In this document: positions 1-64,000 of the stretch, one piece after another
Numbering within the stretch: the first letter of the stretch is position 1
How the letters are laid out: every line of letters starts with the position of its first letter
Assembly: GCA_038496445.1 (NCBI GenBank)
Contig: JALMLS010000564.1
Span: forward strand, 248,001 to 312,000
Length of the DNA stretch: 64,000 nt
Direction of reading: 5' to 3'
DNA from: Trichosphaerium sp. ATCC 40318
Taxonomy: Eukaryota; Protista; Tubulinea
Position numbers and translations under genes: made by a program
The notes under the pieces: model-generated
Seen by the model: only the letters and a program-made list of their open reading frames with translations
Databases searched by the model: none
Told to the model about the DNA's origin: nothing

Positions 1-3000
1 GCGAACAAAAACACCCGCCCAATAAATCGCCTTGATATACTTGAGTATAACCCGCGAAACGGAGATAGAGATAAACTACCACGCAGCAAGTACGTCGACT
101 TGAAAGAAACTTTTATTTCATGTTTATTCACGTTTTTTTAGATCAGTTGAGCGTGTCCCAAGTCTCGTTCGAGCAAAGACACAATCTGAACTCGATGACG
201 TTCTACCTCCTAGTTATCCTCCTCCACCTACACCATCTCCACAAACTCCATCAAATCTATCCCCTCATAAACCTTCAAAAAAACGTGCAGCGCCAATGTC
301 TAGAGCTTTTTCTGTTGCTGTAATAAAATCACCTCGACAAGGAGCGAGATCAAACTCACCAAGGTTTAACAGACCAAAGAAACCCATTAGAAGACCGTCT
401 CCTCTTGGTAGACCTAAGCCAACACGTGCTCCATCTCCAGTACCTCAACCGAGCTCATTGACAAAGGCTACAGGCGCAACTGAACTACAAAGGTAAGTTA
501 GTACAAAAAATTGTGTTTAACCTTAACTTTCCTTGACAGGCCAGCAAGTGACCCAGCAATTAATGAAAAAGCTCAACCTAAATTCAGTAGACCAAAACCT
601 CCAACTCCAAAAGCTAAAAGAGGGTACGTTATAACTATTGTGGTGAAAGAATTGAAAATTTTTTTATTGCACTAAATTATTTTTTTACTGACAATTCATC
701 AAAACAGGCCGTTATCTAAGCTCAAGTTAAATACTCCAAACCGCTGTTCTTGTTTCCTGCCATTATATATGCAAGTTGGTGTTGAATCCTTCTTTACTGT
801 ACCTATAACAGAGGAGCAAAGTATTGAGGGTATGTTCTTATGCTCATAAGTTTTTTTGGTTTTTTTTGCACTAACCCTTGTTGCCTAGATGTAACTGTTG
901 AAGTGAAAGACAAAGGTGGTAAACTTCAAACTTACGAAGTACATTTCAGCTTTGATCTTTGTATTTTTAACACGTTGTAGGTAAAAGCTGGCCAGTCTAA
1001 GGCTTCAGTTAGAGTTGTATTTACGCCACCAAAAGAAGGATCATACTCTTTTAATATATCCGTATGTTCCCAGCTCATTGATGGATGTCCTTTCCAAATG
1101 AGCACAGATTCTGATAAAACAGAAGATATGCTTGTACAACTTGAAAGAGATCTAGCACGGTATGTAGACTCCTTACTTCAATACAATGAAGAACTCACTT
1201 AAATTTAAAGGTTGGAGCCAACTCCTGAACCTATACAGATTCAAAAGAAGCATAAAAGGATGAGTATGAGACCACTTCCATTCGCTGGTGAAGAAGGCAC
1301 GTGCAAAATTAGTTTGACCTTGGCTAACCTTTTTCTTGTATATAGATTCATCAAAGAGATCCTCTCAGAAGATTAAAAGTGGAGGAAATAATTCTGTAGC
1401 TATTACACCGCCTGTTATAAGGCGTGCTAAAGATGTTGCACCTCATACAGAAGTAATAACATCAAAGTATGTTAACACCTTGTTATCTGAAAGGCTAACA
1501 ATTTTATCTAGGCGTACTTCTCATTCACCTGAACGGCCTCTTATACTACCGTATGTAATTTTCTTGTTTAATTCAAGATACTGACTGCGATCTACATAGC
1601 CTACCAAAAGGAACTGAGTTATCTGACCATAAATCATGGGATATTGTTAGAGTTTGTCAGTGGTTACTTACTATTAATATGGAAAAATATATTCCTATTT
1701 TCCAACGTGAAGCAATCACTGGATCTAATCTATGTGATTTGAAAAATGATAAAGTATTACAGGAGGAACCATTCTCTATTGAGAAATGGGGTCACAGGAA
1801 CACTATCATTCATGCTATTCAAAATCTTGAAAAAAGTACGTATTTTATTTATTACAATACACTTGGTGTTGTTTTCTTACTGTTCCTTCAAGATTTAGCG
1901 CTTAAGGTATCTCCACCAAAGGTTGTTCCTTGCCCGGTTGTATCAAAAACACCCAAGAAGAAGGGTTTAGTAGGTCTATTGAGTACGTAGTGTAGTTTTG
2001 TTTGATGTTTGTTTTTATTGACAGGGGTTTTTCTAGCTAAGAAAAAGAAACGAAATGAGTGGGCCTCAAGTGAGACTAAGTTCTATGGTTGGCTCAAAAC
2101 ACCAAAAAAGCTTGGACCCAAGGCAACAGGAGGGCAGATGAAACGCTGGTGGGAGATTGACAGCGTCGGTACGATAATTGATCTCGATTATTGGTATTAT
2201 CTCAGTAACACCCTTTAGATCACATGTTAAAGTGGTGGCCTTCTCCATCAGCTGTACCTTATTCGCCTCAGGGCATGGGACAGTTTAGTCTTAAATCTGC
2301 AGGCGTGACAAGCTGCTTTGCACCAAAAAAGTTTGGGTTCAGGTGCGTCCACTTAAAACTTCTTTTTTGCAATGTTTGTTTCGCACTGTTTCTGGTTTCT
2401 TAACTTTTTGCTGCACTTAGAATCTTTTCTGTGTATAGTGGTCATGTTCTGTATTTAATGGCAAAATCTGAAGAAGAGAAACAAGAGTGGATAGCACATA
2501 TATTGAGGTCTATAGACTATCACTTGAATCTGAACGATTTACCATGGGCAGTAAGTATCTTTTGCGGTTTGATTTCACAAACTTTTTTTGACTTTCACTA
2601 ATTTCTATAGCCTTGTAATCCTCCTTGCAAGTTGTCTTTAGCTTTATCTGATGCATTTAAGAGCGATCCTAAGTTAGACACAATAGTATCCCTTCTAGAG
2701 AAGGTACTGCGGGCTATTTTTTTATTGTTTGATCAAAAACTTATTTACAACTTAGGGCGCTGATCCAAATACTATTTACGCACCTACTGGGAATAACGTA
2801 CTTGTAAGAGCAATACTAATGTGCTCCGATAGTGCTATCGTAGACGCAATAGTACAATGGGGTGGTTACGTGAACGTAGGCCTTAAAGATGGCACACCAA
2901 TTCTTGTTGCTGTGAGTCAATACTTCTTTATGGTTTTTGTTCAACTTTCTAACTTGCTCATGTTTTAGATTGCCCAAAAGCTATTAACAGAGAAAGAACT

Positions 3001-4191
3001 CTCCATAAGTACGACACGTACGTCGTATGAATGGTATTCTACCTTACAGAAAGTGATAAAACTCGGTGCTAACCTCAGTGGTACGTAGTTCTTCTCTTTA
3101 TTAATACTAATTCATAACAGCTACTGATTCTCATGGAAACGGTCTTGTATCATTTCTACCTTCTATTTCTCATAGGCTACGAAGTTACAAGGACATAGAT
3201 AGGTCTCTTTTAGAACTACTGCGTACTTTTATGAGGATTGGATGTAATTGGAGGACACCCTGTGCATTTTTAGGCAATTCTACACCGTATGAGCTGGTAC
3301 GTTTATTATTCCCTTTTATGTCTATTTAAGTGCTTAATTTTGTTGTAGGCTTGTAGATATAGTAATTTAGAGATGGTAAAGCTCTTTTTAGCTGATGGTG
3401 CTGATCCTTCAAAGGTACCAATCGACTGACAATGTTTTTACTGATTTTTTTCTTTCAGATTGAGGTATCACCTGCTTGTGAGTTTAGAAACAAAGCATTT
3501 ATAGATTATGCTGCTTTATTAAAAGTACCTATTAAACATCCTGAGAAAGTACTTGGCATGGCATACAATGTCGTACGTAAATATAAAAAACTTGGTTCAT
3601 TCGGGTTTTTTTACTAATTGTTTCTCACAGGACTTTTTATTACACGTGCTAGACAAGTTCAACTTGAAACCTCATGTAAACTCTGTATGCCCTAAAACGG
3701 GTAACACTTGTTTGCACTATGCTGCACGATATTCAAATGATGCTGAAACAGTTGGTCATCTTATGTTACTTGGTACGATCAACACTTTATTTCTAATTTT
3801 TGGTTTGTCTGTACTCATTTTTTCTTTTTCTTTTTTAGGTGCCAAACAAGTACGTAATAAAGCTGGACAAACACCTGAAGAATATGTATTAAAATCAGGT
3901 GATGATCATAATAATATACGAGAAAAAAACTTAAGTAAGTCAACAATGAAGAGAAACGTTCAAGTTGTAATTCAAAAACGTGCCCTTTTGTTTGTTTTTT
4001 TTTTTTGTTCTCTTTCTACTCCTTCTCCTCTAACTTTTTATCTTCTACTTAGAGCACTTCTTCAATTCACAGCCATTTAAGGCACCCGATATGTACGAGT
4101 CAGAGTAACTTTTTTTTTGTTGCTTTTTAAACTATTGGTACTTATGAGTTTTTTAGGAATGTTGGACGTATTGGAAAGTTCACCATTCTGA
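1..4191 (+). CDS. Multi-exon scaffold protein (5' end outside window): Pro-rich region, filamin-type Ig fold, SAM, PH and ankyrin repeats
   Basis: Spliced exons give VRVVFTPPKEGSYSFNISV...IDGCPF (filamin Ig), WDIVRVCQWLLTINMEKYIPIFQREAITG...KWGHRNTIIHAIQNL (SAM), FYGWLK...KRWW...LMAKSEEEKQEWIAHI (PH), and GNTCLHYAA / NKAGQTP (ankyrin). Stop TGA at about 4189-4191. Confidence 0.8.
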
Positions 4192-4297
4192 AATAAGTCT
4201 TTTTTTGTCACATGTAAATTGTACATTACCACCACTGTTTATTATAAAATCACATTTTCACTTCAGAAAGCTGCTATTCATTGGAATAATTTGTGTT

Positions 4298-5091
4298 TTA
4301 ATATTGGTTTGTTAGTGTTCCAAATCTATAATCGTAGCGCGCAAGTTGGACTTGTGCCTTTGGTTTAGCCTTTGGTTTAACCTTTGGCGCTGGCTTTGGT
4401 TGTCTGGCTGGCTGCGGCTTCGGAAGGAGGTTTGCCATTTCAGGGATCTGGTAAAAGGTGCATTCTTCTAAGAGTCTCTCTCTGTTGTTCTCCATACACA
4501 CCACTTTACCTGTACGGAAGAATTCTAGTATATCGTAGAACGCATCACCATTCCTGTCGATAAACAGTTCGCCAGACTCGTCAAGAGTTTCTTGTAGATT
4601 CCATCTATCACTGAGCAACACATCGAAATACGGTGACTTACCCTTCAGAGTGGTTTTAGTAGTAAAGTACTTTACGCCACCAACGTTTAAGGTAATCCTA
4701 CTGCTTGTAGTGTCTTTGTACTGTTTCATTGCCGCTTCAAGCCTTTCTACCTCCTGTTGGATGTCGGCAAGCTTCTTTCTGCTTTAGATATCTTTTCTTT
4801 CTGTTCTTTGTCGTATTCATCGTGAAGCCATTTTATTTCTTGGATTGTTTTTTCTAGTTTCTCGTTTCTCTCTTTAGCAGCTTTTTCATCTTGTTTTTTC
4901 GTTTTTTCGATCCTCTCCCCAAGTTTGGCATTATCGGCAGCTAATTTAGCCTCCTTGTTGTCTAGCTCCTCTTTTAGACGATTAATCTCCTCTTCTCTTT
5001 GATCCAAGGACTGTTCTCTTCTATCCAGTTCTTTTTGTTTATTGACGAGCTCGTCTATAATATTAATACGACCATTGAGTATATCTGCCAT
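4298..5091 (-). CDS. Intronless coiled-coil + BTB/POZ (KCTD/T1-type) protein, split by one frameshift at about 4777
   Basis: ITLNVGGVKYFTTKTTL...FIDRNGDAFYDILEFFRTG is a KCTD-type BTB. The upstream coiled-coil ORF (4747-5091) joins it in frame if one A is added to GCAGAAAGAAG, giving AEKKLADIQQEVERLEAAMKQY. Confidence 0.8.
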
Positions 5092-5404
5092 CTTAAATCG
5101 TGTAAGTCGTTGATAAACGAAAGCGATGTGCCAGTGATAAAAAAATGTTGTGGAACCAAGTCAATTCCATTTCAAACATTGCTTTCCTCTACAGTGGTTA
5201 TTTAGAGTTCTGTTTGTGAATGCATTTTTATAGGACATTTGGTTTGAGTAGTCGTAAACAAAAAACAGTATCCAGTTGAACCTGTTAATAATCCTCAAGT
5301 TTAAAGATTGACTTTCTTGGAAAGCATTCCACGTGGTAAAAATACTGTCAAGGTACCGAAGAATTTAAACCAATTATTGAATTATGACGTTGTGTGATTT
5401 ATTT

Positions 5405-6650
5405 CTAGAAAAATGTTCCACAAGGTAAATGTACATATTTATGTTGATTGCTGACATTTTCTTTCCAACAAGCTATCCACGTAACTTCTGGGTTGTGAAT
5501 AATAGATCCCCAAGCATGTCCAGGGACAGGGCAACGAGGTACTTTCGCTCCTTTGGATAAGTTCAAGGTTATTTGCTCTGGCATTATACGTTTCTTCCAC
5601 ATGCCAGCTTTAGGATGGCTTCCTGATATGAAACAAGTTAGAACGTTGAGGCTTTTTGGTCAGATATAGAACAAGATTTAGAGTTGCCGTATGTGTTCAT
5701 ACCACGTCCTAGAAAAAGACCAGGAGGATCTACCCTGAAGTGGCCGAGAGGCATACACTTTCCATCCAAGGTAGCGTATCCAAAATTTTTTTTCAATTCT
5801 TCCCTTTTACTTTTTTCAATATCCTTCTCAGCCTTTGTTCTATTTCTACGTATTTGCTTTTGTTCCTCAAGGTATGTACTGATTGCTGTGAAATCACACT
5901 TGTCAAATTCTTGAATAATATGCTAGAAAACACTTAACAAATCAAACATCAAACATGAGAAGGACGATAGCTGCAACAGCAAAGAAAAAGGCAAAAAAAA
6001 AACCAAACTTTACAACGGCACTCTGAAAAAAACAACGTACATCTTTTCCAAGAGTCTCTTTGAAGGCATTAAAAAAGTTTCTCTTGAATTGTTCCTTCGT
6101 GTAGTGATCAGTCTTTATGTAACGCGCAAAATGTGTCGCTACTTCTTCTTGCTCAGGATTTAGCTTTACTGGTTCGCCTACACGTGGTGTAAATCGAGGA
6201 TTCTTTCTCGGAAAAAAAGCCAAATACCGTCGTAGTGGACAGGAATGCCATGTGGCTCGTATGCGTCAGGGAATACGACTCCATTGTGTTCCAAGGTTGT
6301 CCATTTCCGCTTCGTTTCGTCCGCTAAGTGCGTTATTTAATATATAAATACCAACCAAGGACCCTCTAGCAGTGGTAGCTCCATGTAGTGGTTTTAACGA
6401 ACAAAAATCAAAGTTGGCTTTGTTGAACGTACTACCTTGCTCTAAGCTGACTTTTGCATCAAATTTAGCGACTTGATCATCTTTCGTAGTAGTGCGACCG
6501 TTTAACGCATTTGCCATCTTGTAGATCACGTAAGTTGGAGAAATGAAATACCTGCGAGTGCCGGCAGCGGATTTCAGTAACTACGGAATGTTTGGCGCCT
6601 TGTTTCAAGTTATATCGATCTGAACTCTTTTGATCATTATTGACTTTCAT
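5405..6650 (-). CDS. TOP1: DNA topoisomerase IB N-terminal DNA-binding domain only (truncated TOP1 paralog or pseudogene); start uncertain
   Basis: Spliced exons: [77 protein letters not shown]...KYV. A stop follows within about 20 codons in each splice option checked. No catalytic core before the next gene. Confidence 0.75.
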
Positions 6651-7221
6651 GTTCGAAGCAATGACGCATGTAGAACCTACCAAAATTGTTCATTAGAACG
6701 CTCTCCACTTCTAATTCTTTGGAGGTATCGTCTCTATCCACGTTTCTTAATCCAAGAATTTTCTAGAACAGACTCGACTTTATGAGAAAAACAAAACTTG
6801 AATGGACAAATTTTATTTTACTATGTAATGCATGTATACTTGTATTTGTTGGCTAGTAAACGACAACATCAAGGCTACGCTAGAGCCATTTGACGTTGAT
6901 GTCTTCCTCTAATATTGTCTATTTTGATGAATCGTCAAGTTACATACTTTGTTGATGGTAAACTGAATGATGAAGCAAAGCGGTGGTATGAAATATTGAA
7001 CTACTAGGTATGTACATGGCAAAAGATCCGGAACGTGGCAGGAAGCTGAAAGAGTTAAGATCTATTCCGTTTTGTGAGTTGAAACTCGGTTTTACGGTCA
7101 GGTGTTTTATCAACAGTGTACAACAGTAGCTGTTTCGAAAAATAGTAGACAAGTCATTTGGTCTGATCAATAAACACAAATGTACATTTTTATTTACAAT
7201 ACAAACTTTTGTTAATTACGT

Positions 7222-8237
7222 TCAAGCGTGTTCATGAAACCTTGCTCTTTCTATTATAACACCACGACGAAATCGTACTTTATACTTCCAACCATTTGCT
7301 TCTGTTAAAATACCTCTCCCATGACATTCATGTCGACTATGCTGTCCTTGGTATTTTCTTCCATCTTCACCCCAATGAAAAGTACCTTCACCACTCATTA
7401 CATCATTTGTCCATTGTCCACGGTACATATTACCATTACCCCATCTCATTATTCCAAACCCTAACAGCAAAGTAAGATAATCAGAAAAAATGAAGAAAAA
7501 AGGATTCAAACAAACTGTACCATGCTTTTTACCATTATCAAATTCTCCAACATATTTTCTCGCCTTTGAAAGAGTCAAAACACCGTGCCCATGTGGCTTA
7601 TTATTGTGCCACTCGCCCTCATACCTTCTACCTCTTTTGATCATAGTAGCAACACCCATACCTTCAAGTTTATTGTCTTTCCAAGACCCGTAATATCGAT
7701 TTCCGTTCGGATATGTAGAAATACCAAATCCATTTTTTTTGCCATCTTCAACACTTCCAGTGTATATCTTTCCGTTAGGGAAACTCAGAGTTCCTTGTCC
7801 GGCGATTTTATTATTGGTGTACTCTCCGACATAACGGGAACCATCAGGCCACGTCATACTACCACGTTTCATCTCTCCATCCTCCCAAGTACCCCGGTAC
7901 CTAAAACAAACTTTTAACTACAAGGCTTGTCAAAGACAATAAAAAAAAACTGAACGTCTAGCACGCTCTTTCTAAAAACGACTAAAAAAGAAACTTGTGA
8001 GTCAATTTGGCGTATTTACTTTGTCCCATCTGGCCATTTAAATGATCCTCTTCCACTATAATTACCATTTGCACATTGCCCAATGTATAGTTTACCGTCT
8101 GGCCATCGCATTCTGACTGAATCAGAAACAGGAGCGTTAACATTACCATGACACTTAACACCATCAGAAAAAGTAATTTGTGGTGATCCAAGAACTCTTA
8201 AATGATCCCATAGCTCTGTAAAAAACCCTTGTGACAT
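7222..8237 (-). CDS. MORN-repeat protein
   Basis: Repeated GxGxxxWPDGxxYxGxWxxGxxxG units across 3 exons. Confidence 0.9.
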
Positions 8238-8904
8238 TTTTGTTATTTGTGAAGAGCCTACGGTTTTAAATGCATTAGTACGATGCTGATACCGTTTAGA
8301 ATTATAAAACACGCACAAGGTGATGTTATTTTTGTATTGAATTCCACCTTTTGTTGTTAAGCAAGTCAAAAAAGTGTTCTATTTTTACACTATTAATTTG
8401 GCGCTTTTTTTGGTTTTCGGGTTGCCTTGAATCTTTATTTAATTCTTTAAAACAGTTTTTGACCAGTGTTATTTTCTTAAAAAGTATAGACATAACTCAC
8501 GCTCGTTCGTTTTACACCAACTCACGCCGAAAAAATAGGAAATAGGGTTTTTTACCAAAACTGCAATTATGAATAAACAAACATAAGTGACAAGCCAAAA
8601 GGTTTATTAATAGTGTTCTAGCTTCAACCCTACGCAGTAGCAACGAGGTTACTTGTTGAAGCTATTTTAGGTGATACCAATGCGGATTTTTATTCCAAAA
8701 GCCGTTCAAGTCAAATGCCTAAAGCTGTCTGACAAAAAATGCTTCCAGCACCACTGCCAGGCTTTTCGTTCACCAACAATGAAAGCAGCATTTTGACACT
8801 CGTTTTACGCTCGAACTATTAACTCCAAGGCAACTCGATGAACTTAAAAACATGACTTAAGTCGCTAACATTTACACGTGATTTTCGAACGAAAAACAAA
8901 GCTG

Positions 8905-11121
8905 ATGTTCCGTAAAGTCGCTCTTTTAAGTTTCATCATAACACTGATGTGGATGGGAAGCGTTTGCCAGATACGAAAACATTACAGGCCCTGTTTTATC
9001 TTTTTTCTGATTGTTTTTCCGTTTACGAGTCTCTACCTCTTGTACACCCAGCTGTTTACAGTAATATGGTATTACAAAGAATGCCACACAGTGCTAGGGT
9101 TTTCGGTTGGACGAAAACCGCCCAAGAAACGGTTAGTGTCACGTTTAATGGTAAAATGTATAAGGTAAGTTCGTAGTGGTTTTTCTTCTCCTCGAAAAGT
9201 TTTTCATTAATCGTTATCCAAAGGCAACTTCTGATGTCGACATGCAATGGAAAGTCGAATTACCACCTACACCTGCCTCATTTAACAGTACGTAGCCACA
9301 AAAGAGAACCTCACTGCCTTTGTTTACGCCGGTTTTTCTATTTACAAAAAAAATAGCTTACACGATCACTGTGGATAGCCAACAAAGTGGTAACGCTACA
9401 TTAACCAATATTCTATTTGGTGATGTATTTTGGTGCTCAGGACAGGTAAGTTCACATTTCTTTTAACGTTCAATGTTCAAGACTAACATCGACAAAATCA
9501 AAAGTCAAACATGGAATTCAGAGTACTGTACGAAGTAGACCTTTACCTTTCCAGGACCTAATTTGATCAACAGGCAAAACTTGGACAGCAAAGTCTACAT
9601 AAATCAAGCTAACGAATATCCAAATATCCGTATAACAAGGGCTAACCAAGCCTACAGCAATTCGGTACTACTTATGTTCTTTTTGTTTAAATGCTTGTTT
9701 CATTTATTATGGCCTCTTGCCCAGTTGTTGATTTTTATAGAGCGTTAAAGTGCCTAATATCGGTCAATCGTGGACACGTGCAGATAATACTTCGATAGGC
9801 TCTTTCAGTGCTGTTTGCTGGTTCTTCGGGTACGCAACAACATTTGTTACTTCAATCAACAAGAGTAATTTTAGACGCGATTACTATGATACATACAAAG
9901 TTCCTGTTGGATTGATTGAGAGTTCTTATGGTGGTACTATCATTGAGAGTTGGTCTAGCCCAGATGCTTTGAAAAACTGTCCTCACACGCCAAAGTAAGC
10001 ATTTTCTACTCGAAAGTATTAAACAAACTCAAACACCTTTAAAGGCCTAAGTACGACAGCACTTTATGGAATGCGATGGTTCAACCATTTTTAAATGTTC
10101 AATTACGTGCAATGTTATGGTATCAAGGAGAAAATAATTGTATTGCTCAAGAGACTGTACGTTGGTCTTCAAGTTTCTTAGAAACTTCTCACCTTTGGAT
10201 GTACACAGGCTTTTTATACTTGCGCTCAACCTGCAATGATTTCGGATTACCGAGAGAAGTGGGGTTACACTTCAGAACAACTACCATTTCTATACGTTCA
10301 GATAGTACCAGATGGTTGTCCTGGAAACCACAACACTGATCTAGGTATCACTTAACTTTTGTGAACCCAACATTCAATACGTCTTTAGGATATCCTGAGT
10401 TCGTCTCCGTATCTCAAATATCAGCATTAAAACTTGATAACGTTGCAATGGCAGTGACGCTAGACCTTGATATATTCGCTAACGGTACATCTCGTTTCAT
10501 AAGTACATAATGGTATCTAACAAATCATCCATTTAGGAACAAAAGTGCCTGGCGGTATTCACCCACAACTAAAGCCACCTGTATCAAAGCGCTTGCTCAC
10601 AAACTGGAAATACCTAGCTGACGGTAAAAAAGAACCACGTGGAACGTAAGACTTGTAAAAACTATACAAAAGGTTTTTATTAACATTGTATTCGTAGTGT
10701 AATAGGACCTACAATGACATCTATGAAAGTACTTTCTGAAGGACCTAACGCCCAAGTACAAATCGACTTTGATCCTGAAACTATTGGTGATGGTTTAACA
10801 ATTCATCCACGTGAATGTACACGTGTTCCACGGTATCAATGGACATGTACGAGAAAAGAACTTGCTCAACACAAAACTCACACTTTTACTTCTCTAGGTG
10901 CATGGGGAAACATAGAAGCTACAACATCTTTTAATGCCACTCTATCCCTTACTAGTGATAATAAATCTCTAATATTGTCAGCAGATATTGGTCAAAACAA
11001 GCTTACAGGCGCTTCATATGCATGGGGTTTATGGCCTTTACCTATTGTTTTTAATTCTTACGGATTACCAATGCAACCATTCAAGCAGAGTGTAACAAGT
11101 ATTGACCCTGTCTTAAACTGA
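8905..11121 (+). CDS. SIAE: Sialate O-acetylesterase (SGNH/SASA family), probably secreted or lysosomal
   Basis: YSNMVLQR, GDVFWCSGQ|SNME (catalytic Ser), FSAVCWFFG, PVGLIESSYGGTIIESWS, LWNAMVQP, LWYQGENN, GGIHP. Start codon approximate. Confidence 0.9.
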
Positions 11122-11217
11122 TTTCAAAAGCTTAAACTCACACCATCACAAATAATAAACAGTCTTTAAAAAACAAGCTTTCCTACTCCTTTTTACCACA
11201 AGATAAAAAAAAACAAA

Positions 11218-14200
11218 CTAACAACCTTCGTCCTTGTCGAAGATTTTATGTTGATAATACATTGTAGTACAGTATATGGTTTACAGTAGTAACTAGACCA
11301 CTTTCTGGTTGTATATCAACACTAGCTGGTTCTTCAGGAGGACGAAGTAGTGCCTCTCTAATAGCCACAACTGAATTTCTGATATTTATAATTTCTTGAG
11401 TATGTACATTAGGAATAGACCCTGTCCAATTAACCAACCTAATTAACGGTTTAGTATTACAGACTCTCAATAGAAAATTTGTGTAGTTATCATGTACTAA
11501 CCATTCTAGTCCTTCAGGTAGGACATTAACAAGCATAGCACCTGATCTATGTACATAACCTCCTGGCATTTGACGTGATAAAAAATTTGCTTCAAGAAGT
11601 AAGTTATGTACTGTTTCTCTCTTTTTAGGAGTCAAAGATGTTTCTCCTTCTTCGAGAAGATCAACAAAATATGTTGCTCTGAATGGATGGTACATCTAGG
11701 TATTATCTTTAGGAACTTGAAGTATAAAGTAAAGAAGTTGTCAACATTGACTTACATTCATGTCAACAGGAATTTGAATCAATTCAAACCCTTTACGTTT
11801 AGCTACAACATCCAACCGATGTAAGAAATCTTTAACAACACAACCAGTGCATATCATCCACTAACTCTCAATGAGAACAAAAAACAAACCGAATAAAGAA
11901 AAAAGGAAGAAAAATGTTGTTGAAGTTTTTTTTACAAAACTGGTTTGTACCTGTACTTGTAGCTCATAAACTACACTTGGATGAAACGTCGTAGCATATT
12001 TTATATGTAGCCACTCATAGCGATCCGTATCAGTTGATTGCTTAAAGTCTACTCGAGCAATCTACAAAGTTTAGTATCAAATAAAACGCAAAAAGAGCTT
12101 AGCATACAGCTGTTGCTCCCCTCTGTCCGGCATCTCTGTGGATATCTTCGCTACTCTGAGATCTATGCCACATCTTTGAAGGCTCTTTCTTGAGGCTAGT
12201 AGCATGGTTCTTTATGCTAAAGGTTGCGCTCTACATAATACGTTAAGCTTTTGAAAAAAAAAGCTGAAGTCTGAGGCTTACTCTATTCAAGTATTGTTTT
12301 GCCATATCTCCAGCACGAAGTGTATTACGAAAATAATATTCTCCGTCATCAAGAACAACGTCAGATGTATTAATACCAGAAATATAACCTTCGTCCAAAA
12401 GTTGATTTGCAACATGACTAGCATTCACTCTTGAATTAAGACTCTAAACAAGGGATTAAGGTAAGCAAAGATTTTAAGTAGGTCTTCGTACAGAATGCTC
12501 GTTCTCTAACAACCAGTCTATGCACGCTTTCCCCGTGAAAACAGCCTTCTTATGAGCCATATGAAGGACAACGCCTTTTTCTGCATCAGCCATAACTTGA
12601 ACAATGTTCCTGAGCTATTTGTTCGAAAACAGTTAGTCTTAAAAAAGAACAGAATTTCTCCGTCAATAGTACCTCATCACTTCCTAGTCCAGGGTGTAAC
12701 TTATTGTTGTGTGCTTGGTAATAAATTAATTGGTTCAGGAGATTATCATATCTTGTAATGGTTACCTATATCAACATTTATGACACCTAAACTCTTTTCT
12801 GGTGGATGTTTTGTAACCCTCTTTTGTAGGTACTCAATAACCTCTAGAAAATTCTTTATAATTTTATCAACAGGTGTGCTAATATCTAAAGGAACAAGCA
12901 TAAGCTGAACCCTCCAATACTTTAAAGACTCTGTAAAGTTAGATATATAACCAGCAACAACTTGGTCAGCTGTATTCCATCTATACTGAGAACGTGACCT
13001 TGTCAAGTCATAATGAAGTGAAACATATTGCTCAGATCGTTGTGCTATTAATAAACGAGTAAATCACGTGACCAAAGAAAAAAAAGAAAAAGGAGATCCA
13101 GCCGTACCTGTTGTATAACGACGTGCGAGAGCGTATGTGTAAGGATGTTGAATAACATTAGAACCTTGTTTTTGTTTGTGTAAGTAATGCTTTGCTATAA
13201 TATTATGCTTCTGATGTGGGTCTCTAGATATACAATGAAGGGAGTGACCATACACCAACCAAGTTTTAGTTGCATCTGTTACTCTTTCCCTAATCACAAA
13301 AAGTTATACAACAGTACACCACGCTAAATAAATGATATATGAGGTTCATACGGTACTATTATTTGATAGGTTTGAGCAAGACGTTGAGATATTAGTTCTT
13401 TTTTAAGCTCGTTTATAGATCCTTTGAATAATATTTCAGCTCGTGTCTCATCCAAAGTTATAGTATATGGATACTCAGCGTAATTGTTTAATCTGAAAGA
13501 ATGAAGGGTCCAAAAAAAACTCACAAAAACAAAATTAGAAGACATTTCTGCTTGTAATGTCGAAAGGATACAACTCTTTTTGTGATGGGAACCAGTTCGT
13601 CGTGATTGGTAATGCAGCTGGTTGCGTTAAAGACTTCCAATGCGGTCCATTGGGGTTTGTTTCAACTACTGCATACGGAACTAGGCAACAGTTAGTGATC
13701 TCGTTGTGTGGAATCCTTACTTGGTGAATTGTTTGGAAATAAATGAATCCATCGCCTTCTGCTCACGCTTTCTTTGTTATACCATTCATCTGGGTAAGGT
13801 GGTTGGAAGGGATTGAATGTGAACTTTGTTAAGCCTTCTTGAGGAGACCTTGATTCCGCTTTTGAAGAGCGGCTCTGAGCCTACAAACATTGTTGGTTTT
13901 GCCTCATTTTGTGCAATTCAGTACTCACACTTCCAAGAAACTGGTTGTTAGAGGCCACAGGAGAAAATGAGAAATTTTGCATATTTGGAGAGCGATGTGA
14001 GGGCGACACTAGACAGGAAAAGCAGTGAGATGAAATTGTACAAAACAAAAAAAATATGAAAGCAGATTTTTTTTTTCACGCACGTGAAATGCCTTGTGAC
14101 CTTGCTGAAGACGAGTACATCTTATACTGTAAAGCCCTTGTTCGTCGCTTATCCATCTTTTGATGTTGCTTTATTTGAAACACCTTTATTCACGTCAAAC

Positions 14201-16300
14201 CAATTGTATTTGCGTGAAAGGGTGTTACAATATTGGATTACCTTCTCATCGTGTAAATCCATCGACACACCAAAATCACATTTTGGAAGGACTGGAGGCG
14301 CTAAAATATTAGTTCGATTCCCCTAGAGAATAATCTTAAACTTGTGAGTTAGACGTCTAAGAAACTTACTTGCGATTTCTTGTTTGGTACAAATTCAGTC
14401 TTCATTGGCATACGTGCTTTAGGTTCAAACTCGTTTTTACTTATGTCATATAAGTGATTAAACATGAACTGACCACGCACCTGGACTCAATAGGTGTAGG
14501 TAAATGTATTTCATAGTTGAAGAAAAACATGTAGATCCAATACGCAGTACGATACACAGCTTCCTAAGGAAAGTAAGTATACAAAACTAGAATGAAAGAC
14601 ACACGATAAGTACCTTTTTGGAGTCACCTTTTACAAGGAATAATGGTGTGAAATGTAGTGGTTGCTCACCTAGGCAAACAACATCCGCAGCTACCTAGAA
14701 ATACAGCTTAGATCCTGATTAAAAGAGAATACAAGCGAAAGCTTACACCATTGTCGTTCATTTTTTGTTTGGCAATAACAGCCAATTTGTTATCAACCTC
14801 AAATACACCACAGCCAGGTGTCACAATGATTATAATCTAAGTAACCATAAGACCGAATAAATTTCGAGTTTAATCCAGTTGACATACCTGACCGCATCTA
14901 GTCATATCCCTGTCTCTGAAATGCTACAAACAAAACCATTACAACTTTGCAAGGATAACAGCCATACTTTTTCAAAATCTAATGCAGCCAAGCAAATACA
15001 CTCTAGTAGTGGTGATTGACTCGCTGAAGCATTGGTACCAAGAGCAGTTGGAGAGTCACTACCATTTCTCCAGTTCATAATACTTGGGTATTGCACAAAT
15101 TTTTGCTATGTATACAAGTAAGCTATACAACAACTCTTATATTACGAAAAGTGTCAACCACTACAAACCTTAACCATAGTTGTTACACTATCCCAATCAC
15201 CACGTATATCCTCACAAATAACTGTATAAAAGTCTTGGTAATGCCATCCGTTAGCGTCAACTAGTAGTCTTTCGCTAGGTAACTGGGACGCTTCCCAAGG
15301 CGTATAGAAAGTACGAGAAGTGAATATCTAAAAACCTTGAATGGAAAGTTGTATACAAAAAAAAGTCAAAAATTTCTTACGACTGTCAACGAATGATGTG
15401 TTCCTTGCTTTTCCCATTTTTGGAATAACACTGCCATGAACCCATGTAGCTTTGCATTGAATAAATACGAATAAAAACCAACAAGTTTGTATAAAATAAA
15501 GGCATGTGCGTACAGCTTTTTCAAAGTGAAGATACCCATTATTTGAGTAATCCCACATTTCTCTACTCATTTGAATGTACAATATTATTTTAGCTGATGC
15601 AGATCTTAAAACTACACGTGTTTCATCTGTTACAAGACCAGACTTTATATTCTCTCCATTCTTTGATACTAGGTCACCAACAGTCATCTACGCCCATGTA
15701 AGTAAGTAGTTCTAGGGAACCACTAAACAGTACCATCAAACCTTTGAAAAATTCAACACGTTTACCAATGTATGTCGTTTTAGCAATAAGCTGATTTTTT
15801 AGACGCCACATGTCACTTCGGCCAACGTATGAGTCTCTAAATGTCAACATTACTAGTGCTAACTCTACATCTATCGTAGTAGTCAGGTATTTTAACATGT
15901 TCGTTATAGAATGTCATTGTAACGTCACTATATCACTAGCGCATTGAGCAGTAGTATAGTACCTTCTTGTTCGGCTGGTTCAGCATAAATGGATTCTCTA
16001 TGCTCTAATTTAAATGTTTTCGCCACTGGCTCGCGTATACTTATCGCTAAGCCGGGGATTGCTAGAAAGAGTTACAAAAAATTGTTAAGCTGTCAGCATT
16101 GCTCCAAAATGCTATCCACGCGTACTATTAGTGATCCAACCGATTGCTACGTGAAAACGCTCTATACGGTCATTGTACAAACTCAAAATGTCACCTTCTT
16201 TTGCGTTTGGGAAGAAGTCTGGGTGTACAACCAAATCATGGTCATGGTTTTTGTGTACCCACGCCCTGAGCTGTTTTTGCTTCTCTTTGCGCCCACTCAT
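11218..16300 (-). CDS. DEPDC5: GATOR1 complex subunit DEPDC5/Iml1
   Basis: YVGRSDMWRLK, VLRSASAKIILYIQMSREMWD...YLHFEKAV, TPGCGVFEVD, CLGEQPLHFTPLF, PHWKSLTQPAALPITTNWFP, ELISQRLAQTYQI, DEP-like FTGKACIDWL, YVHRSGAMLV. More than 20 exons. Confidence 0.95.
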
Positions 16301-16461
16301 CTACAACATACACAACGCCTCAAACTTGCCGCTTGTACGCATACATCAACTCCTTGTCAAGCCTGAAATGAAAGCTGTGATAATACTTCAGCAGCGAAGC
16401 TTCTTGACTTGCAATTCCGTTAAAAATTGTGTTAAAGCGCTGCAATAATAAACACAAAATT

Positions 16462-17085
16462 ATGGCTGACAAAAAAGACGACTACCTAAAGGCCGGTAGC
16501 AAAAAGAAGAGCAAAAAAAAGAAGTATAGGAAGTCTCGCGAAATAACGTCGCCACCGCTATCGCCAACTGGAACGCACTTAAAGAAAAGCGGTAGTGACG
16601 CCACTAGAGAGAGAACTGGTTCTGGTGTAGTGGATATTTTCGGTGTAGGCGTTGGTGTAGCACATGAAGAGCAAGAACTGGAAACAGCAATACCCATTCG
16701 CAATGGCAAAGGTAATTATCCGGTCGCCAAAAAAAGCACTAAACATGCTCGCTAATTTCTGTCTGCTTCTTGTACACTAATAACGCACGACTGACCCTAC
16801 TTAGACAAGAAAAAGCGTAAAGGACTACAATTGTCTTCTAAAAAATACAACAAGGACAAAATGCGCAAAGAAGAACATAAACTGCAAATGCAGCGCCGAG
16901 CAGAACTGTTAAAACAAGTTGCACAATTAGAAAAGGCTAAAAAGAAGGAGGACCGCGCTACAAAGGACAAGATGATTGATTTACTGACTAGTTTGATTGA
17001 AATGGGTAAATACAGGCAACCTCCAAAGCCTGAAAGGTCCTTTACATGGCTAGAACCAGGCCACAAGCCTCCACCAGTGACATAG
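16462..17085 (+). CDS. Small Lys-rich/coiled-coil hypothetical protein (2 exons)
   Basis: MADKKDDYLKAGSKKKSKKKK..., GT-AG intron at about 16712-16804, second exon ends ...HKPPPVT*. Confidence 0.6.
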
Positions 17086-17293
17086 TCACGTAGGCAGAAA
17101 ATAACTCGAAGTTAACTCCACTTGACATGCAACTTTATGCAAATATGGGTGTTGTTGTTTTTCTTTTGTAAATACTGTACACTACAAGAATGAAGTAAAC
17201 CAAGGCGTCGTGCGTTACGCAGTCACCAATTTTTTGTCGTTTAGCATTTTTTGACTTTAGACAAAAATAGACTTTTGTTGCTAGTTGAATTGG

Positions 17294-18016
17294 ATGGCTA
17301 ACAACGGAGCGAGTGACGCAGAACCAGCCCCTCAACCAGGGTTACGTACGTACATGAGAAACGTGGTACAGACAGTTCGTTAAGTAAAAGTAGCTACGAA
17401 TACTGAGCAAAATGAACCATTAGAGGCGCAAAACGAAACAGACGATGTATACGATAGATTGAAGCAATTTACTGAGGTTTGATATTTGTACGCTCGATAA
17501 TTTAACGTAAGCAAGAAATTATGCAATATGGACGATAATTTGGGCATGGATGAACATGAGCGCAAGTCGATAGCAAGTGACATCTTAAAAGCCCAAACAT
17601 TACACATGACAGATCAACTACGCGCTGCTCAAATGCAACAATTGGTCGAAGAATGCCGTACACGCGAAATGGAATGGTAATCTAACAAAAAAATCATGTA
17701 ACTTGACATCTGCCTCAGGAAATCGCTTGCGGACCTCTTTCAACAATACAAGGACAAGATGAGTACCGAGATGGAAGAAATGAGAGACGCAATAATACAG
17801 TACAGAGAGAACAAGCAAGAGCTTGAGAAAACACTTCACAAAGCGAACTTGGAGAACAAGAAGCTAACAACAAAGATTATGATGTACGAAGACGTCGTGG
17901 TCACAATGAAAATGAACCATCAGAGAAAACAGAACCTAGCCCGAATGCAAGACGAAGTTGAGCGCGACGACAAGTTAGTGGCTTCCTTGATTGCCAAGAT
18001 TAATGTGGACGACTGA
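17294..18016 (+). CDS. Coiled-coil hypothetical protein (about 4 exons)
   Basis: MANNGASDAEPAPQ... spliced to E/K/Q-rich heptad exons ending IAKINVDD*. Confidence 0.6.
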
Positions 18017-18193
18017 ACCCATGAACAGTCACACTGTCGGTTCACTGTTTGCCCTTTGACTACTCGTAGTTGATGCACAATAATAAATAAAATAGCCTTG
18101 CAACAGCGTCATAACGGAAATTGACCATTGTGAGACTGAATCCAATCTATTCAGAAAAAATTGTTTTGTAAAACTTCTCACGCCACTGCGGTG

Positions 18194-21100
18194 ATGAACA
18201 TTCAGATATGGGTTGAGGAGCTTCAGTCTCTATCGAGACAGCTCGATCACGAGCTCTCCCGTTCCGATTATGCTAACTTCTGGGCGATCTTACCGCATAA
18301 GACTACACAGTACCTAACGGTACTGTTAGTCAAGTTAGCGACGTTCTGGAGCGGAGAGCTCGAATGTACGCGGTTAGAAGATATTTTAGCTGATGTTGCT
18401 GGTGGTACTCCTACCAAGCCCGTATTGGCGCCTAACAACAAAATGACAGAAGCTGGTACGCCTAACGTTTATTGCCACTGCGTAACGGTGAAAAGCTTGC
18501 ACAGATAAAGAAGCGACGCTCTTGACCACTTATTTCCTCTCTCTTTACCACAATGACATTGATGCCGAATACTTTCCATTCCAAAGAGCGTTTCGAAGGA
18601 CAAAGAATTTTATCGATTCTTTTAAAGACCGCTTCCAACCAACCCAGGAACAACAGTTCATTTTTGAGGTATTTACTTTTTTCACTTCATAAATGTCACT
18701 CAAATGCTTTGCATTATGTCGTTAAATCGATATTTAATGTTTTGTGAGCTAGGTTTTTCGTATGCTTGGACGTAAAGGTGTTTACGCTAATTTTGTACCA
18801 CCAATGGATATTTTATTATTACACTGTTGTGCCGTTAAATATCCGGCTGATTATGCATTCACTGGACAAAATGCAAGTCACAGTACGTGCCTACAGGAAG
18901 TATTTAATACCTTGGTAACTAAACTTTTTTTTTTTAGTGTCACCTTGTTTGGTACATCCCTACCTCCTTAAACAAGCTCAGAGTTATGGTGGTGATGAAG
19001 CTATTCAAACTATTATTACATTACTCAAACAACCATTTGATGAGCGCGTTTCTGTGCAACTACTGCACTTATTAAAATCGTTATTAACTTCAGTACGAAA
19101 TCATCACCAATTTTTTTCTTAGGCTAACATGCAGCTAGACTGCTCAAGTATTTCCATCAGTTATTGAACAAGCAATTCAAGTGGTCAAACAATTTTATCT
19201 ATGGCCTCAGCCTTATTGCAGTTTCGCTAGAGAGATTTTAAAGTTACTTACAATCGAAAAAAAATCACCTGGTTTTTCTCTTAGATCAGCTCTACTGAGG
19301 CAACAACCGAAATTGCAACCTCGTGTTACGCACTCTAGCAATAGCAGGTACGTATTACCATAACCGAACGATGAAAGACGCTAAGTGAGATTGTATAGAC
19401 TCTCTGAAAACGAAGTATACTTATTTATCGATAACAAGTGTGAAGCTGCAACTGGTGTGGGAGAAGTACTCCAAGCGCTTTCAGCGCCTTCAGGTTCAAT
19501 CAAAGACGCAAAGATTGGCATAATTACAGGTGAAAATAAAGAAGCCAAGAAAAAAATAGTACTCATTTATTTTGGTTGTAGGCGTATTCTGTAGCTGCCT
19601 GGATATGAAACCCGAACAAATATTACTTGATGATTGTTCTAATGAACATATTGACGCGTTTTACTCTAAAGCATTGATGATAATGAATCAAGCAATGATG
19701 AAGTACATGAAATTTTATTTTTGTTACAAAAAGGTAATTAACTCTGTCCAGGCGCGACGGTGAAGCCCAAGCCTATTATAGAAAGGCTTTAAACGATTTA
19801 CGGATTGAGATTGAGTCTTTAAACAGTAATACACGTAGCAACGGACGCCCTAGCGTAGGCAGATTCGCTAAAAAGACACCGTATGTCTTTCTTTAATCCT
19901 CGGGATTAATAATTTTTTTGATTTTCAAAAAAAAAATATTGCTAACTCCTTATTAAGCCAATTTCCGCTTGATTTTAATATTCATTATGTTGACTCGGAT
20001 TGTAAGACCGGTGTTTCTAAGCGTCTGAACGGCTGGTTTGATAGGCAATCAACTATGGTTTTGAGAAAGGTATTGGAGCAATATAAACATGTATCATTAC
20101 AACAAGGCTGGTATGTTTTTATGATCAATTAATTACGTTTCCTTTATTCATTCCCTTTAGGAAGCAACTACATACAGTGCGTATAGGCATCATTGGCAAT
20201 GATGCAACAATACATACAATTGTTAGCTCGTACTTGGTTTTACGTATGAAGGACGCTAGCTTATTTGATACTATCGATTTGCGTTTTTTTTTCGTTCCTA
20301 CTTCAAACTCTACCTTGGCTCGTTACTTGAGCAGTCACGATGGATGGTATGCGCGTAATGTAATGGTTTTATCTGGTGCTGTTTTATCACTATTGCCTCG
20401 AAACATGCAGGTACGCGAAATGGTTGAAACTATTTTATTTTTATTTACTTTCATCTACAGAGGCAGATAAGGACTCTACGTGATAATGATGTTAGTAATT
20501 TACCACAAGCATCCCCTGGCACAGGAAAGCAAGGTTCCGTTTGCGACCCTTCGTTTGTATTGCGTACACAGTTATCTCACTACATCCGGTACGTAATGAG
20601 TCGTTTTTTTGTTCTTGCTTCTTTTGTTAGTTTACTGGCTAACCATTATTTTAGTGAGGCGCGATGGCCATGTAGGATGAATATGTACATATGTCGTTGT
20701 ACTAGGAAGAATCAAGAAACGACAATTCCTTTTGCTCTACGCGCTGATATCACTATGAGTTCAGATCCGTCTCGACCTAATACTAGTCGTAGTCAATTCA
20801 ATATTAAATATGTTCACGTATGTGCTTGCACTACAGTATGAATTTTTGACGTTTTTTAGGTTTCTCAAAACGGAAATTTGCTTGCGAATCAAATTGGAGA
20901 TAAAGAACGGGTACTGTACTCACTTGTTTGTTAGTACACGCTAACTTGTATAGAATTGTCGTTCTATCTCACTCGTATCTGTTCCTCGCCCTGAAGAAAG
21001 CGAATTACTTGGTTCTGTAACCCCTTCTAAGCCTTGGTTAGAACTTTTTGTTGAAGAGGTATGCCGTCCCATTCCATGATTTTTTTTTCAATGCTGACGA

Positions 21101-21370
21101 GGTTTATAGCGCCACAGTCAGTTGCGTGTACATGTCACAGAGTGTGAGATTACCATTAAAGAATCTCGCTCACAATTTTTCATCGTATTGGATGATAAAA
21201 CGCAAGTCTATGGACCATTCACTAAGATAAAGTACGCGAGTGCTAAGTGTTAATTTGCGAAGCTCATTTTTTTTTTCAGGATTACTCCAGCATACATGGA
21301 TGGTGACGTTGGCCCTGTATTTTCGTTCCCTGTAATGGCATTCTTGCCATTTGTAACACAGGCAACGTAG
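18194..21370 (+). CDS. Class IB PI3K regulatory subunit-like protein (p101/PIK3R5 - p84/PIK3R6 family)
   Basis: QFYLWPQPYCSFAREILKLLTIEKKSPGFS, RIGIIGND...LRFFFVP...LARYLSSHDGWYARNV and C-terminal FSFPVMAFLP resemble, in order, the recalled p101 blocks LTWPVPYCS...ELKAPGIS, RVVVFGSD...LQFFYVP...HYLGMLDPWYERNV and LPIMTFSG. Confidence 0.75.
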
Positions 21371-21602
21371 AGGGGTTCTTTTTTTTTTGAAGACATAATT
21401 GTCTTATTGTGTTTCTACTTTCTTACTAAGCTTGTAAATAAATTACTGATTTTTCTAACGACCTCTTTTCAAACTACTGTTCGTACGGTAATACTATTTG
21501 AAAACTGGAGATAACCAGTTTGGCAAAGCGAAATACTGCGTGTTTAGTTACGCGGCCGTTTTTGGCGGCAATGTCAAACTAAATCATAGTACTATTACCA
21601 AA

Positions 21603-22107
21603 ATGCCCATGAAATCAACTCCAGCTTTTATTAAGAGACGTACTAATAAAGAGGGTGTTAAATACCGTGCTTACATGCGGCTTGCAAAGGCAGGTATAAA
21701 TATTGCAGCACAAAAAGAGCAAAATAAAAGCTCTGGTAAATGTGTAATCCATGGGATGAAAGTTGGTACGCGTAATAGCCGTTTTTTCGAAATATTACAA
21801 AAATTGCTGATTATTCCTCACAGAGGTTGTGGATACAGACATGTTCGAGATAGGCAGTGCGTATATTCGCTTTATTGATGCCGCTATGACTCTTGCGGAT
21901 GATGTAATTGCGGAAGCCACAACAAAGGTGAAGGAGGCAGAAGCTGAGCTTAAACGCGTAGAAGCCAGACATAAAAAGTTGCAAGGGAAAATACAAAAAC
22001 GTAAACGCAAAATAAGACGCTTAGAGCGTATTTCTAGAAGGGCATCTGCCAAAATTCGACGTCTCAGAGATGTGAAAGGAGCAGAGTACCTAAGCCAAGG
22101 GCTTTAA
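21603..22107 (+). CDS. Small basic coiled-coil hypothetical protein (2 exons)
   Basis: MPMKSTPAFIKRR..., intron at about 21766-21823, then a C-terminal K/R-rich helix. Confidence 0.55.
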
Positions 22108-22250
22108 AATGTATTATAAATGTAAAAAACAAGTAAAGGATGTATGTGTAATTTTTTGTTCGTTAAGGGTGACTCAAATAAGCCATCTATTCCGTGAAAA
22201 GTGCTAAAGTCCATTGCTGATTTGCACCTTATCAATCACAAACCGTCACA

Positions 22251-24207
22251 ATGTGCACACGACTTGCAATGACAGTTTGTCCAAGTATGCTGGTTAACGA
22301 TATAGACTGGAGCGCTCAGTGAGTTGGGTAGAATCAGCACAGCTTTGTTAACTTGTGAAAAGGTTTTACGACAAAGATTTTTATTCTCAAACATGGAACG
22401 GTCCTCATGGTTGCTTTGTGCCTTGCGTTTTCCGTACGCCTTATTACTGAATAAATGTTTTAATACGTTTCTAGCGGTTTCTGGTGTAACGTCGTTCGCC
22501 GCAATGCGTTGGGGATTTCAACGAGAAGCGTACAAGCTCTTTTTCTTTTTTGCGCGCTTTTTACACTAACACTGTTTCTGTAGTAAATTGACGCCTGTAC
22601 AACAAATAAAGTACGTGTTTAAGCAAATGTCAGATTGTTTAAAATAATAAACGTCATTAGCTACACAGATCTCCAAACACCGCAATGGAGCAAGTACTCA
22701 TCAAATAGATGCGTAATACTGATAGAAGGGTACGCGAAAAACAGAATTCTACCAAAGCGGTTTTACAAAATCTCACAAAATCAGTTACTACGAGTGGAAT
22801 GCGCGTCAACCATACTTTTTCTATCATAAACAGCCACAACGCCTATTTCTGCCGGTTGCAGGTATTTACACCAAACATATTGATGCAACACGTACGTACC
22901 TACACCCAAATACTTGCTATTAACGCCATATAGGGCGTGAAATTTACTCCTTTGCGATTATAACAAAACTTGCCCGAACGGACATACAACAAAAACTTAC
23001 ACTGAGATATATGCCTGCACTTCTAGATAAATCAGCAATACAGGTAAATTAATCAAAAAAAAAAAAAAGCCGAAAACAAAATGTAGCCGTTTTATTTTTG
23101 TTATACGTTATTTATTTTTTTTGTAGACTTGGATTCATGGGTCATTAGAACAAGGTATATCTTGTATAACAACAGAAAGCGAGCCTTCTCGAAACCTAAC
23201 ATAGTACGAACGCTTTTACTACTTATTTAAGCACAAAATCGCTAAAAAGCATTAAAACTAGTCACCCTGTAAATGAAAAGCTTGAAGATGTACGATGGAA
23301 CAGTTATCAATGCAAACATGTATATATACAACAAGGTTATAGCACGTGAGTACTTTATCATGCTGTACATGTTTCTGACGCACGCACAAAACGCGTGAAA
23401 TTGACGTATCTTACTTAATGGTCTTTTCTCCTATTTACGTGTTTTTAGGCCAAGAAAACGAAAAATAGGTTTCTCACCACCAAGACCTGTTAGTCCAACA
23501 ACAAATTGTGCTTCACAATCACGGCCCAGGAAAAGGGCAAAATCGAGCATCAGACCTATGGTGGCTGATAGTCCACCAAAGAAGAAGATTCCTCAGTCAC
23601 TATCGGCTCCAGATTCATTAAAAGAGGCTGCTAAGTTTCCTGTGCGTAGTGGAATACATGTTTACGCGTTCACAGTTACTTAATATTTTTGTAGGTTGAC
23701 TTTGATAAGGAATTTAATATAGACACTGCGTCCTACTTTAAACTGGAGTTAGATTTCGATACTTATACTGGTCTTCGCTTACCAGAGTACGTGTAATTCA
23801 AGATATTTTATGTTATAGCTCTAGAGTATAGTCAGTATGCGTTATGTGCTCTATGTTGTTGTTTGTACTTATTAACTAGTTTTACCCTTCAATTTGTTTT
23901 GAAAGCGTCTTTCAAACCTTTTTGTTGTTTTCTTTTGCTCATGTTGTACTCACAAGGTCTAAAAGGCCGGTGTCGCCAGAAGGCGAGCTCTTAGATTCTG
24001 ATAGGGTATGTTTAACTTGTTAGTTTTCACGTTTTGTCTTTTTTTTTTTTGTGATTTCTGACATTTTTGTTTTAGCATAACCTTTCACAGAGTTTTGATT
24101 CTCTGTCTGTTAAAGATGATAATATGACAGATGAACATAGTAGTAGTGATGGTCGAGAGAGTTTATCGAGAAGCGCTGGGTTGTTTTCTTGGGATAAGCG
24201 AGTGTAG
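22251..24207 (+). CDS. Multi-exon hypothetical protein with a basic/Ser-Pro-rich C-half (NLS-like PRKRK, RKRAK), possibly nuclear
   Basis: A chain of short exons with GT-AG introns. No family recognised. Confidence 0.5.
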
Positions 24208-24298
24208 GAGTAGTTGACTATTTAATGTAGTTAGCCGGAAATTTTACCATGATTGTAAATAGAACAGACATAAATACTTGTATAGTTTTTGATCTTCA

Positions 24299-25596
24299 TT
24301 ATTTTTTTTTAAAGTACGTTTTGAAAGATGAAAAGTACTCAATATCATTTGTGGTTTGTGTAGGCGTTATGTCAGCGCTACAGTAAGCATGACCAAAATT
24401 TGGAATCCTGTTTTCAAAAAAAAGAAATCTGTCGTTGTGCACTATCAACGATACAAATACTATAGGTGCCATTAATTTGCGGTCAAGCACTAACTCAGGT
24501 ATCATGCAATGCTGTATAGAGTGAAGTGAATAGTATCGTTTATTTGAACTGTGGTTGAGTTAATACTCTGTATCACCATGTTGATAACAGCTACAGAAAA
24601 GGTCATTGTATCCATATTCTCTACGGTGAGGTGTATAATACACTAGCTGGCAATTTGGTCTTGTTCCAAAAGGTGGTAGAGGAAGTGATACAATACAACA
24701 AATACAAAATGAATGTTGTTGGCTTGACGGAGGTGTGGAAGTCGGAAATGTACCGTTCATTGCTGGAGGGAATGTGCCATTTGTAGATGGTGGAAAGGTG
24801 CCGTTTGTTGATGGTGGGAATGTGCCATTTGTAGATGGAGGAAATGTGCCGTTTGTTGATGGTGGAAAGGTACCGTTTGTAGAAGGTGGGAATGTGCCAT
24901 TGGTAGAAGGTGGGAATGTACCATTTGTAGAAGGTGGAAATGTGCCGTTTGTGGAAGGTGGGAATGTGCCATTTGTAGAAGGTGGGAATGTGCCGTTTGT
25001 AGAAGGTGGGAATGTGCCGTTTGTGGAAGGTGGAAATGTGCCGTTTGTTGATGGTGGAAATGTACCGTTTGTAGCTGGAGGAAAGGTACCGTTTGTAGAA
25101 GGTGGGAATGTGCCGTTTGTAGAAGGTGGGAATGTGCCGTTCATTGCTGGAGGGAAGGTGCCATTGGTGATGGTGGAAATGTGCCGTTTGTAGAAGGAGG
25201 GAATGTGCCATTCGTTGAAGGTGGGAAGGTACCGTTTGTAGAAGGAGGGAATGTGCCATTTGTTGATGGAGGAAAGGTACCGTTTGTAGAAGGTGGGGAT
25301 GTGCCATTTGTAGAAGGAGGGAATGTGCCATTCGTTGAAGGTGGGAAGGTGCCATTTGTAGATGGCGGGAATGTGCCATTTGTTGATGGAGGAGATGTGC
25401 CATTTGTTGATGGTGGAAAGGTTCCGTTTGTTGAAGGAGTAGTTCCGTTTGCTTGTACTTGAAAACTATCAGTTGTTGTCTCAATGTTTCCCTGAGAGCT
25501 TCTCAATGACCTGCGCTCACGCACGGATGAAACAGATAAAACCATTGCAGTCATGGATAAAAGTAAAACAGCAGCTATCACGTGTTTAAAAGGCAT
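24299..25596 (-). CDS. Secreted glycoprotein: signal peptide, about 30 x PPSTNGTF repeats, small Cys-containing C-terminal domain; one frameshift at about 25168
   Basis: N-terminal MPFKHVIAAVLLLSMTAMVLS and a basic RERR site. ORFs 25141-25596 and 24560-25144 carry the same repeat in different frames. C-terminal exons contain FCIC, PNC, FCSC and HAYC. Confidence 0.8.
24745..25455 (-). repeat. Coding 24-bp tandem repeat (PPSTNGTF), about 30 units
   Basis: The unit gtgccatttgtagaaggtgggaat and its synonymous variants are directly visible. Confidence 0.95.
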
Positions 25597-25819
25597 ATAG
25601 GATGAGGTGTTGGTTCGGTTGTATTTTTAAACTTGTTCTTAAGGGTTCACTTGAATTTGACTTGTAAGGACTTTTTTTTTTCTTGTTGCAGCAATAACCA
25701 TGGTGACGTGATACAATATTGCACAATTTTGGCACCATGCAATTTTTGTAACCAAAATGTACAACTGATTCCAAGTAATGGTGTGATGATTGTAACCATG
25801 TTTAGCAACTATTTTGTTT

Positions 25820-26560
25820 AGCGTTTCGTTTCGAGAAAAAAAAGAAGCCCAAACTCTGTCGCACATTTTTGTACTACGAGGGAAAGAACTGTTTATTTTG
25901 TTTGTATCAAGTGAAGTTAAAAAGTGTTGTATGAGATTAGAGTGTGATTTATGACAGGTAGGGGCACGTAAGCAAACTTTTTCTGTCGCATGTTTTATCA
26001 TACAAAACCTCCAATACTCTCCTGCTATCTGAAAACATTCCAACTCGCTTGGTGTACGTCGTAATATGGTTAGGAGTGTCTTTGTTGATTCAACAAACAA
26101 GCAACATGTTTTTGTTCGTGACATTTCGTGAAAGCGCTGCAAGTTAAACTTAGAGCCACTAAAAAGGTTTTTTATTGTAGAATCAAAGTACTGCACGTAC
26201 TAGGGTAGCTTGATATTTAGTAAAGCCACGTACAATATCTAGATACCAAGTATACTTGTAACAGTTTTAAGTGCCGTTTCGAGAAAAAAAAAAGATCACA
26301 ATAAGTGTCACTGTTGGTACCTATGACGAAAAGAAATAAGCCATGTTTAACTTGTTGTATCAAACCATAACCACTACGAATCTGGGATCGGACTGTGATT
26401 TTTAGAGGTGGTACATAACCCCAACTTTTTTTGCATCCTTTTTTAAAGCTTCTTAAAATTTTGCGAGTTTTCACGTTGTGCATTGGGTAAAAAAACCCCA
26501 TAATTCTCCCACTACCTGAAACACTCCAATTCGTGCGGTACACATTACAAGGTACATATA
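25820..26560 (-). pseudogene. Hypothetical, possibly degraded gene with an internal duplicated ELECFQxxGExW segment
   Basis: ORFs 25639-26196 and 26217-26543 with splice-like sites. PSELECFQIAGEYW (26011-26052) is echoed by PHELECF/QVVGELW (26498-26538), which carries a frameshift. Confidence 0.3.
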
Positions 26561-27999
26561 CGCATTATATCACTCATTCAACAAAGCGGTACTTATGGCT
26601 TTTATATCGTGATGTTTCGAGATAGGACGTTTACGTTTTTGCTTTAGGACCGGATGGTATGCCGAAAATAGTTAGTTACAAAGATTACAAACAGTGTCAC
26701 AAAAGGGATATTAAACTCAGTTAACGTAGATTCAAAACAAACATTTGTCGTGATTATTACACTGCTTTTTTTAGATAGAGTCAAGCACATGCGTGTAGAT
26801 GGTTTGAAATCTGGTACAACTCAGTGTACTTTTTTTCGAGATGTATTTGTTTTCCGAACTTGTTTAATCACGTTTTAGGCTCGATTTAGTAGGTGTCTTT
26901 TTGTTTCACGAAGTGACACGCGGGGTTATTTTAAGACGAAGCTTTTTCACAGTAGACATAGATGTACTACAAAGTATGCACTGTAGTGGATTTTATGACA
27001 TTTTGTGAGGTCGGGTTCTTGTCCCGAGCAAAATGACGGAAATCCCGACCGAAATTGAACGGGGCTCTGTACTCACTTGCATTCACTTCCCTACACTAGT
27101 GTTTTATGAACAAAAAGTGGCAACACAAATAATCCACTAGTGGGTTTTCGTGTATTGTAGAAAATGTGTCATCAGCCAAACGGTAGTACCTACTAAAGCG
27201 CGTAATATATGACAATGATAGCCGAATTAAGTAGAATAAAGCTGTATTCCACAATCTCACTTTTTGACTCATTTTTCTTTATGCAATACCTACACTTGTA
27301 ATGATCAGTTTGTAGCAAATACTTATCTCCAGCGACAAAAACAGAACCTTGTGGTACAACAACAAAGCGTATTTAGCTTTGAAATAGCAGAAAAAGTAAG
27401 CTGCTTTTTCAAATTGAAAAAAAAGAAAAACAACTGTGCCATACACATTTTCTACTAGGTATTTTACTACTTCTACGCTACCTCCAAGGCAAGCCCATTG
27501 CAGTGGTGTACCACCGAAACCAATAAATTGCTTTTATTTCAAAATGGGTTGAGTACAAGTAGTTAGTTATAAGCGTCTCATCTTGTAGTTAGACGTCTGG
27601 ACTTTATTTTGATACGAATTTTGAGAAGATCTGCCAAAATTATGTTCAAGCTTTAAAACTGCGCTAATGCTAAATGCTCTACCGCTCCCACAGCCGGAAG
27701 AACATACATAGGCTTAGTGAGGGCTTGAATAACTACTGTTCAGACACTACGATAACCCACAAATTCAAGGTAAAAGGAAGCAGAATCTGAGAATAGCAAG
27801 TAACTTATGAGTGATTTAAAAATTACTATGAAACTGCTAGGTTATGATCGGACAGTGGTAACCAACAATACTGTAGTGTACCACCACTTCAATACGCGGC
27901 GGTAGCGCCCTTTTGGTCAAGAGCAGCTAGTGCATACAACATTCTCAGATAAATCTTGGAATTGACTTGTTTTTAACGTCTTTATTTTATCTGAACACA

Positions 28000-28802
28000 A
28001 TGTCTAACGTTACACATCACCCTGTAATTGAGGGTTTATTATACATGCGCGATTTTATAACTTCTACAGAAGAAAACACAATCCTAAAGAAGCTTGAAGA
28101 CATGGGATGGAGCGAAGAGCTGGAAAATGATCGCAGAGTACAACATTTTGGGTACAGATACGATTATCCTGTACGTTTGCGCGTTGTCAGTTAAAACAAA
28201 CTCAAACATGACCAATCGTAGTCTGAGTGCGTCGAAGCATTCACTGATGAACGTGCCACATTCCCTCCTTGCTTACAGAGTATTTTGGACAAAATTAAAA
28301 CATTAAACCTAATCAATAGACCAGACTACGTGTATGTAATGTATTGTAGCGTAAATGACACTTTTTAGGTTTAATCAGTCTATTTGTAATGATTACGGCC
28401 CAAGACATGGTATACGTTTCCATATGGACCGCATACATTGCTTCGGAAGTGTCATTCCATGTGTGTCACTTGTGGGCGACGGCGTGATAAACTTTCGAAA
28501 TAAAAAGACACAAGAGGTTATTCCTGTCACTGTGCATGCTAGATCGCTTTACATAATGACAGGTAAGTCAAGGTATGATTGGCAGCACGGCATAGAATAC
28601 GGTAAAGACGGTATGAGAAAATCTTGTAATACGCTATTTTTATCCGACTTCATTGATGTAATAATTAGATTCGAGACCTAGACGCGTATCAGTTACATTC
28701 AGAAAGATTACAAGCACGAAACCTCCTTCAAAAAAAAGAAAGGAAAAACGAGAAAAGAGGTGGGCTGAATTACAGGAGAATGAAGCGACAACCACGCAGT
28801 AA
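28000..28802 (+). CDS. AlkB-family 2OG-Fe(II) dioxygenase
   Basis: DFITSTEE, RRVQHFGYRYDY, NDYGPRHGIRFHMD (HxD), SLYIMTGKSRYDWQHGI (distal His), RRVSVTFRK. Confidence 0.92.
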
Positions 28803-29029
28803 CCAATAAAAATAGTGTCTATAACAAAAAAGGTTCGTTTATTGTGTAGGTTATGAGAAAAACAACATACTGTCGGAAAACTAAAAAAAGTCAACGTGCG
28901 TAATATCTTAGTTAAGAAAGTACGAAAAACCGTTTTAAATAGAACGGTATCACATCTTTTATGCGAAAAGTTGTAAGGTACATGAACGATAAGTCTTTTC
29001 ATTGTAGTATTAACAACGTTTATAGCAGC

Positions 29030-30886
29030 ATGATCAATTTACACCGCTTTACTTCTTTCCTTTCGTTATTCCTTGTATTTTGCAACTACAGTGCGTGGAA
29101 ATACGTTTATTCATACTTTTAAACCATAAACAGCAAGTGTTTATCTCACATTTCAATAGCAATTGCACAGGTTAATATAGACACAACACAGTTCTTTGAT
29201 GTCAACAAGGCTGACGCTTACTTTCAAAATGATTTCATGAGGTATCAACAAGAAGAATAGACTTTTCCAACAAACACCTCTAACATTCTTTGTAGAATCA
29301 GTGCCTACAGCCAGAGTCCTCTTGTATACTCGGCAGAACCTTTATACAGAAATGGTAGCATATACGATGACGTGAGGTTATTCTTTTACTTTAGACATAT
29401 CGAAGAACGAAATGAAGCAGTAAGTGACGCTTCGTAGACTCAGGCTATTCTTTTGTAAAAATAGAATTTTCCCTTTAGGGATAATTAGTCACGCAATTAG
29501 TTCACTTTGAGCTTATTTTTTGTTTAGGGAGAGATTGTTGCTAGTTTTAACTATACCTCTCCTATGACCTATTCTTATGCTGAAGATATGTACCAAGGTG
29601 CAAGAAGGCACAGATTTATTACTAAAACAAAAGTCAATTCTGCAGATATTACAATTTATACTGCGTACTATGATTCGTACGTTTGACCAGTTTTTATTTG
29701 TTTTATGTTGTCTTATGTTTTTTTTTTGGTTAGAGAAATTGAATTCTCTTTTGACTTTGAGAATAAGAATGATTCTATTAAACTACCGCATGAGTACGTT
29801 GTAATCTTCTGACACTAGGGAAAATATCTTGTGTTTTCGATTTGTATCTTAGTAACCGTATTTATAAATAGCAAGCGTTCAATGAAACTTACTGTGGCTT
29901 CAAATGGGTGGCCATTCAAAAACCCCAAAAATCGACTCTCTTGTGCGTCTTGTTTGATACTCAAATGCATCTAACTTTACGCCGTAGTCGCATCTGGGTA
30001 TGCAGTTACTATATCAGACAGACTGGACCCAACTGAGCTTGAAGTAGCGACTGAGAATTTCGAGGTATTTGCCTTTTCTTTTTGCATGGTGTATTCTCAC
30101 TATTTTGATTAGTACTCAGTGCATTGGAAATCTATTTATCCTGGGGAGTTTCTAATAGAAGCTGACTTTGTAAACTTCGCTGCTATAAACGGAACACATT
30201 TCTCTCCAGTAACTGATCTAGTATTATCTAAAGGGTTGACATACTGTAACATGACTGGTTATGAAACACTTTGCCATGTAACGCATAATCGGTTTGATAT
30301 TTTGACACATGGAGAGTGCGTACCTGAAGAATTGAAGAGTTCTTAGTAAATTTACTATTGCATACTTTTTTTCAAACAAAAGAGCCGTCATTATCAACAG
30401 TTGTTCTTATAGATTTGTAGCGTTGTGTACGACCCAGATTTAATAATCGTACTTGATAAGAATATATACGGACAGAAGAAAAATGGTACAGCTGATGAGA
30501 GGGCAGCTTATCAGCGCTCAATGACTATAACTTATGCAAGCATTGGGATTTTATGTGCTGTAAGTTTTACTTTTTTTTTCTGTATTTGAACAGCTTCTAA
30601 CTTTTTTTGAAGGTATCAGTTGTAGTTGTAATTATTTGCGTATACTATTGGATGTTTATGAGGCATACTGGTAATAGTAAAGTACCTACCCTTGGCGCTG
30701 GCATGGTACCTCCCAAAAAGAAACACAAGGTAGTGGACGCTTGACGTTTTTATTGCAGTATCTAATGCCGTTTTCTTTTAGACAAAATTTCGTATTACTC
30801 CTCGTCAAATGTTCCGTCCTGATGATGCCACGTTGCTTAAAGCACCCCCTCGAGCAGCAAAGAATAAATCCATAGAAGACTCTTGA
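29030..30886 (+). CDS. Type I membrane protein with a ComC-like beta-supersandwich ectodomain
   Basis: Signal peptide, MKLTVASNGWPFKNPKNRL, and VVYDPDL followed by a TM helix (IGILCAVSVVVIICVYYWMF) and a basic tail. The pattern resembles amoebozoan ComC-type proteins. Confidence 0.55.
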
Positions 30887-31107
30887 TCGACAGCTTCTTT
30901 TCCAAATTGTTGTAAAATAAAAAAAAAAATCGTATCTTTTCGCTTTGTTGAAAGAAATTATTGGGATTTACCATCGGATTTCCGGAACTAGTCAAAATCT
31001 TAACTAATCAATCGCCGTGGAGTATAGGTATAATAAGAGGGTGAGAACGAAAAGTCCGGAATTTAGTCAAGTATTGTCTTGCTCATATTCAACTTCAGAG
31101 GTCAATA

Positions 31108-33309
31108 ATGCATCTGCTCCTATTGGCGTTCTGTGCTTTTGCCTTGTGCCTAGCCGCACCTGTGCCACCACCAACAGCTACTTATTACTACACTCAAACT
31201 TTGGATCATTTCAATTTCCTTACTGAGCCTCAAACGTTTCAACAACGCGTACTTGTTTACGATGCTGATTGGGATAAAGCTAACAACGGCAAGAACCTTC
31301 GATCGCTGTTTGACAACTGACACGCTCTATAGGCCCTGTTTTCTTCTACGCGGGTAATGAAGGCGATATTAGGAACTTTTACGACAATACTGGCTTCAGT
31401 ACGTATTTAACTTCCAATTATGCTCTAACAAGCGCAATAGTGTTCGATATTGCCCCAGAATTCGGTGCTTTGATTATCTTTGCCGAACATAGGTTTTATG
31501 GTAAGCTAACTTTTCTCACGAATACTCCGAAGCAAAAAACCTACTAACGAGCGATTTATAGGCCATACACAACCTTTTGGCAATAAATCCCACAGTGTAC
31601 CACAAATCGGCCTATTAAGCATCGAGCAGGCGCTTGCAGATTACGCTGAAATTATTCCAGCATACAAAAAACTGTTAGGAGCTGAAAACTCGAAAGTCAT
31701 CTCTTTTGGTGGTTCTTACGGTGGAATGTACGTAAAAGCGAACCTGCAAACTTATTAACTCCCACCGCTAGGTTAGCAGCCTACTTGCGCTTCAAATTCC
31801 CTCACATTGTTGACGGCGCACTTGCTGCTTCTGCACCAATCCGTTTGTTCTCAGGATACACAATGGCACCAGGATTTTACGAGACAGGTACAACTCAAAC
31901 GTTTTTTTGGACTGAAATTTCATGTTCATTTGTTGTTGGATTTATCTGTTTTATTTTTTTTTGGGTTTTAACCTGTCTTTATAGTATCAACTGTATTCGC
32001 AAGACGTAATCCAGAATGTACCGACAACGTTAAAGAAGGTTTCGCTGAATTTCTCAAACTTGCAGCTCAAGGACCAGCTGGTAAAGTTCTTTTTGGAAAA
32101 ATATCATCGTGTTAATTGTTTTTTTTCCTGTTTAGGCTGGAAGACATTGACTGATACACTCCGCGTTTGCCGTCCAATTACATCACAACATGATGTAGCA
32201 CACGTGCTAGCATGGCTAGTCAACTCCTATGCTAACATGGCTATGGCAAATTACCCGTAAGTTTATTGTAGTATTTAAGTATCGACTCAAACTCGGCATA
32301 GATACCCAGCTAACTTCCTTGGAAACTTGCCAGCATGGCCTTTGGACTATTCTTGTACTTTAACAAAGGGTAAAGCACCTCTTGAGGGTCTACGTGACTC
32401 TGCCGGTTTGTTTTGTACGTAGCCTGAAAATGTTATTTTTTCGATTTTCGTAATTTGACAATCCGTTGACCCTTTCATCAAGATAACGGTACAAATGGTG
32501 CTCTTAAATGTTACGATACTATCTCTGAATATATTGAATGCTCTGATCAAACTGGGTACGACAAATTGGTTTTTTTTTTGTTCAACAGCCAGAAGACTGA
32601 TAAAACTTAAAATAGATGTGGTGAGGGCCCTGATGGACACTCTTGGGATTACCAAGCATGTACCGAAATCATTGCACTTATTAGCACAAACAATGTTACT
32701 GATATGTTCCCTCCACATGACTGGACACTTGCTGACCTCCAAGCCCACTGTAAAACCAAGTAAGTGACAACTTTATGTTCCTTTTTTGGATGTAAATTAA
32801 CGAATATCTTTTAGCTGGGGTGTAGCTCCTAGACCAGGTTGGATGGGTACTAACTTTGGTGGACCAATGTTTAAAGGTGGTAGTAACATCATTTTCTCTA
32901 ATGGTCTTCTTGACCCTTGGCATGGAGGTACGTTTAACTTTTTTTGTAGATTTGAACTTCCATTTCGAAAATGAATTATTTTCGTTCGAACTTACATGCT
33001 TATTTCCTTTCCAGGTGGTTTCTTGAAACAACTATCACCAACTATGCCAGCTGTACTTATTAAGGATGGCGCTCACCACTTGGATTTGAGGTACGCGTGT
33101 GATACATACATGAACTCAATTTTTTCTGGTTTTTTCAAATAACAAAACCGATTGCTAATTAATTTGTTTTTAGATCAAGCAATCCTTTGGATCCACAATC
33201 TGTTATTACCGCAAGAAACACTGAAAAGCAATGGATTAAGAAATTTTTAGAAGAAAAGGCTCCAGATATGTTCGAAGGCACTGATCAAACAACAATTTAC
33301 ACTAATTAA
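31108..33309 (+). CDS. PRCP: Lysosomal Pro-X carboxypeptidase / DPP-II (peptidase S28)
   Basis: Signal peptide, [40 protein letters not shown] (catalytic Ser), [20 protein letters not shown]. Confidence 0.93.
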
Positions 33310-33598
33310 AAACAAAGACTTTCTTCAAAACTTGAAAAAAACGAATAATAAACGTTAAATTTTTTCAATTAATGTCATCTGTTTACAAACAATACTTTCG
33401 CAATTTGTGCAAATAAAACCATCCATTACGTTTTATGGGTTTATACGTCCAAGAAGAATTGTCTTGTGTTTGGGTGACTTAGCGCACTTCGTATCACAGG
33501 AACTTAGCGGTTCGTGTCATAGGAACTTGCGGTTGCTAGTTCCTAATGAATACAGTTCCTACATTCATTATTCTCAAGCATACAACAAAGCAAGTCAA

Positions 33599-34162
33599 AT
33601 GGCAGAACGTTTACCAACCGGATGGGAACCTATTTACAACAAATCTAAAGAGAAAATAGGATACAAAGATGCAAACAACGTTTTCCAAACAGAGCTGCCA
33701 AAAACCACATCGTCTGAATCGAGTACAGGATTTTTTGTTCCTGTAGGATCAATAATAGCATACCATAGCGCATTAATGGGCTCAAACGCGCCTCTACCTT
33801 GTAATTACGCTGCTTGTGACGGTCAGGTCGTTACAGATCCTCAAAGTCCACTGTGTGGCAAAACGCTACCAAATCTAAACGGCGAACGTGGTCACTTCCT
33901 TAGAGGAGGTAAAATGAGCGGTGTATTTCAAGAGGATGCATTTCAGGGACATGGTCACCTGTTTGTATCAAGAGGTGATTCTGCACCTTCTCCAGGAGGC
34001 CATAAAACTGACGCTGCTAATCACAGTGGAACATCAGGGGAGTATAGATCAACTGGGAAGGTTCGAAATGCAATAAAGTTTGACAATTGCGGAGATCCTA
34101 GGGTAGCCGAAGAAACGAGACCAATGAACATGAGTGTAACATGGATAATAAGGATAAAATAA
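33599..34162 (+). CDS. Intronless protein: degenerate WW-like N-terminus fused to a phage tail-collar domain
   Basis: LPTGWEPIYNKSKEKIGY...QTELP (WW-like), then VPVGSIIAY...CDGQ...LPNLNG...FLRGG...QEDAFQGHGH...ETRPMNMSVTWIIRIK (tail-collar/short-tail-fibre signature). 187 aa from the ATG at 33599. Confidence 0.85.
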   Translation: MAERLPTGWEPIYNKSKEKIGYKDANNVFQTELPKTTSSESSTGFFVPVGSIIAYHSALMGSNAPLPCNYAACDGQVVTDPQSPLCGKTLPNLNGERGHFLRGGKMSGVFQEDAFQGHGHLFVSRGDSAPSPGGHKTDAANHSGTSGEYRSTGKVRNAIKFDNCGDPRVAEETRPMNMSVTWIIRIK

Positions 34163-34337
34163 ACGCTACACAAATTGTTAGTTCTCGAATATCTTTGCAT
34201 TCTTGTATATACTAGGTTAGAGCGCACAGCTAACGCCATCTGGCAAAGGAAAGTTCATAAAGCACCATAAGGCCACTAATTAGCGGACAAACTATGACCA
34301 TAACTCCTTTTTTGTTAATTATTGAGTAAAACACCAC

Positions 34338-37300
34338 ATGAGGGCTGTAATTTCTTTTCTCGTTGTGCTAAGCGTAGCATACGCGGTACGTTTGTGGAAT
34401 GGAGTAATTCAGCCATATTTTGGTCTCTAATGTCTTGTAAGGCTTCCACTTGCGGTCGTAAAACGTTGAAGGACCTTTCTCCAGTTTCTTCATTTTCTGG
34501 TACGTAAAACTGATCCTAACAACATCCAATCGCTTATTATTCAATTCAGGCACCGTGACGAACGCCACAGACTTCTCCCAAGTCTATTTATTAGATTTCC
34601 CTTCTGTATTTCCTTGGGAAGCTTCAAGACGTCTGTTGGTTTGCGAGGTGTCTGAGCAAGTCAGAGTATCACCGTGGAAAGCTTGTGAAGTAGATTTCAG
34701 TATTTGTGATTCATTTGTTATTGTAAGTACTCTACGAATATCTTGTTGGAAGTTGACCTATTCAAGGGTACAATACTAGACGGTGGAAAGCATACAATCG
34801 TTTTTAGACAAGATGCCGTTTTAGGACAAACAGCTGTTTTCTTCTCCTTTGTTTCTGAATCATCAACGTTCAATTGCAGTGTAGCATGTACGTCGTAATA
34901 TTGCTTTAAGATAGATTGTCATCTGATTTACCTTTCAAAATAGCTGAAGCACCAGCACTTGCTCTTGGTTCTGGAACCATAGAGGACTTCCAACTGGAAG
35001 GAAGAGTGGCTGATATTGCAGGATGGGGTGAAATTAGCACCACACAGCGTTCGGTATGTTAAATAACGGAAAAATTGTACGATTACTGATAGAGCGGTTT
35101 TAGATAAGAAATGTCGTTGTACCTCCAGGCGCTATGTGTTCTAATGCACCAATTGTCGATGATTTCACTTCAACGAGTGCTATTATTACACCGTGTTCCG
35201 CAGGTAGATACATTACCACGTTTTTCCCTGGAGCGTATTCATACAATGAAACAAGTACGTACACTTTTTCTAATTTTATTTTGTATTTGTTGTTTCTGTT
35301 TTGTACCTCGTTTAACAGTATTTTTATAGATCCAACAGTTGTTGCTTTGTCAAGTGTATGGAATTCAACAGCACGTGAACTTGATCTTACCTCATACTTA
35401 AACGTAAGCAGTACTTTATTAGTTAGTCTTTTTTTTTTGGGCTTAAAGGTATTTTTTTTAAAGCAATGGGTCGCTATTGATCTCGGAAGTGAGGAGTTCC
35501 CTGTTGGCCCAGAACAACTATCAAAAGCCATAGAAGCTTCTTTGGTAGATACTACATCATGTGAACCAAATGGAAAGAGGTATCTTGTTGTAAGAAACAG
35601 CAACGCGCCTCCACAAGGTACACTCAAATTGTTTTTGAAAGAACAATTCTTACACACTTTTGTAGGTGTCTATCAATTTGGAAATCATGATTTTTCGGTT
35701 TTTGTTGCTCCTAGTGTTCAAGCAGCTTCGCAAAGCAACATAGTGTACTTACAGGTCAACAAATCATCGCTACCAGTTGCAAGAGGATACAACGTTAGGT
35801 TTAACACAACACAAGGCAGCATAATATCTATTACAACTCACCGGTCAGATGGAACTACATTAGTACTAGCTTGTAATTTGAAGAAAGTCTGTGAACTTGA
35901 CATCGACGATTGCCTATTCGACACCACGGTACGTTACGAAAAAAGGTTTTCTTTCAGCAAAAAACCAGCAAACTTTTCTTCTTCTTCTTTTGTTGTATCA
36001 ATCTTGAACTCCTTTTCATTGATATTTTTCAATAGCTCGCTGTAATATTCACTGTTGCCATGCAACAAAGTGGTTTTAGTGATTTATCTGTTGGCGCTGA
36101 GATCACTGCATACCCAGATGTTGCACTAGTTCCAGTAACATCAGGTGTACCAATTAATTTTGGTCAACCTCAAGTTGGATTTATACGTACATGGACTCAC
36201 CTACAAATTGATGTACAAGATGCTGCTTTTGTGGATTTCTCAGTTACTTCATCTGCTGTAGATATAAGTATCTCTAGTATGACTTTTTTATTTGTCTTGT
36301 TGTTTGTTTGTACGTGCTAACAGTTTCTATTTTTAAAGACTTTCCACCTCTTGAAGAGATGGCTGACAACAAATGTCGGTGTTTTAGAGACATACTTGTC
36401 CCATTTTTGTACAGTCCACCACAAGAATGTACACAGTCTGCTTTTGATGATAGCAATCAAGTATATGTTCCATCTGGCAACGACAATCTTTTTGTGACAC
36501 TCTCGAATAGTAACAGTGTATGCACAGGAGATGGTTGTAACTTCACTGCAAGAGGTACAAAAGAGCAAACATCATCAGAATTAACTTCCTATTAACACTG
36601 TTTAGTTGTTTTAAAGAGCGATGTGACATATTTTGGAACTAGCGGTACTTTCACAGCTCAACCTGATACCTGGTACGTTATAGTATGTATATTCTATTGG
36701 AACTAATAATTATACACAGGTATGGTATCCCAGACTCAATGGCAAGAGATTTTATACTTACAAGTGACGAAGAACCAGCAGAAAGCATGTAAGTTGCTTT
36801 AGTACTGTTTTTTTTGAACAACTTAAAGCTTGGATTTCTTTTCTAACTTGAGCATAGCTTTCTTGATCTCAGTGGTTTACTTTACTATACTCGTAATGTA
36901 TTTGCATGTCGCCAAAGGACTATATTGATCCGTACAGGCGTAAACGCTACAAATATCAGAGTTCGTCGCTTCTCAGAACGTACGAACTGTCATCTTGGAA
37001 AAAAAAAAACCAACCATCTACCTATTGTTGTTTTTCTGACTTTTTTCTTTGTTTAGTTCCAGACATTGCAATTGGTAAACGTGATTTTATGAAGTACAGT
37101 GTAGACCAAAACACCAAATTTCTTAAGATTGTGCGTCAACCCTAAGAAAAGGATTACCAAATACTTTTAATCTTCTGTTTTTTTCTTCTTTTGACGTTTT
37201 CTTTTCTAGGATTATGTCAGTGACTTTCAATCTACTTCATTCAGCTACTTTGGTACCTCACTAGCAGATTGCCCAGAATTCGTAGGCGGAAGTAATGTAG

Positions 37301-38618
37301 TAAGAAACACAGAGTTTGTACCAGTTTGTCAAAGAGCATCTCATATTGCTTTCTACCATTCCTCATTTTTGAATGGTGAGATCTTGAATGTTACAGAACT
37401 AAGTAAGTTACAACCTCTTGTTTCAATGGATACTTCGGATTTTGTATACTTGTATTGTGTATTTCTAACTGAATTGTAAATAGCTGATTCTGACTTTACC
37501 GAGATGACTGTTAATAATACCATTAACAGCACTGAGAGTATCTATTATAAGTATACGCCTACAGTATTGAGCAGATTTGTATCTTCTGGTATAGGAGGCT
37601 TTAGATATATTGATTCTACTTGTAGAATACTTACTAATGCGCAAGCCACTATAGGCGCAAAACCGTACGTTGCTAGTACTCGTACTAGAAAATTTGTGTT
37701 GAGGTTTTTTCTGCTTTTTGTCTTGTTTTCTAATTGTCATCTAGGTTACTCCCTGGTGTAACCTACTATTTTGTTATGGCCGAATCAGCATCAGTTAATG
37801 GTACTTTTGATTTCTTACCATATGAATCTACTGAGTGTGAACAACAATTTGTACGAAGAATCAAACTCTTTTTTTTTTCTAATCTCTATTTAGCTTGGAA
37901 TTTCTGCTTGTCCTTTACTTCCTTTTGGGCAAGTTGGTGTATCTGCAACAAATCAAGCAGTTTCATTCCCAAATAGTTGTGATAGTTCATTCTCATTAAC
38001 CAGTGACTGCACTGAATTAATGAAGGTAATAGAGTGAAAGTCTAAAAACAAAAACTGACATTCATACGTAGGAATTAACATGCACACCAAGTGGTGAGTT
38101 TGTTCCTACAATATCAGAGCGTATGTGTAGATCAACATGTGAAAGCATAAAAACGAAATGTGGTACCACATTCCCTGTCCTATGTGATAACAGAGTTCTA
38201 CTTAACTGCCGTACATTGCAAGGTACATATCAGCATATTGTTTTTCCTAAACGAAGATGTCTTAGTTTTTCTCTTTGTAACTATTGTTCTAACTATTCAA
38301 TTAGATAAATCTATAGTAGTGCCTACACCACCAATAGGACCAACTGCACCTTTTGCACCACCAACAAGTGCACCTACTGTACCTACTATGCCTACAGCAC
38401 CTGTACCACCAACAACAAGTGCACCTACAGCACCTATTATGCCTACAGCACCTGTAACACCAACAACAAGTGCGCCTACTATGCCTACAGCACCTGTAAC
38501 ACCAACAACAAGCGCACCAATCATACCTACTATGCCTGTAGCACCAACAAGCGGTGTATTGAAAGTTGCAATTAATTTTGCAGCTACAATATTATTACTA
38601 TCGGCTCTACTGATGTAA
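34338..38618 (+). CDS. Large predicted GPI-anchored surface glycoprotein, copy A (beta-rich ectodomain, Frizzled-CRD-like Cys domain, P/T stalk)
   Basis: Signal MRAVISFLVVLSVAYA; about 25 exons; DCTELMKELTC...MCRSTCESIKTKC...LC...NC; PTTSAPT stalk; hydrophobic C-terminus with no cytoplasmic tail. Confidence 0.8.
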
Positions 38619-38660
38619 TCACTAAAGCCAATAAATAAAATAGTATTTAAGATAGAGTTT

Positions 38661-39005
38661 ACTAGCTTCTTGTTTGGCTAAGTGGTACACAACCACCTGA
38701 GCTCTTTCTAAACTCTAGTTAGAACACACGTAATATACTTTTACTTTAAACCGTTGTGCCTTGCTGTTTGTTTAGCGAGATTTCCCAGATGATAATTTCG
38801 ATGTATTCAACATTTTTAGTCTGTAAATGCTGAGGAATGATTATGTTTTATTGAAATAGGTTAAAAGATTGTGCACATGTGATTTGTGATTTAACCTATT
38901 TTTTATCCAAACTACCAGGATTGTACAACGTATTTTGATGCAAGTGTTAAACATCGTTAAAGACCTTTCAGATACTTGCACGTCACAATATCCTACAATC
39001 AAGCG
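38661..39005 (-). pseudogene. 5' remnant of the H3-variant gene (promoter, exon 1, intron 1, start of exon 2)
   Basis: Aligns to about 44012-44360. The histone-fold part is deleted, and exon 1 has a deletion giving TCT CGC TAA. Confidence 0.85.
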
Positions 39006-39144
39006 AGGGTACCCATAAGAGTAAAAAATCACGTGCTTGCTACTAATCGGGAGCCTTTCGAAAAAGTAGATTAAAACTAAAATAAAATAGCGCTATTTCA
39101 GGTCAACTTACTCCTGTTTTGTTAATTATTGAGTAAAATACCAC

Positions 39145-42100
39145 ATGAGGGCTGTACTTTCTTTTTTCGTTGTGCTGAGCGTAGCATACGCGGTACGTTT
39201 TGGGAATGGAGTAATTCAGCCATATTTTGGTCTCTAATGTCTTGTAAGGCTTCCACTTGTGGTCGTAAAACGTTGAAGGACCTTTCTCCAGTTTCTTCAT
39301 TTTCTGGTACGTAAAACTGATCCTAACAACATCTAATCGCTTATTATCCAATTTAGGCACCGTGACGAACGCCACAGACTTCTCCCAAGTCTATTTATTA
39401 GACTTTCCTTCTGTATTTCCTTGGGAAGCTTCAAGGCGTTTGCTGGTTTGTGAGGTCTCTGAGGATGTCAAAGTATCCACATGGAAAGCTTGTGAAGTAG
39501 ATTTTAGTATTTGTGATTCTGTTTTCACTGTACGTATCTCTATCACTTTCTTGTTGGAAGTTGACGTATCAAGGGTACAATACTAGACGGTGGAAAGCAT
39601 ACAATCGTTTTCAGTCAAGATGCCGTTTTAGGACAAACAGCTGTTTTCTTCTCCTTTGTTTCTGAATCATCAACGTTCAATTGCAGTGTAGCATGTACGT
39701 CGTAATATTGCTTTAAGATAGATTGTCATCTGATTTACAAAATAGCTGAAGCACCAGCACTTGCTCTTGGTTCTGGAACGATAGAGAACCTCCAACTGGA
39801 AGGAAGAGTAGCTGATATTGCAGGATGGGGTGAAATAAGCACCACACAGCGTTCGGTATGTTAAATAACGGAAATTTACTAAAGAGTATTCTTAGATAGA
39901 AAATTTCGTGCCAGCTACAGGTATGTGTTCTAATGCACCAATTGTCGATGATTTCACTTCAACGAGTGCTATTATTACACCATGTTCCGCAGGTAGATAT
40001 ATGACCATGTTTTTCCCTGGAGCGTATTCATACAATGAAACAAGTACATACACTTTTTCTAATTTTGTTTTGTATTTGTTGTTTCTGTTTATGTATCTCG
40101 TTTAACAGTATTTTTATAGATCCAACAGTTGTTGCTTTGTCAAGTGTATGGAATTCAACAGCACGTGAACTTGATCTTACCTCATACTTAAACGTAAGCA
40201 GTACTTTATTAGTTAGTCTTTTTTTTTTGGCTTAAAGGTATTTTTTTTAAAGCAATGGGTCGCTATTGATCTCGGAAGTGAGGAGTTCCCTGTTGGCCCA
40301 GAACAATTACAAGGCGTGGTAGAGGCTTCTCTGGTAGATACTACATCATGTGAACCAAATGGAAAGAGGTATCTTGTTGTAAGAAACAGTAACGCGCCTC
40401 CACAAGGTACACTCAATTTGTTTTTGAAAGAACAATTCTTACACACTTTTGTAGGTGTCTATCAATTTGGAAATTATGATTTTTCTGGTGGCAATGTTCT
40501 TAGTGTTCAACCAGCTTCGCAAATCAACATAGTGTACTTACAGGTCAACAAATCATCGCTACCAGAAGCAAGAGGATACCACGTTAGGTTTAACACAACA
40601 CAAGGAACCATAAATTCTATTACAACTCACCGGTCAGATGGAACTACATCAGTACTAGCTTGTAATTTCAACAAAGTCTGTGAACTTGACATTGGTGACT
40701 GCCTCTTTGACACCACGGTACTTTACGAACAATGAATATTTTCTTGGCAACAAAACCAGCCAACTTTTCTTCCTTTATGGTCTTTCTTGAACTCCTTCTC
40801 ATTGATATTTTTCATTAGCCTATTGTAATATTCACTGTTGCCATGCAACAAAGTGATTTTCCAGTTAGCGTTGAGATCACTGCATACCCAGATGTTGCAC
40901 TAGTTCCAGTGACATCAGGTGTACCAATTAATTTTGGTCAACCTCAAGTTGGATTTATACGTACATGGACTCACCTACAAATTGATGTACAAGATGCTGC
41001 TTTTGTGGATTTCTCAGTTACTTCATCTTCTGTAGATATAAGTGCCTCTAGTATGACTTTTTGTTTGTTTTGTTGTTTGTTTGTACGTGCTAACAATTTC
41101 TATTTTTAAAGACTTTCCACCTCTTGAACAGATGGCCGACAACAAATGTCGATGTCGAAGAATATCATTTGCACCTTTGTTGTACAATCCACTACCAGAA
41201 TGTACACTGTCTTCTTTTAGCTCCAATCAAGTATATGTTCCATCTGGCAACGACAATCTTTTCGTGACACTCTCGAATAGCAACAGTGTATGCACAGGAG
41301 ATGGTTGTAACTTCACTGCAAGAGGTACAAGAGCGAACATCATCACAGAACTACCTTTCTAATAACACAATTGTTTAGTTGTTTTAAAGAGCGATGTGAC
41401 ATATTTTGAAACTAGCGGTACTTTCACAGCTCAACCTGATACCTGGTACGTTATAGTATGCTCTATTGGAAGTAATAAAATTGTACACGCAGGTATGGTA
41501 TCCCAGACTCAATGGCAAGAGATTTTATACTTACAAGTGACGAAGAACCAGCAGAAAGCATGTAAGTTGCTTTAGTACTGTTTTTTTGAACAACTTAAAG
41601 CTTGGATTTCTTTTCTAACTTAAGCATAGCTTTCTTGATCTCAGCGAGTTGCTTTACTCTTCTCGTTCTTTTTACCCGTGTCTCGAAATGGCCGTATTGA
41701 TCCGTACAGGCGTAAACGCTACAAATATCAGAGTTCGTCGCTTCTCAGAACGTACGAACTGTCATCTTGGAAAAAAAAAACCAACCATCTACCTATTGTT
41801 GTTTTTCTGACTTTTTTCTTTGTTTAGTTCCAGACATTGCAATTGGTAAACGTGATTTTATGAAGTACAGTGTAGACCAAAACACCAAATTTCTTAAGAT
41901 CGTACGCCACCCTACAACAAAACCCTAAAAAACAAGATTAGTGCTTACCTGATCTTCTGTTTTTTTCTTCTTTTGACGTTTTCTTTTCTAGGACTATACC
42001 GGTGACTTTCAATATACATTAAGCTATTTCGGTACCTCACTAGCAGAGTGCCACGAATTTGCAAGCCAATTTATTGGAGTAAGAAATACAGAGTTTGTAC

Positions 42101-43329
42101 CAGTTTGTCAAAGAGCATCTCATATTGCTTTCTACAATTCTCCATTTTCTACTGGCGAGATCTTGAATGTTACAGAACTAAGTAAGTTACAACCTCTTTT
42201 TTCAATGGATACTTCGGATTTTGTATACTTGTATTGTATTTCTAACTGAATTGTAAATAGCTGATTCTGACTTTACCGAGATGACTGTTAATAATACCAT
42301 TAACAGCACTGAGAGTATCTATTATAAGTATACGCCTACAGTATTGAGCAGATTTGTATCTTCTGGTATAGGAAGCTTTAGATATATTGATCCTGCTTGT
42401 AGAGTTCTTTTTTTTGCACAAACCACTAGTAGTGCAAAACCGTAAGTTCCTGGAAAATTTGTCTTGAGTGCTTATTTTTTTTTCTGCTTTTTTTCTTGTT
42501 TTCTAATTTTATCTAGGTTACTCCCTGGCGAAACCTACTATTTTGTTATGGTTGAATCAGCATCGCAAATTGGCACCTTTGATTTCTTACCATATGAATC
42601 TACTGAGTGTGAACAACAATTTGTACGAAGAATCAAACTCTTTTTTTTTTCTAATCGCTATTTAGCTTGGAATTTCTGCTTGTCCTTTACTTCCTTTTGG
42701 GCAAGTTGGTGTATCTGCAACAAATCAAGCAGTTTCATTCCCAAATAGTTGTGATAGTTCATTCTCATTAACCAGTGACTGCACTGAATTAATGAAGGTA
42801 AGTGTTCCTAAAGTGAAAATCTAAAAAACAAAAACTGACATTCATACGTAGGAATTAACATGCACACCAAGTGGTGAGTTTGTTCCTACAATATCAGAGC
42901 GTATGTGTAGATCAACATGTGAAAGCATAAAAACGAAATGTGGTACCACATTCCCTGTGGTATGTGATAACAGAGTTCTACTTAACTGCCGTACATTGCA
43001 AGGTACATATTACATATTTTTTTCCTAAACGAAGATGTCTTAGTTTTTCTCTTTGTAACTATTGTTCTAACTCTTTACAAGATAGCTCAATAGGACCGGC
43101 TGCTCCTTTTGCACCAACAACAAGCGTGCCTACTATGCCTACAGCACCTGTAGCACCAACAACAAGTGCACCTACAGTACCTGTGCCACCAACAACAAGT
43201 GTCCCTACAGCACCAGCAATAAGCGCACCAACCATACCTACTATGCCAGTAGCACCGACAAGTGGTGCAATGAAAGTTGCAATTAATTTTGTAGCTACAA
43301 TATTATTACTATCGGCTCTACTGATGTAA
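39145..43329 (+). CDS. Large predicted GPI-anchored surface glycoprotein, copy B (tandem paralog of 34338-38618)
   Basis: Same exon-intron structure; signal MRAVLSFFVVLSVAYA; C-terminus ...VAINFVATILLLSALLM*. Confidence 0.8.
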
Positions 43330-43459
43330 CCACTTAAGCCAATAAATAAATTTTAAGATAGAGTTTAAACAGTGTAGATAAACTTCTAGATTGTATACAA
43401 TGTGACAAACAAATCAGGTAGAGTCTTAATACAAAACAACAACACGTGTTTGTTTACAC

Positions 43460-44178
43460 TTAACAAGTGGTTTTTTTTTCTTTATCTCCTCTTAGTTTAG
43501 AGACTAACACCTGATCTTTTGGCTGTATTGTTACCCGTTTTGCATGAAGAGCAGCCAAGTTTGTGTCTTCCAGGTAATGAACCAAAAATGCTTCACTAAT
43601 CACGTGAAGAGCATCGATGGCTAGATACAATAAAAAAAAACAGAAAAGAAAAAAAACAGAAAATAAAAAAAACCGTTTACCATCCTTTTGGAATCGTATC
43701 CCTGCATTAAAATTAATAGCGATATCCCTCACCTGTTTAGATTTAATTAATACAAATGTTGATATTTAATGTGGCGTACTAAACGTGCAAATGGAGCGTT
43801 TTGTATGAGCCGGCATGTTTCTCTTTGGTAGTGGTGTATCTCTGCTCTAGCCCTTTCATTGTTGTTGTACCTGCGATTTTTTTTTTTTTTGAAAGTGTTT
43901 AACTTTCCCAGTGATGCCATCATAATTTCGCCTGATTCCCGTCTTTTGCCTGGGTGGGGTTTTTTTTGTACGTGCTAGGGGCTTTGTGGTTAATAACGTA
44001 CTCTTTCTTTTACTAGCTCTTCTTCTTTGGCTAAGTGGTACGCGACCGCCTGAGCTCTTTCTAAACTCTAGTTAAAACATGTGTAAAACACTTTTGCTTT
44101 AAAACCGTCGTGCCTTGCTGTTTGTTTAGTTGGATATTGCCGGGATTTCCCAGATGATAATTTAGATGTATCCGACAT
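43460..44178 (-). CDS. Divergent histone H3 variant with an extended N-terminal tail
   Basis: Spliced: MSDTSKLSSGKSRQYPTKQTAR|KSSGGRVPLSQRRRASKRKS...RYNNNERARAEIHHYQRETCRLIQNAPFARL|VRDIAINFNAGIRFQKD|AIDALHVISEAFLVHYLEDTNLAALHAKRVTIQPKDQVLVSKLRGDKEKKTTC. Confidence 0.9.
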
Positions 44179-44657
44179 GTGTATCTGTAAATGCTGAGGA
44201 TGATTATGTTTTATTTTTGAAAAGTCAACTAAGTACACATGTGATTTAACCGATTTTTTATCCAAACTACCAGGATTTGTACAACGTATTTTGATGCAAT
44301 GAGCAGTGAAATCATTAAATCGCTGCACAAGTACGTCACGTCGCAATATCCTACAATCAGGTGATAATAAAAGGCTCCTATCGTTTGGCCGCTAGTGCTA
44401 TAGTCCAACCTCATTAGATTGCGTCCAGAAGAAAACGAAATCTACAAATACCTTCCACGACCTTAAGCTTCCGATAAAGATTATAAACCGTGTACACGTG
44501 ATAAAGTTTAATAATAAATAGAATGAGGGAGGAAAATAGAAAGAAAGAACGAATCGAGAAATAAGAGAATTAACAATCTTTTAATTGTTTGTTTTGTTGT
44601 TACATGTGTACAGTAGTGTTCTAATTGTCATAATTTACATTAGCTTTATCATATCGT

Positions 44658-47600
44658 TTAAACAATATTAGGTGAACCTCTGCTTGTCAGAGGTTGTTCT
44701 TCAGGTGATGTTTCATTACCAGGTTGAGCTTCTTCGCTGCTAAGACATTCAGAACAGATTAGTTCATCGTTGACTTTAGATAACTTGCTACGACGCAATT
44801 TCTTTGAACACTTCTTGCACTTTCTTCTTCTTAAACAACCAGCAAATATCCAACAGCAACAAGCAGATGTTACTATTAAAGCGGCAATACCACCGCCAGC
44901 GCCAAGTGTTGGAATTAACCATGGCTTACGCTCGCCTTGAGATCCTTGATTGATAACAGATTCACCGTTTCTATCTCCTAGAAGAGATGGCGTTGTAGGA
45001 GCCGTAGTTGGTCCTTCTGTTGTTCCAGTTGCTGTTTCGATTGTTGGGGCTGTAGTTGGCCTCATTGTAGGTGGAGTAGAAGGAATAAAAGTTGGTGATT
45101 CACTCGTTGGTGTTGCCATTGGAGTCTGTGTTGTAGGATGTATTGTTGTTGGATGAGGTGTCCTTGGAGACCTAGTAGTTGGTGGCATTGTTGTTGGAGG
45201 AGCTATTGTTGGATGAGCCGTTGTTGGTGCTACGGTTGGTGCCTTTGTTGTTGGACTTTCTGTTGTTGGGTGTTGTGTTGTAGGCGCTATGGTGGTTGGT
45301 GACAAACTTGTTGGAGGTTCAGTTGTAGGATGCGCTGTTGTTGGATGAGCTGTCGTTGGAGACATCGTAGTTGGTGGTATTGTTGTTTGGGGAGCTGTTG
45401 TAGGATGGAGAGTAGTTGGCGGCAATGTTGTAGGAGGAAGTGTAGTTGGAGCCTCCGTTGTTGGACTTTCTGTTGTTGGAGCGTCTGTTGTTGGAGATAA
45501 TGTAGTCGGTGGCTGTGTTGTAGGTGGCATTGTGGTTGGTGGTACCGTTGTTGGATGAAGCGTTGTAGGCGCCTCAGTTGTAGGTGCTTCTGTAGAAGGC
45601 GCCTCAGTTGTTGGATTCGCCGTCGTTGGATGTGAAGTTGTTGGTGATATTGTCGTTGGAGGTACAGTAGTTGGCGGTAGTGTTGTAGGAGGAGCTGTAG
45701 TTGGTGGCATTGTCGTAGGAGGTTCAGTAGTTGGAGGTAACGTTGTAGGTGGTAGTGTTGTTGGAGGCAACGTTGTAGGAGGAGCTGTTGTAGGGGGCAA
45801 TGTTGTTGGAGGTTCTGTTGTTGGACTTTCAGTTGTTGGCGCTTCATTTGTTGGAGCGTCTGTTGTTGGAGCCTTTGTTGTTGGAGATAATGTAGTCGGT
45901 GGCTGTGTTGTAGGTGGCATTGTGGTCGGTGGAATAGTTGTAGGCGGCAACGTTGTTGGAGCGTTTGTTGTTGGCGCTTCAGTTGTTGGTGGCCTTGTCG
46001 TTGGAGCTAGCGTAGACGGAGGCTCTGTAGTTGGGGCTGCAGTTGTAGGAGGGAGAGTAGTAGGCGGCAATGTCGTTGGAGGAAGCGTTGTTGGAGGAAG
46101 TGTTGTTGGCGGCAATGTCGTCGGAGGTTCAGTAGTTGGCGGTAGTGTTGTAGGAGGAGCTGTAGTTGGTGGCAACGTCGTTGGAGGTTCAGTAGTTGGC
46201 GGCAATGTTGTAGGAGGAGCTGTAGTTGGAAGCAACGTTGTTGGAGGGAGTGTGGTTGGAGGTAATGTTGTAGGAGGAAGCGTTGTTGGAGGGAGTGTGG
46301 TTGGTGCCAACGTAGTTGGTGGGAGTGTAGTTGGTGGCAACGTTGTAGGAGGAAACGTTGTAGGTGGTAGTGTTGTTGGAGGCAACGTTGTAGGAGGTGC
46401 TGTTGTAGGGGCCAATGTTGTTGGAGGTTCCGTTGTTGGTGGCAATGTCGTTGGTGGCATTGTTGTTGGAGGAAGTGTTGTTGGTGGCAATGTCGTTGGA
46501 GGTTCAGTAGTTGGCGACAATGTTGTAGGAGGAGCTGTAGTTGGAGGCAACATTGTTGGAGGAAGTGTTGTTGGAGGCAATGTCGTTGGAGGAAGCGTTG
46601 TTGGAGGAAGTGTCGTTGGCGGCACTGTAGTAGGTGGTTCAGTTGTTGGCGGCAATGTAGTTGGAGGTAACGTTGTAGGAGGTATTGTCGTTGGAGGCAA
46701 CGTGGTTGGTGATAGCGTCGTAGGTGGTAAGGTAGTTGGGGGAAGTGTGGTAGGAGGACTAGGCACTACACATTCATCGTTGGTCATTGAGAACTCGTCT
46801 TTCTACAGCGTAGTTAGAATATTTGTTATGCAAAACAGTAACGACGTACAATATCGACAGTCATCACTGTATCTTTTTGTCCATCTACAACGTTGAATAC
46901 ACTAACGCCTTCAGCGCCTGTTGCTGCACTTATATCTATAGAGAATGCCCGTGAATTTTGTGGAAAAGGACCTAGCACAACACCGTCCATCCATTTCTAC
47001 AAAGATCTTTAGTTAGAACAAAGCAGTTGTTGTTTAGCGTACTTTAGACCACGCAAAGTTACATTCAAAGGTGTTTGTAGCAGCATCATAAGTATATTTT
47101 TCATTTGGATCGTCTACCATGACGACCTAAGGAGGTATAAGCAAAATATAAAATGGAAAAAAGAAAGAAAAAAGAAAGGTACTTACTTTAACGCCTGGTA
47201 TTGGTGGGTTGACCTGAACCTTTATCTTTACTTTTCCTCCTGTTGTATCAGAAAACCCAGCTGTTTGTGGAGCATCGAGCATTAAAATAAGATGGTAACC
47301 GTCCTGTTGCGACTGTTAGTTTGGAACCAAGAAAAAAAGCGAAGTCAAAGACGTACTGCTGCAAGAAGCCAAAAAGCGCCAACATTATCTTGTATCGCCT
47401 CAAGGTCTTCAAAACCATCTGGAGTATCAGCAATTGGTCCAGAATTTCCTCTTTTATATCCGTAATAGTCTTCTGCTGTTAAGGTTGATGTATATGGTGT
47501 TAATGGTGCAACTTGACCTGTGTAACGTAAGTGATACTATTTTCTGAAAACCATAAAATTCTAGAAGTGCCGTTTGGTTATTTTTTGCAATTACATTAAA

Positions 47601-47734
47601 ACTCGTATCGGAGCCTTACAAACCGTACCATTTGATTTAACTTTTAAGCAGTTCTCTGCTGTGCAAAGTACTACTAGAAGTAATACCACAAAAGTTGTGG
47701 TTGTGTATTTGTTGTATTGTACAGAGTATGTCAT
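44658..47734 (-). CDS. Mucin-like type I membrane protein: globular N-domain, long PTT[L/E/A]P stalk, TM helix, cytoplasmic CxxC...CxxC
   Basis: Signal-like FVVLLLVVLCTA; 5-6 short N-terminal exons; one large exon of P/T pentapeptide repeats; TM GIAALIVTSACCCWIFAGCL; tail KCKKC...ICSEC. Confidence 0.85.
45050..46760 (-). repeat. Coding 15-bp (PTTLP-type) tandem repeat, about 100 or more units
   Basis: Direct repeats gttgttggaggcaac / gttgtaggaggagct on the + strand. Confidence 0.95.
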
Positions 47735-48789
47735 TGTATAAGGGTAATATAGTACGCCCTTGTTGTTGTTAGTTTGTTTGTTATAAGGTGTTGCGAGCAA
47801 CGCCTTGAATTCAGATTATGACCAATTTTGGAATATAAGCATGACCAACTCCGAGCGGGCAAATTATGCCAAGTTTAGGTACAAAGTTTGATTACACAGT
47901 AGTTATTTCATAATACAAAGACAGTTTTGACGATTGATAAACGATTCTATTGTTGCAACACATTGTCTTTTTCTGAATTTCCGAAAATGGTACTCCGCAC
48001 CGATTTGAAGACTTGATTCACTTTAGTAACCTTGTAAGCTGTTTTCAAAGGGTGGGACGCCTATTTGGATGTCAAACATAGATATACAAAGTGTACACGC
48101 GTGACTACACAAAAAGTAATTTGGCGTTTATTCGCTTCTACACAACTTTACAGCGTAGTACATATTAGTCGTACAAGGTTTTCTGCACGAAGTTTAGCGT
48201 ATTTTGTGCGAAATTGAAAATACGTTTCAGTAACTGTAATTTACGTAAACCATTATTGAATCGCCATATCTACGACTCTACGCAAAAAAGAAGCGAAGAA
48301 CAACATATTCTAAACCATGTGTGTGAAGCAGCGTTCGCTCAACTGGGTTTCTAAATCTTATGGTTTGCAACAACAAGGGTAAGTAGGAAGGCTATAGTAG
48401 TAATATAACACTAGGCCGAAAACTGTTTGGGGAAGTATGACGCTATGAAAACGCTTTTCGGGAATTACAATAATTGAACTGACATTTGTATGCCGACCTC
48501 AAATTACTACTTACGAACAGTAATCTACGAGCAACTTTGTCATCAAGTGATAATTGCCGACATACAGCTTAGATTTCCGATAATAAAGTCCCAGATTATT
48601 GTAAATAATAACTCCATATTTTGGGAAAATACGTGAATTTGGCGTCAAAGCTGTTTTTGTGTTATTGGCGGACTATGTATCTAAATGCATTATCACTCGC
48701 ATAGATGGCCACAAAAACCATGATAATAAGGTATTGCAGAGACACTTTGGGAAACGTGATATCACTAGAAAAAGATGCAAAAGAAGAAG

Positions 48790-49607
48790 AAGCTATTTCT
48801 TTGTAATACAAACAATATCAAAGTCGTTTAAGATTATATCGTATCCACTATTTATAAACACTCTAGAATTGCTTAATAAATCCTTCAAAGCAGGCGCTTT
48901 TTTCAGCAAAATCTTCTTTATGTCCTTGGTGCTTGTCTTTCAAAATTGAGTCAAGGCAAACAAGCGTTCATTAGCTAACAAAAAAAGCAAATTAACTGAG
49001 GTTTTGACTGTCTTAATATCTGGAAGTCCAGCTTACAGCTACGCCAAATGGCGGTTAATACCACTTCCTGACACCAAGACAGTCAAGAGGTGCATGAACA
49101 CCGTCTTGGAGTCAAAAAAGAAAAACGAAAATGAGGATACAAGAAATGGTAACTCTAATGTAATCTGATCGACGTCAATGATATCCATCGCCTCTGAGGG
49201 TAGCCTGCATACAATACGCAGTTTCTAAGTAGAATAAATTATTTAAAGACATTTTTACGTTCTTTGGGTGATGACAGAACGCAAAGTGCAAAATAGAAAA
49301 AAAAAGCAGTGTTTGCAGGCGAACACGTGATAATATTATATTTACGTCCGCGTTTTACCTTTTTTCCCTCCGGTGGTTGTAAATATCCATTACGAAGACA
49401 CTTACATCGAAAAACAGGCTTAGAACAACTCTGGCACGCCTTACAATTGAACGACTTGGTTCTTCTATGCTAAAAATAAAATAAACAGGTTTGTATCATT
49501 AATCACCTTTAATTGTTTTTTACCTTATGACGAAACCTCGGAGAAGGTTTAGGCGGTGGCTCCTCCCATATAGTTCGCGTTACTAATTCTGCGTGCATTT
49601 GTTTCAT
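48790..49607 (-). CDS. Small multi-exon hypothetical protein with a Cys cluster
   Basis: MKQMHAELVTRTIWEEPPPKPSPRFRHK|HRRTKSFNCKACQSCSKPVFRCKCLRNG..., further exons (LPSEAMDIIDVDQITLELPFL) with GT-AG introns. 3' end approximate. Confidence 0.4.
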
Positions 49608-49761
49608 ATTATCTGTTGATATAACTGTGTTAAATCGCTTGACTTCACGTGGTGATAGAATTGAGAATTTTTTTATTTAAGTATGTTTGGTGAACAAACA
49701 AGAAAAAAGCCACAGCTCTTTGTTTTTGACTTATATGTGCGTACTTGAAAGTATGTGCTGT

Positions 49762-52700
49762 TTATGAACTATCGTATGATCGCACAATATCATCCCAACT
49801 GACGTCTTGTCTTAACTGATAGAAAAACGGATGTTTAGGCTTTCCTTCTTTATTCAAACCCTGTTTTGAAAAAAAACAATACTTTAGTCTAAGAATATTC
49901 GAATTTCACGCACTTCGTGTTTTATGGTCAATACAGAACCGAAAGCCGGTGGACGACTTGTATCTCTACCCGTACAACGTATCCATATTTCATTTTTGTC
50001 CGGACTAGTGACATAAAGTCAGCGAGAAGTTCCATAAAAAAAACGATCGAGTTTTAAAGAATCGTGTACGTCTGGCATAGGAAATAACTTGCAGTATCAT
50101 GAGGCCGTATCATTTTTACCTCAGAGTCGTAGAAAGGCTATAGAGGTAAGAAAGCATAATGATAAAGGATGTTGTGATTTTCTAGTGTACTTTATATTTT
50201 ACTATCGAATTTTGTCTCCCTCCTAAATACGCTGACTTGGGGGATCGAAGTACAACTCCTTCACCTAATAATTAAGTAAATCATAAATGAGGCTATGTAA
50301 CAACGTATAAATAAAGCAACTTAGTAGAGTACCATTAATTGAAATGGTGTTTTGGAACAACTTGTGTATGTGAGAATTATCTTTACATTTTTCGTGATGA
50401 ACACAGTTTATCCAAGGAATGTCAAGTTCGTCAATCTTGGACTTTAATAGTTCATATCGTTCTATAAACACAATACGTATTAAATACACATAATCGAAAC
50501 ACTATACGTACTATTAAAGCATAAATCAGGTATTGGAGTGTCGAACACTTGATAGATGACATCTACAAAAAAGTAAATAGCAAGCTTCAAAGAATCCTTA
50601 CCATCCCAAACAGGTTTATTCCTGAATAAGTTACCAACAAGGGTATCCCTGGTATTATATCCACTCCTGTAATAGATAAGTCAAATACTATTTTAAACAT
50701 CCACACAAGGTTGTAAAAGCAGCACAAAACGTACCATAGTTCGCCATCGAAAAAGAAATCTTTTGGCATTTGTCTCTTTAGTACTTCAGGTGCCGGTATT
50801 ATTTTACCAACGCGTGAGACAAACTGATTACCGTTCCATATAGCTCGAACGCCATCAAATTTTTCAGATAAGTACCTGCCAAACTGGTTTAGTTGTAAAA
50901 CTTCCTTGTGAATACATACCATCCGGAGTAATCTTTATCTTCGTTAAACGTTTGTAAAAGCATTGGTTCTACTGTAGATCCTTTGAAATCTTAGCACGCT
51001 TACAATATCTATTAGTAGTACCTTTCGGTACTTTTCTTTGTCCCTTGGAGAATCTATAACCTCAAGAAGTGGTTCCACGCCTTCCGGTACAACAAAGTCC
51101 AAATCAGGTCTTTTGAAAAAAAAATAAGCTAGCTGATCATTTTACCTTTTTTTGTTTAAACTCACCTATAGTGTATGATAGTGGCTATAATACTTTCTCT
51201 ATCACCTTTCCAGTGGTAAGGAATGGGAATTAACGTTATACCTAATCGCAGAATTAAGATATACAAGCAAGAACCATTTCTTGAGTTGTACCATAATCTT
51301 GGCACTTTTTCAACTTTTCGGCATCCCTACGCTTACGTACATACGTTGAACCGAACATACCAGGATAGTCAAAATAGTGTTGCTCTCCTTGGTACTCAAA
51401 ACCAATATTTAAGCTTGGAACGAACACATCAAGTGACATCCAAGGTGACTTTGATCCATCTCCGCCAACGCCTATTTGATACTCTTCAATGATATTCTCA
51501 TCTTCAGTGATACTCCTGACATGTCGCAACATCAAACTATTCAAATTGTTAAGATAAAAACACCCAAAAACGTGCTTCTCGAAGGACGTTTTACCTTTGT
51601 TTTGACTTTTTGCCCTCACGTGTGAAGAAGTAACCCAGATCCCATTCTATTTCAGGGTACACTTGTGTTAGAACATATGGGAAGTGGTAGACGAATCCAC
51701 CGCCACCCATGTTCTCGAGTTGTATTGTTGAAACGTTGTACCAATCTTCGATGACCTCGATACTCAGTTTTCTCTCTATCTCAATACAATATTGCACTAT
51801 ATTTTCAGTCTGTTGCCAATACCCAGAAGTATTCTTCTTTGTCTTTCTAAACAATATTTTGAGCTCTCAATACCACAAGAAAAAGTCATGCATTCTTTCC
51901 AGGAAGGGGAGATATACGCCCTTAATGACTTGTTCACAAGGAAAGAAGAAAAAAGAAAGAAATGACACTTTACGTGTACGTACACAAATAAACTAGCGTC
52001 CCAATCATAGAATGGATATATAGAAGCAAGTGCATTTGACAATTTGTTGTTATATCTACTCCAAGTAAAAAAATTGACTAAATAATAAAGCCAATACCTA
52101 TTAATGAGCACACTGCTCTTATCAAGTTTTTGTACATGGTGAGGTATAATACCATACCATCCACTTAATTCCTTAATGCACAAGGTTTCAGCTATAGAAT
52201 CAAATATTTCGCGTTGATTATTAATATCATTGTAATGACCACGTGGCAAGACACTAATGTATGTTTAACCTCAAAGAAAATTGTATAGTTAAAAACGTAC
52301 TCAAAGGTTTTAGTATCCCAATCATACTGAGGATACAGTTTTAAGAGAGCTTTATATATAGAATTATTGTACCTTCGTACATGTCAACTAATGCATTTGT
52401 AATAACTGTACCAACATTTTAAAGATATGTGCACCCTTTCTTTTCCTCACGTCTGAATTAAATTAGATTTGAAATTTGCGAAATGTGATACTGTTACATA
52501 CCTGACATTTTAACGTGACACCAATCACTAACCAACATAACACGTATTTGCTTGCCCAATACATCTAGCCAATGTATATGGTTATCCATTACATGCTTTG
52601 GTAATACACTAGGACAGCATTAGCTAAACAATTAAGTCCAAACACCACCTAGAAACACTCCAGTCAAAACTTGGGTATATTGCGCTAAGCATCCTAGCAA

Positions 52701-53329
52701 TGGACTGATTGTACCTTAGATATTGTTAATTGGTTAGTAAGGATGAATATTAACGTACTTGCTCAGGATATGTGCAAGTCCGAACTCCCTAAAATTATCT
52801 TTTGTTGATTGTTGCAAGTCATAAAGTGTTTTTATCTCTAAGCCCTCAGCCATTATCTCTAGTTTCTGTTTTTGGTTCTCTGTAGCATGCCAATGCCCAC
52901 GGGGCATATTACTAAGCGAGTGAGTGCGCATAAGTGGTATTCGCTTACAAGTGGTGCTCAATCCACGAATGACTTTTATATACAACCTTGAGTGCTTGGC
53001 ATATGCTGTTATTGTATCTAGATCCAGTTAGGCAATCTTATCTCAAATGTAGAGTGCATGCTTGTTTAGTATCGCAGAGCCACCTGCATCCCTGAATTGC
53101 GCGTAAGGGACTGTGTACCAGTCTGTCAACAGTTTTACATTTAATTTTCTCCCAATACGCTCTATCTTGCTCCTCTGATCATCTGCGTTACTAATCAACG
53201 TAGTACTACGAAATATAAATAAAACTGGCGCTAAAAGGTATTGACACCACCTGTACTACACAAAAGCGCTACAAATGTAATAACGTACCATACAGTGGTT
53301 CCTTGTAGTATATTACTGTATTTATACAT
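49762..53329 (-). CDS. Helical-repeat + PD-(D/E)XK (DUF559/Vsr-like) nuclease + ATP-dependent DNA ligase fusion
   Basis: About 5 repeats of PRGHW...NQ...L.I...DWY...YN...AL..IYP.YDW. Nuclease SLDVFVPSLNIGFEYQGEQHY...RRDAEKLKKC..YGITLIPIPY. Ligase motifs I YLSEKFDGVRAIW, III FDGELW, IIIa YQVFDTP, IV GEGVVLR, V GRQNSIVKYK. OB fold PPAFGSVLTIKHEGLNKEGKPKHPFFYQLR. Apparent 1-nt frameshift at about 51030. Confidence 0.85.
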
Positions 53330-53524
53330 AAGTAATAAGTGGCATACTGTTTTTGGTTGTTTTTTTTCACGCGCGTAGAATTATCAAGAATTTTCTGTAA
53401 CAACTCAACCAGGACAGCCCAATATTGCCCCTGGTCTACACCAGGGTTCAGTTTTTTTATTTAGATTCGCAACAGCTCTTGAATTAAACAACAGTACCGA
53501 AAAGAAGTAAATCAAAACAACTCC

Positions 53525-56197
53525 ATGTCTGGTCATTCGGAAAGTGCACCGTTGTTTACGAATAAGCAGCGGGAAGACAGGAAAAAGAAAATTAGTCTGA
53601 TAGTAGTTGGAATCTTCACTTTAGCGTATAGTGTGGCAGAAATTAGTACGACAGCACCCTAGTCGCTTTAGCTCACCAACACTACTTCTAGTTGCCGCTC
53701 TGGTCGTAAACTCTTTAACGTTACTGGCCGATGGTATACACAACCTAGGTGATGTTGCATCAATAGGAATAGCCTTGTGGTCTATTATCGTGCGTAACTT
53801 TTTACATTCATGAATAAGCGTCAGTAAAAGTGCCACCTCATTAACCAGCGACCTAGAAAAGCGATCACGACGCAACTGATGAAATGTCTTACGGATGGAA
53901 ACGCTACCCTATCCTTGGAGCTTTAGTAAATGGCGTATTTCTACTAGCACTGTACGTATAAACGCTCTACGAGCATTTTCCGGACATTGAGAATTCGTCA
54001 ACCTGAAATATTTCAAATGGGAAAGGGAAACTTTTCTTTCTTCAGTCGTTTGTTCCATTTCTTGGTGAACCTGCTTTTATACTAACTTTTATATATCACA
54101 AAAGGCTTACTTCCTTTTTTACAGTTGCTTTTACTACATATTAGAGGTTATAATGCGGTACATTGAGCCAAAAGGTGCGAAAAGTCCAAAAAAAATACAA
54201 TTAAAAAAAATAAAAGGAAAATTCTCAATCTCACTTATTTTCAAATAGATATTACTCATCCACCCGTATATATTGCTATGGGTGCCCTAGGACTCCTAGT
54301 AAATTTTATTGGAACGATTGTCTTTTGTCGTACGTCAACAATCACCCTTTTTGAAAAAAATTGGCTGTCTGACTTCTCTAACCGTTTCAAGTCGTCGGAC
54401 ATGGTCATACACATGGTGGACTAGCTCATAACCACTCTCATGGATCAAGTAAAAAACATGGCCACCCACACGGCAAGGAAAACGGACATGGTCATGCACA
54501 TGGTCACAGTAAAAAAAAATATGGAAAAGATTTCGATAGAGAGGAGCGAGAAGGTTTACTCACGCCATACGGTAGTAATGGCTTCGAGGATATTAGAAAT
54601 AGTACGAATTAAATTTTACTGGTTGGAAGTAGTACTAAACAAAATAACAGACCGTCATTCTCATGGCTCTTCTGGTCACCCACATAGCGAAAAACACGGT
54701 CATGGGCATTCACACGGAGACCATGACGATCACGAAGCTCATGGACACGGACACGGTGATAGTCACAAAGACGATCATCATGAAGATAATGGACATGGAC
54801 ACGGACATGGGCACGGACATGGGCACAAAGACAAGCATCATGAAGATCATGGACACGGTCATGAGCATAAAGATGATCACGATGAAGGTCATGGACATGG
54901 ACATGGTGATGGTCACAAAGACGATCATCATGAAGATCACGGACATGGTCATGGAAATAAAGACGCTCATGATGAAGATCATGGACACGGTCACGGCCAT
55001 GGGCATGGACACAAAGATGATCATAAAGATCATGGGCATGGACATGGTAAAAGTAATAGAGACACGCATGATGTCATCGTAGCATTAGATGATTCGCCTG
55101 ATCCACATGATCACGGAAATGATTCACACGAAGAGTATGCACAAACTTTTTTCTTTTTTTGGTTGGATGAACACGTGCTGATTGTTTTTCTCCTTTTTAG
55201 GCACAGAGACGAAAATATCTACGCTGTATTTATACATTACCTCGGTGACACTCTTTCAAGTGTTATTGTCCTTATTGCTGGGCTATTATATTTTTTCTTT
55301 GACGGCAAGAAATGGACTTTGTATATTGATCCTAGCTTTGGGTACGAACTTTAACATATTTTTTTTGAACGTAAAAAAACGTTTTTTTATTTTTGACACG
55401 TGTCATTTCACAAAACAAGATAATTTTTTTATTCAATGTGTTTATAGTTTTCTCGTGCATTCGCTACTTTATTATACATACCTACTTCCTTTTAGTCGAC
55501 TTTTCGTTGAATTGTCTGACTCGCGAGTTTTTTTTCTCACTTCTTTTTATTTTTTGGTCTGTATTTGGTGAAGATTTATTAATTTGTCGTTTAGGTTTGT
55601 TATTATTGCCATTATTCTTTTCACTACAATACCACTTGTTCGTAGATGCAGCCATGTTATGCTTCAGTCAGTACCCGCACACATTGATGCAAAGAAAATA
55701 CGCAAGAGTTTACTGAACATAAAAAATGTTCTTGGCGTTCAACATTTGCATGTTTGGACAGTACGCCTTTTTTTTTTAGTTGTTGAAAAACAAGCAATTA
55801 TTTGACATCTATTCACCAACTCTCTTCGTGATAGTTGTCGATAGACGAAGACTAGAATCTTCAAACTTTTTTTTACCATAACTCAACACGAGTTTGATAC
55901 TTATTTTACCATTAGCTCATTAATGAGATTGTCATTGCTACTGTTGAGATCGATTGTAAAGATAGTGATGTATCTAGAGTACTTAAATGCGCAAAGCGTA
56001 TTATGCATGAGAATGGTAAGGCAAAGAGAAATAAATCTCATCCCGAAACAAACACTTCTTGTTTTTCTGACTGTTGGGTTTTAGGTATTCATTCATCTGT
56101 CGTACAGACAAATGTTAAGAGTGACCACGCTCAGTTGATGCGATCAAAGAGTAGCGGCTGCATACCTCAATGTGCAGAGCCAAATTGTTGTGATTAA
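53525..56197 (+). CDS. CDF-family zinc exporter (ZnT1/Zrc1-like) with a very long His-rich loop
   Basis: SLTLLADGIHNLGD (TM2 HxxxD), MSYGWKR...LGALVNGVFL, ENIYAVFIHYLGD (TM5 HxxxD), YIDP, LQSVP, VQHLHVW, GIHSSVVQ. Confidence 0.93.
54655..55050 (+). repeat. His/Gly/Asp coding repeat (HGHGHG / HKDDHHED units)
   Basis: Imperfect tandem catggacacggt / cacaaagacgatcatcatgaagat units. Confidence 0.9.
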
Positions 56198-56419
56198 AAA
56201 AAGTTTTCAATTATCCAAAAACCTTATCTGTAAAATAAACAGCATTTTTTTTCTACAACATGCTTCCAACCTAAACCTATCGATGTACGCCAAAAACTCT
56301 GTTTATACGTATGACTTCGTTTTATTAATTTTCAACCAAAAGAAAATTTATGTATCCACAAAATCGTGAAGCTGGGAAGGAAGGGACTTGTACGTTTTTT
56401 TTTTGGGTTTTTTGCTTTC

Positions 56420-57006
56420 TTACTTTTTTCGGTAACTTTCCCATTTTTCTTTTGACATGTGATATGTTGCTAATGGGTTATCTTCACTATCATTACAATA
56501 TACAACTTCAAGGCCAAGAGTTTTTTCACAGTAACCACGCATACCCTTATTATATTTACTTGTACGCCAACTTGCACTTTTCATCCTTTTTTTCACAAAG
56601 CATACATCAAAAACTGCATCATGGATTTCCTTGCAATACCCTTTCCCCCAGTGGTCTTTATGAAGGATAATACCAAGTTCAGCATCTCTTGTAACCATAT
56701 TTGCTCTAACCCAGCCACCTACGCCAATAAATTGATCATTTAGAAGAATATAGACCACATAAGCTGATCCTCCTTTCTGACGTAAACTTTGATCTTTTCT
56801 CCTTGCTATTATCTCCTTTCGTGTCCATTTCCTGTGTAGCATTTGTAAGTGTGCCATGGTATCATCGTGCGCAAATAAATCAGCCATTGCGGCATCGTGA
56901 GCGCCGCCTTGATACAATTTAAATGTTAACAACAAAGTGCTTCACAAACCGCACCCACGCTCGCTGCGTCTATCAAAGTTAACCTTTCTGTATGAAGTGC
57001 CGCCAT
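56420..57006 (-). CDS. GNAT (RimJ/RimL-type) acetyltransferase, 2 exons
   Basis: MAALHTERLTL; FIGVGG; AELGIILHKDHWGKGY (acetyl-CoA motif A); NKGMRGYCEKTLG. Confidence 0.88.
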
Positions 57007-57247
57007 TCCAGGGATACACGTGACGTATCTGGACCTTTTTGGAAATATTCCGATTCCTTTTCATCAGTGCGGTTTAAAATTGGTTTAAAATTACTTGCAT
57101 TTATATAGATTCTTATTTTGTATTCTTGTTTTACATACTAGTTGTCGTAGGAAATCACAATATTCTAAACCGATATCGTTTTATAAGCAAAAAAACAGCT
57201 AAAACGAATCTGGTTTATGAAAAATTGTGAACACACAAAACATCTTT

Positions 57248-58663
57248 TTATGGCCACATTATTGCAGAGTTTACGTTATGCTTTTCGTGACAGATACTCT
57301 GTAGTGCTTCAATACCTGCGTATGTAACATGTTTACATCCTTGCAAGTTTATAGTGTGAGCACCAGCTAAAGCTAAAACTCCTTCATCTGTTATACCTTT
57401 ACATGCAGTCAAAGTAATCATATGAACGTCAACTAAAGCTTTAATACCATCACCAGTAACCTTAGTGTATCCAAGATCTATTGTGTGAACACCAACTAAA
57501 GCTCTAACTCCTTTATCTGTTATACCTCCACACTTACTCAAGTTAATGGTGTGAATGCCAGCTAAAGCCTTAATACCATCATCTGTGACCTTTGTGTATG
57601 CGAGATCTATTGTATGAACTCCAGCCAATGCTTTGATGCCTTTGTCAGTTACCTCAGTTTTTCTCAAATTAATAGTATGAACACCAACTAAAGCTTTAAC
57701 ACCTTCATCTGTAACTGTAGTGTATTGAAGATCTATGTTATGAACACCAGCCAATGCTTTAACTCCTTCATCTGTCACTACTGTTCCGTCAAGCTTAATT
57801 GTGTGAACACCAACTAAAGCTTTAACTCCATCATCAGTTACGTTTGTACATCCAAGGCTAATAGTATGAACACCAGCCAATGCTTTAACACCTTCATCTG
57901 TGATTTGCTCACACAGAAGTAAATCTATTGTGTGTACACCAGCCAACGCCTTGATGCCCTCATCTGTTATGCCACAAGAACGTAGACTTATCTTATGCAC
58001 ACCAGCCAACGCCTTAATGCCCTCATCTGTAAATGTACAGCCGAGATTATGCAGCTTGATAGTGTGTACACCTGACAACGCTTTGAGACCGTCATCTGTA
58101 ACTTCTATACCAGTAAGATCAATAGCATGAACACCAGCTAACGCCTTAATACCTTCAGCTGTCACTTGCCTACAATGTAGTAAATTTATTGTATGTACGC
58201 CAGCCAAAGCTTTGAGGCCATTGGTTGTTATAACGCAGCCATTGAGTAGTATAATAGGTACGCCAGCAAGTCGTTGTAGTTGCCTATCAGTAAATGTATA
58301 GTTGCAAAAGGCAACTCTGTGAACATTCTTGAATTTCTTAAATGTAAGTGTTCCAATTTGTCTAAAATCGACAGAGTATGCTCCATTGAGATACTTTAAA
58401 TGTTGTTGTTTGATTGGGTACTGTATTACAATGTTGTTCGATTTAATAATATGTGGTGCTTTTTTAAATAGCTTCCGTAGAGTCTTCACGTTTTTTATGG
58501 TGATATTCATGTCGTTTACATAGCCCAAGTGTTTAAGCGCTATTTTCTCAAACAACTTCGAAGTGCGTACTACTGAACGCATAGTTAAAGCTGAAACAAA
58601 CTGAAAGATTACAACAATGATTTCAATCGGCATCGTATCAAAGAATGCAATTTGTTGGTCCAT
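57248..58663 (-). CDS. Intronless F-box + leucine-rich repeat protein (about 13 x TDEGVKALAGVHTIDL units)
   Basis: N-terminal FDTMPIEIIVVIFQFV...VVRTSKLFEKI (F-box); 24-26 aa LRRs; single 471-aa ORF. Confidence 0.9.
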   Translation of the reverse strand: MDQQIAFFDTMPIEIIVVIFQFVSALTMRSVVRTSKLFEKIALKHLGYVNDMNITIKNVKTLRKLFKKAPHIIKSNNIVIQYPIKQQHLKYLNGAYSVDFRQIGTLTFKKFKNVHRVAFCNYTFTDRQLQRLAGVPIILLNGCVITTNGLKALAGVHTINLLHCRQVTAEGIKALAGVHAIDLTGIEVTDDGLKALSGVHTIKLHNLGCTFTDEGIKALAGVHKISLRSCGITDEGIKALAGVHTIDLLLCEQITDEGVKALAGVHTISLGCTNVTDDGVKALVGVHTIKLDGTVVTDEGVKALAGVHNIDLQYTTVTDEGVKALVGVHTINLRKTEVTDKGIKALAGVHTIDLAYTKVTDDGIKALAGIHTINLSKCGGITDKGVRALVGVHTIDLGYTKVTGDGIKALVDVHMITLTACKGITDEGVLALAGAHTINLQGCKHVTYAGIEALQSICHEKHNVNSAIMWP

Positions 58664-58870
58664 CTTTCAACACGTGCACTTTTACAAATTAGAGGCTAAG
58701 AATAGCGAAGAAAAGGATGGACTGTGCTTTTCAGTCTCTTGCTGTTTTGTAGTCCGCAATTCACTCACAAGGCTAGGAACGTTCGTAACAGGTAGTTAGT
58801 GCTAAGTAGTTACAAAGTAAGGAGAATGGCAGTAGTCCAAAGGTGGGCATGTACATCAGTTTCATTTATT

Positions 58871-61308
58871 TTACAATTCTTTTGGTTGTTCGTTGTCTTT
58901 TGGTTTCTCATTTTTCATTTCAATTGCCAATTTTTCCAGCTCTGCTAATGGTAGCCCAGAGTCGGTTTTAGCTAGAGCTAATGGTTTCACCTCATTACGA
59001 AGTTGTTTAAAATCACTACGCCTATAGACAAGTAAGAAAAGAAAACGAATGTCATTGATCAAAAAAAAAAGTCATTCGTACCCAACAGTTTGAAGCCATA
59101 TGCAATAGTCTCGGATGTATAAGTGATTCAAGTAGTGCTTATTATCGGAGGTATTAAAGAGCCTATGAATATCCAGAAAGCAACGTAAAACAGCTCTTTT
59201 GCCAAGCATTAAAATTTTTTTAACGTCATGGATTACTTTAGTTGATAACTTCCAGTGTCTGTAAAGAGGATAAACCAAACTTCGTCTAACTGATGCAGAC
59301 AATGCTTCCTTGGCACTCACGAATTGCTAGAAAGATTAGTTCACTACAAATCGGGAAAAAAAATAAAAAGAAAAAAACTATAATTCCAGACTTAGTTTCA
59401 AAAATTCTTCAAATCGATACGTGCACGACGTTTACACGATTTTTGCGCAGCGACACAGACGCAAATACGAAGAAAAAAAAATAAAAAAAACAGCAATGCG
59501 CTTTCACAACAAAAACGTCGATTATTCGCTTAGTACGCAATACCTCTTGCCAAGAAAGGGTAGCCGACAATTTACGTATTGTCCATGCGCTTTCAACAGT
59601 ATGTTCTCCTTTTGTCGTTCTGTAATCATAAGCATACGCAAATAATATATCAACCACTCCTATAAGCACCAATAAGACGCTATACACAATAAAAAAAGTG
59701 CCAAACGAAAACCACAAATTATTTTTTTTTGAAAACTCTTAGTTTAAAAAAAAAGCGGTTTGCTTCATCTGCCGTGTGCGTCGAGCCGAGAGATGGTTAG
59801 CAGCTCCCTGGTACAAGGACGAGACAGCACTTCGTGTTTCTTAATGCACGCATTATTAAGGCCATGGCTTCATGCCATCTTAAACCATTTTTTTGCGCTT
59901 TCTGCATTTCGGCCAAGTCAAAAAAATTGTAGAGTTGCAGCAAACCGCTTAGTTCGTTTAGGCATGGAGTTTTTCATAGTTTTCAGGCGTTTTGAGGTAA
60001 AATGGAAAAAAAAGAGCATAACTCAGTGGTATCCGCGTACCATACAATAAAATGCGCGGATTGGAGACAATATCTTACTTTGGTCAAGGATAGAATATAG
60101 CTGCGATTGTACATGACGCATGGAAGAAGAAAAATGGGTATAAAATAAATTGTTTGGTTGTGGGATACACTCCTTGTTTGGCAGTTTTAGTAGCGTTTCA
60201 AGCTGTTCTTTATCAAAAGGTACAGCTGCCTCATCAATTTTTTGCTGCGCAAGTAATGCCCTTTGAGCTTTTTCTTCCTTCGTTGCAATAGTGTCTTTGC
60301 TCGCAGCCTTATGCTCCAAGAACAATTCTTGCTTTTTAAGGTACTCTGCATCCCATGAAGGAATCCAACGGACAGCCTCTTCAATAGCCTCACACTCAAT
60401 AAAATCCATCCTATGTCGTATTAGAAACAGAAAGGGTGACACCAAAAGATGATAAATTGAGATTTTGTTTTGTTGTTCTTGGTATTGTTCGCGTGCATGT
60501 AGTGGTCAAGGCCAAAATTTCGTGCTTCTGTCTGTGCTCGAAGTTCCTTTCGTTCTTCTAATGTTAAATTTTCTGGGTTCGGATTGTCTGTTATGTCATA
60601 CGCTTGAGAAGCGACATTACGAAAAAAATCGTGGTATTGATTGTTAAAGCCATAACAAATGCTGCCTTCAAATGGTCCTTCTTGCTACATGAAGTCAGTA
60701 ACTGTAATTACAGGTATATGGTTACCTCAGGCTCTGGTAGAGACGGTGTTATAGTCCAATCAAACTCGACTTCCGTCGGCTCTTTGAAAAAATGAATACA
60801 ATAAATAAAATGACTCTTTACCTTCTTTTTTAGAGCCAGGTTCTTCTATTACCTCGATTAATGGCGTAACCACTTCCGGCGCAACAGGTTTTTTAGCAAT
60901 TAATTTCGTGAGCATGTCAAGGTGCGGGAAGAAAAGCCCTTTCTCCTTCTTTGGCAAGAAAACTGTATAGGGATTGAGTTACGAACGTATTGTGCGGCGT
61001 ACCTTTCATTAAACCCTTGTCAATGTCGTATGTCGCTTTCTCCCTGCCATCTTCTACGACAGGATGAGGTAAGCTCAATCTATGCCAATGAGCGTATACT
61101 ATGATCAAAAAGCGTACTTGAGGAGGTACGGTTTACAATAGAATTTTACATCTTTTTCTGCGATTAAAAACTCTGCGTCTGCGCTCTGTACTCATATTAG
61201 AATAAACTATATTAAAAACTAACAAAAACTTGCCCTGATGTACTTTACTTGTAAATCTAGTAGTACAAACTCTTCATTTTGAGAAACAGTAAAGAGAGGG
61301 GTTATCAT
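58871..61308 (-). CDS. SHQ1: H/ACA RNP assembly chaperone SHQ1
   Basis: MITPLFTVSQ...VKYIR, FYCKPYLL, FFPHLDMLTKL, LVDILFAYAYDYRTT.GEHTVESAWTIRKLSATLSW, RRSLVYPLYRHWKL, YLNHLYIRDYCIWLQ. Confidence 0.95.
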
Positions 61309-61397
61309 CTACGCCAAGAAAACAATCAAAAAAAAAAGCAAGCGTATTCCACGATGGTCAATCCATTAACAGCAAAAGAGAATTAAATTAAACTACA

Positions 61398-62831
61398 ATG
61401 GGCAACGCTATACCGAACGACATGGAACTAACATGGAACGACAACAAAATTGACAATGCGCCAAATGCGCGGGAAGGACACGTTTGCGTTGCAGTGGGTG
61501 ACAAGATTGTAGTCGTGGGCGGCTCAGTAATGGGCACTAACCCTGAAGAAGAACCAACACAATTAAATGATCTCCATGTATTTGACACGACGACCAAGAC
61601 TTGGTCTAGGCCAACAACTACAGGTCCTAGTATCACTGAGTGCACTGGCGCGACTGGTACAGCAATTGGCAACAAACTCGTTATGTTCGGTGGCATGAGC
61701 CTAGAAAAAGGCTGGTTAAATGATATATGCATATTTGACACTGGTACGCAGTACTTTTAGTTTCAAAGTTGGTTCTCACTTCGCACAAGAAACACTTGCA
61801 TGGTCTATACCAACTACTAAAGGAACGCCACCAAGTTACAGGGATAAAGCAACAAGCTTTACAATGAACAACAAGTTTTTCGTTTTTGGCGGTTTTGGCC
61901 CAGTTGTGCCTGCTGTACGCCAAAAAGAAACCATATAAACATGTACCAATGTATTCTTTTTAGGGAGCTCCATCACCTACTATTTTACAAGCAGGTGGCT
62001 GTGATTTTAACTGGAACAATGATTTGTATTGCTATGATATTGGTACAGTATTCAAATAACAAGTCATGGAATTAACGGTTTTTTGTTGTGTAGAGACTTC
62101 CACTTGGGCTACTATAACTACTGCAGGCACTCCCCCTACTAGACGGTGTGCGTGCGTATCTTCAGTTATTGGAAATAAAGTGTACATGTTCGGAGGACGT
62201 GACTTACAACAACGTGTAAATGACGTACATTGCTTGACGTTCGCGGAAGGTGCCCTTTAAAATATTTCTATTTTACTTCTTCTCACCTCTGTTATCTAGG
62301 CTCTCAACCTACATGGGTACCTGTTAAACCTAAAGGTGTAGCCCCACTTCAACGTAGTTTTCATACTGCTGTAACGATAGGTAATGCCAGACAATAATTT
62401 TTTAAAGCTGAACATTTTAGGTACAAAATTCTTGGTTATTGGTGGACTTTCTCGGATGAATGAGCATTTCGGAGATGTCCACATCTTCGACTCAGTAACC
62501 GAAGCATGGCTTAGTCCGAAATGCGAGACACATCTACAAAAAAGAGGTAAGTGTACTGGATCATTGCTTCAAGTTGAATGCAAGCTAATAATTTGTTTAA
62601 AAAGGCTTTCATGGTTCATGCGTTGTTGGATCCACACTCTACGTATTTGGCGGTTCTAGTGGCTTTGACCCACAGCGTGGTGCACCAGCAATGTATCTAA
62701 ATGATTTGCAGAGTGCTGATCTTACCGCTATCGCTGCTGCCAAGGTAACCATTCCAGAAGAACCAAAACCAGATGCAGCTGAAGAAGTAAAAGCTACAGA
62801 CGCTACTGAAGAGCAAGCGATGGAAGAGTAA
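61398..62831 (+). CDS. Kelch-repeat beta-propeller protein (RABEPK/KLHDC-like)
   Basis: Repeats of P..R.GH.....G.K..VFGG......NDL..FD..T..W across about 6 exons. Confidence 0.9.
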
Positions 62832-62945
62832 CGTCGAAAGTGGTAGATTGTCAATTTGGTTTGTATTTGTACAGTTTTAATGTGTTTACGTAACGCTACG
62901 CATACTGGTGTTGTTTTATGGCGTCTAGTCTGTTTTTCGTGTCAT

Positions 62946-63341
62946 TTAGCACACAAAATTTCTGGCATCTCTGATTGTTTTTGGTGGGCGGACAAAAAAT
63001 ATAGGCGGTCCTGTTCTGAGGTCTGGGTGGATGGAATGTTGTAATTGTGATAAGTCGTATTTCAAATCGCGTTTCTTTGCAGAATATAGCCTCTTATTCA
63101 GCCACGTAACTGCCTTGAATGATGGAGCTTTCTTATCAAGAGATTGTAAAGCAACAACTTTGAAAGGGCCTTTTTTAGGATTTGCGCGCTTAGTAACTCT
63201 CGAGGAGAGTTTTTTAGTGTCCTTGTTTAGTTTGGCGTTCGCTTTGCGTTGTTTACGCACTATTTCTCGTTTTTTATTCTGTGCATCCTCCTCGGCGACT
63301 GCACCGAGAAGACTCGCGTCTAAATTGGCAAGAGCGTCCAT
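62946..63341 (-). CDS. Small basic hypothetical protein
   Basis: 131-aa ATG-initiated, K/R-rich ORF convergent with the kelch gene. No family recognised. Confidence 0.55.
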   Translation of the reverse strand: MDALANLDASLLGAVAEEDAQNKKREIVRKQRKANAKLNKDTKKLSSRVTKRANPKKGPFKVVALQSLDKKAPSFKAVTWLNKRLYSAKKRDLKYDLSQLQHSIHPDLRTGPPIFFVRPPKTIRDARNFVC

Positions 63342-63753
63342 TAAGTTTGTAATTCCAACCTTTGCAGGTCAAAGCATGTAAAACATTTCAAATTTCTCTC
63401 AGAAAAAATTGTAGTAAGTTTGTAGCGTGAGATCTTTGATTCAAAAATGTCTTGTGTAATGTTACAAGTCTGACTGTAAGTATCACGTTCGGGGTACAGA
63501 TGTGACAATCACTGATCAGAATTTCAACCGAAAATTAAGCTGGTACTATTGTTCCAATACAACTTGATCACGTGTCTCATATAAAAAGACAATATACAAT
63601 GCAAACTACAAAAACTGCATACACTTTTTGTGGTGCATAACTTGCAAATTTCTAGCGCGTAGAAATGAGAGTTGGCATTATGTGAAAATTAGCAAAAATG
63701 GCATTTTTTCTCCCTTCAAGATACACAAAACAAACGTAGCATTCGTCGATCGC

Positions 63754-64000
63754 ATGACAAGCGAAGTAGTTCAAAAGGCTACAGCCTTATTGACGTTAAG
63801 AGATACATTGGGTAATAGTTTTGTACGTAGCGTCCTCTTATGTTTAAAAAGGTGCATTCTATGAGCCTCAAAAGGCTGCGTTGTTACAAACAGCCCTTTC
63901 GAAACCAATAAAAGAAGTTAAACCGTTGGCCAGCGAACTGGTCTCTATTGGGTTCACTACTGCCACAGAGTTGGCCTCGTACAAAGTTTTTGGTGTGTTG
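63754..64000 (+). CDS. 5' end of a hypothetical gene running off the window
   Basis: MTSEVVQKATALLTLRDTLGNSF, followed by a GT-AG intron (about 63823-63851) and further sequence. Confidence 0.35.

Follow-up and report, generated by a model that had tools for sequence, protein, structure and literature searches.

A transcribed, single-exon amoeba gene encoding a shortened phage tail-collar and gp12-like module behind a putative WW-like leader

In a 64-kb window of the genome of Trichosphaerium sp. ATCC 40318 (64,000 nucleotides of contig JALMLS010000564.1, hereafter "the window"), we identified a genuine, transcribed, single-exon amoeba gene for a small protein with homology to the tip of phage short tail fibres. 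Several independent comparisons support that residues 46-187 of the 187-residue product correspond to a shortened collar followed by a gp12-like receptor-binding tip. What is new is a signal-peptide-free sub-clade of such proteins in which the tip is nearly constant (the "frozen tip"), a short form of the collar that escapes Pfam, and a putative WW-like leader in front of the module.

The open reading frame comprises 187 codons on the + strand, with the ATG at 33599 and the stop codon TAA at 34160-34162. It is single-copy in the window according to tblastn. A chance ORF is excluded, as the 187 codons have a relative matching at E 2e-44. The gene and its upstream flank contain the following features.

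33599..34162, + strand: coding sequence, 187 aa plus stop, GC 0.431 and GC3 0.298
33529..34176, + strand: transcribed unit, unspliced mRNA-like cDNA contig (run X1 record 2)
34158..34163, + strand: AATAAA poly(A) signal, overlapping the stop codon; the cDNA contig ends 13 nt later
33546..33659, + strand: upstream ORF of 37 codons with an out-of-frame ATG at 33546, overlapping the main start and inside the cDNA contig
33946..33948, + strand: GGG run, which has one extra G in the X1 cDNA contig
31091..33319, + strand: gene of an S28 serine carboxypeptidase (PRCP-like), upstream flank, covered by spliced contigs from four runs

The original prediction of an intronless ORF in an intron-dense region held up at the transcript level. 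Run X1 contained a contig of 649 nt with a depth of 50 that was colinear with 33529-34176 over its whole length, which shows that the collar gene is intronless. That X1 represents cDNA follows from the SMART template-switch oligo found as a loose end and from 12 spliced joints in the peptidase mRNA. The collar contig was distinct from the peptidase contig, with zero coverage in between. The neighbouring S28 peptidase gene has 12 GT..AG introns and a 1464-nt CDS, one exon of which matched Pfam Peptidase_S28, and its rebuilt product is a protein of 486 aa with a signal peptide. At the intron density of the peptidase gene, the probability of a 564-nt CDS without any intron is approximately 0.01. 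Only 280 bases lie between the end of the peptidase transcript and the collar ORF.

Further features of the gene are those of its host. The GC and GC3 contents of the peptidase CDS (0.433 and 0.347) are close to those of the collar ORF, whose composition is host-like. Considering the AATAAA and the end of the cDNA 13 bases further on, eukaryotic 3'-end signals are used by the collar gene; comparably, the peptidase transcript ends 10 bases past an ATTAAA. The flanks of the collar gene contained neither direct nor inverted repeats and thus no trace of a mobile element or a retrocopy. The public collection has no gene on record with the product of the collar ORF.

In two bulk runs, the collar gene was represented only by fragments of 140-155 nt (33765-33919 in X5 and 33809-33948 in X6), and run X8 yielded no collar-gene transcript. 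The extra G in the X1 contig turns the GGG run into GGGG; this form was computed to shift the frame ahead of the HxH motif described below and would truncate the protein at 125 aa. X1 derives from a different strain than the window, since three more differences from the window were found in the peptidase mRNA. The extra G is thus either a real null allele of that other strain or a contig error.

The C-terminal 140 aa had been predicted to carry collar signature motifs, and every quoted motif was present: PVGSIIAY at residues 48-55, CDGQ at 73-76, QEDAFQGHGH at 111-120, a stretch at residues 90-103 that is longer than the earlier pattern (LPNLNGERGHFLRG), and the C-terminal segment at residues 172-187 (ETRPMNMSVTWIIRIK). 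The module is made up of the following parts.

33734..33907, + strand: shortened collar domain, residues 46-103, from the alignment to the BS46 fibre and with a pLDDT of 80-97
33908..34159, + strand: gp12-like short-tail-fibre receptor-binding domain, residues 104-187, from the alignment to BS46 PF14928, the profile and the fold
33950..33958, + strand: HxH motif, H118-G-H120, which lines up with the metal-binding histidines of T4 gp12
34112..34129, + strand: C-terminal family motif ETRPMN, from the family alignment

Across 98 members of the family, E172 is invariant and H118, H120, T173, R174, P175, and N177 are near-invariant. A check with the Pfam models Collar PF07484 and WW PF00397 had been proposed, with the absence of a collar HMM hit as a refuting outcome, and to the letter that outcome was obtained: the whole protein produced zero matches to Pfam (E<=10) and NCBIfam, including Collar PF07484, PF14928, and WW. 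The miss is explained by the collar itself, which is about 12 residues short of the canonical middle segment. Relative to the tail fibre of Acinetobacter phage BS46, which aligns to residues 46-187 (pairwise E 3e-12) through a region consisting of a Pfam Collar (fibre residues 226-283) followed by PF14928, the amoeba collar has a 12-residue gap in this segment (Y..LF..IG..YG.GDG.TTF.LPDLRG). The gathering threshold of Pfam Collar PF07484 is 24 bits; two of the closest relatives, P0001 and P0002, scored 20.3 bits (sub-threshold) and 70.4 bits, respectively, and Pfam Collar was present in 67 of the 98 aligned relatives. The short collar form was also seen in L008, a phage tail fibre, and in bacterial tandem proteins.

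The collar homology holds by other routes, namely PHROG HMMs, the family profile, and fold comparison, which together identify the domain. Directly on the protein, the PHROG families annotated as "tail collar fiber protein" matched at E 4.4e-8 (phrog_1800) and E 6.2e-8 (phrog_523); taken with those of "tail fiber protein", the matches ranged from E 4e-8 to 1e-4 and fell on the C-terminal ends of the profiles. A tblastn search matched tail fibre or tail-collar proteins from phages of Yersinia, Acinetobacter, Rhizobium, and Achromobacter (E 1e-7 to 7e-3). Searching the PDB with the profile of the 98-member family returned 9CUY (E 7e-15) and the T4 gp12 structures 1OCY, 5IV5, and 1PDI (E 3e-11 to 3e-10), with H118/H120 and ETRPMN aligned with the gp12-type chains; both motifs also align within the PF14928 segment of the BS46 protein. 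The full-length AlphaFold2 (AF2) model had a pLDDT of 80-97 in the collar and moderate values elsewhere. T4 gp12 was also the best match in Foldseek (probability 0.87-0.90 at E 6e-3). An exhaustive VIA-align comparison with 48,161 chains returned ten with Z>=2, every one a fibre or baseplate protein of a phage or an eCIS; 1OCY ranked first with a Z of 5.7, below 8, and an rmsd of 2.0 A over 61 residues, for a monomer model of what is expected to be an intertwined trimer.

The sequence that follows the HxH motif forms the variable receptor-binding head of phage tail fibres. This stretch behaved differently in the closest relatives of the amoeba protein.

33959..34048, + strand: "frozen tip", residues 121-150, LFVSRGDSAPSPGGHKTDAANHSGTSGEYR, from the comparison of sub-clade and wide-family identity

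Residues 121-150 had a mean pairwise identity of 79% within a four-member sub-clade, whereas the wide family shared 11% identity with the amoeba protein over the same columns. Within the sub-clade, the tip was the best-conserved part, compared to 49% for the collar. Between the amoeba protein and its relative P0001, 30 of 34 tip residues were identical, and 16 of those 30 codons differed. This identity despite the codon differences indicates purifying selection on the protein rather than recent exchange of DNA. A constant tip implies a constant ligand.

The sub-clade consists of the amoeba protein, P0001, P0012, and P0002. P0001 is 59% identical to the amoeba protein and is encoded on a Logan contig that also has a gene for a piggyBac-type transposase; P0012 comes from a 1-kb AT-rich metagenome contig. 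One of these two contigs is eukaryote-like, and both genes are likewise without introns in their contigs. P0002 is a transcript of the kinetoplastid Neobodo designis, listed in UniRef as A0A7S1MFL1 and named "Phage tail collar domain-containing protein". Collar modules are auto-annotated in protist transcriptomes. The metagenome scan produced no additional frozen-tip member, and members of the sub-clade were not found in IMG/VR. All four members are devoid of an N-terminal hydrophobic segment, in agreement with the original prediction that the amoeba protein has no signal peptide, whereas bacterial relatives have signal peptides.

In the phylogenetic analysis, the amoeba protein, P0001, and P0012 formed a clade with an SH-aLRT support of 97%, and a tree constrained to hold all four members as one clade was 51.6 lnL units above the free search (AU p 0.94). 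Forks deeper than the sub-clade had support under 80, and the library sequences carry no taxon labels, so no donor can be named.

An exhaustive profile search returned 10,515 relatives at E<=1e-3, and the inspected near relatives were bacterial or phage. Bacterial relatives were found as proteins with signal peptides, as tandem modules, and as very large proteins on Mb-scale contigs; bacterial metagenome-assembled genomes with near relatives included Phycisphaerae, Saprospiraceae, and Desulfovibrio, and a scan of GTDB confirmed no more than four loci. The phage relative L008, 42% identical and with a short collar, is a tail fibre within a baseplate cluster. Since every inspected relative from the wider family is of bacterial or phage origin, horizontal acquisition from bacteria or phages, as originally proposed, is supported as the simplest origin, with the direction of transfer suggested by the distribution of the family. 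Meanwhile, the gene resides on a host contig beside a 12-intron gene, with host-like composition and an AATAAA that matches the cDNA end. It is not a lone recent capture, given that the sub-clade also includes a kinetoplastid transcript. Collar modules have been described in viruses of eukaryotes, namely in the virophage proteins OLV18 and OLV19 and in OLPV proteins (PMC3671162, PMC10385804). With these examples from virophages and giant viruses, the module is evidently already in circulation in the viruses that infect eukaryotes.

The part preceding the module comprises two segments.

33611..33700, + strand: putative WW-like mini-domain, residues 5-34 (LPTGWE ... P34), from phmmer against the PDB, AF2, and Foldseek
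33701..33733, + strand: Ser/Thr-rich linker, residues 35-45, from the sequence and with low pLDDT

The N-terminus had been predicted to resemble a WW domain lacking the second Trp, a resemblance that proved weak but real. A phmmer search of the leader against all PDB sequences gave 21 weak matches, all of them WW domains from Pin1 variants and Su(dx) (E 0.36-1.1) that amount to essentially two independent proteins. The leader residues W9, Y22, and P34 align with W11, Y24, and P37 of Pin1, the LPxGWE motif is retained, and so is the distance of 25 residues from the first W to P. The position of the ligand-binding Tyr of WW domains is occupied by G21 and that of the second Trp by T31, leaving the signature Trp pair, normally 20-22 residues apart, incomplete. 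Judged from these substitutions, the WW-like leader, if real, would be devoid of the classical proline-binding face. Pfam WW PF00397 did not match at E<=10, neither with the whole protein nor with residues 1-46.

Structure prediction of the isolated 46 aa by AF2 produced strands at residues 10-13, 19-23, and 29-30 in the best model, with a pLDDT of about 90 for residues 11-30; four of the five single-sequence models were of low confidence, and the full-length model showed residues 1-45 as coil with a pLDDT of 50-61. Nearly all of the approximately 50 top Foldseek matches of the best leader model were WW domains (TM 0.5-0.67, rmsd ~2 A), although AF2 may simply have reproduced a fold that it associates with LPxGWE. 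An Atlas feature search with residues 1-46 remained at chance level (0.77-0.83) and returned collar-type clusters and no WW, and WW families were not returned by an Atlas shape search with the leader model. On balance, we consider it about two-thirds likely that the leader folds like a WW domain.

The leader segment was absent from every relative examined; a word search with residues 1-46 gave zero candidates, and the leader could not be aligned with the N-terminus of P0001. A separate candidate, that the leader is a degenerate second collar (shared "LP.GWE" / "LP.GW.EC.G"), was rejected: the collar-module HMM scored -0.4 bits on the leader, inside the range of the 1000 shuffles against which it was judged.

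Among known systems, T4 gp12 (PF07484 + PF14928; 1OCY, 5IV5, 9CUY) is similar in the order of collar and receptor-binding domain, in the HxH motif, and in the ETRPxN...I(I/K) strand. It differs in that the amoeba protein has no fibre shaft, has a collar about 12 residues shorter, is encoded by a eukaryote, carries the WW-like leader, and has a conserved instead of a variable tip. The phage short-collar fibres (L008 from IMG/VR; PHROG 1800 and 523) share the short collar and the end motifs, with the 42% identity of L008 extending over residues 7-146 of the module, but their modules are the C-terminal tips of fibres of 300-670 residues from baseplate clusters and have another tip sequence. Bacterial collar proteins (P0014, P0018, P0023, P0004-P0007), one of them named "microcystin-dependent protein" at its source, consist of single or tandem units of about 140 residues with collar and receptor-binding domain and are 40-47% identical to the amoeba protein; they differ by their signal peptides or bacterial N-terminal modules and are without the frozen tip.

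The other members of the frozen-tip sub-clade (P0001, P0012, P0002) are akin to the amoeba protein in their near-identical tip, the missing signal peptide, small size, and intronless genes, with 50-62% identity in the module. However, their N-termini are unrelated to that of the amoeba protein, and P0002 from Neobodo retains the long canonical collar. Immediately N-terminal to the collar, P0001 and P0012 have a segment that by eye resembles a short coiled coil. Compared to WW domains (PF00397, e.g., Pin1), the leader shares LPxGWE, the Tyr of strand 2, and the Pro spacing, and its best isolated model shows a three-stranded sheet superposing at ~2 A, but it has Thr for the second Trp, Gly for the binding Tyr, a conserved Asn that is unaligned, and no HMM match.

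From these results we propose the following explanation. The collar and receptor-binding module was probably acquired horizontally from a bacterial or phage source and, by analogy with T4 gp12, would most likely form a homotrimer held together by a metal bound to H118 and H120. In T4 gp12, the metal is bound by the histidines of the HxH motif. The conserved tip would then serve as the binding surface for a single, constant ligand within the cell, a location to which the missing secretion signal points. The WW-like leader was probably added in the lineage of the amoeba. As its fold-forming core appears to be kept and its proline-binding face lost, a structural or docking cap seems likelier than a reader of PPxY. 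The originally suggested role of a cytosolic adaptor, for example a sensor of bacterial surfaces, gained no support from the analysis. Taken as a whole, an explanation comprising a WW-like leader, a linker, and a transferred phage module that forms an intracellular, metal-held homotrimer with a fixed ligand is in our view moderately probable.

The alternative that must be taken most seriously concerns the leader. The protein could be no more than a small collar protein, similar to bacterial MdpB or to a phage fibre tip, that was transferred, with an idiosyncratic and largely disordered leader whose WW likeness is due to chance. This is consistent with the missing Pfam WW match at E<=10, with a best PDB E of 0.36 from about two independent proteins, with the coil in the full-length model, four weak isolated models out of five, and Atlas searches without WW, and with the loss of both the binding Tyr and the second Trp in a sub-clade whose other N-termini are unrelated. 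Chance would have to account, however, for the fact that WW domains, aligned in register, make up all the weak sequence matches and almost every one of the 50 best structural matches, and for the retention of LPxGWE, Tyr22, Pro34, and the exact W-to-P spacing together with a pLDDT of about 90 in the best isolated model. We therefore regard this plainer reading as rather unlikely, although it deserves weight. A transfer relic that is in decay or can be dispensed with, and whose transcript brings the amoeba little or no benefit, would fit the X1 frameshift ahead of the HxH, the out-of-frame upstream ATG with its 37-codon uORF, the fragments or nothing found in three other RNA runs, and a product without a gene model on record. 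Yet the frame is intact over 187 codons in the window, every near-invariant residue of the family is kept, and the tip is identical to that of P0001 at 30 of 34 positions despite synonymous divergence; given in addition the well-placed poly(A) signal and the host-like codon composition, decay is an improbable explanation.

Two further alternatives concern how the gene came to lie where it does. An intronless gene in an intron-dense setting might be a processed (retro) copy of an intron-bearing collar gene of the same genome instead of a separate acquisition. Against this, neither a remnant of a poly(A) tract nor flanking direct repeats were seen, and the nearest relatives, P0001 and P0012, are likewise intronless in their contigs. 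We consider retrocopying very improbable. That the ORF stems from contaminating bacterial or phage DNA, or from a chimeric assembly join, could be suspected from the overwhelmingly prokaryotic make-up of the family and from the fact that the joins of the gene to its flanks are known from the assembly contig alone, all sequencing runs found being RNA-derived. Against this stand a spliced eukaryotic gene only 280 bases away within a 64-kb eukaryotic window, GC and GC3 values matching the host, a eukaryotic poly(A) signal where the cDNA ends, a transcript recovered from cDNA libraries of the organism, and closest relatives that are not bacterial. We consider contamination to be extremely improbable.

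Few protein surfaces evolve as fast as the receptor-binding tips of phages. In the sub-clade described here, the tip became fixed and has been maintained by purifying selection in two or more distant groups of protists, in proteins without a secretion signal. The combination of a fixed tip and no secretion signal implies a new and constant target inside eukaryotic cells. A much bolder reading, which we consider doubtful at present, is that the sub-clade represents a eukaryotic, intracellular, trimeric pattern-recognition receptor of phage origin, distributed over amoebae, kinetoplastids, and other protists, with the leader coupling it to host proteins in the amoeba. If this were true, the invariant tip would read one conserved microbial or cellular ligand, for example, a sugar of the bacterial envelope that becomes accessible in the cytosol after phagosome damage.

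Transfers of bacterial and phage genes into bacterivorous amoebae are common, and as it stands the collar gene adds another well-documented case. In the amoeba copy, a eukaryotic mini-domain may also have been joined to a module acquired by transfer. The ligand of the frozen tip, if found, would show how eukaryotes re-use a viral device for host recognition.

Upstream of the collar and receptor-binding ORF with its WW-like leader (33599-34162, +), the neighbouring gene for an S28 serine carboxypeptidase is defined by spliced transcripts, with the same splicing pattern recovered in four of the public sequencing runs holding RNA-derived contigs. Its introns are short, at 42-97 nt (n = 12). The first joint reads GG..TA, and three bases match both sides, so that the cut can be moved up to 3 bases downstream. 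At the end of the transcript, 10 nt separate ATTAAA from the 3' end. This gene and other features of the window are listed below.

Features of the window (E values in brackets)
7222-7872, -, MORN-repeat protein (1e-34)
24560-25596, -, tandem array of the 8-residue unit NGTFPPST, preceded by a signal-peptide-like start
28355-28678, +, 2OG-Fe(II) oxygenase exon, AlkB-like Pfam family (5e-8)
31091-33319, +, S28 serine carboxypeptidase (PRCP-like) gene, 12 introns
44658-46787, -, single ORF of 709 codons built from mucin-like TTLPP-type repeats
54440-55354, +, Cation_efflux piece with a His-rich loop (Pfam, 6e-7)
56420-56935, -, GNAT acetyltransferase (2e-14)
57248-58663, -, LRR protein of 471 aa in one exon, many LRR_6 repeats (Pfam, 3e-37)

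The NGTFPPST array is long and lies in a region of strong GC skew; its product looks like a secreted or surface-located repeat protein. The TTLPP ORF closes with a transmembrane segment plus a tail rich in Cys and Lys/Arg. In the Cation_efflux piece, the loop is very long and rich in His-Gly and His-Asp (HGHGHG...; KDDHHEDHGHGHG), and this piece is probably an exon of a CDF/ZnT-type metal transporter. By eye, the LRR protein starts F-box-like; a search of the public collection for its exact product returned no recorded gene.

Among the library relatives of the collar ORF, P0004-P0007 and P0008-P0013 are bacterial and carry two to three tandem units of short collar plus receptor-binding module, whereas phage fibres have a single tip, a different architecture. 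Several of these bacterial proteins reach 1200-2000 residues and are encoded on contigs of Mb scale. The closest relative, P0001, shares its Logan contig (L001, positions 1868-2833 and 3683-4450 for the features named here) with a piggyBac-type DDE transposase ORF (Pfam E 1.5e-27) and, on the opposite strand, Kelch-repeat gene fragments called by eye. Together, the transposase and the Kelch-repeat fragments argue for a eukaryotic host.
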